A stretch of DNA of 64,000 nt from Candidatus Woesebacteria bacterium (GTDB taxonomy: Bacteria > Patescibacteriota > Saccharimonadia > Saccharimonadales > EFPC-124): assembly GCA_050115675.1 (NCBI GenBank), contig JASFQB010000002.1:4376-68375 (forward strand), written 5' to 3'. The notes under the pieces are model-generated. The model saw only the letters and a program-made list of their open reading frames with translations, was not told where the DNA came from and ran no database searches. Made by a program: the position numbers and the translations under genes. Positions within the stretch are counted from its first letter, which is position 1. Each line of letters starts with the position of its first letter. Of the stretch, positions 1-64,000 are shown one piece after another.

Positions 1-2
1 AA

Positions 3-239
3 AAACTTGTTCAGGTTTTAGAGGATCGTGACTGGCACAAAAATTTGCCATTTCCACGAAAGCCAAGTGTTCAGTTAATTGATCCATCTCAGGCTATAGG
101 AATTACCGACAAAACCGGGCACGTAACCGACCATACCTTTATTACTGCTATGGGCTTGCTGCGGGTAGGCTATGATACTATAGTGGGAAGTCAAGACACA
201 TCAATAAAAGACAAATTTAACAGAATCTTAAGCAACTAG
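3..239 (+). CDS. 3' end of a gene that starts upstream of the window (unknown product)
   Basis: The frame of ORF 45..239 stays open back to base 3 with no stop. The stop lies 1 nt before the next gene. Confidence 0.4.
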   Translation, partial: KLVQVLEDRDWHKNLPFPRKPSVQLIDPSQAIGITDKTGHVTDHTFITAMGLLRVGYDTIVGSQDTSIKDKFNRILSN

Positions 240-240
240 T

Positions 241-1893
241 ATGAAAAAAGACGTTATCTATATAGACATCGAAGATGACATAACTGCAATTATAGGCAAG
301 GTCAAATCTTCTGCCGAAAAAATCGTAGCACTTGTGCCACCAAAACGTGCCGGTGTTTTGCAGAGTGCCGTCAATATGAAGCTGTTGCAAAAGATTGCCA
401 CCGAAGAAAACAAGCGAATCGTGCTAATTACTAGTGACGCGCTTTTGACGTCATTGGCCTCTGTTGTTAAAATGCCTGTCGCAAAAAACCTTCAGTCACG
501 TCCAGAGGTTCCTGAAAAACTTAAGCCGCAAGACGAAGAAAGCGATGTTATAAATGGCTCTGAGCTGCCGGTCGGCGAAATAGCAGCTGCGGCAGGTGCA
601 GGTGCGGCGGTAGAAAAAAACAATCTTGAAGATTTAGACTTTGTTGATAAAAAAAGTGCAGACGGTCCTAGCTCTGGTAAAAAAGAAAAGCCAAGCAAAA
701 AAGGAAAAGGTCCATTTGGAAAAGTCAATGTTCCAAACTTTATGGCATTCAGAAAAAAGCTGTTTTTGCTTGGCGGCGGCGGTGTTTTGTTGATTGGATT
801 TTTGGTGTGGGCTTTAGTTTTGGCTCCATCTGCTACTGTAACTATTAGTGCAAAAACCACGGCTGTTGATATTGATCGCTCGTTGGCTTTAGTGCCAAGT
901 CTGGACTCAAGTAAAACTGGTGAGCTTGAACTAAAACCAAATGTTCAAGAAATTAAAAAAACCGCCTCTGTAGAATTTGACGCTACAGGTAAAAAAGATA
1001 CGGGAGACAAAGCCTCTGGCTCTATAACGCTGAGCAACGCAGACAGTAGTGACGCCATTGCGGTTCCAGCAGGAGCAGCCTTTACAGCGGCAAATGGTAA
1101 AAAATTTACAAGCGACGGTGCGGTTACGGTTCCTGGCGCAACAGTGTCGGGTGGGCAAATTAAGCAAGGGACAGCTACTGTAAGTGTTAAGGCTGCCGAG
1201 ATTGGTCCCGAATATAACATTGCAGCTCAGGCGTATACTGTTAGCGGTGTCAGTGGTCTTAGCGCTGGCGGCACTGCAATGGCTGGCGGTACAAAACAGC
1301 AGGTAACGGTTGTGTCGCAAGAAGACGTAGACAGCGCAAAATCAAAATTGTCTCAACAATCTTCAGACGAAGCCAAAGCTGAGATTACAGCAAAGTTTGG
1401 CAGCGACTATATCGTAATAGCCGAGAGCTTTTCTACTAATGTTGGCGATCCGATCGTAACCCCAGCCATTAATGAGCAAGCAACCAAAGCCAAACTGAGC
1501 ATAGAAACGACGTATAATCTTGTGGGTTTGGCAAGGTCTGACGTAAAAAATATACTTGACGATGCTTTAAACGATGCTCTAAGTGGCACGTCAAACCAAA
1601 GTGTGTTTAACGATGGAGAGAGCGACATAAGGTTTCAGAGCTACAAAAAACTTAGTAACGGCAATTATGTCGTAGATATGAAGACCACCGGTTATATTGG
1701 TGCCACGATTGACACGGCCGAACTTGCAAAACAGCTAACTGGTAAGCGCTATGGCGAAATTGAGCAAATTGTAAACAAACTTCCTGGCGTAACTAGTGTG
1801 GATATTAAGTTTAGTCCTTTCTGGGTGGCTTCTGCGCCAAGCGATCCTAATAAAATCTCTATTAAATTTTCTGTTGTAAATGAGTCAGACTAA
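241..1893 (+). CDS. hypothetical membrane-anchored protein (cytoplasmic N-domain, one TM helix, large Ala/Thr/Ser-rich exterior)
   Basis: 550-aa ORF with a hydrophobic helix LFLLGGGGVLLIGFLVWALVLAP around residue 180. Its 3' end overlaps the ruvX start. Confidence 0.7.
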   Translation: MKKDVIYIDIEDDITAIIGKVKSSAEKIVALVPPKRAGVLQSAVNMKLLQKIATEENKRIVLITSDALLTSLASVVKMPVAKNLQSRPEVPEKLKPQDEESDVINGSELPVGEIAAAAGAGAAVEKNNLEDLDFVDKKSADGPSSGKKEKPSKKGKGPFGKVNVPNFMAFRKKLFLLGGGGVLLIGFLVWALVLAPSATVTISAKTTAVDIDRSLALVPSLDSSKTGELELKPNVQEIKKTASVEFDATGKKDTGDKASGSITLSNADSSDAIAVPAGAAFTAANGKKFTSDGAVTVPGATVSGGQIKQGTATVSVKAAEIGPEYNIAAQAYTVSGVSGLSAGGTAMAGGTKQQVTVVSQEDVDSAKSKLSQQSSDEAKAEITAKFGSDYIVIAESFSTNVGDPIVTPAINEQATKAKLSIETTYNLVGLARSDVKNILDDALNDALSGTSNQSVFNDGESDIRFQSYKKLSNGNYVVDMKTTGYIGATIDTAELAKQLTGKRYGEIEQIVNKLPGVTSVDIKFSPFWVASAPSDPNKISIKFSVVNESD

Positions 1894-2290
1894 ACAAAAT
1901 GTACTGGCGTTGGATGTTGGTGAAAAGCGTATAGGCTTAGCGGTTGGCGACACCATTGGCAGACTAGCCTCACCCTTGTTGACGCTAATTGTTGATGGTA
2001 CTGAGATTGTTAGACTGCAGTCAATATTGCTAGACTACGATATAGATAAAATTGTAGTAGGCTTGCCGCGCAATCAATCTGGCGAGCAAACTGCTCAAAG
2101 CGAGCAAGTTAAGATGTTTGTAAAAAGAAAAATCGAGGCTTTTAGTTTGCCAGTGATATTTCAGGACGAGTCCGTAACATCGGTTTTGGCAGAGCGGCAC
2201 TTAGTAAAAAATAAAAAAACATTTAAAAAGGGTGATATTGATGCGCATGCCGCAGCGATAATCTTGCAAGATTACTTGGAGGGTCTATAA
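1880..2290 (+). CDS. ruvX: Holliday junction resolvase-like nuclease RuvX/YqgF
   Basis: N-terminus LALDVGEKRIGLAVGD and C-terminal DAHAAAIILQDYL are typical of the YqgF family. Size is 136 aa. Confidence 0.9.
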   Translation: MSQTKQNVLALDVGEKRIGLAVGDTIGRLASPLLTLIVDGTEIVRLQSILLDYDIDKIVVGLPRNQSGEQTAQSEQVKMFVKRKIEAFSLPVIFQDESVTSVLAERHLVKNKKTFKKGDIDAHAAAIILQDYLEGL

Positions 2291-3424
2291 ATGGCTGATA
2301 TAAAGTTTAAGCAATCTCAAGAAGATTCAAATAGTGCCGGTCAATCAGCTTCAAGATCTACTGGTCGGCCAAAAAAGCTTTTACCAGTTTCGGCCGAAAG
2401 CTTAAAAAAACACTTAAAATTAAAGTGGCTCATTGTTGCCTTTGTGATTGTCGCGATACTTGCTGTGTCAGGTGTTGGTGGATTCTTTTATTGGTATAAC
2501 GATGCGCTAAAGCCTGTCTCTACGCAGCAAAATCAAATTAAAATCACTGTAGAATCCGGAGAGACCGCCAAAACAATTGCTGCAGAGTTACAAGAAAAAG
2601 GTATTATAAAAAACGCCTGGGCTTTTGAACATTACGTTCAGCAGAGTGGAGTTCTAAATGATTTAATGGCAGGGACCTATCTTTTGTCGCCCAGCCAGTC
2701 TGTTCGAGATATCGTGCAATGGCTTGTAGAAGGAAAAGTAGACCAATTCAACCTAACAATTCTACCAGGTAAAACCCTAGAAGAAATCAAGCAAGCTTTA
2801 GTCGCAGACGGCTACTTGGCAAGCGAAGTTGACGCGGCATTTGTAAAAAACTACGACCACCCGCTTTTAAAAACAAAGCCAGCGGATGTAAATTTAGAGG
2901 GGTATGTCTACCCTGACACTTATCAAATTAGTTCTGATACGACCGTCGAGCAGTTGCTTACAATGGCATTTGACACGTTTTATGAGCAAATTCAAGATTT
3001 GGATCTAGAAAGCAAGCTTAGTGATCGGGGATTCGCCCTGCATCAAGGTATAACCCTGGCCTCGATAGTTGAGCAAGAGGCAAACTCTGTGCAAGACCGC
3101 AAACAGGTGGCACAGGTGTTTGAGTTAAGACTCGCTAACGGTATGGTGCTGGGGTCTGATGTCACATACATGTATGCCGCAGAAATTGAAGGAGTTGAGC
3201 CATATATTACAATTGCTTCACCTTACAACACTAGAATTAACGAAGGGCTGCCCCCTGGAGCAATTTCTAACTTTACAATAGACGCACTAGAGGCAGTCGC
3301 AGAGCCAGCTGACGGCGATTATCTATACTTTGTTGCAGGGGACGACGGTAACGTATATTTTGGCAGAACCGAACAAGATCATCAAAATAACATAGATAAT
3401 TATTGCACGATATTGTGTCAATAA
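2291..3424 (+). CDS. mltG: endolytic murein transglycosylase MltG (YceG-like)
   Basis: N-terminal TM helix and YceG motifs (LEGYVYPDTY, ASIVEQE, SPYNTRINEGLPPGAISN). Starts 1 nt after the ruvX stop. Confidence 0.9.
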   Translation: MADIKFKQSQEDSNSAGQSASRSTGRPKKLLPVSAESLKKHLKLKWLIVAFVIVAILAVSGVGGFFYWYNDALKPVSTQQNQIKITVESGETAKTIAAELQEKGIIKNAWAFEHYVQQSGVLNDLMAGTYLLSPSQSVRDIVQWLVEGKVDQFNLTILPGKTLEEIKQALVADGYLASEVDAAFVKNYDHPLLKTKPADVNLEGYVYPDTYQISSDTTVEQLLTMAFDTFYEQIQDLDLESKLSDRGFALHQGITLASIVEQEANSVQDRKQVAQVFELRLANGMVLGSDVTYMYAAEIEGVEPYITIASPYNTRINEGLPPGAISNFTIDALEAVAEPADGDYLYFVAGDDGNVYFGRTEQDHQNNIDNYCTILCQ

Positions 3425-3506
3425 CAGAGGTGACAAAACTCGTTGGCGTTGACACAAGCGTTTGCGCCAGATACAATATTGCTTACGCAGTAGGCGTTAA
3501 AATAGT

Positions 3507-4703
3507 ATGCAAAAACTAGATTATAGCAACACCAAGGAGCTGCATATTAGTGATCAAAATTCTGAGACAATTCCTCAGAAGCCTGTTTCTGTATCTTTGT
3601 CAGATGCAACCCGTGGAGCTGCCATAAAAAATGCTGCTCGTTTAAAGACACGGGCGAAAAAAGTTAAGCTTTCGATAATGGCATCACAAATATTAGTGGT
3701 GGCGATCGTTGTGGGTATTGTTGCTATTGGCTACAAAACCCCAGATGCTTCTGACACAGCCAATGTGGCTAGCCAGTCGATTATGGACCAACAGGTCACT
3801 AGTGTTGATCAAATTGCTGCTGCAAATGTTGCTACCTCTATTGCAGAAGCAGCAAACTTATCTGTTGAGACCAACGTATCAAACTTATCAATATCTTTAA
3901 ATACTAAAACGGAACTAGCTCAAACGGATAGTGCCTTGCTTGCAAAGCCTCAAATTATTAGTCAAGTTGGGCGAAACGAAATATTAACCTATACCGCCGT
4001 TGCTGGCGATACTGTGCAGGGCGTGGCGACTAAATATGGTATTTCTGAAGACACGGTTCGTTGGGCAAATAATTTAACCTCTGACTCAATCGAAGAAGGT
4101 AAACAGCTAAAAATATTAGGCGCGACAGGCGTTTTATATACGGCAAAATCTGGTGACACCGCAGAAAGCCTAGCAAGTAAATACAAGGCAGATAAAGATC
4201 GAATTATCACATTTAACGACCTAGAGCTTACCGGCGTTAAAGAAGGCAATGAGCTAATTATTCCGGACGGCGTTTTGCCAGAAAACGAGCGTCCGGGTTA
4301 CGTTGCGCCCGCAGCGACTACCACAACATCGTCTTATAGTTCAAGCTCTACTGTTGTTGCATCGGGCATTACTGTTTATGGTAACAACGGCTATGCCTAT
4401 GGTTACTGTACATGGTACGCGTACAACAGACGCGCGGAGCTTGGGCGTCCTATTGGCGGTAACTGGGGTAATGCTGCTACCTGGGCAATATACGCTGCTG
4501 CGGCAGGGTTTAGGGTAGATAAAAATCCAGAACCAGGCGCGGTCTTTCAGGTTGGTGGTGGATACGGTCACGTTGGCGTAGTTGAGGTAGTTAACGGTGA
4601 TGGCAGTATTGAAGTCTCAGAAATGAACTATGTAGGTTGGAACATTATCTCTAGGCGTACAATTCCTGCTTCGCAAATTACTTCTTATAACTACATACAC
4701 TAG
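3507..4703 (+). CDS. membrane-anchored peptidoglycan hydrolase, 2x LysM + C-terminal CHAP domain
   Basis: Two LysM-like repeats (YTAVAGDTVQGVATKYGISEDTVRWANNL; YTAKSGDTAESLASKYKADKDRIITFNDL). CHAP signature is present (CTWYAYNRR ... GHVGVVEVV). Confidence 0.85.
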   Translation: MQKLDYSNTKELHISDQNSETIPQKPVSVSLSDATRGAAIKNAARLKTRAKKVKLSIMASQILVVAIVVGIVAIGYKTPDASDTANVASQSIMDQQVTSVDQIAAANVATSIAEAANLSVETNVSNLSISLNTKTELAQTDSALLAKPQIISQVGRNEILTYTAVAGDTVQGVATKYGISEDTVRWANNLTSDSIEEGKQLKILGATGVLYTAKSGDTAESLASKYKADKDRIITFNDLELTGVKEGNELIIPDGVLPENERPGYVAPAATTTTSSYSSSSTVVASGITVYGNNGYAYGYCTWYAYNRRAELGRPIGGNWGNAATWAIYAAAAGFRVDKNPEPGAVFQVGGGYGHVGVVEVVNGDGSIEVSEMNYVGWNIISRRTIPASQITSYNYIH

Positions 4704-4721
4704 AGTTAAAACATTATTTAG

Positions 4722-6029
<1,308 letters not shown>

Positions 6030-6037
6030 TCACTTTA

Positions 6038-6066
6038 TTGTAAAATAACCTTCAAGATGTTATAAA
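6038..6066 (+). promoter_or_regulatory. sigma70-like promoter (TTGTAA - 17 nt - TATAAA)
   Basis: Hexamers at 6038-6043 and 6061-6066 lie upstream of the GGAGG ribosome-binding site of the 6102 ORF. Confidence 0.4.
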
Positions 6067-6101
6067 AGGGTGTACGCATTCTATCGAGGTGGAGGATACC
6101 A

Positions 6102-6482
6102 ATGACTAGGTACGAGTTTCGCTCGGATGGTCATAATGCAAAGAAAGGTCGACCTATTAAGGAAGAAGAATTGTTTACTAACAGTAGTTCTCCCCTTTAT
6201 TTGCTTTGGCAGCTTTTTGAGAATAGGGCGCAGCGCGTTATCGTCAGGGATGGATTGGGCTGGCGATATGTTTTTGAACAAACAGATGCTTTGGCAGCTC
6301 GTGCTAATTATGTAAATGGTTTGCATATTGTTGATAGGCCACGCACAATGGTTGCTGAGCGGATTGTACGAGTAACTCAGGTTTTGGTTGGCAGAACTTC
6401 AGGTAATCCTGGGTCCTTCTGTTTCGATATTGGACCGTGGCGCACAGGTGCCTTGCATGAATATAGTATTATGTGCGGTTAG
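6102..6482 (+). CDS. hypothetical protein
   Basis: 126-aa ORF with a strong RBS (gaGGTGGAGGatacca ATG), followed by a hairpin terminator. Confidence 0.6.
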   Translation: MTRYEFRSDGHNAKKGRPIKEEELFTNSSSPLYLLWQLFENRAQRVIVRDGLGWRYVFEQTDALAARANYVNGLHIVDRPRTMVAERIVRVTQVLVGRTSGNPGSFCFDIGPWRTGALHEYSIMCG

Positions 6483-6493
6483 GGCGCGTTGAT

Positions 6494-6527
6494 GGGCGCT
6501 GCAACAGAGTCTGCAGCGCCCTTTTTG
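6494..6527 (+). terminator. rho-independent terminator
   Basis: Stem gggcgctgca / tgcagcgccc followed by TTTTT. Confidence 0.65.
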
Positions 6528-6558
6528 CGTAACTGGATTAGAATGCTAAACTATAGAG

Positions 6559-7980
6559 GTGAAGTCAAAAACAACTTTCTTTTTTTACGATCTTGAAACA
6601 TCTGGAATTGATCCTCGCGCTCATCGCATAATGCAGTTTGCCGGTCAGCGTACAGATCTAGATTTGCAGCCAATTGGGGACCCAGTAAATATTTTGGTAA
6701 CTTTGACTGACGAGATATTGCCTGACCCAGGTGCAATTTTGGTTACAGGGATAACTCCGCAAAAAACACTCGAAGAAGGTTATAATGAGGCTGATTTTTT
6801 GCGCTTGCTTTATGACCAAGTTGTAACTCCTGGTACAATTATGACTGGTTTTAATAGCGTGCGTTTTGACGACGAATTCATGCGCTACGCCATGTACAGA
6901 AATTTTTACGACCCTTACGAATGGCAATGGCAAAATGGGCGCTCGCGCTGGGACTTGCTAGATGTTGTTAGGTTGACTCGAGCTTTGCGACCAGAGGGTA
7001 TTGAATGGCCGTTTGATGGTGACGGAAATCCAACAAATCGTTTAGAGCTTTTAACGGCAAAAAATCAGCTAAAGCACGAGGCCGCGCACGATGCCCTAAG
7101 CGATGTTTTTGCGCTGATATCCGTAGCTAAACTTATAAAGAAAAAGCAGCCAAAATTATTTGAGTATATGTTTAAAATGCGATCAAAGCAGGAGGTTTCA
7201 AACTTGGTGAGCTTGGATGATCCTCAGCCTTTTGTTTATGCTTCGGGTAGGTATTCTCGCGATTTTTTGCATACCACTGTAGCTTTGCCAATTGCAACCG
7301 GAGGCAAACCAGGATCATTGTTGGTTTATGACTTGCGACAAGATCCAGATTCATGGGCGGATAAAGCCGTGCAGGAGCTTAAAGACATTCGTTTTGCTCC
7401 ATTTGCCAAAAGGCGAGAGCCCGGATTTGTGGCTTTGCCAGTCAAAGAGCTGGCCTGTAATCGTTGCCCGGCGGTTTCGCCAATGGGTGTTGTTAATGAC
7501 GACGTGCAAAAAAGGTTAAAAATAGATTTGGGTGAGGTTCAAAAAAACTTGTCTAAATTACGTACCAGCGGAGTAGCAGAAAAAATGCGCGAAGTATTTA
7601 GCACCGACAATGATCGTTTTGCTAAAAGCAAAGATGTAGATGCGCAACTTTATGATGGCTTTGTGGGCGAGGGCGACAAAATTAAAATGGCAGCAATTAG
7701 GGCTGCAGATCACAATTCTATTGCGGATTTTAATCCTAATTTTTCTGATGAGCGCTTGATAAAATTGCTATTAAGATATAAAGCGCGTAATTATACGCAG
7801 AGCATGAGCGCTGACGAGCAAGCAGAATGGGAAGAATATCGTGCGTCTCGCATAAATAATGATTTGCCGAACTTTACCAAAGAATTGCAGCGTCTAAGCG
7901 CAAATGTAGATGATCGTCAGGCGTTTTTGCTGCAAGAACTTAAGCTTTGGGCCGAGAGCGTCGCGCCCGCTTTTGACTAG
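6559..7980 (+). CDS. sbcB: exodeoxyribonuclease I
   Basis: DEDDh exonuclease motifs (FFFYDLETSG, GFNSVRFDDEF, HDALSDV). Length and C-terminal SH3-like/helical region match ExoI. Confidence 0.88.
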   Translation: MKSKTTFFFYDLETSGIDPRAHRIMQFAGQRTDLDLQPIGDPVNILVTLTDEILPDPGAILVTGITPQKTLEEGYNEADFLRLLYDQVVTPGTIMTGFNSVRFDDEFMRYAMYRNFYDPYEWQWQNGRSRWDLLDVVRLTRALRPEGIEWPFDGDGNPTNRLELLTAKNQLKHEAAHDALSDVFALISVAKLIKKKQPKLFEYMFKMRSKQEVSNLVSLDDPQPFVYASGRYSRDFLHTTVALPIATGGKPGSLLVYDLRQDPDSWADKAVQELKDIRFAPFAKRREPGFVALPVKELACNRCPAVSPMGVVNDDVQKRLKIDLGEVQKNLSKLRTSGVAEKMREVFSTDNDRFAKSKDVDAQLYDGFVGEGDKIKMAAIRAADHNSIADFNPNFSDERLIKLLLRYKARNYTQSMSADEQAEWEEYRASRINNDLPNFTKELQRLSANVDDRQAFLLQELKLWAESVAPAFD

Positions 7981-8260
7981 CGGTCTTTTTTGTTGTTGGT
8001 GCGCGTTTTTTAGTGTTGCTTTTGCTTGGTGTATTTTTTAGATCTTTAATTTGTGTTACAAGTTGTCGTTTTTTTATCCAGTATGCTACAACCAGTAGCA
8101 TTAAAGACAAAAATATCATCATTGCAATTGGCGGCAGTAAAATGTTTGTGCCCGGTATAGCTCCGGCAATCATAAAAAGTAATATAAGGTTAAAGATGTC
8201 GGTAATTTTTATTAACCACAGTATAAAAATGCCAACAGATATCCAAAATACGTATTTCAT
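7940..8260 (-). CDS. small membrane protein with a basic C-terminal tail
   Basis: 106-aa ORF with three hydrophobic helices and a Lys/Arg-rich tail. It is convergent with sbcB and overlaps its 3' end. Confidence 0.5.
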   Translation of the reverse strand: MKYVFWISVGIFILWLIKITDIFNLILLFMIAGAIPGTNILLPPIAMMIFLSLMLLVVAYWIKKRQLVTQIKDLKNTPSKSNTKKRAPTTKKTASQKRARRSRPKA

Positions 8261-8270
8261 AAGTGTAAGA

Positions 8271-8522
8271 TCATTTAGTTAGATGTTTTTTTGCAGCTTC
8301 GGCGGCTTGCTTAAATTTATCTATTAGTTTTATCTTTAATTTGTTGGCTGTAGCAAATTCGGTAGCCAAAATTGCAAGACCTAAAAATATTGTTGCCCAA
8401 CCTGGACCGGGCAAAGCAAGCATGACTATGCCAGCAATTATAATAGCACCGCCAATTAGGGTGATTATAGGCTTGCGTACGGTAGCTGGTGTTTTTTGCC
8501 AACGCTTTTTTAGGGTTTTCAT
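8271..8522 (-). CDS. PGPGW-domain small membrane protein
   Basis: Contains the LPGPGWATIFLGLAILATEF motif characteristic of the PGPGW transmembrane family. Confidence 0.7.
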   Translation of the reverse strand: MKTLKKRWQKTPATVRKPIITLIGGAIIIAGIVMLALPGPGWATIFLGLAILATEFATANKLKIKLIDKFKQAAEAAKKHLTK

Positions 8523-8546
8523 ATTTGCATTATATCACTTTTATGT

Positions 8547-9113
8547 TTAAGGTCTAAACCAAAGCCAAATACGTTCTATTATAGAAAAAATAAAATCCAA
8601 CACTCTAATACACGCCTTAAAGGTTAGATGGGCAAATTTTATCAAGTTGGGTTTTGTTTTTTGCCAGGATTTTTTAACTTTTGGAACAATATTTTGCGTA
8701 AAACTGCGCGTAATTGTAAAGAGCGCGATTATTTTAGCTAAAAAGCTTACATAATATTTTTTAAGATTTACAAACTGTTTTGGTTGTTTTTGTTTAGATT
8801 TTTTGGTCTTTGGCACGGGATTGGCAGTGTTGGGTGCTTCTTTTTTTGGCTCGGTCTTTTGTTGAGGCGTTTTTGACAGATATCGCTTGGCCAATCCACA
8901 CCAATAGCCACTTGTGTATCCAAGAATATAGCCCACTAATAGTAGCAACATCGCATGTAGACCTAGCAAAATTACTGGATCAAGCGTGTCTCCCTCGGTC
9001 GTTATACCAAATATCAAAAAATATGCCGCGTTCGATAACGCGCCAGTAGCTACGCCAATCCATAAAGCTAGGCAGGCGGCAATAATAAAAATAACCAAAT
9101 ATCGCACCCGCAT
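8547..9113 (-). CDS. hypothetical membrane protein
   Basis: 188-aa ORF with hydrophobic N-terminal helices and a Lys-rich middle region. Confidence 0.5.
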   Translation of the reverse strand: MRVRYLVIFIIAACLALWIGVATGALSNAAYFLIFGITTEGDTLDPVILLGLHAMLLLLVGYILGYTSGYWCGLAKRYLSKTPQQKTEPKKEAPNTANPVPKTKKSKQKQPKQFVNLKKYYVSFLAKIIALFTITRSFTQNIVPKVKKSWQKTKPNLIKFAHLTFKACIRVLDFIFSIIERIWLWFRP

Positions 9114-9136
9114 GTAATAAGTTTAAAGTAATAGGA

Positions 9137-9166
9137 GCCAGGTCGCAATAACAACCGCGACCTGGC
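9137..9166 (-). terminator. hairpin terminator downstream of the 9172..9582 gene
   Basis: Stem gccaggtcgc / gcgacctggc. Confidence 0.55.
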
Positions 9167-9171
9167 GTGGT

Positions 9172-9582
9172 CTAGTTTAGCGTTTTCCACATCATGTCTA
9201 CTTCAGTCTCAGGCCCGTGCAGAATGAATTCTGTAGTCAAGAAATAGTATTCTGTGGGCCACTGTGCCTCGGTGAAAGGAAGCAGCATAATTGCCGCTAC
9301 GTGTCTTAGAGTCACTCGGAGCTTGTCGTCGGTAGTGTTGGGGTCGTTTGGAATGAGGACGATTGCATAGACACCCTCATCTTGGTGGTCGTATGCACAG
9401 TATTTGACCTCAAAGCTTCCTACCTCTGTGCTCTCGCCGTCAACATCTTTGTGAACGTCAGCCATAACCTCTTGCTCTTCGTCAGTCAAAGGTCGTGGCA
9501 GAAGCATCAAAACCATTTTGTTGCTTTTTTCCGTATTGGTGGCAAAATAAATCATACCATCGTGCAAACGGGCGGCGGACAT
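9172..9582 (-). CDS. hypothetical protein
   Basis: 136-aa ORF with a GGAGG ribosome-binding site upstream of the ATG and a terminator downstream. Confidence 0.6.
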   Translation of the reverse strand: MSAARLHDGMIYFATNTEKSNKMVLMLLPRPLTDEEQEVMADVHKDVDGESTEVGSFEVKYCAYDHQDEGVYAIVLIPNDPNTTDDKLRVTLRHVAAIMLLPFTEAQWPTEYYFLTTEFILHGPETEVDMMWKTLN

Positions 9583-9731
9583 TCTTCCTCCAGTGGTGTA
9601 GATTGATAGAAAAACTGCCGTAAACTAGTATACAACATTGCGCCATAAAGTAAAATTAAATATTAATTGTAGTATCTTTTTAGGTTAAATTACTCGCAAA
9701 AAGCTTAAAAAAGATGTATAATAGACGGGTT

Positions 9732-22676: not shown

Positions 22677-23207
22677 TTATTGCAGATTCTTTTTGTATTT
22701 AATCCCATGCCATACTGTTGTGGCAAAAAATCCTAGCAGAATTGCAATAAATAGCCAGTGCAAAATTGGAGTAAACGCCACGTAATTTACTGGCAGGCTT
22801 GGATCTTGCGAAAGGTAGACATTTCGCCAATCAAGCGTGCAAACTGTGGCGTAAAGACAGGCGGCAGCTGTTGTATTGGCAATCCAGTCAACAGCCTTTG
22901 GTACGGGACTACTAGCCAAAAATCCCACGCCAAGTAAAAGTTGAACGCCTGCGATAACTGTAAGGGTGTTTGCGTAACTGTGTAGTGAGCTAACGCTATT
23001 TTCGGAATTAGACTGAGAAACGATTGCATAATATGCAACATTTTTGGCAATTACTGCCAAAACTAGCATTGCCCCCATGCCAATAATCACCCGGTAAAGT
23101 CTTGGGTGCCTTTTTCGATTAAAAAACATGATTGTCGACAGAGTTACAGCGCACAATACTGCAAGTGCGTTGGGAGCTTGGCTCCCTGACAGCCAATCAA
23201 TTCCCAT
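22677..23207 (-). CDS. hypothetical polytopic membrane protein
   Basis: Multiple hydrophobic helices. Preferred start is MGIDWLSG with an AAGGGG ribosome-binding site. Confidence 0.55.
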   Translation of the reverse strand: MGIDWLSGSQAPNALAVLCAVTLSTIMFFNRKRHPRLYRVIIGMGAMLVLAVIAKNVAYYAIVSQSNSENSVSSLHSYANTLTVIAGVQLLLGVGFLASSPVPKAVDWIANTTAAACLYATVCTLDWRNVYLSQDPSLPVNYVAFTPILHWLFIAILLGFFATTVWHGIKYKKNLQ

Positions 23208-23360
23208 TTTTTGCCCCTTTGGTTGTCGAACCAACACTCAGACCAATTATATAATACCGTGGCAAGTAGGGCAACTTATTGCGTGTGGTAGTTGACTAAA
23301 GTTTAAAAACATACTATTGTATTTTAGACCATATTTACAATTGCTCCAAAGGAGTGAGCG

Positions 23361-24194
23361 ATGGCGAATCCATTTGCCAAGGGATTTAAGTATCTGATGG
23401 CACTTTTTGGTGCTAGGATTGATGAGTATGCGGACCCGAAGGTTCAAATTCAGCAAGCTATTGAAGAGCACCAGCGACAACATCAGGCGCTAGTGCAGCA
23501 GGCTGCTGCGGTCATAGGTAATCAGCGACAGCTAGAAATGCGGCTTTCGCGAGCACTTGCCGAAGTCGAGCAGCTTCAGGCATCTGCGCGGCAAGCGCTG
23601 GCTCTTGCAGACAATGCTCGAGCCAGTGGCAACGACGCTGAGGTCGCAAGATGCGAAGATGCGGCTGGGGTTTTTGCTACTAAGCTAGTTGCGGCAGAGC
23701 AGTCACTTGAAGATCTTAAGGCAATGCACGATGGAGCAGCGCAGGCTGCCCGGCAGGCCCAGCGGGCTGTAGAAAACAACGCCATGGCGCTTCAGCAAAA
23801 GCTTGCCGAGCGTACTAAGTTGCTTAGTCAGCTTGAGCAAGCCAAGATGCAAGAGCAGACCGCCACGGCGCTTGAGGGTATGTCGGCGCTTGCCGCGCCT
23901 GGCAATACGCCGTCGCTTGATGAGGTTCGAGATCGGATTGAGCGGCGCTACGCCAATGCTATGGGCAGGGCTGATCTGGCTCAAAATACTGTTGAAGGCA
24001 GAATGCTAGAGGTTCAAAAGACAACGTTGGATATGGCTGGGGCGGCAAGACTCGAGGCTATTCGTGCAGGCATGAATAACAGCGGTCAACCGGCCGTTGC
24101 CGGTACATCTGGCACGCCAAGCGCAATTGGTGGTGGTTCGGTAGTTGACCCCAAGGTTGCCGAGGCCATGGCGCGTCTGCGCCAGCAAGGGTGA
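23361..24194 (+). CDS. pspA: PspA/IM30 family protein
   Basis: [36 protein letters not shown] and a long coiled-coil region typical of PspA/Vipp1. The segment is visibly G+C-rich. Confidence 0.85.
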
Positions 24195-24208
24195 TATGGT
24201 AAGTTTTT

Positions 24209-24245
24209 GGTGCTACACTTGGCAATAAATACTAAGTGTAGCACC
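24209..24245. terminator. bidirectional hairpin terminator between convergent genes
   Basis: 12-bp stem ggtgctacactt / aagtgtagcacc. Confidence 0.65.
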
Positions 24246-24291
24246 ACTTTAAGCTTGATTAATGTTCTTGTTTGTGCTTGGGTATTACAAA

Positions 24292-25245
24292 TTATAGAAA
24301 ATCAGCAATTTGTAATACGCGAGATTCTCGCCCTTTGGTTAGCTTAAGCGTGGTATGCTTTAATATTGATCGAATATTATCCTTGGTTGTAATGGCTTGC
24401 CATCCAATTTTTCCTATAAGTATCGATGAGTTCTCATAAATGTCTAGCTCATCAATCAAAGCTTGTTCTTGGTTGACGGTGTCGCCTCTTAAAAACTGCT
24501 GCGTCTTGCTGACAAATTCTGCATTAAGCATGTCACTAATGCCTGTTTTGCAGGTGCTTAATATGGCGAACCACTCAGGTTCGGCTTTTTGCCAGATACG
24601 AAATATCATACCAGACTTAACGTCTGATTCTAATGACTGCTTGGGGCTGTTTGTTGCCATCAGATAACTGTTATTTTCTGCTAATTCGTTTGCAAGATTG
24701 TCTAGAATAGCTGACGCAACAATGCGGAAGAGCGGTAGTAGTTCTCTGTTGGAATCTGCAAAGGAGTTGTCAAATAGCAACTCGCATCGTAATTGTCGTG
24801 TTCTTGCTGCTGTGCTGGTTGTCCACATAAGCCTTCGACTTCGACGATGGTTGTGCACGTCGAAAGAGCCAAATTGCTCAATTGGACACCAAGGTGTTGC
24901 GTCAATTTGTTGTAAGTACTTTATAGCTGACTCGTCGTCTTTGCCACTGAATATGACCTTTTTTTCTGCGATTATCTCTTTAAGGCTATTTTCAATGCTA
25001 CTGTTGTCAAATGACAGCTTTAAAAACTGTATATCATTTTTTGCATTTTTTGCTTCTTCGGAGTACAAAATAATTTCCACCCATATAAATCCACCATGGT
25101 ACGTTTTGCCTTGATAGGCGTAATCCAGATAATTCAGTAATTTACGCTTTTTTAAAAGACGCACAACTTGTCTAAGGTATATATGCTCATATAAATGGGC
25201 CAATTCAATTTCGGGGCAAATTTTTAGAAGTGTAAGTGTTTGCAT
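24292..25245 (-). CDS. hypothetical protein carrying an N-terminal HxxEH motif (possible M16/insulinase-like relic)
   Basis: 317-aa ORF. ELAHLYEHIY matches the inverted zinc motif HxxEH. Nothing else is recognisable by eye. Confidence 0.5.
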   Translation of the reverse strand: MQTLTLLKICPEIELAHLYEHIYLRQVVRLLKKRKLLNYLDYAYQGKTYHGGFIWVEIILYSEEAKNAKNDIQFLKLSFDNSSIENSLKEIIAEKKVIFSGKDDESAIKYLQQIDATPWCPIEQFGSFDVHNHRRSRRLMWTTSTAARTRQLRCELLFDNSFADSNRELLPLFRIVASAILDNLANELAENNSYLMATNSPKQSLESDVKSGMIFRIWQKAEPEWFAILSTCKTGISDMLNAEFVSKTQQFLRGDTVNQEQALIDELDIYENSSILIGKIGWQAITTKDNIRSILKHTTLKLTKGRESRVLQIADFL

Positions 25246-25265
25246 AATAAGGTTGAGTTAAATGT

Positions 25266-25304
25266 GACTGCTCCCTCTATTATGCATATATAGAGGGAGC
25301 AGTC
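25266..25304. terminator. 39-bp perfect palindrome / hairpin
   Basis: Arms gactgctccctctat / atagagggagcagtc flank the loop tatgcatat. It lies between the 25320 gene end and the 25245 gene start. Confidence 0.6.
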
Positions 25305-25319
25305 GAGGGCTAATTATGG

Positions 25320-25487
25320 CTATCTCTTTTTGCCGCCACCTTTACCCTTGGTGCCAGTCAGCGAGTCGTGGTGGTTTTTGGACTTGCCAAACTTACCAGA
25401 CTTCGAGCCGGCACTCTTGACAGTCTTCTTTCCGCTACTCAGAAAGGTCCAGCCAAGGCCGCCCTTGCCACCTTTACCACGAGCCAT
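25320..25487 (-). CDS. small Gly/Lys-rich basic protein
   Basis: MARGKGGKGGLGW...GKGGGKKR, with an AGAGG ribosome-binding site and the palindromic terminator downstream. Confidence 0.4.
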   Translation of the reverse strand: MARGKGGKGGLGWTFLSSGKKTVKSAGSKSGKFGKSKNHHDSLTGTKGKGGGKKR

Positions 25488-25598
25488 TTTGGTTACCTCT
25501 TTCAAGGCGAGAGTGACAACAAAACATTGTCACACAACGTACCTAGGCGGTCGTCTAGTCAGAAGTAATTATATATATATATATTAATATTTGTCAAC

Positions 25599-25607
25599 TG
25601 GTATAAT
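25599..25607 (+). promoter_or_regulatory. extended -10 (TGgTATAAT) 6 nt before the uvrC ATG (leaderless-type)
   Basis: acTGgTATAATaaacttATG. It is preceded by a (TA)7 repeat at 25570-25584. Confidence 0.45.
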
Positions 25608-25613
25608 AAACTT

Positions 25614-27098
25614 ATGAACTCAAAACTGCAGCAAAAGTTAAAAACATTGCCCGCCACGCCTGGAGTTTATTTTCATAAATCCGCCAGCGGCGAGATTATT
25701 TATGTTGGCAAAGCTGCGGTTTTAAAAAATCGCGTGCGGCAGTATTTTCAAAAAAATCGTTTGCGCGATGCTAAGACGGACGCGCTTGTTGCCGAAATAG
25801 CAGATACAGATTGGGTGCAAACCGAGTCCGAAATTGATGCGCTATTTTTAGAATCCGAGATGGTAAAACGCTACATGCCGCGCTACAACATATTGCTGCG
25901 CGATGACAAATCGCTAAATTACGTGCGTATAAACATGCGCGATCCGTATCCGCACATAAGTTTTACGCGTCAGCCAATGGACGATGGCGCAGAGTATTTT
26001 GGCCCATACTACAACGGCTATGCTGTTAAAAAAGCGTTGCGCTATTTGCGAAAGGTGTTTCCGTATTCTACTCATCACACAATGCCGGCTCGTGTTTGTT
26101 TGCAATACCATTTGGGGCTTTGTCCTGGGGTGGAGGCGCAAAAAATATCTAGTAAAGATTATAAAATTACGCTTCGCAAGCTAATAATGTATTTAAAGGG
26201 CGAGCGTAAGCAGCTGGTTGCTCAGCTTGAAAGTGAGATGAAACTTGCCGCAACAAATCAAGAGTTTGAAAAAGCAGCAAAGCTGCGAAACCAAATATAC
26301 AACCTAAAAGAGCTGCAGAAACAAATTTTATTTAGCGACCGTGAGTTTTTAGATATCAGCAAAGACGAAGCTTTAACTGGACTCGCTAATCTTTTAGGTT
26401 TGTCAGACGTGCCGCGGCGAATAGAAGGCTACGATATCAGTCACATGCAGGGCACAAACAACGTTGCCAGTATGGTTGTGGCAACAAACGGTGTTGCAGA
26501 CAAGGCCGAATATCGCAAATTTAAACTTAGAATTCCTGGTAATAACGACTTTGCGCACATGAACGAAGTTATAAGCAGACGCTTTGACGGAAAGCACGCT
26601 GACTGGCCCAAGCCAGATTTGCTGCTAATAGATGGTGGCAAGGGTCAGCTTGAGGCGGTTGCCAAAATTTTAAGCGAAAAAGACTTAAAAATCCCGGCAA
26701 TTGGTTTGGCAAAAAGGCTAGAAGAAATAATTGTAAGTAAAAAATCGTCCAATGTAATTTTAAACGCTGTAGCCTGTCATGACACAATTATTACCGAAAA
26801 CACAGATTATTTTGTGGTGCTGCTACCTAAAGATTCGCATATCGTAAAGTTGTTGCAGCGCATTCGCGACGAGTCTCACCGTTTTGCGGTTAGCTACCAC
26901 ACGGTTTTAAAAAGACAAAGGCAAACGGCCAGCGAGCTAGAAGAAATTGCAGGAATTGGCCCAGCAACCCGCAAAAAACTAATTCAGTCTTTTGGGAGTT
27001 TGCGCGCAGTAAAAGCTGCTACTCGTCAACAAATTGTGGCTGCGGTAGGTGAGGCAAAAACTCGTGTTTTGTGGCCGTATGTGCAAAATAAAAAGTAG
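25614..27098 (+). CDS. uvrC: excinuclease ABC subunit C (short form)
   Basis: GIY-YIG N-domain (PGVYFHKSASGEIIYVGKA...LKNRVRQYF), UVR domain, RNase H-like endonuclease domain and C-terminal HhH (IAGIGPATRKKL). Confidence 0.9.
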   Translation: MNSKLQQKLKTLPATPGVYFHKSASGEIIYVGKAAVLKNRVRQYFQKNRLRDAKTDALVAEIADTDWVQTESEIDALFLESEMVKRYMPRYNILLRDDKSLNYVRINMRDPYPHISFTRQPMDDGAEYFGPYYNGYAVKKALRYLRKVFPYSTHHTMPARVCLQYHLGLCPGVEAQKISSKDYKITLRKLIMYLKGERKQLVAQLESEMKLAATNQEFEKAAKLRNQIYNLKELQKQILFSDREFLDISKDEALTGLANLLGLSDVPRRIEGYDISHMQGTNNVASMVVATNGVADKAEYRKFKLRIPGNNDFAHMNEVISRRFDGKHADWPKPDLLLIDGGKGQLEAVAKILSEKDLKIPAIGLAKRLEEIIVSKKSSNVILNAVACHDTIITENTDYFVVLLPKDSHIVKLLQRIRDESHRFAVSYHTVLKRQRQTASELEEIAGIGPATRKKLIQSFGSLRAVKAATRQQIVAAVGEAKTRVLWPYVQNKK

Positions 27099-27127
27099 CG
27101 TGTGTTGCTAAAAATGCAACACACGCT
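27097..27127. terminator. bidirectional hairpin terminator
   Basis: 12-bp stem agcgtgtgttgc / gcaacacacgct between convergent uvrC and the 27134 gene. Confidence 0.7.
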
Positions 27128-27133
27128 GTGGTA

Positions 27134-27388
27134 TCAGGAGATTCTTCCGCTAATTGTTTTAAACTTGCCGCCAGCTCCAGGTCGACGACCGTTAAGGAGT
27201 TGTCTAGCTCCGCCTGGCCCGATTTGAATAATAGGCTGCTGACAGTTTGAGCAGCAGTAATACGTAACGGCGGCATCAGTTTGCGCTGATCCAAGCTTTG
27301 AGCTGCAACAGTCAGTGCGAATTACTCCATCGTTGCCAACATAGCCATTGCCAGCGGGCAAGCTGTAGTTGTGCATTGTGTAAGGCAT
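27134..27388 (-). CDS. small Cys-rich Gly-rich protein (84 aa), unknown function
   Basis: MPYTMHNYSL... with a GGAG ribosome-binding site. Contains CC-x17-CC-x2-C. A terminator follows directly. Confidence 0.5.
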   Translation of the reverse strand: MPYTMHNYSLPAGNGYVGNDGVIRTDCCSSKLGSAQTDAAVTYYCCSNCQQPIIQIGPGGARQLLNGRRPGAGGKFKTISGRIS

Positions 27389-27474
27389 TGCTTTCTCCTG
27401 TCGAACGTAGTTGAATGTCCCGCCTATTTTTATCACATTATTGGTAACAATATCAAATATGTTACGCTAAAAAT

Positions 27475-28686
27475 ATGTTTGATGCAGATTTTTTTACCAA
27501 TAATCGAAAGAGGCTTTATAAAAAACTTGGACAAAATGGTTTTTTAATGCTAACTGCAAATGGTCAAATGCAGCATTGTGATGATCAGTCGTACAAGTTT
27601 AAACAAGAGGCCAATTTTTGGTATTTAACAGGCTTAAATAAAAGCGACTGGTTTTTGTTGGTAGATTTGCACAGTCAAAAAGAATACCTGGTTGCCACAA
27701 AGCTGGCTTGGTATCAAGAAGTTTTTGACGGAATTATTGACGGTGGTAGTGCTGCAAAAATTAGCGGCATATCAGAGGTGCTAAATGACAAGCAAGGGCG
27801 GCAGCTGCTTAATGATATGCTTAAAAAATACAAAACCGCCTATACAATTTTGCCGCGTCCGCGCAAATATTATGGATTTTATACCAACAGAGCCCAGTAT
27901 GATCTGGTTAAAAAGCTAAAAAGCGTAGAAGTTAAAGATATTAGACTTAAATTACAGCAACTGCGTGCGATTAAACAGCCAGTCGAAATTGAAGCAATCC
28001 AAAAAGCCATAGACATTACCTCTGTCGGAATAACAGAGGTAGTAAGGCAACTGCCAAATATAAAATACGAGTACGAGGCAGAGGCAATTTTAAGCTACGA
28101 ATTCCGCCGCAGGGGGGCATCTGGCCACTTTTTTGACCCAATTGTTGCAAGTGGTGCCAATAGCCAAACCTTGCATTATGTAGAAAATAATTCACCAATC
28201 AAAAAACCTACCTGGCTTTTAATGGACGTAGGCGCAGAATATTGTAATTACGGCGGGGATATAAGTCGCACCTTACCAGTGGGTAGTCCAACTAAGCGCC
28301 AGCAAGACATTTTTAACTCTGTAAAAAATGTTCATGATTTGGTGATAAGAAATTGCCAGCCAGGAATGTCTGTAAAAGATTATATTGACGGCTTTGAGCG
28401 TGCAATGGGTGAAGAGTTAATAAGTTTAGGATTGATTAAGAACTTATCCGACAAAGAGCAAATATATAAGTGGATGCCGCATGCTGTTTCGCACGGTTTG
28501 GGTATTGATCCGCACGACTCGTTGGGTGGTGCAAAAACGCTTGAAGAGGGTATGGTTTTGACGGTGGAGCCAGGAATTTATGTAAAAGCAGACAATGTTG
28601 GCATGCGAATAGAAGATGATGTTCTAATCACAAAAGATGGACCGGTTGTCTTGAGCGGCAAGCTGCCAGTTGTGTTGGCGCGGTAA
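27475..28686 (+). CDS. Xaa-Pro aminopeptidase / M24B family peptidase
   Basis: Pita-bread-fold metal ligands in context (LMDVGAEYCNYGGDISRT, HGLGIDPHD, VLTVEPGIY, RIEDDVLIT). Confidence 0.85.
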   Translation: MFDADFFTNNRKRLYKKLGQNGFLMLTANGQMQHCDDQSYKFKQEANFWYLTGLNKSDWFLLVDLHSQKEYLVATKLAWYQEVFDGIIDGGSAAKISGISEVLNDKQGRQLLNDMLKKYKTAYTILPRPRKYYGFYTNRAQYDLVKKLKSVEVKDIRLKLQQLRAIKQPVEIEAIQKAIDITSVGITEVVRQLPNIKYEYEAEAILSYEFRRRGASGHFFDPIVASGANSQTLHYVENNSPIKKPTWLLMDVGAEYCNYGGDISRTLPVGSPTKRQQDIFNSVKNVHDLVIRNCQPGMSVKDYIDGFERAMGEELISLGLIKNLSDKEQIYKWMPHAVSHGLGIDPHDSLGGAKTLEEGMVLTVEPGIYVKADNVGMRIEDDVLITKDGPVVLSGKLPVVLAR

Positions 28687-28707
28687 CTTCTTGAATAGTC
28701 AACAAGG

Positions 28708-28716
28708 TGCTATAAT
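28708..28716 (+). promoter_or_regulatory. extended -10 (TGcTATAAT) 8 nt before the ATG (leaderless-type)
   Basis: ggTGcTATAATaagcacatATG. Confidence 0.45.
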
Positions 28717-28724
28717 AAGCACAT

Positions 28725-29117
28725 ATGGGCAGACAATTTGCACTATTTTTACTACGATGGCTATTAAATAGCCTTGGATTGTGGATTGCCGCACGTATTT
28801 TACATGATAATGGCTTTGTCTACGACGAGTCTCAAGGTTTTAGTTTGTTCTTCTTTTCGGGGCTGGCATTGTCGTTAGTTAACGTTATTATAAAGCCCCT
28901 AACTGTAATATTGTCATTACCGGCAATTTTGCTAACGTTGGGGTTGTTTACAATAATCGTTAACGGCTTTATGGTGTATCTTGCGGTGGCGCTTGTTCCT
29001 AATATTCAGGTGGGTTTTTGGGCGGCGGTGTTTGCAGGTGTTATTATAAGTTTGATAAACTATGTGCTAACAAGCTTGCTTGATATGCATAATTCGAGGA
29101 CTAAAAATGGATTTTAA
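28725..29117 (+). CDS. phage holin family 4 / YvlD-like (DUF360) membrane protein
   Basis: 130 aa with four TM helices. WLLNSLGLWIAARIL and the IIKPLTVILSLPAILLTLGLFTIIVNG pattern are typical of this family. Confidence 0.7.
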   Translation: MGRQFALFLLRWLLNSLGLWIAARILHDNGFVYDESQGFSLFFFSGLALSLVNVIIKPLTVILSLPAILLTLGLFTIIVNGFMVYLAVALVPNIQVGFWAAVFAGVIISLINYVLTSLLDMHNSRTKNGF

Positions 29118-29328
29118 CCCACTTTCATTATTAACTATTATTTCGGCTATTTTGATGGTTGTTTGCATATTATTGCAGGCTAGAGGCGCTAGTTTGGGTG
29201 CAGGTTTTGGAAGCTCTGGCGAACTTTATACTACGCGCAGAGGCACAGACAAAAGCTTGTTTGAAGCAACGATTGTACTGGCGGTGATGTTTATAGGGTC
29301 GCTACTTGTAAGCTTAATTATGGGGTAA
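29107..29328 (+). CDS. secG: preprotein translocase subunit SecG
   Basis: 73 aa with two TM helices and a central LQARGASLGAGFGSSGELYTTRRG motif. Overlaps the upstream gene by 11 nt. Confidence 0.8.
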   Translation: MDFNPLSLLTIISAILMVVCILLQARGASLGAGFGSSGELYTTRRGTDKSLFEATIVLAVMFIGSLLVSLIMG

Positions 29329-29337
29329 ATCCAAAAG

Positions 29338-31137
29338 GTGGTGGGCATGGATCAAGACAAGATGGAGCAGCTCAAAAAAGTTACAGATGCCGAAACGCAT
29401 AAAAAAATTAAGCGTAAGTTACTGCATCTTGAAGGCTTAACTATTCGTCATGCACACCATTTTATTATTAGACGTTGGCAAAACCTAAAAGAGGTTAGGC
29501 GTAGCGCGGCGGGGTGGGTGATATTGGTATTATTACTTAGTGCTGCTGTTATTTGGCAATCAAGTGAAACAACAAATTATTATTCTCAAGAAATTCCTAG
29601 TGAAGGTGCAACATATTCTGAAGGAGTGGTTGGTGCAGTTGATAACTTAAACCCAATTTTTGCTAGCACGCAAGCAGAACGCTCTGTGGCACGTTTGTTA
29701 TTTGCCAGCTTACTTAAATACGACGAAAAGGGCGATCTAATAGGTGAGTTGGCTCATCATTGGTATTCCGATGACGCAGGCAAGGTTTATGAAGTTATAT
29801 TACGCGATGATGCCTATTGGAGCGATGGCGAACCTATAACATCCGCAGATGTAGTTTATACTTTCTCGGCAATAAAAAATGCTGATTCGAAGTCTCCTTT
29901 ATACAGTAGCTGGCGCAACATATCAGTAGAGGCAATTGACGAACAAAAGGTTAGATTTACGCTGCCGACAGCATACGCACCATTTTTAAGCTCGCTAACG
30001 GTTGGTATTTTACCGCAGCATAAGCTAGAGAATTTACGATTTAGTGAACTGCGAAACAACGCCTTTAATAATAATCCAACGGTTACAAGTGGCGTGTTTT
30101 CGTTTCAGGATGTTAGATCTATAAACAAGGAGCGCACACATTTTTTGGTAAGTATGGCGGCTAATGACGATTATGTACTGGGCAAACCAAAATTAAATAG
30201 ATTTCATTTGCACGCCTATGCCGACAAAGAGCATTTAGCTAGCGCATTTACAACTCAGGAGGTTGCAGCCGTAAGCGATGTGGATACTAGTCAGGTAGCA
30301 GATTTAAGCGAGTTTCATGATCCAACGATAACTATGTCGCCACTTTACAATGCGACCTATGCGTTTTTTAACATGGATAGTCCTTTTTTAACAGACGGAA
30401 ATGTGCGTCATGCTTTAGAGCTTGCAACAAATAGGTCAAGCATTATTAGCGCGCTTGATAACAGGGTAGAATTGGTCGCTGGGCCGTTGCTACCAGGACA
30501 AATTGGCTATAGCTCTGACCTCGTTCAGCCAGATGTTAACCATGCTGTCGCGGCAGAACTTTTAGATAAAGCGGGTTGGGTTTTGGATTCCTCTGGACAC
30601 AGAGTCAAAGATGGTCAGCAGCTTAAGATTAATTTAGTGACGGTAAATAGCGATGTTTACTCTAGGGTGGCACAAGAAATTGTAGATCAGTGGTCAAAAT
30701 TAGGTATCAGCTTTGAATCGCAACTGGTACGTGCGGACGATATTCAGCAAAACGTAATAGTGCCGCGTGCGTACGATGTGCTTATTTATGAAGTTGCGAT
30801 CGGCAAGGATCCCGATGTTTATGCATATTGGCATTCGTCTCAGGCAAACGAGCGCGGGTTCAACTTGTCTAACTACAAATCTACAAAGGCCGATGATGCA
30901 TTAATTAGTGCACGTGACAAATCTGATGTTGCCTTACGTGAGGCAAAGTATCGTAGCTTTATGCAGCAATGGCTTGCTGACGCGCCCGCGGTGGGGCTTT
31001 ATAGATCAAACTTGATATATGTTCAAACCAAAAAGATAACTAGTTTTGAGCCGCATGCTCTTGCTGAACAGATTGATCGCTACGCGAACATTCGCTATTG
31101 GTCAGCAAACAAAGAAAAAGCCAGGCCAACACTGTAG
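29338..31137 (+). CDS. ABC transporter substrate-binding protein, family 5 (peptide/nickel type), membrane-anchored
   Basis: N-terminal TM anchor followed by an SBP_bac_5-like body (DDAYWSDGEPITSADVVYTF, GPLLPGQIGY, etc.). Confidence 0.8.
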   Translation: MVGMDQDKMEQLKKVTDAETHKKIKRKLLHLEGLTIRHAHHFIIRRWQNLKEVRRSAAGWVILVLLLSAAVIWQSSETTNYYSQEIPSEGATYSEGVVGAVDNLNPIFASTQAERSVARLLFASLLKYDEKGDLIGELAHHWYSDDAGKVYEVILRDDAYWSDGEPITSADVVYTFSAIKNADSKSPLYSSWRNISVEAIDEQKVRFTLPTAYAPFLSSLTVGILPQHKLENLRFSELRNNAFNNNPTVTSGVFSFQDVRSINKERTHFLVSMAANDDYVLGKPKLNRFHLHAYADKEHLASAFTTQEVAAVSDVDTSQVADLSEFHDPTITMSPLYNATYAFFNMDSPFLTDGNVRHALELATNRSSIISALDNRVELVAGPLLPGQIGYSSDLVQPDVNHAVAAELLDKAGWVLDSSGHRVKDGQQLKINLVTVNSDVYSRVAQEIVDQWSKLGISFESQLVRADDIQQNVIVPRAYDVLIYEVAIGKDPDVYAYWHSSQANERGFNLSNYKSTKADDALISARDKSDVALREAKYRSFMQQWLADAPAVGLYRSNLIYVQTKKITSFEPHALAEQIDRYANIRYWSANKEKARPTL

Positions 31138-31217
31138 GTGGATGTCTTGATTTTTTGGTCATAAGTTATTATTATATTGCATAAAGCTGGTGCTAATATT
31201 TGCGCTATAGATAAGTA

Positions 31218-31385
31218 AAAACCAGTTCTATGCGCGAGTGGCGGAATGGCGAGTATTGCCAGTGGCAATGCGAGTTTTCCTACTTAACGCCTGAGTGGCG
31301 GGCTTTGCCCAAACTAAGGGATAAGTGCAAGACGCGCTACAGACGTACTTTACAAAACCAGTTCTATGCGCGAGTGGCGGAATGG
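31218..31385 (+). repeat. 32-nt direct repeat (tRNA-Leu upstream region + first 18 nt) flanking a 104-nt tRNA-like scrap
   Basis: aaaaccagttctatgcgcgagtggcggaatgg occurs at 31218-31249 and 31354-31385. The spacer contains further tRNA-like pieces (ctgagtggcgg, aagacgcgctac). Confidence 0.8.
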
Positions 31386-31453
31386 TAGACGCGCTACCTT
31401 GAGGTGGTAGTGTCCTAACGGACGTGGAGGTTCAAGTCCTCTTTCGCGCACCA
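31368..31453 (+). tRNA. tRNA-Leu (anticodon GAG)
   Basis: Cloverleaf drawn by hand: acceptor GCGCGAG/TTCGCGC, anticodon loop TTGAGGT, long variable arm, T-loop TTCAAGT, encoded CCA. Confidence 0.9.
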
Positions 31454-31470
31454 AGTTGAATTACAGATAT

Positions 31471-31526
31471 AAAAGTGTTCCACAGCTCAAACCATTGAGC
31501 ATCAATGTGGAACACTTTTGTTTTTT
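31471..31526 (+). terminator. rho-independent terminator after tRNA-Leu
   Basis: 14-bp stem aaaagtgttccaca / tgtggaacactttt followed by a T-run. Confidence 0.7.
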
Positions 31527-31631
31527 ACCTACAGACTGAAATGAGATTTAATAAAAAGCTATGATCACGCGAATGTGAGTTATAGGCACTTTCGTGGAGC
31601 TTTTTAACGAGTTTTACCTCTGTTATTGACG

Positions 31632-31661
31632 GATAAGTAATGTCGGTAGACATTACTTATC
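31632..31661 (+). promoter_or_regulatory. perfect 13-bp-stem hairpin ending 1 nt before the transposase ATG
   Basis: gataagtaatgtc ggta gacattacttatc. It would sequester the translation-initiation region. Confidence 0.5.
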
Positions 31662-31662
31662 T

Positions 31663-32649
31663 ATGAAACAAAGAGGTTTTAGGTATTGTTCGACGTGTAA
31701 AAACAAGCTAAAAAAGCGGGGCAAAACAGCTTCTGGGGCACAGCGTTGGTACTGCAGAATTTGTGCCACAAGTTTAACGAAACCACGGTCAGATTTGAGC
31801 CGTGGTTTTGTGTTCGAGGACTTTGTTTCGTGGCTGCTTGGCAAGGCTTCGCAGGCTGAGTTGGACGTGTCTGGTCGCACGTTTCGCGACCGAACTTCAT
31901 GGTGCTGGGACGTGCCTGTCCCAAGCGTTTTGACGGGCGAAATACACCACACGGTCATTGTCGATGGTATTCGAGTTGGCGGCAGAGTTTGCCTCATCGC
32001 TAGAACCACAAAGTTTGTCATTGCTTGGCTTTGGGTTCCGTACGAAAGCAGCACTCACTGGATCGAATTGTTCCGTTTGTCGCCACCACCAACTTATGTT
32101 GTCTGTGACGGTCAGAAAGGCCTCCTGAAGGCAATCTCCATCTGTTGGCCCAAGACAGTTGTGCAGCGTTGTCGGTTTCATGCTTGGCTCAATGTGAGGG
32201 CAAAATTAACACTTCATCCTGAATCCAAAGCTGGTCGGGAGTTATTAGGATTGGCTAGAAACTTACCACACGTTCGAACCAAAAAGCAGGCTCGACGCTG
32301 GAAACGACAGCTCAAAAACTGGCATAAAAAACACAAAAAATATGTCAACAAAAAGACCATAAAACACAACCCAAAACCCAGAGAAAGAACCTGGCGTTAT
32401 ACCCACGAACGACTGCGCAGTACATACCGTCAATTGGCAAAAATTACGGACGATTTGCTACGTTCGAGCTACCATCCAAGCCCAAATCTACCGAGCACGA
32501 CCAACCACGTTGAAGGCGGCATTAACAGCCAAATCCGTACCAAAATTAAGCAACACAGAGGCATGACTAATGAGCACCAAAAGGTGCTCATTAGTTGGTA
32601 TCTTTACGCTCGCTCTGAAGAGCAAAAAGCTCCACGTTTTTGCCTATAA
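31663..32649 (+). CDS. IS1249-like (IS256 family, mutator-type) transposase with an N-terminal zinc ribbon
   Basis: CSTC...RWYCRIC zinc ribbon, DDE-region context VIVDGIRVGG ... VVCDGQKGLLKAI ... VVQRCRFHAW. The stop lies inside the right inverted repeat. Confidence 0.8.
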   Translation: MKQRGFRYCSTCKNKLKKRGKTASGAQRWYCRICATSLTKPRSDLSRGFVFEDFVSWLLGKASQAELDVSGRTFRDRTSWCWDVPVPSVLTGEIHHTVIVDGIRVGGRVCLIARTTKFVIAWLWVPYESSTHWIELFRLSPPPTYVVCDGQKGLLKAISICWPKTVVQRCRFHAWLNVRAKLTLHPESKAGRELLGLARNLPHVRTKKQARRWKRQLKNWHKKHKKYVNKKTIKHNPKPRERTWRYTHERLRSTYRQLAKITDDLLRSSYHPSPNLPSTTNHVEGGINSQIRTKIKQHRGMTNEHQKVLISWYLYARSEEQKAPRFCL

Positions 32650-32720
32650 CCCGCCAAAACTTATTTTTTATTTTAGCTGTTTGCGCTGAGCTTTGCCATA
32701 TTTCTGGTTAATGATATACT

Positions 32721-33083
32721 TTGGGGGTCTCATTGTTATCAGCATGCAAGGCCGCAAGAGCTCTGCTTAAGTTAAGCTCCATTCGCAGTGTTTGGATCGA
32801 AGGGAAGGTAAGTAAAGTGAACGAACACTCTACGATGAAAACTTGCGAGCTAGTCGAGTCCGTGAGGAGCCAGTTGCCCCCGATGACCAAATTGGCACTG
32901 GGGCACACAGTCGAATTTGATTCAGGGGTATTCGCAAGGCTTTTGCAGCTTGGCCCTGGGCCTCGGTGCGATGGTAACATCTTCTTTGTCGTCTATAAAA
33001 ACGGTATGAGTGTTGCTACCATTGACTGCGAAGGCGAGATTGAATACACGCTACCGAATCCGGGATGCCCTATTGATGAGTGA
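32721..33083 (+). CDS. hypothetical protein (start uncertain; GTG 32817 or ATG 32835 are more likely)
   Basis: The ORF is followed 8 nt later by a good hairpin terminator. The competing antisense ORF 32708..32980 has no such support. Confidence 0.4.
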   Translation: MGVSLLSACKAARALLKLSSIRSVWIEGKVSKVNEHSTMKTCELVESVRSQLPPMTKLALGHTVEFDSGVFARLLQLGPGPRCDGNIFFVVYKNGMSVATIDCEGEIEYTLPNPGCPIDE

Positions 33084-33090
33084 TTTATGT

Positions 33091-33126
33091 ACGTCGGCAG
33101 GAGTCTCTATCCTGCCGACGTCTTTC
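33091..33126 (+). terminator. hairpin terminator
   Basis: Stem acgtcggcagg / cctgccgacgt followed by cttt. Confidence 0.55.
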
Positions 33127-33435
33127 GCTGCTAAGCTTCACTATGACTCACCAATCATACGACTAGTGGATTACGATCTCGCATGTCATGTAGTATTACT
33201 TTGGAGGATGGTACTGCTCCACGAGGTCTTTAGGCGAATATGACTTACGCAATACCTCGGTGACCTCTTCCTGAATCTTAAGAGCACGATTATTGTTGTT
33301 CGCGAGCGGCGCGTAAACTTTTAGGCCAGGAAGGAGAATCGTTACTTGCCAGGTGCCCGGCCATTTATTTATGGTGTATCGTGCTAGCCAGGACCTTCTT
33401 TGAACCCAGTTTTATTACTGATAAAATTAAATAAA

Positions 33436-33963
33436 ATGAAAAAATCTGTATTAATTACTGCTGTTTCTGGTACGGGCAAAAGTACGGTTTGCAAAGCGCT
33501 TAATGCAAGTGGCTACGATTCTATTGATATCGAGTCTGTAGATGATTTATACGAATTAGTTAACGAAAAAACCGGTGAAATTGTGCCTGGTAACCTAGAG
33601 CAAATTAGCGAAGGTGTTGATTGGAATTGCAATAAGTTAAGGTTAAAAAAACTGGTAGATATCCAAACATCAGAGCTGGCATTTTATTGTGGCGGTATGT
33701 CTAATACTTTTGACGTATGGGACGTTTTTGATTTTGTTATTATGCTAACTGTCTCAGACGAGGCTACAATTAAACGACTTTCAACACGTCGGCTCGGAGA
33801 GTTTGGAAGTACTAAAGTAAATAGAAACTGGGTGTTAAGCTGGAAACATGGTTTTGAAAAACGACTGCTTAATGCTGGCGCAGTGCCTGTAAGCGCAGAA
33901 GCGAACCCTAAAGAAGTTGTAAGACTTATTCTAAGCGTTGTTGATGTTGTAAATGAGGGTTAA
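33436..33963 (+). CDS. P-loop NTPase / small-molecule kinase-like (AAA_33 / adenylate-kinase-like)
   Basis: MKKSVLITAVSGTGKSTVCKAL Walker A at the N-terminus. Size is about 175 aa. Confidence 0.7.
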   Translation: MKKSVLITAVSGTGKSTVCKALNASGYDSIDIESVDDLYELVNEKTGEIVPGNLEQISEGVDWNCNKLRLKKLVDIQTSELAFYCGGMSNTFDVWDVFDFVIMLTVSDEATIKRLSTRRLGEFGSTKVNRNWVLSWKHGFEKRLLNAGAVPVSAEANPKEVVRLILSVVDVVNEG

Positions 33964-34059
33964 GAGGGTGGTTCGTTTGGTGAGCTTTTGTGAATTTGCT
34001 CACAAATAGTAGTTATGAGATAATAAGTTGTGCCAAATTCCTATGAAAGAGGTTGCGCA

Positions 34060-34506
34060 ATGAATGCAAGCCTGCATATAGCAGCGATTGCCGTGTCAGC
34101 TATTCTTGTATTGGCCAGTAGTGCATGTGGTTCGTCAGAGCAAGAGGATGCTAGTGCGGCGATACCTACCGCCATTGGCTGCGAAGATGCAGATAAGTTT
34201 CAGTTGCAAGCTGACGCAAGTGAGTCTGTAGCCAGCGAAGAAGATAACTATAATGGAATCTTGCAGCATCGTGCAGAGGGTATTTTTTGGGCTGTAGCCG
34301 TTTTTACTGCGCATTTGAAGTGTTCGGGAGCCGCTTCCTCCGAAGCCGACCAGTTGATCGTTAGGGCGTTGGCAGAGGCGCGAAAGGCAGGATCTGAATT
34401 TGACTATCGAGGGACGACAAATGGCTGGAATAAAGCAGTAATTATTTTACTACAGGCAAACAGGCTTCTGATGGACAGTCAGGCCGCCACAATTTCCGCA
34501 AAGTGA
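34060..34506 (+). CDS. putative lipoprotein
   Basis: MNASLHIAAIAVSAILVLASSACGSSEQ contains a lipobox-like LASSAC. An AGAGG ribosome-binding site is present. Confidence 0.6.
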   Translation: MNASLHIAAIAVSAILVLASSACGSSEQEDASAAIPTAIGCEDADKFQLQADASESVASEEDNYNGILQHRAEGIFWAVAVFTAHLKCSGAASSEADQLIVRALAEARKAGSEFDYRGTTNGWNKAVIILLQANRLLMDSQAATISAK

Positions 34507-34713
34507 TGGCAGGGCACCGCCCAGTAACTCGGGCGGCGCAAGATATATTAGAATTTAGCAATGCACCATTGCTAGGCGACCTCCTAGCTACGGGCGCTGC
34601 GGATGTGCGTTGACAAGATATTTTGTTTTTGGCTACAATAATACAGTCCTTGGGATGGTTATGTCCTGTTAATAATCTTCCCGTTGTTCATTGCTAGAAG
34701 GCAGGTAGGTGCC

Positions 34714-35316
34714 ATGGGCTACTATGATCTAGATCTTAGAACTCAACTGTTGCTGGAGGCCCTATTTGCCGGTATCAAAATCTCGCCTAGTACTAGAGAG
34801 GGTAGGGTGGCTCTGGATGAAATGACAAAAGAAGGACTATTTGTTTTTTCAAATTCGATGTTTCGTCTTGGCTATTTGCTAACACAAGTCGGAGAACAAG
34901 TAGCTAATAAGGTGTGGCGAGAACTCCCTATTCAGCGGGTTGTTGATACTAGATATTGTGGGCATCCGCAGGTGCGAATTACCCTAAATAGACGTAAAGA
35001 AGAAGAGCTTTTTGTTGTTGGGTCAAAGTATACTAAGGGGCTCAGGTGCGAGAGCTATCTGTTCAGCGTAGGTGGGTGGTTGATCATCCAAGTGATAGAC
35101 GCGATAGGCAGTTCACGTCTGCCGACAAGGCTATTAGGTGGGCGCTTAAGCGGGTTGGCGAAGCATTGTGACTTGGTTTGCTTAACTGATGCTATAAATT
35201 ACCCACGGCGCAAGGCTAGAGTTTTGTGCCGTGGGTATCGTTATTACGTGATATTGATGTTGGGTATGGTGCGGTTATTGCCGACCCCTCAATATCAAGC
35301 TATAATTATCGATTAA
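34714..35316 (+). CDS. hypothetical protein
   Basis: ORF 34684..35316. The Met at 34714 is preceded by aGGcAGGtaGG. No recognisable motif. Confidence 0.45.
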   Translation: MGYYDLDLRTQLLLEALFAGIKISPSTREGRVALDEMTKEGLFVFSNSMFRLGYLLTQVGEQVANKVWRELPIQRVVDTRYCGHPQVRITLNRRKEEELFVVGSKYTKGLRCESYLFSVGGWLIIQVIDAIGSSRLPTRLLGGRLSGLAKHCDLVCLTDAINYPRRKARVLCRGYRYYVILMLGMVRLLPTPQYQAIIID

Positions 35317-35336
35317 TAGGCAAAGAAGGGGTTTAT

Positions 35337-36082
35337 ATGGAGATCATAAGTATTTTTGTAGTATTTTTATTGGTTATTTTAATTGGTGGTGTGCGAATTA
35401 TTAATCAATATGAGCGTGGTGTTATTTTGACTTTGGGTAAATTTAGCGGGATTCGTGAGCTAGGGTTAAGATTGGTTGTGCCAATCATTCAGCGAATGAT
35501 AAAGGTAGATGTGCGCTCAACTCCTGTAGACGTTCCAAGACAAGAGGTTATTACAAAAGACAACGTTACAATAAAAATGTTGATGCTGTAGTTTATTTTA
35601 AGGTTATAGACGCTTCTAGAGCTGTGCTTGAAACTAACAACTATGTATATGCCACTTCGCAGTTTGCTCAGGCTGCTTTAAGGGACGTAGTTGGCAATGT
35701 TGAGCTTGATAGTTTGCTTAGTCAAAGAGAGCAAATTAGCCAGCAAATTAAAAAGATCGTAGACGTAGAGACTGACCAATGGGGTATTGATGTAGAAAAC
35801 GTTAAAATTCAAAATATTGAGTTGCCTCAAGACATGAAGCGCGCCATGGCCAAGCAGGCAGAGGCAGAGCGAGAGCGCCGAGCGGTAATAATTAGTGCAG
35901 CAGCAGAAAAAGCAGCTGCACAAGAGGTTGCAGAAGCAGCTTCTATGCTAAGCAAAACTCCAGGTGGAATAAGCATTAGAACGTTGCAAACTCTTGAAAA
36001 AATCTCGGTTGAGCCATCTCAAAAAATGGTATTTGTTTTGCCAGCCGAACTTATGGATTTTGCGAAAAAAATTGCAAAATAA
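35337..36082 (+). pseudogene. SPFH/band-7 (stomatin/HflK-C-like) gene interrupted by a frameshift
   Basis: MEIISIFVV...INQYERGVILTLGKFSG...ITKDNVTIK stops at 35591. The family continuation VDAVVYFKVIDASRAVLETNNYVYATSQFAQAALRDVVG reads on in another frame from about 35579. The break is at ataaaaatgttgat (35571-35584). Confidence 0.8.
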
Positions 36083-36141
36083 TGTTTGATAACTGAGCTG
36101 TATGCGTCTAAATATAATACGGTGTTATTATATTTAATAAT

Positions 36142-36386
36142 ATGGAAGAAGAAAAATTAGATTTTGGGTCGGTAAGTTCGCCTGTAAAAATCGGCAATAC
36201 TGTGCATCGTCAGGCTGGACCTTTGAGGTGCTTGGTTCTGTATTTGGCTGGCCTGAAGAAGAACTGCATAGGGTGTGTAAATTTGGAGGGAAAAACATTG
36301 AGCCATGGGCAAGCTTTTTGCGTCATGGTGACGTCGAAGAAATTACCTCCGACATGGGCTGGCTGAAGGAAGTTTTAAAAAGCTAG
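36142..36386 (+). pseudogene. remnant of a phosphotransferase (APH/choline-kinase-like) gene with an internal deletion and frameshift
   Basis: The N-terminal piece SSPVKIGNTVHRQAGP is typical of APH-like kinases. A different frame then reads a plausible C-terminus (FEVLGSVFGWPEEELHRVCKFGGKNIEPWASFLRHGDVEEITSDMGWLKEVLKS*). The middle ~200 codons are absent. Confidence 0.5.
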
Positions 36387-36434
36387 ATTAATGGCATGCT
36401 CCCAATGTTGGGCGCTGTACAGTATACTTGTGTC

Positions 36435-36974
36435 ATGAACCTTATCTTTGTGTACGGGCCACCTGCGGTGGGTAAGCACACCGTAGGATTAAGACTGTCT
36501 GAGCTTACAGGATACAAGTTATTTTACAATCATTTGACAGTTCCGGTGGTAAAGGTTATTTATGATCAGGAGTGTCCAAGTCGATCCGAATTACTTAAAA
36601 AGATTAGATTGGCGGTGATTGAATCTGCGGCTTTAAGCGGTATTGATTTAATATTTACGGTGGCGTACTCTGGTGGTCCAGGCGATGAAAGGTTTGTTCA
36701 GGATATTGCTAATATTGTAGAAGCAACTCCTGGTGGTCGCATGATGTATGTGCAGCTTTTTGCGCCAAACGAAGTGTTGCTGCAGCGTGTAGCAGAACCA
36801 TCGCGCAGAGAGCTGCAAGCGCATAAAATGACTGACCCTGTAAGATACGGCGAAAAGCTTAAAACTCGTAATACGATGGTGTCTATTCGTAAAAAAGGTG
36901 TGCTATTGCTAAATACTGCACAATTGTCGGCCGTGCAGTCGGCAGTCGCCATTGTTAGGCATTTTGGGCTTTAG
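36435..36974 (+). CDS. P-loop kinase-like protein (AAA_33 / shikimate-kinase-like)
   Basis: MNLIFVYGPPAVGKHTVGLRL Walker A at the N-terminus. Size is about 180 aa. Confidence 0.65.
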   Translation: MNLIFVYGPPAVGKHTVGLRLSELTGYKLFYNHLTVPVVKVIYDQECPSRSELLKKIRLAVIESAALSGIDLIFTVAYSGGPGDERFVQDIANIVEATPGGRMMYVQLFAPNEVLLQRVAEPSRRELQAHKMTDPVRYGEKLKTRNTMVSIRKKGVLLLNTAQLSAVQSAVAIVRHFGL

Positions 36975-37099
36975 TATCTGCTACTTTATTTGATGTTGAC
37001 ACGCCCAAATATAACTTCCCGATATCTTGCTGTTGGTGTTAAGGCAAGATATCGGGAAGTGATTTTTATTTTTTGGCAAAAACTAAAATAGTTTAAAAG

Positions 37100-37777
37100 G
37101 TGTTTTATCAAATGATAAACGATTTTGCCATTAGAGAAAGCAGCCATGTCCGAGCTGGTAGGTTTAGCCTATTCTTGTTTGTGTACTTTACATTTTTAAT
37201 ATATATTGTAAAATATAGCACTGGGCCCCAATTGGTACATTCTATGGAGGATGAATTGACCTTTCAGAGCGCTTTTGACATTTTTCTGGCAATCACAACC
37301 ATTGTGATAACGGTTATGTACATCTGGCAAAGTGGCTGTCTTTGCGTTTGGCCACTTCTGATTGTTCCGTTTGCTCTTTTGTGGATTCACGTAGTGGGCA
37401 ACTATATGCAAGAGCAAGAAATCGGCGCCAGTTTGGTACGCGGAAGTCTGCATAATATTGGAGTGGCTTCGTGTACTATGACTCTTCCTTTGTTTTGTGT
37501 TCTTTGGCTCGCATCTCGACGCGGTGCGATGCTCCTGCGTAAAACTGCAGTGGAGTTGTACTCTAAATTGTTGTTGGTTGTTTGGGCACTTACAACTTTG
37601 GCAGGGATAGCCTACGAGATTTACACCATTACTTATGATCGCGAGGAAGCCATAAAAATGGGATACTCTGGCAAGATTGACTGGTGGGACATTGCGGCCT
37701 TTGCTCTTGGTTTTGTACTTATGTGCATAAACTACTTGGCTTTGCATCCAGTTGTGATGCGAAGGGCTTGTCGGTAA
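37100..37777 (+). CDS. hypothetical polytopic membrane protein
   Basis: 225-aa ORF with 6 or more hydrophobic helices. The antisense ORF 37196..37747 is judged a shadow. Confidence 0.5.
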   Translation: MFYQMINDFAIRESSHVRAGRFSLFLFVYFTFLIYIVKYSTGPQLVHSMEDELTFQSAFDIFLAITTIVITVMYIWQSGCLCVWPLLIVPFALLWIHVVGNYMQEQEIGASLVRGSLHNIGVASCTMTLPLFCVLWLASRRGAMLLRKTAVELYSKLLLVVWALTTLAGIAYEIYTITYDREEAIKMGYSGKIDWWDIAAFALGFVLMCINYLALHPVVMRRACR

Positions 37778-37848
37778 TGGTGTTTCGCAAAAACTGCTGA
37801 GCTATGTTATGATTGCACATGCAATTGTCGCTCATTTTGGAGGATGGC

Positions 37849-38073
37849 ATGAGTCGTGACGGCAGGAGTTTGCTTTATCGCGTAGGCTCAAAATTCGAGA
37901 ACGGTTATGACGACGGAGACTGGAATGTTAAGCTGATCTATTGGGTTGTGATGACATTTTTGTTCATTGTTAGTGGTGGCCTTATGCTGATTGGCTTCGT
38001 TCCTTGGTATGTTTGGCGTCTTAAGAATAAAGTTGGTAATCAAAATTCGAAACCAGCCACAGATGAAACGTAG
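37849..38073 (+). CDS. small membrane protein
   Basis: GGAGGA ribosome-binding site before the ATG at 37849, one TM helix, and a terminator directly downstream. Confidence 0.5.
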   Translation: MSRDGRSLLYRVGSKFENGYDDGDWNVKLIYWVVMTFLFIVSGGLMLIGFVPWYVWRLKNKVGNQNSKPATDET

Positions 38074-38086
38074 AGTTTTTTGAGTT

Positions 38087-38114
38087 GGCGCTCATCATTG
38101 ATGGGCGCCTTTTT
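38087..38114 (+). terminator. rho-independent terminator
   Basis: Stem ggcgctcat / atgggcgcc followed by TTTTT. Confidence 0.65.
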
Positions 38115-38183
38115 ACTTTTTTGTAGGGTGTTGATATTATAAAAGTAAGCAAAACCGTTAGAATTTATAAGAAAACAGGTGGT

Positions 38184-39821
38184 ATGAATAAAGTTGCAAG
38201 TTATCTGCAAGAGCATCTAAGTGGTGAAGTTATTACGTCGTCTAGCGTGCGAAAGTATTTTTCGACCGACAGTAGTATATTTGAGGTTATTCCAAACTTG
38301 GTCATATATCCTAAAAATGCCAATGATGTTCGTAAAATTGCGCGTTTTACCTGGCAGCTAGCCGAGAAAGGCCATGTTTTGCCAATGACTGCTCGTGGTC
38401 GTGGTAGCGATCAAAGTGGGGCGGCTATAGGTAAAGGCGTTGTTATGGTTTTTCCGGCGCACATGCACAAAATTTTAGAGCTGGATACAAAACAAAGGTT
38501 GGCTCGTGTGCAACCTGGCGTTAGTTTTAGGACGTTTCAAGAGGCAATAAAAACGCATGGTTATTTTTTGCCTTGCTATCCGTCTTCTATAGATTTTTCA
38601 ACAATTGGCGGAGCGGTAGCCAACAACAGTGCGGGCGAAAAATCGCTAAAGTATGGCGATATGAGGCGCTATGTTGACAGCCTAGAGGTTGTGCTAGCGA
38701 ACGGAGAGATAGTCCAAACGGGACGCATCAGCAAGAGGGAGCTAAGTCGCAAAAAGGGTCAAACTAACTTTGAAGGTGAGGTTTACCGTCAGCTTGATAA
38801 CTTAATAACAGACAACTGGGATTTGATTCATAAGCACGCAAATTCTTTAGCAGTGTTTAAAAACTCTGCTGGCTATAGCCTTGCTGACGTAAAACATAAA
38901 GACGGTTCGTTTGACCTTACTCCGCTGATTGTGGGGTCGCAAGGAACTCTGGCGGTCGTAACAGAGGCGATCTTAAGGCTGGAGTCTTATAATCCAAAAA
39001 CCACGCTTTTTGCGGCCTACTTTAAAGACGTTGCTTCTGCTGCTGCGGCAATGCCAAGCTTGCTTGAGCTGGAGCCAAGCGCTGTAGAGATGATAAATGA
39101 TCGTTTGCTTGAGTTTATTGGCAAGGTCAATCCTGCCAGGCTTAAAGATTTGGTAGAAGAACCGTACCCGGGTGTTATCTTGCTAATTGAGTTCGATGAT
39201 ATGGGTGACCGAAAGCAACATTCTAAGGCGAAGAAGCTAGAAAAAATTCTAGACAAAAGCTGTGATCGCTATGCACAGACTGATGACTTTGACGAGCAAG
39301 ATAGGCTGTGGTCGTTGCGCCATGCTGCAGCCGAACTGATTACCTCGTCAACAGGTAGTGCAATGGCTTTGCCAATTCTTGAAGACGGAATTGTGCCAAA
39401 AGAGAACTTTCAAAAATTTGTTGAGCGTATTTACGTTTTATTTGATAAGTATCGCCTGTCTGCCGCAGCTTGGGGTCATGCTGGCGATGCTAATATTAGC
39501 ACGCGTCCGTTTTTGGACTTGGCGAAGGTTAATGATCGTCAAAAAGTGTTTAAGTTAATGGACGAATATTATGACATTATTGCCGATTTGGGGGGTAGTA
39601 CAAGTGGCGAGTATGGCGATGGCCGCTTGCGTGCGCCATACTTGGCAAAAGTGTGTGGCGACGATATGTACAAGCTATTCTGCGCTGTTAAAAGAGCCTT
39701 TGACCCGTATGGCACGCTAAATGCTGGTGTTAAAGTAGAGGTAACAAAAGAGTCGTTGGTCGCTGTAATTCGTAAGGAATTTGCGGCAGATCATTTATAT
39801 GATCATTTACCCAAGCTTTAA
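38184..39821 (+). CDS. FAD-binding oxidoreductase (FAD_binding_4; GlcD / D-lactate dehydrogenase family)
   Basis: PCMH-type FAD-binding region (YPKNANDVRKIARF..., ARGRGSDQSGAAIGKGVVMVF, GGAVANNSAGEKSLKYG) and a C-terminal FAD-oxidase domain. Confidence 0.8.
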   Translation: MNKVASYLQEHLSGEVITSSSVRKYFSTDSSIFEVIPNLVIYPKNANDVRKIARFTWQLAEKGHVLPMTARGRGSDQSGAAIGKGVVMVFPAHMHKILELDTKQRLARVQPGVSFRTFQEAIKTHGYFLPCYPSSIDFSTIGGAVANNSAGEKSLKYGDMRRYVDSLEVVLANGEIVQTGRISKRELSRKKGQTNFEGEVYRQLDNLITDNWDLIHKHANSLAVFKNSAGYSLADVKHKDGSFDLTPLIVGSQGTLAVVTEAILRLESYNPKTTLFAAYFKDVASAAAAMPSLLELEPSAVEMINDRLLEFIGKVNPARLKDLVEEPYPGVILLIEFDDMGDRKQHSKAKKLEKILDKSCDRYAQTDDFDEQDRLWSLRHAAAELITSSTGSAMALPILEDGIVPKENFQKFVERIYVLFDKYRLSAAAWGHAGDANISTRPFLDLAKVNDRQKVFKLMDEYYDIIADLGGSTSGEYGDGRLRAPYLAKVCGDDMYKLFCAVKRAFDPYGTLNAGVKVEVTKESLVAVIRKEFAADHLYDHLPKL

Positions 39822-39882
39822 GCGTGGCTTGTCTTGAATTTTTTAAGCGCAGCAGTTATGCTGTATCTGTTGGTGGTTTTAT

Positions 39883-39969
39883 GCGCGAGTGGCGGAATTG
39901 GTAGACGCGCTAGTTTCAGGTACTAGTGTCCTAACGGACGTGGAGGTTCAAGTCCTCTTTCGCGCACCA
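39883..39969 (+). tRNA. tRNA-Leu (anticodon CAG)
   Basis: Same acceptor, variable and T arms as the tRNA-Leu at 31368. Anticodon loop TTCAGGT, encoded CCA. Confidence 0.9.
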
Positions 39970-40130
39970 AAGTTCAAACCCGGTCATTGTGGCCGGGTTT
40001 CAACTTTGGTTTGTTGAAAAATCCTTGAACCGTAGGTCGAAAACAGCCAGTGACTGTTTGAGTCATTCATACAAAAAACATGCAAAAAGCTTCGTAGAGA
40101 TCAAAAAATAATCTCTACGAAGCCGGTAAT

Positions 40131-40496
40131 TTATCTCCTTCGCTTCGGTTTCTTCAGCCAAGACGAAATGATGATGGGCGCCAAGGCCGGTGCGACAATT
40201 TCGTATTTGCCATGCAGGACGGCAATGACAATCACGATGAATCCGGCGCAAAAAAGAATGTTGAACAACTTGTTTCTTGACGTCATTGCCTTAAATTCGC
40301 TGTCACTGGGTAGCTTTTTGTAGACCATGACAGGGAAGAACGCACCAACGAAAGTTACGGTGATGTACGCAACTGCCTGGCCTGATGGCGCAGCCAATCC
40401 AGCTAGTGTTAGCTCAGTGATAATCATAACTGCGTAAAGCAAACTGACCATAATCTGTTTTGGATTTGTTGGCTGCGTAGATGTCTGGTTGCGCAT
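40131..40496 (-). CDS. hypothetical small membrane protein
   Basis: 121-aa ORF with four hydrophobic helices. Confidence 0.55.
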   Translation of the reverse strand: MRNQTSTQPTNPKQIMVSLLYAVMIITELTLAGLAAPSGQAVAYITVTFVGAFFPVMVYKKLPSDSEFKAMTSRNKLFNILFCAGFIVIVIAVLHGKYEIVAPALAPIIISSWLKKPKRRR

Positions 40497-40624
40497 TATT
40501 ACACTCCTTGACTATAGAGTTAACAGCCACTGGCAGGTAATAAGTATATAACTAAAAGTAGATAAGGTCAAGTTTAGATTATTTTTTTGGGTTTTCTTGT
40601 CGCTTAAGGTTTATTGATGATAAA

Positions 40625-41128
40625 ATGCCACACATGCTTATCTACGCAGTCCGATGTGGACTTTCAACGCTAGATGGTCACAGTGGGTCAACGCCGCCAG
40701 TTGCTGCCATCAAGGCAGCGCATCTTACTAGAGGAGGTAGACGTCAAGCCCGTGTTGCAGGCAAGCGCCTAACGGTTCAGTACGGGGTTAGTCCTAGAGA
40801 AAACTGTGCAGCTACGTCGTGTTTTAAAAGTGCCGAGGAGACGGCATTGCAAATGGGCTTTGTAAAAAGCCAGGTTGTTAGCTGTCATTTGCTTGATATT
40901 GTAGACTGTAATCTAGTTGATATTGCGGAGCGCCCCAGCTTTAACCTGAAAGATCGTTCAGAAGGCATGGTGCAAAAGGCTCAACATATCTTAGGCAATC
41001 CACCCATGCAATCTATTTGGATTACTCATGGTTGGGTGATTGCTGGACTGACAATATTGCTTGGGGTAAGAAGCCATTACGAGAGTGTTATGCCAAGACA
41101 TTGCGAAATCAGGGTGTTTGCAATATAA
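40625..41128 (+). CDS. histidine-phosphatase (PGAM-like) superfamily protein with RCG in place of the catalytic RHG
   Basis: LIYAVRCGLS (family: RHGxT), LTRGGRRQARVAGKRL (family: LTxxGxxQA), and ITHGWVI near the C-terminus (family: SHG). Confidence 0.55.
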   Translation: MPHMLIYAVRCGLSTLDGHSGSTPPVAAIKAAHLTRGGRRQARVAGKRLTVQYGVSPRENCAATSCFKSAEETALQMGFVKSQVVSCHLLDIVDCNLVDIAERPSFNLKDRSEGMVQKAQHILGNPPMQSIWITHGWVIAGLTILLGVRSHYESVMPRHCEIRVFAI

Positions 41129-41148
41129 AAGTTGATAAGTATAAATTG

Positions 41149-41182
41149 AGGGTGTGTGTAAAATACGCACACCCTTGTTTTT
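41149..41182 (+). terminator. rho-independent terminator
   Basis: Stem agggtgtgt / gcacaccct followed by tgttttt. Confidence 0.6.
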
Positions 41183-41241
41183 AGATTGGTTGAACTGCGC
41201 GGGTGACTTTATTGTTTAATACCATAAAATCGCAATATGAT

Positions 41242-41276
41242 AAAAGCGGAGGTTTTGAGTTTGTCAAAACCTCCGC
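41242..41276 (-). terminator. rho-independent terminator downstream of the whiB-like gene
   Basis: Stem gcggaggtttt / aaaacctccgc with a T-run on the minus strand. Confidence 0.65.
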
Positions 41277-41300
41277 ATCCAGCAGTGGCGAACAGGGTTG

Positions 41301-41564
41301 CTAGTTTGCGGGAACTCTGGTTTTGTTACGTCGCTTGATGTTACGTCGCTCATTGTCAGACATTCCGCCCCATACGCCATCATCTTCTCCAGAATCCAGA
41401 GCCCACTCGAGGCACTCTGCAATTACACTGCACCTGCGGCAGATAGACTTTGCTTGCTCTGCCTGCAGTAGTGCTGGTCCTGAAGTGCCAATCGGAAAGA
41501 ACAGCTCTGGATCTTCATCTCGACAGGCGCTCTTGTGTCTCCAATCGGACGACATTGCCATCAC
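41301..41564 (-). CDS. whiB: WhiB-like (Wbl) Fe-S transcriptional regulator
   Basis: DWRHKSACRDEDPELFFP, C-x29-C-x2-C-x5-C cysteine pattern, GVWGG turn and a basic tail RRNIKRRNK. Confidence 0.85.
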   Translation of the reverse strand: MMAMSSDWRHKSACRDEDPELFFPIGTSGPALLQAEQAKSICRRCSVIAECLEWALDSGEDDGVWGGMSDNERRNIKRRNKTRVPAN

Positions 41565-41756
41565 CCCTTGTCATTTTGTTGTTAACGCTGGCACAAAAAT
41601 ATTATCATACTTCAATAAGATTGCAATAGGTCGTTGGGGTGGTATATCTATGTAATGTTGCGCTAAATTAGAACAAAATTTGCCAAAGCCTTGCAAAAAG
41701 AATCATCTAGGCGTAGTCTAAATTTGTGAAAAATATAACAGGTGTATTATAAAAAT

Positions 41757-43043
41757 ATGGAGATTATCGCTTCGATTGCTGGCGGATTGTTCTGTTTTGG
41801 CTACTTGTTAATTACGTTAGAGCAAAAGTTTGGCACGCATAAATCGGCAATTGCACTTACTTTAGGTGGGGTGCTCTGGCTGCTTGCCGCAATACAATTA
41901 AGAGACAACAGTGAAGGGCTTGAGCATGCCCTTAGTCATACGGGTAGCGAGATATTTAGTATCGTCGCTTTTTTGTTGGCCGCTTTAGCGCTGATAGAAA
42001 TACTTGTTCATTACAAATTATTCGACCTTATTAGAGCCAAGCTTATTAAACTTAAAGTAACAGACAAGCAGCAATTTTTAGTAATAATAGCCTTGTCTTT
42101 TGCATTTTCTGCAGTGTTAGATAATATTGCTATTACAATTGCGATGTTGCAAATTGCACGTCGCTTTTTTACTGGTAGAAATTTGCTTATTGCTGCTTCG
42201 GGTATTGTTGTTGCGGCCAACGCAGGTGGCGCGTGGTCTCCAGTTGGTGACGTAACAACGGTGCTGTTATGGTTGGCAGATAAATTTACGGCTACCGAAG
42301 TAATTAGATATGCCTTTTTGCCGTCATTGTCTTTGGCCGTAGTGGTTGCATGTCTGCTTTACCGAAAGCTAGATGATGCCAACTTTTTGAAGAGAGAAAA
42401 GGACGATTTAGTTAAGCTTGATCTAGGCGAAAAGATGATCATTGGAATGGCTTTGGCTAGCTTTACGCTACCTTTGCTTATGAGTTCGGTTGGCCTGCCT
42501 CCATATATGGGCCTTTTGCTTGGTCTTGGTCTAACTTGGTTAATTATCGAATATGTAAAGCATTTTAATAAAAACCAAAACGAAACGCACATGTCGGCAA
42601 ATATTGATAAAATTATTCAATCCGTCGATCTTGCATCTGTTAAATATATAATGGGAATTTTATTAGCAGTGCTTGCGCTTTCTACTTTAGGCGTACTGTC
42701 GTGGTTGTCTTTGATTGTCGTAGGAGCAAATCCATCTGAGGCGCATTTAATACTTGTTAATATTGGTCTTGGCTTTTTGTCTGGAATAGTGGACAATGCC
42801 TCGTTAGTTGCGATTGCGATTCAAACATTACCAGTGGACGATCCAGAGCTTTGGTCTTTGGTGGCTATTGCGGCCGGCAACGGTGGCTCGTTAATGATTA
42901 TTGCCAGTGCGGCGGGAGTCGTTGCTATGGGTGGATGTAAACAGCTTACTATTGGTGACTATTTTAAAATTGCAACCTTGCCAGTTTTTCTAGGGCTGCT
43001 AGTGGCTCTAGGTGTTTGGTATGTGCAATTTGCATTTCTTTAA
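41757..43043 (+). CDS. nhaD: NhaD-type Na+/H+ antiporter (ArsB/NhaD permease superfamily)
   Basis: ~430-aa polytopic protein. Motifs SAVLDNIAITIAM and GFLSGIVDNASLVA are typical of NhaD/ArsB-type permeases. An alternative start lies at 41742. Confidence 0.75.
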   Translation: MEIIASIAGGLFCFGYLLITLEQKFGTHKSAIALTLGGVLWLLAAIQLRDNSEGLEHALSHTGSEIFSIVAFLLAALALIEILVHYKLFDLIRAKLIKLKVTDKQQFLVIIALSFAFSAVLDNIAITIAMLQIARRFFTGRNLLIAASGIVVAANAGGAWSPVGDVTTVLLWLADKFTATEVIRYAFLPSLSLAVVVACLLYRKLDDANFLKREKDDLVKLDLGEKMIIGMALASFTLPLLMSSVGLPPYMGLLLGLGLTWLIIEYVKHFNKNQNETHMSANIDKIIQSVDLASVKYIMGILLAVLALSTLGVLSWLSLIVVGANPSEAHLILVNIGLGFLSGIVDNASLVAIAIQTLPVDDPELWSLVAIAAGNGGSLMIIASAAGVVAMGGCKQLTIGDYFKIATLPVFLGLLVALGVWYVQFAFL

Positions 43044-43096
43044 ATAGAATTTACAATTACTGGAACTTTTTAAGCTTCAACCTGTAATATGTAGAT

Positions 43097-43234
43097 ATGG
43101 AAGACGAAGAATATATTGAAAGTTCATCCGATACATCAAAAGGTTCAGATATTTATTATCATATTTTGGCAACGTTTGTCTTATTATCAATAATTTTCGC
43201 TGCGGGATCGTTTTTACTGTTGTTAAATAGATGA
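43097..43234 (+). CDS. possible 45-aa single-TM miniprotein
   Basis: MEDEEYIESSSDTSKGSDIYYHILATFVLLSIIFAAGSFLLLLNR*. It is not in the ORF track (shorter than 60 aa) and no homolog is known to me. Confidence 0.25.
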   Translation: MEDEEYIESSSDTSKGSDIYYHILATFVLLSIIFAAGSFLLLLNR

Positions 43235-45553
43235 TCGTCTAAGAAATATCTGCTTGCAAATTTCTGTCACTTGCATCCATGCAAATGCCCAGCCCCACAC
43301 CAGCAGAGCTTGGTCTATGCTGATTTGCTGAAACAGCAGCCCCGACATAGCAATGATGGTTGCAAATATTTGGGTAAGTGTAGTTGCCCAGATAACAGAT
43401 TTGCTGGGTAGCCAGCGCCACCAAATATGCTTGGTGTGCGCAACATACACCAACATGTGACCAGAGACGGCCAGTTTTAAAAAGAACATTGTTTGCACTA
43501 CTGACATTGGCAATCGCATAACGCCGTGTACCAGCCAAAAAAACGTAACACTGGTGGCAACGCCAATTAGCCCCAACATGGTAGCGTAGGCAAAACGCTG
43601 GCGAACTTTGATAACAGATGGGGCAGTGCTGATTTTTACGCGGTCGTATGCTAGAGTGATGATCGGCAGGTCGTTTAGTAGGGCTAGCAAAATTATTTGC
43701 ACGGGAGTTATGGGAAAGTCGCCGTAAATAATGCTTAAAATGGCAATGCTTATTATTAGCCTGCTGCTTTCCGAAATTCGATAAACCGAATAGTAGTATG
43801 TGCGCATAAATATCTTGCGCGCCTCAATAATTGCATTGCGAATAACGCTAATGCCATCTGTCATTAGTATTATGTCGGCGGCGCTTTTTAGCGCATCTAC
43901 TGCGTTTTTGACTGCTATGCCCACGCTGGCAACTTTTAGCGCTGGTAGATCATTCACACCATCGCCAGTTGCAGCTACGGTGTAGCCTTTGGCTGCGGTT
44001 TGCACGATTCTAAATTTGTCATCTGGCAGGACTTCGGCAAAAACATCTGTATTATGCAGTTGGTCTAGCGCAAGGTGGCCAGTTTTGCCCGAAGCTACCA
44101 TAACGTTGCCGTTCAGTCCTAGCTGCCTGGCCACGCGTGCGGCAATGGCGCGGTTGTCTCCAGTCATTATTTTGGTCGATATTCCGTGCTGCGCTAAAAA
44201 GCCAATTACTTGCTTGGCGTCTGGTCGCAAAGTGTCGCTAAGTAGTAATATGCCAACTAGTTTTAGATTTTTTTCACTGGTTCCTGATCCAATTGCTAGC
44301 GCCAAACTGCGTTGACCGTTGCTAGCAGCTTGCTCTATGTCTTGGTTGAATTTGTCTTTGGTGTGTTTATCTAGTTTGCATAGTCCTTCAATAATTTGTG
44401 GAGCGCCCAGGCTAACAATTTGTTTGCCGTCGGCCTCTATGATTGCCGTGCTGCGTTTGCGCTTGGAGTCTGCGGGGGTAAAATCTAGTTGTTTAAAAGC
44501 AGCTACCTTGATCTTGAGTGCTTTGGTGAGTATTGCTTGATTGATTGGGTCTAGTTGATTGTCTGTGGTGGCTGACGCGGCGTAGCGTATAACATTGCTG
44601 TCGTTTACGTGGTTGTAAGTTATGATGTTTTCGATTTGTATTTCGTTTTGGGTAAGCGTGCCTGTTTTGTCGCTAAGCAGCATGTTTACGTTGGCTAGAT
44701 CCTCTAGCGAGCTTAGGCGTCGTACAATTACTCGTTTGCGAGTTAATTGCAAAACGCCCAGGCTGATAATGAGGGTCATGACCGTTGGCATTGCTACTGG
44801 TACGCCAGCAATCAAAATGCTTAAGTCTAGTTGCAGTAGGTCGCTTAGTGGTTTGCCTTGTAGCATTAGATAAGCTGTGCTGACTGTTGCCGCCGTGATT
44901 CCCAACACCATTAGGTATTTAGAGATTGTTAAGATGTCGCTTTCTAGCAGGCTGTTTTTGGGATGCGATTCTACCATAGTGACGGTTTTGCCAAATTTAG
45001 TGCGTTCGCCAGTGGCCTTGACCGTGCCAGTCAGGCTGCCTTCTGTTAAAAATGAGCCTGTAAATACTATATCGTCAACGGTTTTTTGGCTAGGTAAAGA
45101 CTCGCCTGTTAGCACGGATTCGTTTACTCCAACGTTTTTGCATTCGGCAATTTGTACGTCTGCAGGTACAACATTGCCCACGCCTAGCTGTACTATATCG
45201 CCAGGTACCAGTAGGCTAGATTCGATCAGTCGCCACTGGCCATCGCGTTTGGTTTGTGCCTTTATGCTTAATTTTTGTTGTAAGGATGAAATTGCATTAT
45301 CGGCCTTGGCTTCGTGCCACTGGGCGATGGCAAAATTAAACACAAAAAGCACTGCAATAAACCAGCCGTCAAAAATTTTGTTGTCAGCAAAAGACAGGGC
45401 AGAGGCAGCAATCAGTAGTAGCGACATTGGTGAAGTCAGCCAGTGCAGAGTTTTTTTAAAAAACGAGGTTTTGTGCTCGGTAATAGTATTTGGCCCTATT
45501 TGTGCCAAAAGTGTTTTCGCTTGGTTTGAACTTAATCCGTGCAAGCTATCCAT
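43223..45553 (-). CDS. P-type cation-transporting ATPase, type IIIA (H+-pump-like)
   Basis: GLSSNQAKTLLAQIGPNTI, TGES, DKTGTLTQNE, MTGDN, GDGVNDLPALK. The ORF extends to 45637, but MDSLHGLS at 45553 matches the family N-terminus. Confidence 0.9.
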   Translation of the reverse strand: MDSLHGLSSNQAKTLLAQIGPNTITEHKTSFFKKTLHWLTSPMSLLLIAASALSFADNKIFDGWFIAVLFVFNFAIAQWHEAKADNAISSLQQKLSIKAQTKRDGQWRLIESSLLVPGDIVQLGVGNVVPADVQIAECKNVGVNESVLTGESLPSQKTVDDIVFTGSFLTEGSLTGTVKATGERTKFGKTVTMVESHPKNSLLESDILTISKYLMVLGITAATVSTAYLMLQGKPLSDLLQLDLSILIAGVPVAMPTVMTLIISLGVLQLTRKRVIVRRLSSLEDLANVNMLLSDKTGTLTQNEIQIENIITYNHVNDSNVIRYAASATTDNQLDPINQAILTKALKIKVAAFKQLDFTPADSKRKRSTAIIEADGKQIVSLGAPQIIEGLCKLDKHTKDKFNQDIEQAASNGQRSLALAIGSGTSEKNLKLVGILLLSDTLRPDAKQVIGFLAQHGISTKIMTGDNRAIAARVARQLGLNGNVMVASGKTGHLALDQLHNTDVFAEVLPDDKFRIVQTAAKGYTVAATGDGVNDLPALKVASVGIAVKNAVDALKSAADIILMTDGISVIRNAIIEARKIFMRTYYYSVYRISESSRLIISIAILSIIYGDFPITPVQIILLALLNDLPIITLAYDRVKISTAPSVIKVRQRFAYATMLGLIGVATSVTFFWLVHGVMRLPMSVVQTMFFLKLAVSGHMLVYVAHTKHIWWRWLPSKSVIWATTLTQIFATIIAMSGLLFQQISIDQALLVWGWAFAWMQVTEICKQIFLRRSSI

Positions 45554-45636
45554 ACTTTTTATGCTAGCACATAAGTTTTGCCCAAAACAAAACGCTCCAG
45601 ATATTTGGAGCGTTTTGTTGCTGAGGGCAGTTTGCA

Positions 45637-46803
45637 TTAGCGACGCATACCACCGCCCATCATTTGCTCTTCGGGCATGGTAGTGATTTGGCTGCCGTTT
45701 ACAATTACCGTACCGCCATTTAGCTCGCCAATGCCGTCATAATCTATAGACGACATTCCTGGCGCAGTTAGCGTCACTGTGCCGCCATTAATGTAAACGT
45801 TGCCGTTAGAGTCTATGGCGTCAGTATCGCCCTGGCCAACTGTTACGTTTATGTTGCCGCCATTTATGGTGATTACAGGGGTGCTGGTAAAGTTGGACTT
45901 TGTGGCGTTAATGCCGTCATCGCTGGCATTGATGGTGACATTGCCGTCGTTTATGGTAACTAGGGCTGCCTCAAGCCCCTCTAGGCTGGATTTTACGTTA
46001 ATTGTGCCATTATCTATGATCAACTTTTCTTGGGCCTCTATGCCGTCGCTGCCAGCTGCGATGGTGATGTTCCCGCCCTGGATGGCAACGTTACCCTTGG
46101 CCTGGTCTACGTCGTTAGATGCTTTTATAGCGTCGCCCTGGGCATCTACGGTAATTGTTCCGTCAACAATGTTCACGGAGTCTTTGCCGCGAATGCCATC
46201 ATCAACACTGGTCACGTTGTATGTACCAGACGAAATTTTTAAGTCGTCTTTAGACACAATGCCGTCTGCAAAGTTGCCTGTTACGTTTAGCGTGCCGTCT
46301 CCTTGCAGGATCAAATCGTCTGACGAGTAAATCGCTGCGTCAATTGATTCGTCGCTGCGGGTTGTGGCATCTTCTACATTGTTGGTTGTGCCCTCTACGG
46401 TTTGAATTATTACGTTTTTGGCGTTTTCTACGTAGATTGCCGCACCAGAAGCGTTACTAATATTGGCGTTGTTTAGTGCCAAGCGTACGTTGGTATCGTT
46501 TGTGTTAACAGTTACGCCCGCGGTAGTAGTGCCGGTCAAGATGTAGGTGCCTGCTTCTGTGATTATTAATGCTTCGCCGTTCAGCGTTATATCTGTAGTT
46601 GGCAAGCTTGCCCAGTCAATGTCTTCATCGCCGTTGTCTAGGTCGATAGAATTTACTGCTTTGTCTGCCTCAGTTGCAACAGAGGCACTGGTGCTTTGTG
46701 ACGATCCAGCATGCCAAAAATATGCACCTGCGCCACCTAGTAAAAGTAATATTATGGCAATAATAATTACTGCCTTTGATTTGTTATTAGATTTAGAACG
46801 CAT
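45637..46803 (-). CDS. membrane-anchored carbohydrate-binding-domain protein (Cthe_2159 / DUF4353-like, beta-helix repeats)
   Basis: N-terminal TM anchor followed by repeated units of the form T-I/V-N/D-G-G-x-I/V-x-I/V-x-A/S-x-DDGI/DAI. Confidence 0.7.
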   Translation of the reverse strand: MRSKSNNKSKAVIIIAIILLLLGGAGAYFWHAGSSQSTSASVATEADKAVNSIDLDNGDEDIDWASLPTTDITLNGEALIITEAGTYILTGTTTAGVTVNTNDTNVRLALNNANISNASGAAIYVENAKNVIIQTVEGTTNNVEDATTRSDESIDAAIYSSDDLILQGDGTLNVTGNFADGIVSKDDLKISSGTYNVTSVDDGIRGKDSVNIVDGTITVDAQGDAIKASNDVDQAKGNVAIQGGNITIAAGSDGIEAQEKLIIDNGTINVKSSLEGLEAALVTINDGNVTINASDDGINATKSNFTSTPVITINGGNINVTVGQGDTDAIDSNGNVYINGGTVTLTAPGMSSIDYDGIGELNGGTVIVNGSQITTMPEEQMMGGGMRR

Positions 46804-47473
46804 GTTCTATAGCTCCATTGTTTAAGCTAATATTTAAATTACCGTTATGGCGGCGCAGCTCATCAATAAGTGCCTTGCGGTCTTGGTCTTTAGACATTTC
46901 AATTATGTAAACAAGCTCGTAAACGCTGCCCAAATCGCGTGTGCCAATCTTGTCTAACTGATACGAGGCAGTGTGCTTGCTTAGTATCTTGGCAAAAATG
47001 GCCTCGTTATTTGATGTATCTGGGGCTACGATTTTTAGGCGCAGCTTTTCGTTGCTGGATATGCCGTAATTGACCTTGTACAGCGCATATTGCACGGCAG
47101 CCATAACAATGGCAAATATAATACCGTACAAATAAAGCTGCACACCATAGGCTAGTCCTGCACCAACACCAAACAAAATCAGCAAAATATCTTTGGCGCT
47201 ACCTGGGGCACTTCTAAAGCGAATTATCGTAAATATACCTGCCAGGCTAAACGCGGTGGCAATGTTTTCGCCCACCAGCATAATGATGGTGCTAATTACG
47301 GCTGGCATAAATACCAAGGTAATTGCCAAACTTTGCGAGTAGTTTTGCGGGTTAGTTTTAATATATAGCCAGCTAATTAGTAGGCCGGTCACCAGCGCAA
47401 TAGCCATAGAAACCATAACGGCACTAAGGCTGCTGGCGGTTGAGCTTGTTGTGGCAAGCATGGTACTAAGCAT
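46793..47473 (-). CDS. DUF4956-domain membrane protein
   Basis: TM-rich N-half with the IIRFRSAPGSAKDI motif and a soluble C-half. It overlaps both neighbouring genes. Confidence 0.65.
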   Translation of the reverse strand: MLSTMLATTSSTASSLSAVMVSMAIALVTGLLISWLYIKTNPQNYSQSLAITLVFMPAVISTIIMLVGENIATAFSLAGIFTIIRFRSAPGSAKDILLILFGVGAGLAYGVQLYLYGIIFAIVMAAVQYALYKVNYGISSNEKLRLKIVAPDTSNNEAIFAKILSKHTASYQLDKIGTRDLGSVYELVYIIEMSKDQDRKALIDELRRHNGNLNISLNNGAIEHAF

Positions 47474-48197
47474 AAATGTCTCCTGTTAATAATGTTTGTT
47501 GCGTCTGCAAATGGCCTAGATATTCTCGGCCGTATTTTGAGAAGCTTCGCTTGTAAATGTCCTGGCTTGACAGTATTTCCACCAACCAAAGAGGCATGTT
47601 AAACGAAGATTTGATCTCCATAATATACGTATCCTTTTCTAACAGATGATTAACGTCTGTTTTGTCAAAACGGCGCGCAATTAGCCGCGTATCAAACGTT
47701 ACGCGCAAATCGCTGCCTGAGTCCTTGCTAAAAAAGGCTAAACGATCGTAGGTTATAAACGTTTTTGGAACGTATTGCTGGGCGTTAAGCATTGCTTGCA
47801 GCTCGCTAACAACCTGGTGATTCATGTAGTCTTGCAGCTTGGGTGGCTTTCCGGATGCAATAAACTTTAATGCATCATCGTATTTAATAGTGGTTCGACG
47901 CTTGTTGGTAATGCGTTTGTAGCGCTTTTTTATCTCTAAAAAAACCTTGTCGCAGGCGTCAAAATTATCGTACGAACGAATCCGAATCTTCTCTTTGTAA
48001 ACTGGCTTGCTAAGACTATGGCGAATAAGCTCGTGATCTTCTGTGTCTATGTACAGATTGTAGAGCGTATAGGCCTGGCCGTTTTTGTTGTACTTGTCGG
48101 GCTTCACATGCTCGGCAATTGCTTGCATAATATAGCTTGCCTGATTAGCGTCAACAACAAACTTCAGTTCTTGGCGATTAAATATCTCTATAGCCAT
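47466..48197 (-). CDS. VTC-domain (polyphosphate-polymerase/CYTH-like) protein
   Basis: RQELKFVV, YNLYIDTEDHELIRHS, KEKIRIRSY, EIKKRYKRITNKRR and TYIMEIK match the tunnel-fold VTC/CYTH pattern. Confidence 0.75.
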   Translation of the reverse strand: MAIEIFNRQELKFVVDANQASYIMQAIAEHVKPDKYNKNGQAYTLYNLYIDTEDHELIRHSLSKPVYKEKIRIRSYDNFDACDKVFLEIKKRYKRITNKRRTTIKYDDALKFIASGKPPKLQDYMNHQVVSELQAMLNAQQYVPKTFITYDRLAFFSKDSGSDLRVTFDTRLIARRFDKTDVNHLLEKDTYIMEIKSSFNMPLWLVEILSSQDIYKRSFSKYGREYLGHLQTQQTLLTGDIYA

Positions 48198-48369
48198 AAA
48201 GCAGATGATACAAAACGTTGCTTGCTTTTTGCTGAGAAGATTTTAATACATAGAAAAACCCAACAATCGTTGGGCTCTTTTTATGGTGTGATTTTGCAAC
48301 CAAGTCCAAACGGATTTCGAGCAAAACGGCTGAGTCGTGCAGACTCAGCCCCAACGCCCGCGCCCGCTT

Positions 48370-48457
48370 GACCCACCAGAAAAACCTTTGCTATATTTTT
48401 TGAATTTCCCCCGCCGAGACCTCTTCTTTAGCTGTAAAGGGCACTTTCTGGTGGGTC
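48370..48457. repeat. 13-bp perfect inverted repeat separated by 62 nt
   Basis: gacccaccagaaa at 48370-48382 pairs with tttctggtgggtc at 48445-48457. Confidence 0.8.
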
Positions 48458-48499
48458 GACTGCTGCACGAGTGGTAGAGGTGTTGGGGCTTTGCCCAAG

Positions 48500-48998
48500 C
48501 AGCAAGGCTGCCGCGCTATACGTCCTTAATCCACAAGCTATGCGACCGACTCACACAGCTAATACAAGAAAAGTATATTGAGCAATACGGAAAACTAGCC
48601 GATGGCCTGTATGAAATTACCTTGACGTTCATTATGGAGTGAGCGCCATTTGAGGCTGGCGAGCGAGGCGTAACGAATGCCCATATCTATATCGAGAGTC
48701 GTGGCAAGCGTGAAGATAGAGGGTCGTTCAATAAGGTACTTTATCGAAGTTCACAAATAGACGCTGCGCGCTTTCAGTGATTATTTGATACAGACGCAAG
48801 CCTACGATGCAAAACGGACGGTGAAATAGACATCAAGATTGCCGATTTGTGCGCCCATCCGATCGCGCGTTATTTCTTGGATAGTAGTGAGCTAAACCAA
48901 GCATTCGATGACATAAAGCCAAAAATTCGCGCCAATGCACGCGGAGAAGTCATAGGCTATGGTATTAAAGCTTTCCCACACTTAACTACGCGCAAATA
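48500..48998 (+). pseudogene. degraded DUF3800-family gene (multiple frame breaks)
   Basis: Fragments lie in three frames: LIHKLCDRLTQLIQEKYIEQYGKLADGLYEITLTFIME*, IYIESRGKREDRGSFNKVLY, and IKIADLCAHPIARYFLDSS...GYGIKAFPH*. ESRGK..ED and ADL.A.PIAR are DUF3800 hallmarks. Confidence 0.55.
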
Positions 48999-49105
48999 GA
49001 AAATAAAAAAGCACCACAAAGTGATACCTCTTATCGACTGGGAATGTCCCAATCCTTATCTACAGTATAGCATTGAGCAGTCAATGTGAGCGTCGCTTTG
49101 CTTAC

Positions 49106-49971
49106 TTAGATGTTGTCTACAATACTCACATCAATGACATCTGAAAAAACCATCAGCTCTGAACCGACTTTTGAGTTGTGATGAGCCGAGTATTTGAGGT
49201 CAAAAGTCCTGTACTGTCTGTCAGGGTAAAGGTCGAGAATGTCCTTTTCATTGTCATAGCTTAAAAGCCATCTTGCTTTGCTGTGGCTGTTTAGCGAATT
49301 TGCGAGCTTTTGGTGGTCTTTTAGCTTAAAAGCGTTCAAGTAAAGGTTTGCGCCCTTAACAAAGTAGGGTGGGTCAACATAGAAGAAGCTCTTTGGGTCT
49401 TTTGCATATCGCTCGATGACGTCTGCGCCGTCCTCGTTGAGTACAGTGATTCTATCACTACAAAGCCCTATGAGTCTGATTTTCTCAATAAGATTCTGCT
49501 TGTTATATCGTGCGTCAATTTTCCATTTGCCTAGTTGCTGTTTGCCGCCAATCGGACCGGCGTTCAAGATGCCAGAGCGATTAGTCCTATTTAGAAAGAA
49601 AGTAGAAAAACCAAGAGATAGTCTATCGGACGTATCGGCCGCTTTATAGATTTTTTTTGCCGCTCCCACTCCTTGACGGTTACGGGAGTGTTCGACACTC
49701 TCTCGACAAACTCTGCGTTATGTTCCTTTAGGGCAAGCCAAAATGAGTATATGGCTGGGTCATAGTCGTTAATGACAATAGAGTTCACTTTTTCTAGCAG
49801 CAGCAGAGATAAGGCCGCGCCTGCGCCCCCCGCGTATGGTTCAATGTAAACTACGTCTTTCCATTCGTGCTCTTTTATGACGGTATCGAAAAAAGCAAAG
49901 AGAGATGTCTTGCCGCCCGGATAGCGCAAAGGGGTAAATAGGTGCTTTCTATATGTTTTCGCTTGTATCAT
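49106..49971 (-). pseudogene. Dam-type (alpha-class, D12) N6-adenine DNA methyltransferase interrupted by a +1 frameshift in an A8 tract
   Basis: The N-part (49591..49971) has LRYPGGKTSL and EPYAGGAGAAL. The C-part (49106..49669) has FFLNRTNRSG and FYVDPPYF. Removing one A from the run at 49651-49658 gives the continuous reading ...KEWERQKKIYKAADTSDRLSLGF... Confidence 0.8.
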
Positions 49972-51259
49972 TTTTATTTTTTTGATGTGTTTTGGATACT
50001 ATAGCACCTATTATAATGGACATTGCTGTAGTTTGCTCAAAATTGGCCGAATTGGTATAGTTGTGCGCACCTGACTGTAAGAGTTGTATTAACTTTTGAT
50101 CGCTATCGACACTGCAATTTGAAAGTGTGGTTTTCTGGTCTTTTGTTAGGGTCTCTTTAGCATTGGCATAGTTATTGCTAATGTATGTATTGATACCGAT
50201 ACCGTCGCTATTCGTGGCCGACTCAACCAGCAATCGCAAAGACATTCTTATTAAAGCGGGGAACGTCGTAGAAAGTGTATCTTTTTCTTGTATATAGTAA
50301 TCGTGCAAAGATAAAATATCTCTATAAATATCATTGACTTCTCCATTCGCAAGCGATGGCATGTTGTCGAGAAAGAAAGTTAGCGTTTTCTTATTTGTGC
50401 GCGGTGTCTTTCTTTGCTTCGGAGTATCGTCCGTAGACTCGTTCTGCGGTGCTTCAATGTTTAGCGGTTCTAGAGAGTCATTATTGGTCGTCGATTTTAG
50501 CGGTGTATCAGAGAAATTGTCTAGCAATGGCTGCTTGAGCAAACCCCTATTGTTCCTAGTAGATATCTTTTTATTTTCAATAAGGCTGCGGATATTTTCC
50601 AATAGTTGCAAGCTCTCTTCAACTGAGTAGGGCGTTTCAATTTCACCCGTGTCGCTTACGAGAAAGCCTATTTCTCGTAAGTTTTTGGCATTTAACACCT
50701 CGTCTTTCACAAAGAGCTTATTCATTGATTTATGGTTGGCTATGTATCCGCCGGTTTGCTCATTTAGTCTTACAAATAGTGATTTCTCTTTACCTCTGTG
50801 CTTATAGGCAAAATAATCACGCTCTAGCTGACCCCATGAGCCGTTAGTACTGTGCTTGCGTTCTATATTCGTCAGTGCTGTTTCTTGGTCACATACGTTA
50901 CATGGTATCTCGGCCAAATCTTTCAGTTCCTTTGGCTCATAGCCAATCGGCAAACGCCCAGATATTTCTGTGTATAGCTGTGGATTCTGTAGGTACTTTA
51001 GGACGGCGACGCGCCTATTGCCATCATAGACCACAGGCTTATCATCCACATACACTACAGTTGGTAGTTCGCTGAGGTCGTAGTGTGCCCCCATTTCAGT
51101 TACGAGCTTATCCAAATTCCATGCTTTTGAGTTTTCATCAATAGCATGTCTGATAATATCTAGGTCCGTCGCGCTCGTATCAATGGGATCGCGCGGATTC
51201 TCTGTCCATAAACATAAATCTGCTACTTTTATACTTTGTATATCTTGAACCGCTGCCAC
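49949..51259 (-). CDS. ParB/Srx-like N-terminal domain protein (436 aa) translationally coupled to the Dam gene
   Basis: ENPRDPID ... VYDGNRRVAVLKYL matches the ParB-like nuclease/NTPase fold motifs (DGxxR). The remaining ~330 aa are unrecognised. Its 3' end overlaps the methylase start by 23 nt. Confidence 0.65.
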   Translation of the reverse strand: MAAVQDIQSIKVADLCLWTENPRDPIDTSATDLDIIRHAIDENSKAWNLDKLVTEMGAHYDLSELPTVVYVDDKPVVYDGNRRVAVLKYLQNPQLYTEISGRLPIGYEPKELKDLAEIPCNVCDQETALTNIERKHSTNGSWGQLERDYFAYKHRGKEKSLFVRLNEQTGGYIANHKSMNKLFVKDEVLNAKNLREIGFLVSDTGEIETPYSVEESLQLLENIRSLIENKKISTRNNRGLLKQPLLDNFSDTPLKSTTNNDSLEPLNIEAPQNESTDDTPKQRKTPRTNKKTLTFFLDNMPSLANGEVNDIYRDILSLHDYYIQEKDTLSTTFPALIRMSLRLLVESATNSDGIGINTYISNNYANAKETLTKDQKTTLSNCSVDSDQKLIQLLQSGAHNYTNSANFEQTTAMSIIIGAIVSKTHQKNKNDTSENI

Positions 51260-52237
51260 TTTTCAACTCCTATTCAGCAATCTCTCGGTCTAAAGCTCTA
51301 GTAAAACCAGATGACCCGCTTTCAATCGCACATAAATATCCTTTGGGACTATTATACAATACTTTCTGGCGGTCGGCGTTTTTCTGAATGCGAGTATACC
51401 TCTATGTCGTTGCGGATATTGCTTGTAATCGTCGTGTTCGCTGCCTCGAGTATAGCAATAGGAGCTGTAGTGTCTCATCAGTCTAAAGTAGTACAGGCAA
51501 TACTTGGCTCACAATTCGCTCATCATCAAAGAGTTTGCGGAATATGCGGAGCGGCAAATCCCTCATCTCTTCGGTGGACTCTTCGGGGTTTGTGCCAAAA
51601 TTGACATTTGGTAGGTCGGGTATGTCGTGTCGCCATTTTTGCAAGTTTGCCATGATATCGAGCCAGATATTCGGATAGCCGAGTTGATTGAACGTGTCTT
51701 ATCCGTATGACGCTAACAGGCGCACATCCCACGGCTATTGCAGCTCTACTAACTATGTCTGGTAAAAGTTCCTGTTCTTGATAAAGATTGGGTTGATTAA
51801 GTAGAAAAAGCCCCATGTGACTTTATTGCAGTAAATATCGACAAGTGCTTAAAGTTTATTCTCAAAACTAGTAATCTGCTCGCGCCTTTTCGTCAAGTTA
51901 TGGTCGCCGCGCACTTCTTTCTCAATAAATAACACCCTGCCGTCTTTGCTTGTAAGTGTTACGCCAGTTTTGATAAGTCCGATATCGACCAGTAAGCCAA
52001 GGGTGACGCGCGGTGCTTTTGTTTCAGGCTTGCCCGGAATCGGTGCTACATCAGGCCGTGTTGTTCTGTCGGGTCGTCGCTTCTTAGTGGGCCATGCTAA
52101 GGATTTCCCAAAACTACATCTTCTCTGATTTGCAGGTTTTGTGCGAACGGTTGGACGAATTAGGCATTGAAGCGATTATGGACACGAATTGCCGTCAGTA
52201 AGGACTGAGTTACTTATTGTCGGTTCAAGTTGAACAG

Positions 52238-52549
52238 TTAGTTTTGATCGCCTTCTTCTCCGCTAAGGCTTTCTTGCATATATCTATACACTATGGAGAT
52301 AATCGCGCGCACGTCATCATTCGCATTCTTAAAAACCAAGTTAGTGTATGCGATGTCTCTGAACTCGCGTATAGGATCCGATATTAGCGCATGTATAAAT
52401 GATTGAGTAGCGCCCGATACTCCATCAAAATCTATAACCACTTCCTTCCCTTTGGAAAGTGCTGGCATAATTTGATCTATCCTAATCCGCTTTGCGATGT
52501 CTTTATTTTCTGCAAAACTACTACCAATTATTTGTCGCATTTTTATCAT
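52238..52549 (-). CDS. STAS-like domain protein (DUF4325)
   Basis: 103 aa. VVIDFDGVSGATQSFIHALISDPIREF is the characteristic DUF4325/STAS-like core. Overlaps the upstream ATPase gene by 4 nt. Confidence 0.7.
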   Translation of the reverse strand: MIKMRQIIGSSFAENKDIAKRIRIDQIMPALSKGKEVVIDFDGVSGATQSFIHALISDPIREFRDIAYTNLVFKNANDDVRAIISIVYRYMQESLSGEEGDQN

Positions 52550-53514
52550 ATAAACCTCGGCTCGTGATATTTAGCTCTTTTACGTTCCCGAATTGCTTTG
52601 TCGTATACCTCGCCAATCCTGGTTAGTAATTGCTTTAATTCTGGCGTTTCATCCAACGTAATGTCAACAGCAACTAACGTACCTTCAAATTTTGGAGCGT
52701 TTTCCGCCTCGCTGTGTGGGTCTTGGGCTGGGTCTGCGAATAAGCGTGGGGTACGTTTAATCCTCTTGTCGTGTTTAAGCAATGTATACTCTGCGCTTCC
52801 GCTATAAATCACAAAGTAATTACGCGTTATTTTGGCAATAGATTTAATAAAGAATAAGCCTGCACCAGCATTCTCACTCGATCCTCCCTCACGACGTGTC
52901 GTGCCCGTAATGCCAGGAGTTAACGCCAATTTAAGGGCATCGGCATCAGTTTTGGGATGCCAATACGTTTGCAGACTCTTCCACAGCCCAATGCCTGTGT
53001 CGCATATTCCAATACTAACGCGGTTAGTCTTTCGATAGTACTGTGCCGCTACTATAGCACCCCCAGGGGCGTTGGCATGTTCAAGTACATTGCGCACTAG
53101 TTCACCTATTACATACTTTACGATAGTTGCGTTTTCTTCCGAGAGATGCATGAGCGGGATCATATCGGCAATAAAACGCGATTGGTCTTCTGCGGTACGA
53201 ATTACTGATAATGGCACAAATCGCCCAGCAGGCTCTTTTTCTCGATATTCAAAAGGCGACTTAGTCTTTGTTAGTGCGTAAAGACCCATTCTATCCAGGT
53301 ATCGACCAGTATCAGGCACTTCTCCAGTGATTGCACTGTTTGTTTTGCCTACTTTAATGGCGAGAGCCGCTGCAAGAACAAGATTGGCAGGATGAACAGT
53401 AATCCACTTATCATGTGTGGATATTTCGAGTTTCTGAGGCTCAGAAAAATCCAATGACTCAACAAAGCTACGGAAATTACGCAGATTACCTTGATTATTA
53501 AAATGAATTCTCAT
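52546..53514 (-). CDS. GHKL-superfamily ATPase (RsbW/SpoIIAB-like HATPase_c fold) with a unique N-terminal region
   Basis: N-box IGELVRNVLEHA, G1 ICDTGIGL, G2/ATP-lid TGTTRREGGSSENAGAGLFFI. Confidence 0.75.
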   Translation of the reverse strand: MRIHFNNQGNLRNFRSFVESLDFSEPQKLEISTHDKWITVHPANLVLAAALAIKVGKTNSAITGEVPDTGRYLDRMGLYALTKTKSPFEYREKEPAGRFVPLSVIRTAEDQSRFIADMIPLMHLSEENATIVKYVIGELVRNVLEHANAPGGAIVAAQYYRKTNRVSIGICDTGIGLWKSLQTYWHPKTDADALKLALTPGITGTTRREGGSSENAGAGLFFIKSIAKITRNYFVIYSGSAEYTLLKHDKRIKRTPRLFADPAQDPHSEAENAPKFEGTLVAVDITLDETPELKQLLTRIGEVYDKAIRERKRAKYHEPRFI

Positions 53515-53520
53515 ATATCT

Positions 53521-53549
53521 ATCTTATCCGTAGAACGTTTTATTGTCAA
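53521..53549 (-). promoter_or_regulatory. consensus-like promoter TTGACA-17-TAAGAT placed 6 nt before the ATG (leaderless-type) of the GHKL/STAS operon
   Basis: Minus strand reads TTGACAataaaacgttctacggaTAAGATagatatATG. Confidence 0.5.
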
Positions 53550-53594
53550 TACACGCCCTACGGGTGTATATGAGTCCGTAGGGCGTGTATTTTT
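53549..53594. terminator. 15-bp perfect-stem hairpin between tRNA-Phe and the GHKL operon
   Basis: atacacgccctacgg / ccgtagggcgtgtat with flanking A and T runs. One arm abuts the -35 box. Confidence 0.55.
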
Positions 53595-53700
53595 AAGTGT
53601 ACGCTCCACGGGTACAGAAACTTACGAGAAACAGAGTACCAGTTTCTCGCATCAAACCTTACCAGACTCGAACTAAAAATAACAGAGGTAATGACAATAC

Positions 53701-53735
53701 AAAAAGCTCCAGACGATAAAATCTGGAGCTTTTTG
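53701..53735. terminator. hairpin terminator just downstream of tRNA-Phe
   Basis: aaaaagctccaga / tctggagcttttt. Confidence 0.6.
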
Positions 53736-53753
53736 TTATCTGTTGGGTAATTT

Positions 53754-53829
53754 TGGTGGCGACTCCCAGACTCGAACTGGGGACACAAGGCTCTTCAGGC
53801 CTCTGCTCTACCAACTGAGCTAAATCGCC
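53754..53829 (-). tRNA. tRNA-Phe (anticodon GAA)
   Basis: Reverse complement GGCGATTTAGCTCAGTTGGTAGAGCAGAGGCCTGAAGAGCCTTGTGTCCCCAGTTCGAGTCTGGGAGTCGCCACCA folds as a canonical cloverleaf. Confidence 0.9.
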
Positions 53830-53950
53830 ATAAATATGAACAACCCTAATTTTACATTATTTTACAGCGGTCGGCAAGATTATATCTGGATATTTATTCG
53901 ATAAGATATTATCATAATAAATCGTAGGCCGGACTGTTTTGGAGGCTGTT

Positions 53951-54322
53951 GTGTCTAAACTGGGGCGCTTAAATCGTAGAGTCACCGTATCTGTGGTAGC
54001 TATGATGCTAGCATGCTTGATGGCGTTTTTGTCACTAGCCACCTCAAGCTGGCTGGTTGGATTTTCGTCGTTTATGGCTACCACCTGTATCTGTCTATTT
54101 TTTGGTCATGCTCAAGTAACTTATGCCCAGCAAGGGGTTAAAGATTACGTGCGCGAGCGTACAGTTATGCCAATATGGGCCGTAGTAGCAATGGTTGCAT
54201 CTGCGCTGCCGTTTATTGTGTGGCTGATTAAATCTATGTGGCCACTGGCAATTCTAGCATTGCTTGCTGGATGCGCGTGGGGCTTTAGATATTACAAGAC
54301 AAGAATAAAGACTTCAAAATAG
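53951..54322 (+). CDS. hypothetical membrane protein
   Basis: GGAGG ribosome-binding site 5 nt before the GTG at 53951, four hydrophobic helices, and a hairpin (gggtggcga...tcgccaccc) downstream. Confidence 0.5.
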   Translation: MSKLGRLNRRVTVSVVAMMLACLMAFLSLATSSWLVGFSSFMATTCICLFFGHAQVTYAQQGVKDYVRERTVMPIWAVVAMVASALPFIVWLIKSMWPLAILALLAGCAWGFRYYKTRIKTSK

Positions 54323-54437
54323 CTACATTCGGGTGGCGAACTTAAAATCGCCACCCAACAGTAAAACATCGCAAAAACTATTGGCATAAAACGATTTATC
54401 TGTTATTATTTTTACGTCACACCAGTGCAAACTGCGT

Positions 54438-54514
54438 GGGCGCTTAGCTCAGTTGGCTAGAGCGTCTCGTTTACACCGAGAGGGTCGGGGGTTCGAGTCC
54501 CTCAGCGCCCACCA
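54438..54514 (+). tRNA. tRNA-Val (anticodon TAC)
   Basis: GGGCGCT acceptor, anticodon loop TTTACAC, T-loop TTCGAGT, encoded CCA. Followed by the hairpin aaataagtacccga/tcgggtatttattt. Confidence 0.9.
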
Positions 54515-54648
54515 AAATAAGTACCCGATTTGTCGGGTATTTATTTTGTCGTAAAATAGTTGAAACACTTGTCAAACAGCGTGCAACCCTATATAATCGT
54601 TCTCGTTGCATGTATGCGTGACTATCCGTAGGATGCCAAACAATACAT

Positions 54649-54725
54649 GCGGGTGTAGCTCAGTTGTTTAGAGCGCATCCTTGCCAAGGATGAGGCCGCG
54701 GGTTAGAGTCCCGCCACCCGCACCA
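54649..54725 (+). tRNA. tRNA-Gly (anticodon GCC) with non-canonical D-loop and T-loop
   Basis: Acceptor GCGGGTG/CACCCGC, anticodon loop TTGCCAA, encoded CCA. The D-loop is AGTTGTTTA (no GG) and the T-loop is TTAGAGT (A at position 56). Confidence 0.8.
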
Positions 54726-56239
54726 AATGAGACACTTTTACATTGATAATCCAGAAAACAGCGGTAGAAAGGGCTAATTTGGGTGTTGGAATAACCCGGA
54801 TAGCTCCACTGCAATCCTTTTGGAAATATCGAACACATCAAGACGCGCTTCTGTTCTAGAGGCGCGTTTTGATATGTTTCGACTAAATTCGTAAACTTGG
54901 TCTCGATGAATTTTGTGATAGCTTCAAGATTATATTTTTCAATCGTCGCTTCGTTTTTGGCGGCTTGAATAGCGGTTATTTTTTCTTCTAATATTTTGTT
55001 TTGCTCCTTAAAGATGTCGTCGGAATAGACGCCGTTTAGATTCTTTTCTATAAGTGCTTGGCGCGTTTCGTAGATTTTCTTTAGCTCGACGTCGGCTTGG
55101 TCGCGTTTTTGCTTTAAAGCGCCCGTGCGTTGGTAGTATGCGCGTCGCAAGAAGGCGTTAATCATTTGGGCTGTCTCTGGCTTAAGTGTGACGCTTTTTA
55201 GAAGTTTTGCTGTCTCCGGCTCTATTTCGGCGAGCGGCACATTTGACTTAGCGCCGCAGCGTTTGATGCAAAAGTAATAGCCGTAAGTTTGCGCCTTGCC
55301 CTTGCTCCATGCGGCGGTGAATGATTGCCCACAGCGGCCACACCGCACAATGCGGCGTAGAGGGAAATCGGGATTATTGTGTGTACGTTTAGCGAGTACA
55401 ACTGGCGTGTTGAAATTGCGCCCATCTAAAATTGCCTGGACGCGATAGAAAGTTTCTTCGGTAATCATTGGCGTGTGCTGACCCTGTACTTCAAGGCCGT
55501 ATTTTTTTGAAATGACTTTTCCGGTATAGAATTTGTTGCGGAAGATACGGCTCATGGTCTGGCGGCGAAGCCGAGTTTCTTTATGGCCTTTTCGTTTTTC
55601 CCGGATTCCTTGCTCGTCAAGGTATTTAGCCATCTCGCTTAGACTTTTTGTGCCCGTTTCCATAAGTTCCCAGGCTGCCTTTAGTGCGCTAAACGTTTCC
55701 GGGTCTTTTACTGCGTAGCTATTTTGCCGTAGGTAGCCAAGCGGCAGGCTGCCGTTGTGTAAACCGCTCATAAAGCGGGCGCGCATGCCATTTCGCGAGC
55801 GTTCGCCGCGTACGTCGTTGTCCATTTGGGCAAAACCAGCTAGCATTGTTTCAATAAAACGCTCGGTAGGAGTATCGCCGGTTGGCTCGCTGGCAGAAAT
55901 AAGTGTGATGTTGCATTCGGCAAGTTTTTTGCGGATAGCAAGGTAGTCTGCAGTCTGTCGCGAAATACGGTCAAGGCGATAAACAATTACCGCGCCGACT
56001 TCGTTTTTGTGTTTGCGGCAGTAGTCGAGCATTTCAATCAGCGTTGGCCGCTCTCGGATAGTCTTGGCTGATCGTCCCTCTTCTCGGAATATCTCGCTAA
56101 TTTGCAGACCACGGCGTTCAGCCTCTTTGCGGCAAATATCGGCCTGCGTATCAAGCGAGTAGTTGTCTACTTGCTCCTCAGTTGAAACACGAAGATACAC
56201 AACGGCGATATGCTTATCTGGTTGCGCACCACCCGCCAT
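54668..56239 (-). CDS. large serine recombinase (integrase)
   Basis: Resolvase catalytic domain (VVYLRVSTEEQ ... YRLDRISR), recombinase domain and a zinc-ribbon region (RCGRCGQ...CIKRCG) with a coiled coil. The last 19 codons are antisense to tRNA-Gly. Confidence 0.9.
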   Translation of the reverse strand: MAGGAQPDKHIAVVYLRVSTEEQVDNYSLDTQADICRKEAERRGLQISEIFREEGRSAKTIRERPTLIEMLDYCRKHKNEVGAVIVYRLDRISRQTADYLAIRKKLAECNITLISASEPTGDTPTERFIETMLAGFAQMDNDVRGERSRNGMRARFMSGLHNGSLPLGYLRQNSYAVKDPETFSALKAAWELMETGTKSLSEMAKYLDEQGIREKRKGHKETRLRRQTMSRIFRNKFYTGKVISKKYGLEVQGQHTPMITEETFYRVQAILDGRNFNTPVVLAKRTHNNPDFPLRRIVRCGRCGQSFTAAWSKGKAQTYGYYFCIKRCGAKSNVPLAEIEPETAKLLKSVTLKPETAQMINAFLRRAYYQRTGALKQKRDQADVELKKIYETRQALIEKNLNGVYSDDIFKEQNKILEEKITAIQAAKNEATIEKYNLEAITKFIETKFTNLVETYQNAPLEQKRVLMCSIFPKGLQWSYPGYSNTQISPFYRCFLDYQCKSVSFGAGGGTLTRGLILGKDAL

Positions 56240-56241
56240 AT

Positions 56242-56568
56242 TTAGCCCTGCCCGAGCACCTGCTTTAAGGTTTGGCCGTCAAATATATTCTGCTCAAAAG
56301 TGTCGAGCCATTCGTCCAGGAGATGCTGAAATTCGGTGAGGCAGACTTCTAATTCTTCGTCAGAAAGGCAATCAACGGCTGCGCCCATTATGCGCCGTGC
56401 CTGCTGCATGCGAGTTTCTTCCTGGCTAGACTTAAAGATGTTCTGCAAGGCGGCATCAATGTCGGTCGTGTTCTGTCGGAGTGCAGCCGAAAGAGATGGA
56501 GCGGATTTCATTGGCTGAGTAGGCGTGGAAGTTGTTTTTTGTGCTTCCAAGAATAGATTAAGCTGCAT
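56242..56568 (-). CDS. hypothetical protein upstream of, and coupled to, the serine recombinase
   Basis: GAGGG ribosome-binding site before the ATG at 56568. The stop is 2 nt from the recombinase start. Helical and acidic. A role as directionality factor or regulator is inference only. Confidence 0.5.
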   Translation of the reverse strand: MQLNLFLEAQKTTSTPTQPMKSAPSLSAALRQNTTDIDAALQNIFKSSQEETRMQQARRIMGAAVDCLSDEELEVCLTEFQHLLDEWLDTFEQNIFDGQTLKQVLGQG

Positions 56569-56831
56569 CCGGGTACCCTCATTTACTAACATTATATTGA
56601 TAGTATACTATCCGTATAATGTTGTTTCAAGTAGCATAAGCATATTTATGTAGTAATATAAACTTCAACGCCGCTGTTGAACTTTTTTACTTATCTTTAC
56701 CCCTATTCTTTACTATTACTTTTTATCCCTTTATTATATATAAATATATAGAAGCAAAAGACATAGTACGTGCAGGAGAGTTTAATTGTCTAGAAAAATA
56801 AAATTGAAGATATATCTAAGTGAACGAATGT

Positions 56832-57653
56832 ATGGCCAGGTGTGATGTGAAACTTAGAAGAAAATTAAACGAAGGCCAGGTGCAGGTCTTGGAGCTTCTG
56901 TATAAATTTAGGTTTGGAACTAATGAACTATTTGCAGAGTATTTTGGCAAAAAAGACAGGTCGTTTGTGTTTAAACGGCTTAAGATCTTGCAGGAGCAGG
57001 GGCTAGTCGGCAAGCGCTTTGACGGAAGTTATCGCTTATTAGGCAAGCCAGCGGCCTACTACTTACTGCCAGACGGGGCAAGGCGGTTGCCGGAGTATCG
57101 CGCCGCGGACGACGCAGACGAAATTAACGTTAAGGGGATTTATAAAGACAAGAGCGTTTCGGATAAGTTTGTAACTCGCTGCCAGGATATTTTTACGCTT
57201 TTTAATCGGTTAAAGGCCGTTTATGGCGACAAGCTCGTGTTTTCTACCAAAAGCGACCTTGCTCCTTATGATTATTTTCCTAAGCAGTCGCCGGATGCGT
57301 ATTTGCAGCTTGAGCTGGAGGACGGTGAGCGCGAGTTCTTTTTGCTGATTCATTACAGTCACCAGCAGTTTTTTGCCGCCATAAAACGGCTTCAATATTA
57401 CATAAAATATGCGGAGAGCGGCGATTGGGAAGAGGGTGAAACGGACTTTCCGGCGTTGATTATGGTTTTTGAATCTCAGGCAGATCAAAAGCGGTTTTAT
57501 AAAAAAGCGTCCAGGATTATGCGGGAGGCGGCAGACGAAATTGTGCTTTATACTGCGGTTTTGAGTGATGTTAAGGCGGTTACGGATGCGGATCAAGAGG
57601 TGCTGTGCGCCTTTGATGAGCCGGAAGAGGTGTATTCGTTTTTGGATGCGTGA
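56832..57653 (+). CDS. replication-relaxation family (winged-helix) protein
   Basis: LNEGQVQVLELLYKFRFGTNELFAEYFG...FKRLKILQEQGLV is the wHTH typical of the plasmid/ICE Replication-relaxation family. Confidence 0.6.
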   Translation: MARCDVKLRRKLNEGQVQVLELLYKFRFGTNELFAEYFGKKDRSFVFKRLKILQEQGLVGKRFDGSYRLLGKPAAYYLLPDGARRLPEYRAADDADEINVKGIYKDKSVSDKFVTRCQDIFTLFNRLKAVYGDKLVFSTKSDLAPYDYFPKQSPDAYLQLELEDGEREFFLLIHYSHQQFFAAIKRLQYYIKYAESGDWEEGETDFPALIMVFESQADQKRFYKKASRIMREAADEIVLYTAVLSDVKAVTDADQEVLCAFDEPEEVYSFLDA

Positions 57654-57699
57654 TTATTCTGGGCGGGCAGTTTAGCGTCTTGCCCGGGACGTTAGAGGA

Positions 57700-57954
57700 C
57701 TACTCTTCGGTTACGATCTCGACCCAATTGACTCTGGCTAGTGACGTGTTGATCAAGTCGCCAGCAATGCCATCTGTTTCCAACCGGTACATCTCGCGCG
57801 CCAATTCTTCTAGTCGCTCAGCCTTGCTATACGCGCTGTCGCTTCCGGCCTTTATTTCTTCTAGTAACTCGTAGCTGCCTTGATCGCCTCGGAGCCAAAG
57901 CGCCATAAGCCAAGTCTCGTAGTTGCTCCAGCCGTTGTATTCTTGCTCGTTCAT
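57700..57954 (-). CDS. hypothetical phage/plasmid-type small acidic protein
   Basis: The NGWSNYETWLMALWL motif is recurrent in mobile-element small proteins. An AGGAG ribosome-binding site is present. Confidence 0.5.
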   Translation of the reverse strand: MNEQEYNGWSNYETWLMALWLRGDQGSYELLEEIKAGSDSAYSKAERLEELAREMYRLETDGIAGDLINTSLARVNWVEIVTEE

Positions 57955-58035
57955 AATCATCTCCTAAAATTTATTGGTTACTTAAAACCCGGAAGGCCAG
58001 AATCGACCTCCCGGGTATACTAAAAAGCGAGTGAA

Positions 58036-58347
58036 CTAATATTTACTCGCCAGCATAACGGTCAAGACCCGCCTACAGTCAGACGAAAGCGGGTCTTTTC
58101 TGTACATAAGCGACCGGTCGTAGCAATCTATTTTCCAGAACACTTTCTTTCCGTGCCATTCCAGCGAGCCAAAGTCATGCTCGCCGCAAGGGTCGTTGCC
58201 CTTGGTGAAATCGTTAAACCTACGAATTTCACTAATCAATTCAGGTAAATCCTCCAAATCTTTAACACCTCGCGTCACCATAATTTTGTGGCTGGTCTTA
58301 CGGAATGTATCGTTCAATATTGCGATCTTTGAAGCGTCTTTGTTCAT
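58036..58347 (-). CDS. DUF3768-domain protein
   Basis: NDPCGEHDFGSLEWHGKKVFWKIDCYD matches the DUF3768 core (DPYGEHDFG...W.KIDYYD). Confidence 0.7.
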   Translation of the reverse strand: MNKDASKIAILNDTFRKTSHKIMVTRGVKDLEDLPELISEIRRFNDFTKGNDPCGEHDFGSLEWHGKKVFWKIDCYDRSLMYRKDPLSSDCRRVLTVMLASKY

Positions 58348-58643
58348 ATCGATCCTCCTTATTATTTACTTTCTGAGCAAGTCGACCTTCCCGCTCACAG
58401 CCGGGGCAAGGGGTAAATTGGACACATCAATGTGGAGCTCCCCACGGAAGAACGACATTGAGGTGGGCGATTTACCCCTTATAATGAGGAGACAGTGGGA
58501 AGGTTAAATCGAAAGACATTCGTAGGCTATAAACCAAGGTTCGCAGATTTACAAGGTATTCATTCTTAGTTGCAGAAAAAATGGCAACAAGATACTTCAA
58601 TATTAAGCTTCTGCAGCTTAAGTTCTTATGCTACAATTTAGCT

Positions 58644-59393
58644 ATGGATATGAGTTTGAAGGGTAGTGCGAAGCTTGATTGTGGGCGCATATACAATATT
58701 GATTGCGTCAAAGGCATGAGAGAATTCTCTTTATTGAAAAGCGGCGTTGATCTAATAGTCGCTGACCCTCCTTATATTATCTCGCGTGGATCTAACTTCC
58801 ATACAATGAAGGACAGGAAAAATGCTCGAACCGGAACAGACTTTGGGAAATGGGATCAAGAATTTGAGAATGCCCCGTGGATAAAAGCCGCATTTGACAC
58901 CCTTAAAAAGGGTGGTTCGCTAATCGCTTTCAACGATTTCAAAAAAGTATCGGAAATCATTTCGATAGCAATTGAGATGGGGTTCGAATATAAAGATGTG
59001 CTAGTGTGGGAGAAGTCAAACCCGATGCCCAGGAACAGAGACCGGCGATATGTCCCGTCACTTGAAATGATGGTATGGTTCGTTAAACCTGGCGCTAAAT
59101 GGACATTCAACAGGCTTGTGGAGACATATCAGAGCCCCGTTTTAAAATTCGCATCAGAAAGCGGAGGCGGCTTTAAGAGAATCCATCCTACACAAAAACC
59201 CGTGAAGCTTATGGAGGCCCTTATTAATGTTCATAGTAATAAAAATGACGTAATACTCGACCCGTTTATGGGTTCGGGCGCGACCGCTATAGCTTCTATA
59301 AATACCGGTCGTGACTTTATAGGTTTTGAGCTAGACCCGCACTACTGCGAGCTAGCTAACGACAGAATACAAAAGCATCGATCAAACATGTAG
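58644..59393 (+). CDS. beta-class N6-adenine/N4-cytosine DNA methyltransferase (N6_N4_Mtase family)
   Basis: DLIVADPPYI comes before HPTQKPVKLMEALI and DPFMGSGATAIAS, which is the beta-class order. The ORF-track start at 58581 is also possible. Confidence 0.85.
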   Translation: MDMSLKGSAKLDCGRIYNIDCVKGMREFSLLKSGVDLIVADPPYIISRGSNFHTMKDRKNARTGTDFGKWDQEFENAPWIKAAFDTLKKGGSLIAFNDFKKVSEIISIAIEMGFEYKDVLVWEKSNPMPRNRDRRYVPSLEMMVWFVKPGAKWTFNRLVETYQSPVLKFASESGGGFKRIHPTQKPVKLMEALINVHSNKNDVILDPFMGSGATAIASINTGRDFIGFELDPHYCELANDRIQKHRSNM

Positions 59394-59401
59394 CGCTTAG
59401 T

Positions 59402-60253
59402 ATGATATACGCATGCCCATTCAATTACATTGGCGGCAAAAGCAAACTATTGCCGACCTTACTGCCTATGCTTTCTGGTAATGCAGACAGTGTATTTGTT
59501 GATTTGTTCGGCGGTGGTTTTAGCGTAGGGCTTAATGTAGAAAATAGAACCCTTATTTACAATGACATAAACGTAGATTTAACTAAGTTGATTCAGCTGA
59601 TTCAGGAAACTCCGTTCGACGTTTTTGAAGCAAATTTGCTCAAGTTGATACATCGATATGAACTTTCGAAAATCAATTCCCAAGGCTATCTGAACCTGAG
59701 ATCTGATTTTAATGACTCACGTGATTCATATTTATTCTGCCTGTTAATCTTCTACTCTTTTAATCACCAGATAAGATACAACGGAAATCATCAATTTAAC
59801 ACGCCCTTTGGCAAAAATAGAAGCTCCTATAACACTCGTACTCAGGAAAAATTGCGCATTTTTTCGGATATAATCCACACAAAACAAATTACCTTCTCGT
59901 CTAAGACATTTCAAGAAGTAGATATACCCAGTAATGCAATTGTTTATATCGACCCACCTTATCTAATCACGACTGGCAGCTACAACGATGGTGACAGAGG
60001 GGTTAGTCGCTGGAATGAGTCAAGCGAACGTGCATTATACGCATTTATTGACTCCTTAGACAAAAAAAGTATTCCGTTTGTGCTTTCAAATATGTTAAAA
60101 AAAGGCGATTATATCAATAGCCTATTGAGTGAGTGGAAAGAAGGCTATGAATGGTTTGAAGTCTCAACGCGATATAGGAACTATCAGCGCGAAGATTATC
60201 AAACGCAAGAAATTATTGTCACTAATATGTCAAACGAAGGACGAAATGATTAG
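59402..60253 (+). CDS. Dam-type (alpha-class, D12) N6-adenine DNA methyltransferase
   Basis: FNYIGGKSKLL, DLFGGGFSVGL and VYIDPPYL. Confidence 0.85.
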   Translation: MIYACPFNYIGGKSKLLPTLLPMLSGNADSVFVDLFGGGFSVGLNVENRTLIYNDINVDLTKLIQLIQETPFDVFEANLLKLIHRYELSKINSQGYLNLRSDFNDSRDSYLFCLLIFYSFNHQIRYNGNHQFNTPFGKNRSSYNTRTQEKLRIFSDIIHTKQITFSSKTFQEVDIPSNAIVYIDPPYLITTGSYNDGDRGVSRWNESSERALYAFIDSLDKKSIPFVLSNMLKKGDYINSLLSEWKEGYEWFEVSTRYRNYQREDYQTQEIIVTNMSNEGRND

Positions 60254-61922
60254 TATTGTTGACTATGTACAGAGCTATAAACATCGTGCTGCCGGCTGGG
60301 TTCAAGATGCGGCAAGCTTTGACAATCTTCACCGTTTTGTGTCTGCATTCTCTGATAAGTCGCCATATCGCAATGAGCTCACAGACAAGATCCAGCAACA
60401 TGTTGAGGCCAAACTAGCTGAGAGATTCCTCGACATTATCGAGCAAATGCCCATTAGCGTATCGTATATTGATATTGTTGGCTCATCTCCAGGTGGCAGC
60501 AGGAAGAAAAATACAGTCTGCAATGGAATAGGTCAAGCAGCGCTTAAGGGTCAAAAGCGTGAATACCAGGGAGATTGGCCAACGAATAACTTTTTACGCT
60601 GGGCTGAGTCACTGCAATTTTTAAAGTATTCACCTTCAGATGACACATATGCCATAACTGATATAGGCCAACAATATGTTGTCGCTTCCACGAGCGACCA
60701 AATTGACGTAATACGACAACAGCTCATTATGTATGCGCCGGCGGTAAGAGTACTTTCACTACTAAAAGATCGCGACGAATGCACAAAATTTTATCTAGGC
60801 GAGAAAATAGGATTCATCGGCGAGAAAGGCTTCACAAACATCTCTGAGAAACTCTTCATGGATGTATATTTTTCAACAAATTCTTTGATAGACAGAAGAA
60901 AGTTAAAGAGTGACTATGAGGGCTCTAGCGATAAGTACGCACGCCAGATTTGTAGCTGGTTAAATACAGTTGGGCTGGTCAATATAGTTAAAAAGAAAAT
61001 CTCCTGCAACGATGATGAACTTATATTACCCGCATACGCTATTAGTGCGCAAGGGAAAGAATTTTTGCGAAAGGCTAACATATCCAAGTGTCGTTTCGTG
61101 CCTTTTGGCATGCTCTCGATGGAAGAGTCTAATAAAGAGCATATTTGCAAGAGACGTGCGCTTATTCTAAAAGCCTTGTCTGGTGGCACCAATTTAATTG
61201 AAGAAATTGTAAAGTTTGAGGGCGAACAAGATGTCGAGGCTACCCCTTCTGAGATCGAAGATGACATTCTATCACTTCGCAACATGGGGATTAATATCAT
61301 TGGAAATAATCCCTATCAGCTTAAGGACAGCATCGACGGACTTTACATACCACGAATAGTTTCCCCTACAACGCTCTCTAAAGCGCTAAAGATAAAAGAG
61401 CAATTGCGCCGCGACCTAAGGCATATAGATCATAATCTACTTGTATTGATCGATTTTGCTTATGGTAGTTCTAAGACGGCCCGTCTTTTTGAGACATATG
61501 TTGCACGAGTGTACGAGCAAATTTGTTCGGATACCTTTCTATTAGGCGGAGCGAGTAAACCTGACGTCGTAACGTGCATGCCGAAAATGACGTTAATTGT
61601 TGACTCAAAAGCTTACAAAGATGGTTTCGCTATGCCTCAGGGCGAAAGAGACAAAATGGTCAGGTATATAGAAGAGTGCAAGCAGAAAAACAGTGCATGG
61701 TATAAAACTATAAAAGAGAAAATCAAAACTGACGTTGTGGGATTTCAGTTTGTCTCAAGTGAATTTAATAATGCAGCTCCAAAACTATCTGAAATATCCG
61801 GTAGGACTGGCGTGAATGGCTCCGCAATATCCGCAGAAAATCTACTCAGAATGGTTAATGGAGCGCTATCAGGGGAGGCTATAGACTACTCAAAGTTAAC
61901 CTCAAATCTAGAAGTTGCCTAG
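60246..61922 (+). CDS. type IIS restriction endonuclease with a FokI-like C-terminal cleavage domain
   Basis: The C-terminus LLGGASKPDVVTCMPKMTLIVDSKAYKDGFAMPQGERDKMVRYIEEC aligns by eye with the FokI catalytic region (LGGSRKPDGAIY...VIVDTKAYSGGYNLPIGQADEMQRYVEEN). The ATG at 60246 overlaps the methylase stop. Confidence 0.8.
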   Translation: MISIVDYVQSYKHRAAGWVQDAASFDNLHRFVSAFSDKSPYRNELTDKIQQHVEAKLAERFLDIIEQMPISVSYIDIVGSSPGGSRKKNTVCNGIGQAALKGQKREYQGDWPTNNFLRWAESLQFLKYSPSDDTYAITDIGQQYVVASTSDQIDVIRQQLIMYAPAVRVLSLLKDRDECTKFYLGEKIGFIGEKGFTNISEKLFMDVYFSTNSLIDRRKLKSDYEGSSDKYARQICSWLNTVGLVNIVKKKISCNDDELILPAYAISAQGKEFLRKANISKCRFVPFGMLSMEESNKEHICKRRALILKALSGGTNLIEEIVKFEGEQDVEATPSEIEDDILSLRNMGINIIGNNPYQLKDSIDGLYIPRIVSPTTLSKALKIKEQLRRDLRHIDHNLLVLIDFAYGSSKTARLFETYVARVYEQICSDTFLLGGASKPDVVTCMPKMTLIVDSKAYKDGFAMPQGERDKMVRYIEECKQKNSAWYKTIKEKIKTDVVGFQFVSSEFNNAAPKLSEISGRTGVNGSAISAENLLRMVNGALSGEAIDYSKLTSNLEVA

Positions 61923-61987
61923 GCGATTTAAGAAACTATCCCATTAAATCACCTTAAATTTAGTATTAATATCGTATACTCGTTTAT

Positions 61988-62305
61988 ATGATACGAGTAG
62001 TAATCGAAAGCCCCTTCGCGGGCGATATTAAGAAGAATATTGAGTATGCCCGCAAGTGCATGTCAGATTGTCTGAAGCGTGGCGAGGCTCCGTACGCAAG
62101 CCATCTTATATACACGCAAGAAGGTATCTTGAATGATAGTATCCCTGAGGAGCGAGCGTTGGGTATCGAAGCTGGCTTAGTTTGGGGCGAGTTGGCCGAA
62201 AAAGTTGTGGTATATCAAGATTTGGGGATTAGCGGTGGCATGCAGCTTGGTATCGACAAAGCTATAGCTCGCGGCACTACGGTTGAGTACAGAAATCTAT
62301 TCTGA
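61988..62305 (+). CDS. small mobile-element protein (possibly nucleoside 2-deoxyribosyltransferase-like / DUF4406-like)
   Basis: 105 aa. VVIESPFAG ... APYASHLIYTQ resembles that fold family, but the assignment is weak. Confidence 0.4.
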   Translation: MIRVVIESPFAGDIKKNIEYARKCMSDCLKRGEAPYASHLIYTQEGILNDSIPEERALGIEAGLVWGELAEKVVVYQDLGISGGMQLGIDKAIARGTTVEYRNLF

Positions 62306-62308
62306 CAA

Positions 62309-64000
62309 TTATACTCTACCGGTGTTTCTTGGCTTTCTAGCTACATTCGCTCTGCGACGGTAGGCAGTTTTTGGCTGCTCGCTTTGGGTTTGCTTAATTT
62401 CTGGTTTTAACTCCGGCGCAACATACTTTTTAGCATAGTTCTTGCGCGAAGCAGCTTTGGCGCGCTTGGCTGTTTCTACGCTGCCTTCGTCTTCCGGCAA
62501 AAGGGTGATGCCTGAAAACGGTTCATGCACTTTTTGCGCCGAGATGCGCATGTAAAAGTTGTAAGCTGGCAGGCTGGCTATTTCGCCGTTTTCTATGCGT
62601 GATTGGAATTGCGGCAACAACACCTTTTCGTCGTCTGGATTGCCGGTGCGGAAACAGATGATATTCCCGGCGTTGCCTAAGATTTGCCCTAGCACGTCCT
62701 TATCTTCTTGCTGGGCGGTTGTTTGCTCCGCCATTGTAAGTGATAGCTTGTACTTGCGGGCTTCGGCCAGCATTTCGGCAAATGACGGCGTGGCAAAGTT
62801 TTGGAATTCGTCAACATATAAGTAAAACGGCTTGCGCTCTGCTGGCCGGATTTTGCTGCGGCAGTACGTTGTAAGCTGAATCATAGTGAGCGTTGCAATG
62901 CCAAACAGCTCCGATGTATCTTCGCCAAGATCGCCCTTGGAGAAGTTACAGATCAGGATCTTGTCGGAGTTCATAATATCCTCAAAGTTGATGGTGGATT
63001 TGGGCTGCTCTAAAACTCGCTTGGCGGCCGCTGAGCGCTGGAACCGGCTGATTTTTGTCGTCACGCCGGCAGACATTTTAACGCGCTGCATTTCGCCCGC
63101 TTTGCCAAGTTCTTCGCGCCAAAAGTCTTTTAAATCTTCGTCCTGCAATTGCGCGATAACTTGCTTGCGAAATTCCACGTTGCGCAAAAGCTTGAGCGCC
63201 GTAAATAACGTGGCGTCCTCTACGGTGAACGCGGTGTGCACGGCGTTGCGCAAAACGTCTTCTATGCGGTGACCGCCTTCGCCTTCGGTGGAAAAGGTTT
63301 TACGGAACAGCGACACGATTGCTTCTGCCAAAAGGTCTCTGGCGCGTAAGGTGTCGTTTTCGCTCAAACCGGATGGCAGCTCCAGCAAGTTTAGCCCTAT
63401 CGGATAATCCAAATCGTCGGGGTTAAAGTAAACCACATCGTTTAAGCGTTCTTCCGGGATATGCTCCAAAAGCATTTCGGCCATGTCGCCGTGCGGGTCA
63501 ATTACGGCCACGCCTCGCCCGGCCTTGATGTCTTGCAAAATAGCGTATTGCAACAGCGTTGTTTTGCCGCAGCCGGTGGCACCAATAACAAACATGTGCC
63601 GCGCTCGTTCCTCTGTGGTCAGGCCTATGTAATTTTCTTCGCCGTGGTGTTGGTTGTAGCCAAGGATAACGTCGAACTCGCCGTTCTTGATCGTCAGCGG
63701 TGCAGGCAGCGTGCGGCTGCTGGATTTTACCATGTCTTCGGTTGTGATTTTGCCAAACGGGAAATGGTAAATGCTAGCCAGCTCCGACGCGGCAAAGATG
63801 CTTGAATTTGGATTGAACAGCGACGGTAAACGGCGCTCCAGCTTAAACCTTCGGAACTTATAACTTAAATCATTTAGCAGCGGCTTTGACTCGCCGAGCA
63901 ACTGAAACGGACTGTTGAGCGGCGCCAGCGAATCGCCGATGCCGTTATAAAGTTGATTGACGCGTTGCGGAGTTTCGGCCGCAACCGCAATGCGAATGTC
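62309..64000 (-). CDS. T4SS coupling-protein-like (TraD/VirD4/TraG-type) P-loop ATPase, 5' end beyond the window
   Basis: Walker A VIGATGCGKTT, Walker B FYLYVDEFQNF, basic C-tail. The reading frame stays open from 63901 to base 64000. Confidence 0.75.
   Translation of the reverse strand, partial: DIRIAVAAETPQRVNQLYNGIGDSLAPLNSPFQLLGESKPLLNDLSYKFRRFKLERRLPSLFNPNSSIFAASELASIYHFPFGKITTEDMVKSSSRTLPAPLTIKNGEFDVILGYNQHHGEENYIGLTTEERARHMFVIGATGCGKTTLLQYAILQDIKAGRGVAVIDPHGDMAEMLLEHIPEERLNDVVYFNPDDLDYPIGLNLLELPSGLSENDTLRARDLLAEAIVSLFRKTFSTEGEGGHRIEDVLRNAVHTAFTVEDATLFTALKLLRNVEFRKQVIAQLQDEDLKDFWREELGKAGEMQRVKMSAGVTTKISRFQRSAAAKRVLEQPKSTINFEDIMNSDKILICNFSKGDLGEDTSELFGIATLTMIQLTTYCRSKIRPAERKPFYLYVDEFQNFATPSFAEMLAEARKYKLSLTMAEQTTAQQEDKDVLGQILGNAGNIICFRTGNPDDEKVLLPQFQSRIENGEIASLPAYNFYMRISAQKVHEPFSGITLLPEDEGSVETAKRAKAASRKNYAKKYVAPELKPEIKQTQSEQPKTAYRRRANVARKPRNTGRV

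What the first reader, a model, noticed from the sequence alone, without database searches (positions are those of the whole stretch)
52238..53549. Orphan GHKL-ATPase + STAS-like (DUF4325) two-gene operon in a tRNA-Phe island: candidate partner-switching or defence module
A 322-aa protein carries clear Bergerat-fold motifs (ELVRNVLEHA, DTGIG, GGSSENAGAGLFFI) and a unique ~120-aa N-terminal region. It overlaps a 103-aa STAS-like DUF4325 protein by 4 nt. The pairing resembles RsbW/RsbV or SpoIIAB/SpoIIAA (kinase/anti-sigma plus STAS antagonist), but there is no sigma factor or phosphatase nearby. The operon has its own TTGACA-17-TAAGAT leaderless-type promoter and is insulated by two hairpins. 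It sits among methylases, a ParB-like gene and pseudogenes, which is typical defence-island context. I do not recognise this pair as a named, characterised defence system.
Basis: partly seen in the sequence, partly recalled or inferred. Interest (0 to 1): 0.7.

Follow-up and report, generated by a model that had tools for sequence, protein, structure and literature searches.

The report
VapK/VapS-like kinase–STAS pair lacking a toxin

Summary
A 322-aa GHKL protein (K, 52546-53514, minus strand) overlaps a 103-aa DUF4325 protein (S, 52238-52549) by 4 nt. A TTGACA-17-TAAGAT promoter ends 6 nt before the ATG.

The pair is not unclassifiable. The "unique" N-terminus of K is a STAS-like domain. The K family profile matches VapK (hhalign 99.0 %, E 4e-18) and CapK (98.1 %), both ssDNA-activated kinases (Chambers et al., EMBO J 2026). 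VapS is itself DUF4325. S keeps invariant Thr48 and Ser50 where VapS is phosphorylated.

Two defining features of the named systems are absent:
- there is no VapC/PIN gene in any of 91 loci;
- there is no HTH on either protein.

The clade has its own features:
- a basic C-terminal helix on K ending in Arg-Phe;
- a dyad-symmetric element around the -35 box, kept symmetric by compensatory changes;
- leaderless starts;
- flanking target duplications;
- a distribution centred on Patescibacteria, plus MAGs labelled DPANN archaea.

Flanking genes vary from restriction-modification genes to housekeeping genes. I read it as a new two-gene variant of the CapK/VapK kinase–substrate family, probably a self-contained toxin–antitoxin-like or stress/defence module. 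Its effector is not identified.

The parts
52546..53514 (-). K: 322-aa STAS-GHKL kinase-like protein (VapK/CapK homologue), stop codon included
   Evidence: ORF. Sub-threshold HATPase_c_2 hit. AF2 model has pLDDT 88.3 and pTM 0.88. hhalign against VapK gives 99.0 %, E 3.8e-18 over 245 columns. hhalign against CapK gives 98.1 %, E 7.9e-14.
53149..53514 (-). K residues 1-122: N-terminal STAS-like domain (beta-alpha repeats). In CapK and VapK the equivalent domain forms, with the GHKL domain, the predicted ssDNA-binding groove.
   Evidence: Secondary structure E2-5, H14-19, E29-33, H42-55, E60-62, H68-75, E99-105, H108-122. Foldseek match to RsbV 6m36_C: 76 columns, rmsd 2.1, probability 0.97 (I infer that this match covers the N-terminal domain, the aligned range is not reported). 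The hhalign match to VapK starts at residue 19. The shared motif YLDRMGL corresponds to YLNRLGF in CapK. P42 is found in 67/69 sequences and W37 is aromatic in 43/69.
52645..53148 (-). K residues 123-290: Bergerat-fold (GHKL) ATP-binding/kinase domain
   Evidence: N box E138/N142/H146, G1 box D172-G174-G176, G2 box G217-G219-L220, and G278-T279 are invariant or nearly so. Foldseek matches SpoIIAB 1til, 1tid and 1th8 at TM 0.60-0.68.
52549..52644 (-). K residues 291-322: clade-specific C-terminal helix with a basic end (RERKRAKYH) and the terminal motif R-F-I
   Evidence: Helix 291-316 in the model. F321 is found in 66/69 sequences and R/K320 in 53/69. The [RKQN]-F C-terminus is present in 38 of 55 full-length 50 %-identity representatives. 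VapK lacks this segment: it ends at residue 302, soon after the shared FEGT strand.
52238..52549 (-). S: 103-aa STAS-like DUF4325 protein (VapS homologue without the VapC-inhibiting C-terminal helix), stop codon included
   Evidence: Pfam DUF4325 at 52.6 bits. VapS scores 62.7 bits on the same model. hhalign of the S family against VapS gives 88.7 %, E 2.5e-6, covering VapS residues 2-89. AF2 model has pLDDT 93.0. Top Foldseek hits are STAS domains, but E-values are 0.04 or worse.
52400..52408 (-). Codons for Thr48-Gln49-Ser50 of S: candidate phospho-acceptor at the N-terminus of STAS helix alpha-2
   Evidence: T48, Q49 and S50 are invariant in 51 diverse sequences; T48 and Q49 are 120/120 and S50 119/120 in close homologues. 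Helix alpha-2 starts at residue 49. VapS Ser48 aligns to Q49, one residue from each candidate. Fusion proteins keep Thr at position 48 and Ser or Thr at position 50.
53521..53549 (-). Sigma-70-type promoter TTGACA-17-TAAGAT. The -10 box ends 6 nt before the ATG, so the transcript is predicted to be leaderless.
   Evidence: The same arrangement appears upstream of K in most bacterial relatives.
53527..53565 (-). Proximal dyad-symmetric element: ACCCGTAGGGCGT / loop containing the -35 box / ACGTTCTACGGA. The right arm abuts the -10 box.
   Evidence: In 32 of 46 non-redundant loci an inverted repeat with arms of at least 11 nt is centred 31-36 nt upstream of the ATG, against a background of 0.23-0.27 such repeats per 220 nt. 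Across 29 loci, 12 of 14 arm positions show compensatory double changes, 87.7 % of cells are paired, and 0/500 shuffles reach the observed covariation.
53576..53613 (-). Distal copy of the dyad element: ACCCGTGGAGCGT / 14-nt loop / ACGCCCTACGG, with no -35 box in the loop
   Evidence: About a dozen other loci carry a second copy centred roughly 72-102 nt upstream of the ATG. Among matches with at most one mismatch, the half-site occurs only here in the 64-kb window.
53699..53736 (.). Perfect 15-bp hairpin between tRNA-Phe and the operon. It is probably the tRNA-Phe terminator and so also insulates the operon.
   Evidence: tRNA-Phe lies at 53754-53829 on the minus strand.

Best explanation
The operon is a two-gene member of the CapK/VapK kinase-substrate family.

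Shown:
- K is a STAS-GHKL protein homologous over both domains to VapK and CapK. All ATP-binding motifs are intact.
- S is a DUF4325 STAS protein homologous to VapS. It has invariant Thr48 and Ser50 at the start of helix alpha-2.
- The two genes are strictly coupled and are sometimes fused into one protein.
- No PIN toxin gene and no HTH domain is present.

Inferred by homology:
- K is a Ser/Thr kinase that phosphorylates S on Thr48 or Ser50.
- K is probably switched on by a nucleic-acid signal such as ssDNA, bound between its STAS and GHKL domains.

Inferred from anatomy:
- The pair is an autonomous, horizontally mobile cassette. It carries its own promoter for a probably leaderless transcript.
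- A dyad element wraps the -35 box. This suggests that transcription is gated at that element, either by the K-S complex or through DNA structure.

Most likely function (least certain): a self-contained toxin-antitoxin-like stress or abortive-infection switch. In this model unphosphorylated S holds K, or a trans target, in check, and phosphorylation releases it. The effector would be K itself, through its clade-specific basic C-terminal helix or off-target phosphorylation, or phospho-S, instead of VapC.
For: Homology:
- K family against VapK: 99.0 %, E 3.8e-18. Against CapK: 98.1 %.
- VapS belongs to DUF4325. S family against VapS: 88.7 %.

Folds.

Catalytic and acceptor residues are invariant.

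Gene coupling:
- S follows K in 88 of 91 loci, most often with a 4-nt overlap.
- Natural K-S fusions exist.

Autonomy:
- No neighbouring gene cluster is shared by more than 15 of 91 loci.
- The 38 close same-strand downstream genes fall into 23 unrelated clusters.
- None of the ten small downstream genes scanned is a PIN protein.

Mobility:
- Identity is 74-90 % between proteins from MAGs named as different Patescibacteria lineages: Woese-, Moran-, Nomura-, Pace- and Gottesmanbacteria and Saccharibacteria.
- The pair is also found in MAGs labelled DPANN archaea.
- Some assemblies carry two copies, and L075 holds two pairs 2.8 kb apart.
- Direct repeats of 17-149 nt flank the cassette in 9 of 46 non-redundant loci. 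In L091 the repeat is a 73-nt stretch that looks like a whole tRNA gene.

Promoter-embedded dyad with compensatory changes.

Precedent: VapKSC is a phosphorylation-controlled toxin-antitoxin system that protects against phage Bas42, and CapK is activated by ssDNA (PMC13373217).

Sensor-module use: a K-like N-terminal module of 220 residues is embedded in a PADLOC 'DrmA' model (E 3.7e-18).
Against: - No effector was identified.
- Neither toxicity nor kinase activity can be tested with these tools.
- S lacks the C-terminal helix with which VapS blocks VapC.
- GHKL anti-sigma-type kinases are normally specific for their STAS partner, so K acting as a toxin is speculative.
- No DNA-binding domain is detectable in K or S.
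- No protein columns co-vary with the class of dyad element. This argues against a co-evolving operator-repressor pair and for a structural (hairpin) role of the dyad.
- Neighbourhoods are only partly defence-like.
- Only 3 close relatives were found among 2.9 million viral contigs.
- The residue equivalent to the ssDNA-stacking aromatic (CapK W68, VapK F54) could not be mapped with confidence.
Confidence: 0.6

Rival explanations
1. CapKS-like transcriptional controller. The K-S pair senses DNA damage and de-represses neighbouring genes (here the PD-Lambda-5-like pair, elsewhere hsdR or others) through the dyad elements.
For: - K is homologous to CapK.
- CapS binds palindromes in its own promoter and in the downstream promoter (PMC13373217).
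- Dyad elements overlap the K promoter.
- In L022 a copy that includes the -35 and -10 boxes lies just after S and faces the next gene. L021, L045, L053 and L067 also have a downstream copy of the element.
- In L002 and L046 the pair sits between hsdS and hsdR.
Against: - S has no wHTH domain and no detectable similarity to CapS (probability 0.1 %). K has no N-terminal HTH.
- Only 5 of 46 non-redundant loci carry a downstream element.
- In the window the half-site occurs nowhere except upstream of K, and about 1 kb of non-coding DNA separates S from the next gene.
- Downstream genes are unrelated to each other and often housekeeping genes such as mraZ, RNase H or a sugar transferase.
Confidence: 0.15
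2. Pure addiction or selfish cassette. The pair is a toxin-antitoxin-like pair that only stabilises itself and the DNA it sits in, with no role in phage defence.
For: - The cassette is small, has its own promoter with an embedded dyad, and is mobile with flanking duplications.
- It is inserted between housekeeping genes, for example pth and mraZ.
- It is rare on viral contigs.
- Some assemblies carry several copies.
Against: - The nearest characterised relative does protect against phage (PMC13373217).
- A subset of loci is embedded in restriction-modification operons or lies next to abortive-infection genes.
- The homologous kinases respond to ssDNA, a signal linked to infection and DNA damage.
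Confidence: 0.15
3. Classical partner-switching module (RsbW/RsbV-like). K is an anti-sigma factor for a sigma factor encoded elsewhere, and S is its antagonist.
For: - HATPase_c_2 is the best Pfam hit.
- SpoIIAB and RsbV are among the closest solved folds.
- JGI annotates relatives as 'anti-sigma regulatory factor'.
Against: - The Pfam hit is below threshold.
- No sigma factor or PP2C phosphatase was found nearby.
- The pair is horizontally mobile and its context varies.
- It is present in MAGs labelled DPANN archaea behind TATA-box-like sequences. Archaea have no sigma factors (established knowledge).
- K carries an extra N-terminal STAS domain and a C-terminal helix that RsbW and SpoIIAB lack.
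Confidence: 0.05
4. Decayed VapKSC. The pair is a remnant of a three-gene system that lost vapC and is no longer functional.
For: About 1 kb without a credible gene follows S in the window.
Against: - 88 of 91 loci have both genes intact, and none of the downstream neighbours examined is a PIN protein.
- Both proteins are strongly conserved and have clade-specific additions.
- VapK is only a peripheral relative, with 25 % identity to its best cluster representative.
Confidence: 0.05

Closest known systems
VapKSC toxin-antitoxin/anti-phage system (VapK kinase, VapS STAS antitoxin, VapC PIN toxin; Chambers et al., EMBO J 2026, PMC13373217)
   Same: - K has the VapK architecture: STAS plus GHKL domains with no HTH, of similar length. 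The profile match is 99.0 %.
- S and VapS both belong to Pfam DUF4325 and keep a conserved hydroxyl residue at the start of helix alpha-2.
- The gene order is K then S.
   Different: - No vapC/PIN gene was found among the neighbours examined in 91 loci.
- S lacks VapS residues 94-116, the helix that blocks VapC.
- K has an extra basic C-terminal helix ending in R-F.
- Sequence identity to VapK is only about 19 %.
- The distribution is mainly Patescibacteria plus MAGs labelled DPANN archaea.
CapK-CapS, 'controller of adjacent pathways' (same paper)
   Same: - K is homologous to the STAS and GHKL domains of CapK: 98.1 %, E 7.9e-14, with a shared YL(D/N)R(M/L)G motif.
- Palindromic elements lie at the module's own promoter.
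- Some loci lie beside restriction-modification genes.
   Different: - K has no N-terminal HTH.
- S has no wHTH and no detectable similarity to CapS.
- There is no conserved downstream immune operon.
SpoIIAB-SpoIIAA and RsbW-RsbV partner-switching pairs
   Same: - The GHKL Ser-kinase fold is shared (TM 0.60-0.68 to SpoIIAB).
- The partner is a single-domain STAS protein with a hydroxyl residue at the N-terminus of helix alpha-2.
   Different: - There is no sigma factor and no phosphatase.
- K has additional STAS and C-terminal segments.
- The pair is a mobile cassette and is found in archaeal MAGs.
- The Pfam HATPase_c_2 score is below the gathering threshold.
Type II/VII toxin-antitoxin cassettes
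   Same: - Two overlapping small genes.
- A palindrome embedded in the promoter.
- Horizontal mobility, several copies per genome, and insertion into unrelated loci.
   Different: - No toxin fold is recognisable.
- Neither toxicity nor neutralisation has been tested.
- Fused K-S proteins exist.

Membership tests
GHKL (Bergerat-fold) ATPase/kinase superfamily | N box (E-x3-N), G1 box (D-x-G-x-G), G2 box (G-x-x-G-x-G) and an alpha/beta sandwich fold | tested here: met
   N142, D172, G174, G176, G217 and G219 are invariant; E138 is found in 68/69 sequences. Foldseek hits are topoisomerase VI-B, SpoIIAB, GyrB and histidine kinases.
Anti-sigma-factor Ser kinases (Pfam HATPase_c_2; RsbW/SpoIIAB) | Profile score above the Pfam gathering threshold | tested here: not met
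   23.8 bits against a cut-off of 27.4.
Anti-sigma-factor Ser kinases (RsbW/SpoIIAB) | A cognate sigma factor (and usually a PP2C phosphatase) in the operon or regulon | tested here: not met
   None in the window region scanned and none among the conserved neighbours. The pair also occurs in MAGs labelled as archaea.
Pfam DUF4325 (STAS-like) | Profile score above the gathering threshold | tested here: met
   52.6 bits against a cut-off of 23, residues 19-80.
VapKSC | VapK-type kinase: STAS plus GHKL domains without an HTH | tested here: met
   hhalign 99.0 %, E 3.8e-18, 245 columns spanning both domains. The model shows both domains.
VapKSC | VapS-type STAS protein with a conserved Ser/Thr phospho-acceptor | tested here: met
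   Both proteins are DUF4325. hhalign gives 88.7 %. T48 and S50 are invariant and lie within one residue of the position aligned to VapS S48. The exact acceptor is not resolved.
VapKSC | VapS C-terminal helix (residues 94-116) that inhibits VapC | tested here: not met
   The alignment stops at VapS residue 89. After helix alpha-3, S has only a short acidic, variable tail.
VapKSC | VapC (PIN nuclease) gene in the operon | tested here: not met
   - No PIN match among the ORFs scanned between 49106 and 57960.
- None among ten small downstream neighbours.
- PIN is not among the 25 most frequent Pfam families of 150 representative neighbours; only those 25 of 194 matched families are listed, so this scan does not by itself exclude a single PIN neighbour.
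- No third gene is conserved.
VapKSC / CapKS | Kinase activated by single-stranded DNA | not testable with these tools
   Only homology of the STAS-GHKL module is available. W37 is a candidate for the stacking aromatic residue, but the mapping is uncertain.
CapKS | N-terminal HTH on the kinase and C-terminal wHTH on the STAS protein | tested here: not met
   K starts directly with STAS strand beta-1 at residue 2, and the CapK match begins at CapK residue 88. S is 103 aa, STAS domain only, with no similarity to CapS.
CapKS | Located immediately upstream of an immune operon whose promoter carries the same palindrome | tested here: inconclusive
   A downstream copy of the element is present in 5 of 46 non-redundant loci. 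The downstream genes are unrelated and often housekeeping genes. No downstream copy exists in the window.
Toxin-antitoxin module | One product is toxic and the other neutralises it | not testable with these tools
   Only circumstantial features are available: overlap, promoter palindrome, mobility and copy number.

The most novel reading that the evidence does not exclude
A stand-alone, cross-domain mobile kinase-STAS cassette in which the GHKL kinase itself (or phosphorylated S) is the growth-arresting effector. This would be a two-gene, nuclease-free abortive-infection or addiction switch that ultra-small symbionts (Patescibacteria, and possibly DPANN archaea) exchange as a unit. The cassette carries a hairpin-forming promoter element that may couple its expression, or its mobility, to the single-stranded or supercoiled state of the DNA.
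Probability: 0.3. Interest if true: 0.75.

Novelty: new variant of a known kind. Interest (0 to 1): 0.55.

Why it matters
The CapK/VapK family was described only in 2026, and only in forms that have an obvious output: a wHTH repressor or a PIN toxin. This clade has thousands of members but neither output, so one of two things must be true. Either the kinase-STAS pair is sufficient on its own, or it acts on a target nobody has yet looked for.

The clade is concentrated in Patescibacteria, with some members in MAGs labelled DPANN archaea. Few PADLOC defence families beyond restriction-modification were detected among the neighbours examined here.

The conserved dyad around the -35 box offers a concrete experimental handle. 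The bacterial and archaeal-type promoter versions of the same cassette offer another.

Tried and rejected
- PDB sequence searches. Single-sequence searches with K and S found nothing meaningful. The VapS and CapS entries (9Z7O, 9Z71) do not appear in either fold search, whose library stops at 8 April 2026. I therefore took the VapK, VapS, CapK and CapS sequences from the paper's supplementary files.
- K N-terminus against S. No sequence similarity was found between them. The STAS assignment of the K N-terminus rests on the predicted fold only.
- Complex modelling. Modelling a K-linker-S fusion was prepared and then abandoned. The tool returns no coordinates, and it refuses sequences that are not on its record.
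- DNA-binding determinant. I looked for protein columns that track the class of dyad element. Only one weak column turned up in K and none in S.
- PIN remnant. I searched the 1-kb spacer after S and the small genes downstream of S in relatives. The result was negative.
- Counting type I R-M contexts. The regular expressions I used were too strict: they found only 3 loci. Pfam confirmed HsdS and HsdR for L046, and the precomputed Pfam table shows an HsdR-type gene downstream in L002.
- Rfam. Only the three tRNAs were found between 48000 and 58000.
- Base composition. It does not set the pair apart from its surroundings.
- Defence enrichment. I could not compute a per-locus enrichment statistic, because the batch family scans report only family counts.
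Full report
**What is there**

The window carries two overlapping minus-strand ORFs. K runs from 52546 to 53514 and encodes 322 aa. S runs from 52238 to 52549 and encodes 103 aa. They share 4 nt (ATGA).

- S is a clear Pfam DUF4325 ("STAS-like") protein: 52.6 bits against a cut-off of 23.
- K hits HATPase_c_2 only below threshold: 23.8 bits against 27.4.
- A TTGACA-17-TAAGAT promoter ends 6 nt before the ATG, so a leaderless transcript is plausible.
- An identical protein is named as coming from a Candidatus Woesebacteria MAG, so the host is a CPR/Patescibacteria bacterium.

**Folds**

- *K.* An AlphaFold2 model built on 69 sequences is confident: pLDDT 88.3, pTM 0.88. It has three parts:
  - an N-terminal beta-alpha domain (residues 1-122);
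  - a Bergerat-fold domain (about 123-290);
  - a long C-terminal helix (291-316).

  In Foldseek, SpoIIAB gives the best target-normalised TM-scores, 0.60-0.68. RsbV chain 6m36_C matches separately over 76 columns at rmsd 2.1 and probability 0.97. I take that match to be the N-terminal domain. The "unique" N-terminus is therefore a STAS-like domain.
- *S.* The S model has pLDDT 93.0. It is a small beta-alpha fold whose top structural matches are all STAS domains: SULTR4;1, RsbS, prestin and SpoIIAA. Their E-values are weak, 0.04 or worse.

**The family and its coupling**

- K has 2,891 relatives at E ≤ 1e-3 in the 90 %-identity database. The top 120 are 73-100 % identical, almost all are 312-336 aa long, and the named sources span several Patescibacteria lineages.
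- In the 50 %-identity library there are 2,024 clusters at E ≤ 1e-3 and 77 at E ≤ 1e-30.
- A scan of one genome per species found 253 relatives. The best 80 are mostly Saccharibacteria. A few come from MAGs labelled Woesearchaeota, Micrarchaeota, Nanoarchaeota or Thermoplasmatales.
- In 88 of 91 fetched loci K is immediately followed by an S homologue. The overlap is most often 4 nt and is 10 nt in one clade.
- Five longer relatives are natural K-S fusions.
- No neighbouring gene cluster is shared by more than 15 of 91 loci, and those shared clusters reflect synteny among close relatives.
- The 38 close same-strand downstream genes fall into 23 unrelated clusters.

**Link to the literature**

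A full-text search led to Chambers et al., EMBO J 2026 (PMC13373217). That paper describes two systems.

- *CapK-CapS.* CapK has HTH, STAS and GHKL domains. CapS has a STAS domain and a wHTH. ssDNA activates CapK, which phosphorylates CapS on Ser54 and so de-represses adjacent immune operons.
- *VapKSC.* VapK has STAS and GHKL domains. VapS is a STAS antitoxin phosphorylated on Ser48. VapC is a PIN toxin. The system protects against phage Bas42.

I read the VapK, VapS, CapK and CapS sequences from the paper's supplementary files and compared them with the two families found here.

| Comparison | Result |
|---|---|
| VapS against Pfam DUF4325 | 62.7 bits |
| K family against VapK | 99.0 %, E 3.8e-18, 245 columns over both domains |
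| K family against CapK | 98.1 %, E 7.9e-14 |
| S family against VapS | 88.7 %, E 2.5e-6 |
| S family against CapS | no similarity (0.1 %) |

An older PIN-domain survey had already noted a VapC subgroup "transcriptionally coupled to DUF4325 genes".

In S, Thr48, Gln49 and Ser50 are invariant and sit at the start of helix alpha-2. VapS Ser48 aligns to Gln49, so either Thr48 or Ser50 could be the acceptor. I could not decide which.

**What does not fit the named systems**

- *No PIN gene.* None was found in the window ORFs scanned. None was found among ten small downstream neighbours. PIN is also not among the 25 most frequent Pfam families of 150 representative neighbours.
- *S is shorter than VapS.* It lacks the C-terminal helix with which VapS blocks VapC.
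- *No HTH.* Neither protein has one.
- *K has an addition.* It carries a basic C-terminal helix that ends in Arg-Phe. F321 is found in 66 of 69 sequences, and the motif is present in 38 of 55 full-length cluster representatives. VapK lacks this segment.
- *VapK is only a peripheral relative.* It is 25 % identical to its best cluster representative.

**Promoter element**

Upstream of K the arrangement is conserved. An inverted repeat brackets the -35 box. Its right arm ends next to the -10 box, and the ATG follows 6-9 nt later.

- *Frequency.* In 32 of 46 non-redundant loci, a repeat with arms of at least 11 nt is centred 31-36 nt upstream of the ATG. The background is 0.23-0.27 such repeats per 220 nt.
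- *Compensatory change.* Across 29 loci, 12 of 14 arm positions show compensatory double changes and 87.7 % of cells are paired. Slid controls give 23-46 % paired. None of 500 shuffles reaches the observed covariation.
- *Extra copies.* About a dozen loci, including the window (53576-53613), carry a second copy further upstream. Five loci have a copy just after S.
- *Second subfamily.* This group includes the loci labelled archaeal. It instead has two copies of ACCGGGAATCCCGGT, which flank either a -35 box or a TTTATAAAT box.
- *Specificity to this site.* In the window, the half-site occurs with at most one mismatch only at this site.
- *Interpretation.* I found no protein columns that track the class of element. 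Selection therefore seems to act on the symmetry or base-pairing itself. The element could be an operator, a hairpin or cruciform that gates or insulates the promoter, or a recombination site. Its fixed register with the promoter favours a role in transcription.

The perfect hairpin at 53699-53736 is most simply the tRNA-Phe terminator.

**Mobility and context**

Direct repeats of target sequence flank the cassette in 9 of 46 non-redundant loci:

| Locus | Repeat length |
|---|---|
| L018 | 149 nt |
| L091 | 73 nt (looks like a whole tRNA gene) |
| L022 | 68 nt |
| L017 | 55 nt |
| L067 | 51 nt |
| L053 | 39 nt |
| L048, L052, L086 | 17-19 nt |

Some assemblies carry two copies (for example CALIZZ01: L034 and L054), and L075 has two pairs 2.8 kb apart.

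Neighbours are mixed:

- Defence-like neighbours:
  - hsdS-[K-S]-hsdR in L002 and L046;
  - AbiEii in L006;
  - Fic and a diversity-generating retroelement in L003;
  - PD-Lambda-5-like genes and a FokI-type R-M system in the window.
- Housekeeping neighbours:
  - pth-[K-S]-mraZ-rsmH in a 13-locus group of Saccharibacteria MAGs;
  - obg, Hsp70, PolA and tRNA synthetases elsewhere.

Only 3 close relatives were found on 2.9 million viral contigs. Distant K-like genes occur on plasmids and phages, for example Gordonia phage Phishy gp32 near its integrase.

**Interpretation**

The homology-level statement is well supported: this is a VapK/VapS-type kinase-substrate pair of the CapK/VapK family. 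Two further steps are inferred from homology only:

- K phosphorylates S on Thr48 or Ser50.
- K responds to a nucleic-acid signal.

The output is unknown. I favour a self-contained TA-like stress or abortive-infection switch, for three reasons:

- The cassette is autonomous, has a dyad embedded in its own promoter, is mobile and has no conserved partner.
- Its nearest characterised relative is a phosphorylation-gated TA defence system.
- Fused versions exist, as is known for single-chain toxin-antitoxin defence proteins such as CapRel (my own knowledge, not tested here).

The rivals are listed separately:

- a CapKS-like regulator of neighbouring genes;
- a purely selfish addiction cassette;
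- sigma-factor partner switching;
- a decayed VapKSC.

The presence of the pair in MAGs labelled archaeal, together with its mobility, argues strongly against the sigma-factor reading.

**Verdict**

The finding is a new two-gene variant of a recently described kind. Interest is moderate to good, because the effector is missing and the clade is large and concentrated in ultra-small symbionts.

Noticed in passing
window 53527-53613 (minus strand); loci L001-L091 upstream of K: Two tandem ~40-nt dyad elements lie upstream of K, and the proximal one encloses the -35 box. The arrangement is conserved in position in 32 of 46 non-redundant relatives. Arm sequences differ between loci but stay complementary: 12 of 14 positions show compensatory changes. 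A second subfamily uses two ACCGGGAATCCCGGT palindromes around a -35 box or a TATA-like box.
   Followed up: yes
L018, L091, L022, L017, L067, L053, L048, L052, L086 (flanks of the K-S pair): Direct repeats of 17-149 nt flank the ~1.3-kb K-S cassette. In L091 the repeat is a 73-nt stretch that looks like a whole tRNA gene, and in L022 it is 68 nt including the promoter element. This looks like insertion with target duplication, yet the cassette carries no recombinase. No such repeat was found in the window itself.
   Followed up: partly
window 49106-51259 (minus strand): A PD-Lambda-5-like pair lies here. The 436-aa protein matches PD-Lambda-5_A models (E down to 1.7e-14). The D12 adenine methylase (PD-Lambda-5_B, E 1.8e-66) is split into two overlapping ORFs, 49591-49971 and 49106-49669. 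It is therefore probably frameshifted or a pseudogene.
   Followed up: partly
window 54649-56239: A large serine recombinase (523 aa; Resolvase, Recombinase and Zn_ribbon_recom domains) has a 3' end that overlaps tRNA-Gly (54649-54725) by 58 nt. Beyond it, according to the gene table of the identical contig L001, lie DUF7249, DUF3768, a FokI-type R-M system with two methylases, and T4SS-like genes (DUF8128/DUF87/TraG). Together these look like an integrated element at the tRNA cluster.
   Followed up: partly
window 51260-52237: About 1 kb between S and the PD-Lambda-5_A-like gene has no credible ORF. All ORFs are under 100 aa and have no Pfam hit below E 0.005. No copy of the dyad half-site is present.
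   Followed up: partly
K residues 26-246 against PADLOC model PDLC02567: The STAS-GHKL module of K matches positions 31-248 of a 1,750-position PADLOC 'DrmA' (DISARM helicase) model at E 3.7e-18. Some DISARM-type helicases therefore appear to carry this module at their N-terminus.
   Followed up: no
L070, L075, L076, L081-L083, L090 (MAGs labelled DPANN or other archaea): Copies in archaeal-labelled MAGs have a TTTATAAAT-like box about 27 nt upstream of the ATG instead of -35 and -10 boxes, while keeping the flanking CCGGGAATCCCGG palindromes. L075 carries two K-S pairs 2.8 kb apart.
   Followed up: partly
L095 (Gordonia phage Phishy, gene 32); L092 (A. baumannii plasmid p2OC074); Francisella prophage KIRK (PMC7924643): Distant K-like genes sit in accessory positions of mobile elements:
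- between the tail genes and the integrase/immunity cassette of a temperate Gordonia phage;
- next to BrnTA on a 6.8-kb Acinetobacter plasmid.

In the Francisella prophage, a 112-aa DUF4325 gene follows a 293-aa hypothetical gene near the CI repressor and the integrase.
   Followed up: no
L002 and L046: The K-S cassette is inserted between hsdS and hsdR of type I restriction-modification operons. Pfam confirms both flanking genes in L046. In L002 the downstream gene is HsdR-type in the precomputed Pfam table, and the upstream gene was recognised only by a motif match.
   Followed up: partly

What the first reader, a model, noticed from the sequence alone, without database searches (positions are those of the whole stretch)
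54649..54725. tRNA-Gly(GCC) with a U19-A56 swap, and a D-loop that supplies the recombinase stop codon
The D-loop reads AGTTGTTTA, where canonical tRNAs have G18 G19. The T-loop reads TTAGAGT, where canonical tRNAs have C56. The universal tertiary pair G19-C56 therefore appears replaced by a compensating U-A pair. That argues the gene is functional rather than randomly decayed. The serine-recombinase ORF on the opposite strand runs antisense through tRNA positions ~20-76. It terminates at TAA, the complement of the unusual TTA in the D-loop (54668-54670). A canonical GGTA D-loop would not give a stop there. The tRNA may be an att-site hybrid whose 3' portion was supplied by the element and co-evolved with the integrase C-terminus.
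Basis: seen in the sequence. Interest (0 to 1): 0.55.

Follow-up and report, generated by a model that had tools for sequence, protein, structure and literature searches.

The report
Glycine tRNA with swapped elbow pair
This is the genome's only tRNA for the common glycine codons GGC/GGU. Its U19:A56 "elbow" pair is the normal, compensated form for this whole Saccharibacteria-type lineage, and the recombinase gene of a neighbouring mobile element simply reads on into the tRNA until it meets a stop codon, so the two oddities are unrelated.

Summary
The sequence facts are confirmed. tRNA-Gly(GCC) at 54649-54725 scores 72.9 bits on Rfam tRNA. Its D-loop is AGTTGTTTA (G18, U19) and its T-loop is TTAGAGT (A56). 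It is the only one of 44 tRNAs in this 1.18-Mb genome without GG/TTC, and the only GGY decoder; GGY makes up 72% of Gly codons.

The swap is not element-derived. All 47 tRNA-Gly(GCC) genes read in the same order or class carry U19:A56 (37) or A19:U56 (10), and none carries G:C. Elsewhere in the phylum G19:C56 dominates, with scattered A19:U56. No uncompensated case was seen.

The 523-aa large serine recombinase (54668-56239, minus strand) belongs to about 19 kb of mobile-element DNA joined to the tRNA's last six bases (GCACCA). Only that core recurs at the far junction, so the tRNA body is host DNA.

The TAA stop is the complement of U20-U20a-A21, not U19. A canonical GGTTA loop would give the same stop.

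In 21 of 25 homologue loci in this order the recombinase ORF ends inside a tRNA gene (Gly, Leu, Glu, Met), at whichever in-frame stop comes first; in three more it lies by a tRNA but stops elsewhere. A published precedent is Dehalococcoides dsiB/ssrA.

This scan has noted the same tRNA trait and overlap in other genomes. The att-hybrid and co-evolution reading is not supported.

The parts
54649..54725 (+). tRNA-Gly(GCC), 77 nt with encoded CCA. It is the sole GCC isoacceptor of the genome. It has G1:C72, C2:G71, G3:C70, anticodon GCC and discriminator A73.
   Evidence: ARAGORN; Rfam tRNA 72.9 bits; only copy in the genome.
54667..54667 (+). U19 in the D-loop, where almost all tRNAs have G19.
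   Evidence: Sequence; Rfam alignment; column 19 of alignment A1.
54705..54705 (+). A56 in the T-loop, where almost all tRNAs have C56. It pairs with U19. On the minus strand it falls in a Leu codon (CTA, 54704-54706) of the recombinase tail.
   Evidence: reading frame.
54668..54670 (-). TAA stop of the recombinase ORF, the complement of tRNA positions U20-U20a-A21. Position 19 is not part of it.
   Evidence: ORF coordinates; position numbering.
54720..54725 (.). GCACCA, the last six bases of the tRNA gene. This is the only sequence shared between this junction (attL) and the far junction at G000:C2:78258-78263, so the crossover lies here.
54668..56239 (-). Large serine recombinase LSR1, 523 aa. 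Conserved protein sequence runs to about residue 507 (..FGA). The last 16-18 residues are antisense tRNA-Gly.
   Evidence: Pfam Resolvase 8.5e-33, Recombinase 5e-14, Zn_ribbon_recom 2.4e-6; phrog_95 integrase 4e-88; tails of 120 homologues.
54726..64000 (.). Left part of the mobile-element DNA; it runs off the window to G000:C2:78257, about 19.2 kb in all. It holds LSR1, a 116-aa ORF, a Rep/relaxase-like gene, DUF7249, DUF3768, two DNA methylases with a FokI-like endonuclease, DUF7768 and a VirD4/TraG-like ATPase. Beyond the window lie a NUDIX operon, RadC and a third serine recombinase.
54569..54597 (+). Promoter-like site (TTGTCA, 17-nt spacer, TATAAT; 11 of 12 matches) about 50 nt upstream of tRNA-Gly. 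This is a consensus match only.
54438..54514 (+). Neighbouring canonical tRNA-Val(UAC) with D-loop AGTTGGCTA and T-loop TTCGAGT. It served as the internal numbering reference. A hairpin with a T-run follows at 54522-54547.

Best explanation
Two independent things lie on top of each other.

(A) The tRNA is an ordinary, essential elongator tRNA-Gly(GCC) of a Saccharibacteria-type (CPR/Patescibacteria) bacterium. Its outermost elbow pair is U19:A56 instead of G19:C56. G18, U54, U55 and A58 are kept. The D-loop/T-loop contact is therefore still made by a Watson-Crick pair, which presents the same flat stacking face to RNase P, the ribosome and other elbow readers. This state is inherited: every tRNA-Gly(GCC) read in the order or class has U:A or A:U. 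Both class members sampled outside the order have A:U, which hints at the route G:C to A:U to U:A; this route is inferred and not rooted on a tree.

(B) About 19 kb of mobile-element DNA has been integrated by a large serine recombinase at the last six bases of the tRNA gene (GCACCA). The insertion leaves the tRNA sequence intact. The element's attP lies inside the 3' end of the recombinase gene, so in the integrated state the ORF crosses attL and runs antisense through host tRNA DNA to the first in-frame stop. Here that stop is TAA opposite U20-U20a-A21. The tail beyond ..FGA is a by-product of the flank.

Shown: gene identity, uniqueness, covariation, the junction core and the family-wide ORF/tRNA overlap. 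Inferred: physical pairing of U19 with A56, expression and charging, recombinase activity, and the order of events.
For: tRNA: 72.9 bits on RF00005. It is the single GCC isoacceptor among 44 tRNAs in a genome that is 99.65% complete. GGY makes up 72% of Gly codons, 51 per 1000 codons. The other 43 tRNAs are canonical.

Lineage trait: of 27 relatives' genes, 21 are U:A and 6 are A:U. A further 16 order or class genomes, 3 more and G491 bring the total to 47, with no G:C. Outside the class, about 130 listed genes are G:C apart from 5 that are A19:U56. No W56 without a complementary W19 was seen. Counting pairs on alignment A1 gave UA 15, AU 11, GC 11, with 99.6% of cells in the whole structure paired and 0 of 500 shuffles reaching that.

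Junctions: attL reads ...cacccGCACCAaatgag and the far junction reads ...caagtGCACCAcgaacg.

Family behaviour: of 25 homologue loci (own locus included) found among 201 order genomes, 24 lie beside a tRNA. In 21 the ORF ends inside the tRNA gene: Gly linear positions 20-22 (TAA), Leu 63-66 (TGA), Glu 35-37 (TGA; one locus at 12-14), Met 32-36 (TGA). Two more read right through the tRNA and one (G032, next to tRNA-Arg) has an earlier internal stop; one locus has no tRNA in the DNA held.

In 120 close homologues the conserved sequence stops at the core, and the tail follows the antisense of the local tRNA, for example GAGDGTLTRGL, GAGEETLTLDL and GADERT. A second recombinase subfamily at tRNA-Gly uses another frame. 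It stops at the complement of U54-U55-A56, or 14 codons later where the tRNA has U56.

Published precedent: dsiB overlapping ssrA/attL with an undefined stop codon (PMC3146451).
Against: There is no direct evidence of expression, aminoacylation or U19:A56 pairing. No RNA run holds the locus.

No truly empty site was found for this strain. The 'empty' comparison genome G024 carries a different recombinase (LSR2 type) at the same spot, so the crossover was located from a tandem junction and not from attB.

The ORF stays open up to the core in almost all family members. That could mean the part across the core matters.

Why only tRNA-Gly(GCC) changed is unexplained.
Confidence: 0.85

Rival explanations
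1. First reader's reading. The tRNA is an att-site hybrid. Its 3' portion, including A56, was brought by the element, U19 arose as host compensation, and the D-loop co-evolved with the recombinase to supply its stop codon.
For: The recombinase ORF does overlap tRNA linear positions 20-77 and stops in the D-loop. G000 and G491, which carry 78%-identical recombinases, have identical tRNA 3' halves.
Against: The trait was found in all 47 order or class genomes read, in loci with this recombinase, a different one or none detected by the tRNA. Only GCACCA is shared between the junctions. The stop is U20-U20a-A21 and does not depend on position 19. Recombinases 80-91% identical sit next to different host tRNA-Gly alleles, and their tails follow those alleles. 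Stop positions differ by target tRNA.
Confidence: 0.03
2. The elbow swap is adaptive and not neutral. Changing the exposed 19:56 face of this one abundant tRNA would alter recognition by an elbow reader, such as a tRNA-targeting nuclease or toxin, a modification enzyme such as TruB, or a regulatory RNA. Alternatively it could mark the tRNA for a second, non-ribosomal use.
For: The change is restricted to one isoacceptor out of 44. It has been kept across a whole class, and A19:U56 turns up in at least four further families of the phylum. TruB and a FemAB-family transferase are encoded in the genome.
Against: FemAB-family genes occur in 366 of 401 phylum genomes whatever the elbow type. They gave no match in several genomes that carry the trait (G103, G330, G344, G357, G409). 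No Gly T-box was found; the only hit scored 34 bits against a cut-off of 93 and lies elsewhere. Both U:A and A:U are tolerated, which fits 'any Watson-Crick pair will do'. Small-population symbionts fix compensated changes readily (established population-genetic reasoning; not tested here).
Confidence: 0.1
3. The recombinase's state-dependent C-terminus is functional. The gene spans attP, so integration swaps a reconstructed 37-residue element-encoded tail for a 16-residue tRNA-encoded one. This could tune the activity, stability or directionality of the enzyme.
For: In 21 of 25 homologue loci the frame stays open across the core and ends inside the tRNA. The reconstructed excised form would be 544 aa with a different tail. 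The same idea was raised for dsiB (PMC3146451). No terminator-like site follows the tRNA, so tRNA transcription would run antisense into the recombinase gene (inference).
Against: Tails are not conserved in length or sequence. They simply mirror the flanking DNA. Conserved protein sequence ends at the core. The excised form is a reconstruction and was not observed.
Confidence: 0.1
4. The gene is a decaying or non-translational tRNA copy, either a pseudogene or a cell-wall-type tRNA-Gly.
For: It lacks the G18-G19 doublet, as staphylococcal non-proteinogenic tRNA-Gly do (recalled knowledge).
Against: It is the sole GCC isoacceptor and GGY codons are very frequent. All stems are perfect. G18, U55, U54 and A58 are kept. 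It has the best covariance-model score of the three local tRNAs. The T-stem is all G-C.
Confidence: 0.01

Closest known systems
Canonical bacterial elongator tRNA-Gly(GCC), for example the G19:C56 forms in other Patescibacteria (L081-L091)
   Same: Cloverleaf; G1:C72, C2:G71 and G3:C70; anticodon GCC; G18, U54, U55 and A58; a 5-nt variable loop; encoded CCA. Some are near-identical in sequence.
   Different: U19:A56 in place of G19:C56. A73 discriminator in place of the U73 seen elsewhere in the phylum.
The tRNA elbow as described by Zhang & Ferre-D'Amare 2016 (PMC4810234) and the T-loop review PMC7912444
   Same: The same architecture is implied: residue 56 pairs with residue 19, and G18 intercalates.
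   Different: Those reviews treat G19 and C56 as conserved. Here the pair is U:A or A:U across a whole class. A full-text search for A19-U56 or U19-A56 found no paper.
Dehalococcoides ssrA genomic islands with the serine recombinase DsiB (McMurdie et al. 2011, PMC3146451)
   Same: A large serine recombinase gene next to attL on the reverse strand. It overlaps the 3' end of a tRNA-like gene (ssrA) or its repeat. Islands stand in tandem. The stop codon is set by the flank and the C-termini diverge.
   Different: The target here is the terminal GCACCA of tRNA genes, with only about 6 nt shared as against a 20-bp repeat. No DsiA-like small recombinase partner was seen. The host is a CPR bacterium.
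Characterised serine integrases: A118/LI (4KIS), TP901-1 (3BVP), SPbeta SprA (9DXD); also XisF and CcrB
   Same: The domain order of resolvase catalytic domain, recombinase domain and zinc ribbon.
   Different: Only distant similarity (E-values from 1e-10 to 1e-4). Those enzymes mostly target protein-coding genes, and as far as I recall their attP is not inside the int ORF.
Staphylococcal non-proteinogenic tRNA-Gly(UCC) (recalled knowledge)
   Same: A glycine tRNA without the GG doublet in the D-loop.
   Different: Ours keeps G18 and U55, has a compensated 19:56 pair and a strong T-stem, and is the only GGY decoder.

Membership tests
tRNA (Rfam RF00005) | Covariance-model score at or above the gathering threshold of 29 bits | tested here: met
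   72.9 bits, E = 1.2e-15, full-length match to model positions 1-71.
tRNA-Gly identity set | G1:C72, C2:G71, G3:C70, C35 and C36 | tested here: met
   Read directly from the sequence. These positions are invariant in alignment A1.
tRNA-Gly identity set (bacterial type) | U73 discriminator | tested here: not met
   A73 here, in the genome's other two tRNA-Gly, and in all class members. U73 is found elsewhere in the phylum. The genome has the dimeric alpha2-type GlyRS and no glyQ.
Canonical tRNA elbow | G18 with U55, and a U54-A58 reverse Hoogsteen pair | tested here: met
   G18 (54666), T54 and T55 (54703-54704) and A58 (54707) are present.
Canonical tRNA elbow | G19:C56 tertiary Watson-Crick pair | tested here: not met
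   U19:A56. A Watson-Crick pair is kept but the bases are changed. Covariation counts are UA 15, AU 11, GC 11.
Large serine recombinase (serine integrase) | An N-terminal resolvase catalytic domain, a recombinase domain and a zinc-ribbon domain | tested here: met
   PF00239 8.5e-33, PF07508 5e-14, PF13408 2.4e-6; phrog_95 integrase 4e-88.
Large serine recombinase (serine integrase) | Catalyses attP x attB recombination with a 2-nt crossover | not testable with these tools
   Only junction sequences are available. Contigs of public runs showed no excision joint.
Non-proteinogenic (cell-wall) tRNA-Gly | An extra copy alongside a proteinogenic isoacceptor, with weak EF-Tu-binding T-stem pairs | tested here: not met
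   It is the sole GCC gene. The T-stem is five G-C pairs. FemAB presence does not track the trait.

The most novel reading that the evidence does not exclude
Saccharibacteria-type bacteria have re-set, and once flipped (A:U to U:A), the 'invariant' 19:56 elbow pair of one specific, heavily used tRNA. On this reading they did so because some factor that reads the exposed elbow face discriminates tRNA-Gly(GCC) by it. Candidates are a tRNA-targeting toxin of hosts, phages or competitors, a modification enzyme, or an unknown regulatory RNA. The swap would then be an identity or escape mark and not neutral compensation.
Probability: 0.1. Interest if true: 0.65.

Novelty: new variant of a known kind. 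Interest (0 to 1): 0.4.

Why it matters
The result shows natural, class-wide replacement of a base pair that reviews treat as conserved in tRNA. Covariation between three Watson-Crick states (G:C, A:U, U:A) is perfect, which is clean comparative evidence that only the pairing at 19:56 is required and not the bases.

In practice it warns annotators not to call such tRNAs pseudogenes. It also gives a lineage marker: U19:A56 or A19:U56 together with A73.

The recombinase part documents a very large family, more than 1,400 homologues. Its members read here sit at the 3' end of tRNA genes and have genes that span their own attP. Their annotated C-termini are therefore artefacts of the insertion site. 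That matters for anyone mining serine integrases and their att sites as genome-engineering tools.

Tried and rejected
It gave 7 irrelevant hits. The survey was redone with the genome search.

(2) The 'empty site' in G024 is not empty. The gene abutting its tRNA-Gly, and the gene right of the far junction in G000, is a second large serine recombinase. The crossover was therefore located from a tandem junction.

(3) Inverted-repeat symmetry of the reconstructed attP was 11 of 22 matches, against 10.7 +/- 0.9 in shuffles. This is not significant and the claim was dropped.

(4) Link to FemAB cell-wall transferases. The family is near-universal in the phylum (366 of 401 genomes) and gave no match in several genomes that carry the trait, so there is no association.

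(5) Glycine T-box. The only hit was sub-threshold (34 bits against 93) and lies on another contig from GlyRS.

(6) Sequencing runs. No RNA holder is listed. All holders are kept as contigs. No excision or circle joint was seen. The source run laid almost nothing.

(7) A literature search for A19-U56 or U19-A56 returned no paper. The reviews I read do not mention exceptions.

Seven order or family genomes still gave no match. In at least one of them (G025) the tRNA is cut by a contig end.

Full report
**Observation.** The window holds tRNA-Phe (minus strand), tRNA-Val and tRNA-Gly(GCC) in a row. The tRNA-Gly at 54649-54725 has four perfect stems and an encoded CCA. It scores 72.9 bits on Rfam's tRNA model, against a threshold of 29 and more than its two canonical neighbours.

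I aligned it with tRNA-Val (D-loop AGTTGGCTA, T-loop TTCGAGT) and with the Rfam consensus. Its D-loop AGTTGTTTA reads A14 G15 U16 U17 G18 U19 U20 U20a A21, and its T-loop TTAGAGT reads U54 U55 A56 G57 A58 G59 U60.

**Is the gene functional?** The window's genome is G000: 1.18 Mb in 10 contigs, 44% G+C, 99.65% complete. It has 44 tRNA genes and a tmRNA. This is its only tRNA-Gly(GCC); the other glycine tRNAs are UCC and CCC. A script check showed it is the only one of the 44 without GG in the D-loop and TTC in the T-loop. In 516 long ORFs, GGC and GGT make up 72% of glycine codons, about 51 per 1000 codons. The gene must therefore work in translation. An 11-of-12 sigma-70-like site lies about 50 nt upstream (consensus match only).

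**A lineage trait, not an element product.** I read full-length tRNA-Gly(GCC) genes from G000 and 26 relatives of the same family or order. Of these 27, 21 have G-U in the D-loop with TTAGAG in the T-loop (U19:A56), and 6 have G-A with TTTGAG (A19:U56). None has G19:C56.

A pattern search over 401 genomes of the phylum left positions 19 and 56 free. It added 14 order genomes and both sampled class members outside the order, all U:A or A:U. Three more order genomes followed, plus G491. The total is 47 genomes: 37 U:A, 10 A:U and 0 G:C.

Outside the class, about 130 listed genes are canonical. The exceptions are five A19:U56 cases in four other families (G272, G424, G309, G295 and a second copy in G349). 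No gene had a changed 56 without the complementary 19.

On a 48-sequence alignment (A1), the tertiary pair counts are UA 15, AU 11, GC 11, plus one cell that is an alignment shift in a canonical tRNA. The whole structure is 99.6% paired, with 0 of 500 shuffles as good. Part of that sample was chosen for the trait, so the unbiased statement is the one.

Both class members outside the order have A:U. This hints at G:C to A:U (two transitions) followed by a flip to U:A within the order. I did not root this on a tree.

Names attached to recombinase homologues (Candidatus Saccharibacteria, Saccharimonadales, Patescibacteria group) agree with earlier scan notes that this is a CPR/Saccharibacteria-type genome.

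**The recombinase and the element.** The ORF at 54668..56239 (minus strand, 523 aa) is a large serine recombinase. It has the Resolvase, Recombinase and zinc-ribbon domains, hits phrog_95 'integrase' at 4e-88, and is distantly related to TP901-1, A118/LI, SprA, XisF and Ccr.

To its right lie mobile-element genes:
- a 116-aa ORF
- a Rep/relaxase-like protein
- DUF7249 and DUF3768
- two methylases with a FokI-like endonuclease
- DUF7768
- a VirD4/TraG-like ATPase
- beyond the window, a NUDIX operon, RadC and a third serine recombinase.

The far junction is at G000:C2:78258-78263. There GCACCA is followed by the 3' end of yet another serine recombinase, LSR2 (583 aa, only 19% identical to LSR1), whose orthologue in G024 abuts tRNA-Gly directly. 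This is a tandem array at one hotspot.

attL (...cacccGCACCAaatgag...) and the far junction (...caagtGCACCAcgaacg...) share only GCACCA. The crossover therefore lies in the last six bases of the tRNA gene, and positions 1-71, including 19 and 56, are host DNA.

A contig of a groundwater metagenome joins a 92%-similar LSR1 backbone (about 3.9 kb) to the last 360 nt of the block. This suggests the middle is variable cargo. It rests on one contig and is only a hint.

**The stop codon.** The TAA at 54668-54670 is the complement of U20-U20a-A21. U19 (54667) lies outside the ORF. A56 sits in a Leu codon of the tail. Putting G at position 19 would not remove the stop. The genome's own canonical 9-nt D-loops (GGTTA in tRNA-His, for example) carry the same TTA.

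More generally, I found 25 homologue loci (own locus included) among 201 order genomes, and 24 of them lie beside a tRNA. In 21 the recombinase ORF runs antisense into the 3' end of the tRNA gene and ends at the first in-frame stop inside it:
- Gly, linear positions 20-22 (G000 and G491, 78% identity)
- Leu(TAG), 63-66 (68-74% identity)
- Glu, 35-37 (one locus at 12-14)
- Met, 32-36.

Two more loci read right through the tRNA. The G032 homologue next to tRNA-Arg(TCT) (65% identity) has an earlier internal stop. One locus has no tRNA in the DNA held.

A second, 25%-identical subfamily at tRNA-Gly reads another frame. It stops at the complement of U54-U55-A56. Where the host tRNA has U56, it reads 14 codons further.

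Among 120 close database homologues, conservation ends at '..V.(I/F)GA', which is the core. The remaining residues mirror the local tRNA, for example GAGDGTLTRGL.., GAGEETLTLDL.., GADERT and G.PGGIRTPD...

The tail and its stop are thus set by the flank. In the reconstructed excised form, LSR1 would end 37 residues after the core (544 aa). LSR2 currently carries that very tail.

The same situation, with the same open question, was described for dsiB at ssrA in Dehalococcoides (PMC3146451).

**Why the swap?** This is not settled. I tested two ideas.

FemAB-type glycyl-tRNA-dependent transferases are present here. They are also present in 366 of 401 genomes of the phylum regardless of elbow type, and gave no match in several genomes that carry the trait.

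There is no glycine T-box. TruB is present, so formation of pseudouridine 55 on an A56 T-loop is an open biochemical question.

The simplest reading is compensated drift: any Watson-Crick pair serves. That fits the elbow's role as a stacking platform (PMC4810234).

**Relation to earlier scan notes.** This scan has noted the same tRNA trait and the same recombinase/tRNA overlap on other genomes (e1-1551740, e1-2026829, e1-2124265 and others). I reached the reading recorded before seeing them. I re-derived their main claims here on independent loci. The dsiB paper was a lead from e1-1551740, which I read myself.

**Verdict.** The 'att-site hybrid co-evolved with the integrase stop' part is not supported. 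The tRNA variant is a real, little-documented, lineage-wide departure from a near-universal rule. The overlap is a known kind of by-product.

Noticed in passing
window 54722 (A73); G000:C1:86627-86702 and C5:55368-55441; alignment A1 column 74: All three tRNA-Gly of this genome, and every tRNA-Gly(GCC) read in the class, have discriminator A73. The rest of the phylum has the usual bacterial U73. The genome has the dimeric alpha2-type GlyRS (C6:56931-58259) and no glyQ.
   Followed up: partly
G000:C2:78146-79897 (L037:10147-11898, minus strand), outside the window: A second large serine recombinase (583 aa, 19% identical to LSR1) stands in tandem. Its ORF crosses the GCACCA junction and ends 112 nt inside the neighbouring element's arm. 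In G024 its orthologue sits directly on tRNA-Gly, in the same frame, and stops at the same D-loop TAA.
   Followed up: partly
G000:C2:75253-76659 (L037:7254-8660, plus strand): A third serine recombinase (468 aa) lies inside the 19-kb block and has an ordinary end. The block is probably composite.
   Followed up: no
Loci L047-L070 and proteins P0001-P0120: A very large recombinase family (more than 1,456 homologues at E <= 1e-30) occurs in Saccharibacteria-type genomes. It retargets among tRNA genes (Gly, Leu, Arg, Glu, Met and others). The target can be read from the antisense-tRNA tail of the annotated protein.
   Followed up: partly
L014, L022, L024, L025, L026 (relatives): A different recombinase subfamily at tRNA-Gly carries a hairpin with a T-run directly after the tRNA, inside its own ORF tail (..KKDLSETEKS..). 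The element appears to supply a terminator-like hairpin to the tRNA gene. LSR1's arm has none.
   Followed up: no
L033 (G012:C3), 137 nt after tRNA-Gly: A relic: 137 nt that are 90% identical to the 3' end of LSR1 remain next to tRNA-Gly, followed by an unrelated 269-aa gene. This looks like a decayed or replaced element.
   Followed up: partly
window 54726-56400, plus strand: No terminator-like site follows tRNA-Gly after the insertion. Transcription from the tRNA promoter would therefore run antisense into the recombinase gene and could interfere with it.
   Followed up: no
G000 contig C10 (4,687 bases): This contig has 60% G+C against 43-45% for the other nine contigs. It may be a contaminant or foreign DNA.
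   Followed up: no
G016, G020, G022, G023, G025, G028, G030: Many relatives' contigs break at or within tRNA-Gly(GCC). This fits a strain-variable insertion hotspot that assemblers cannot resolve.
   Followed up: no
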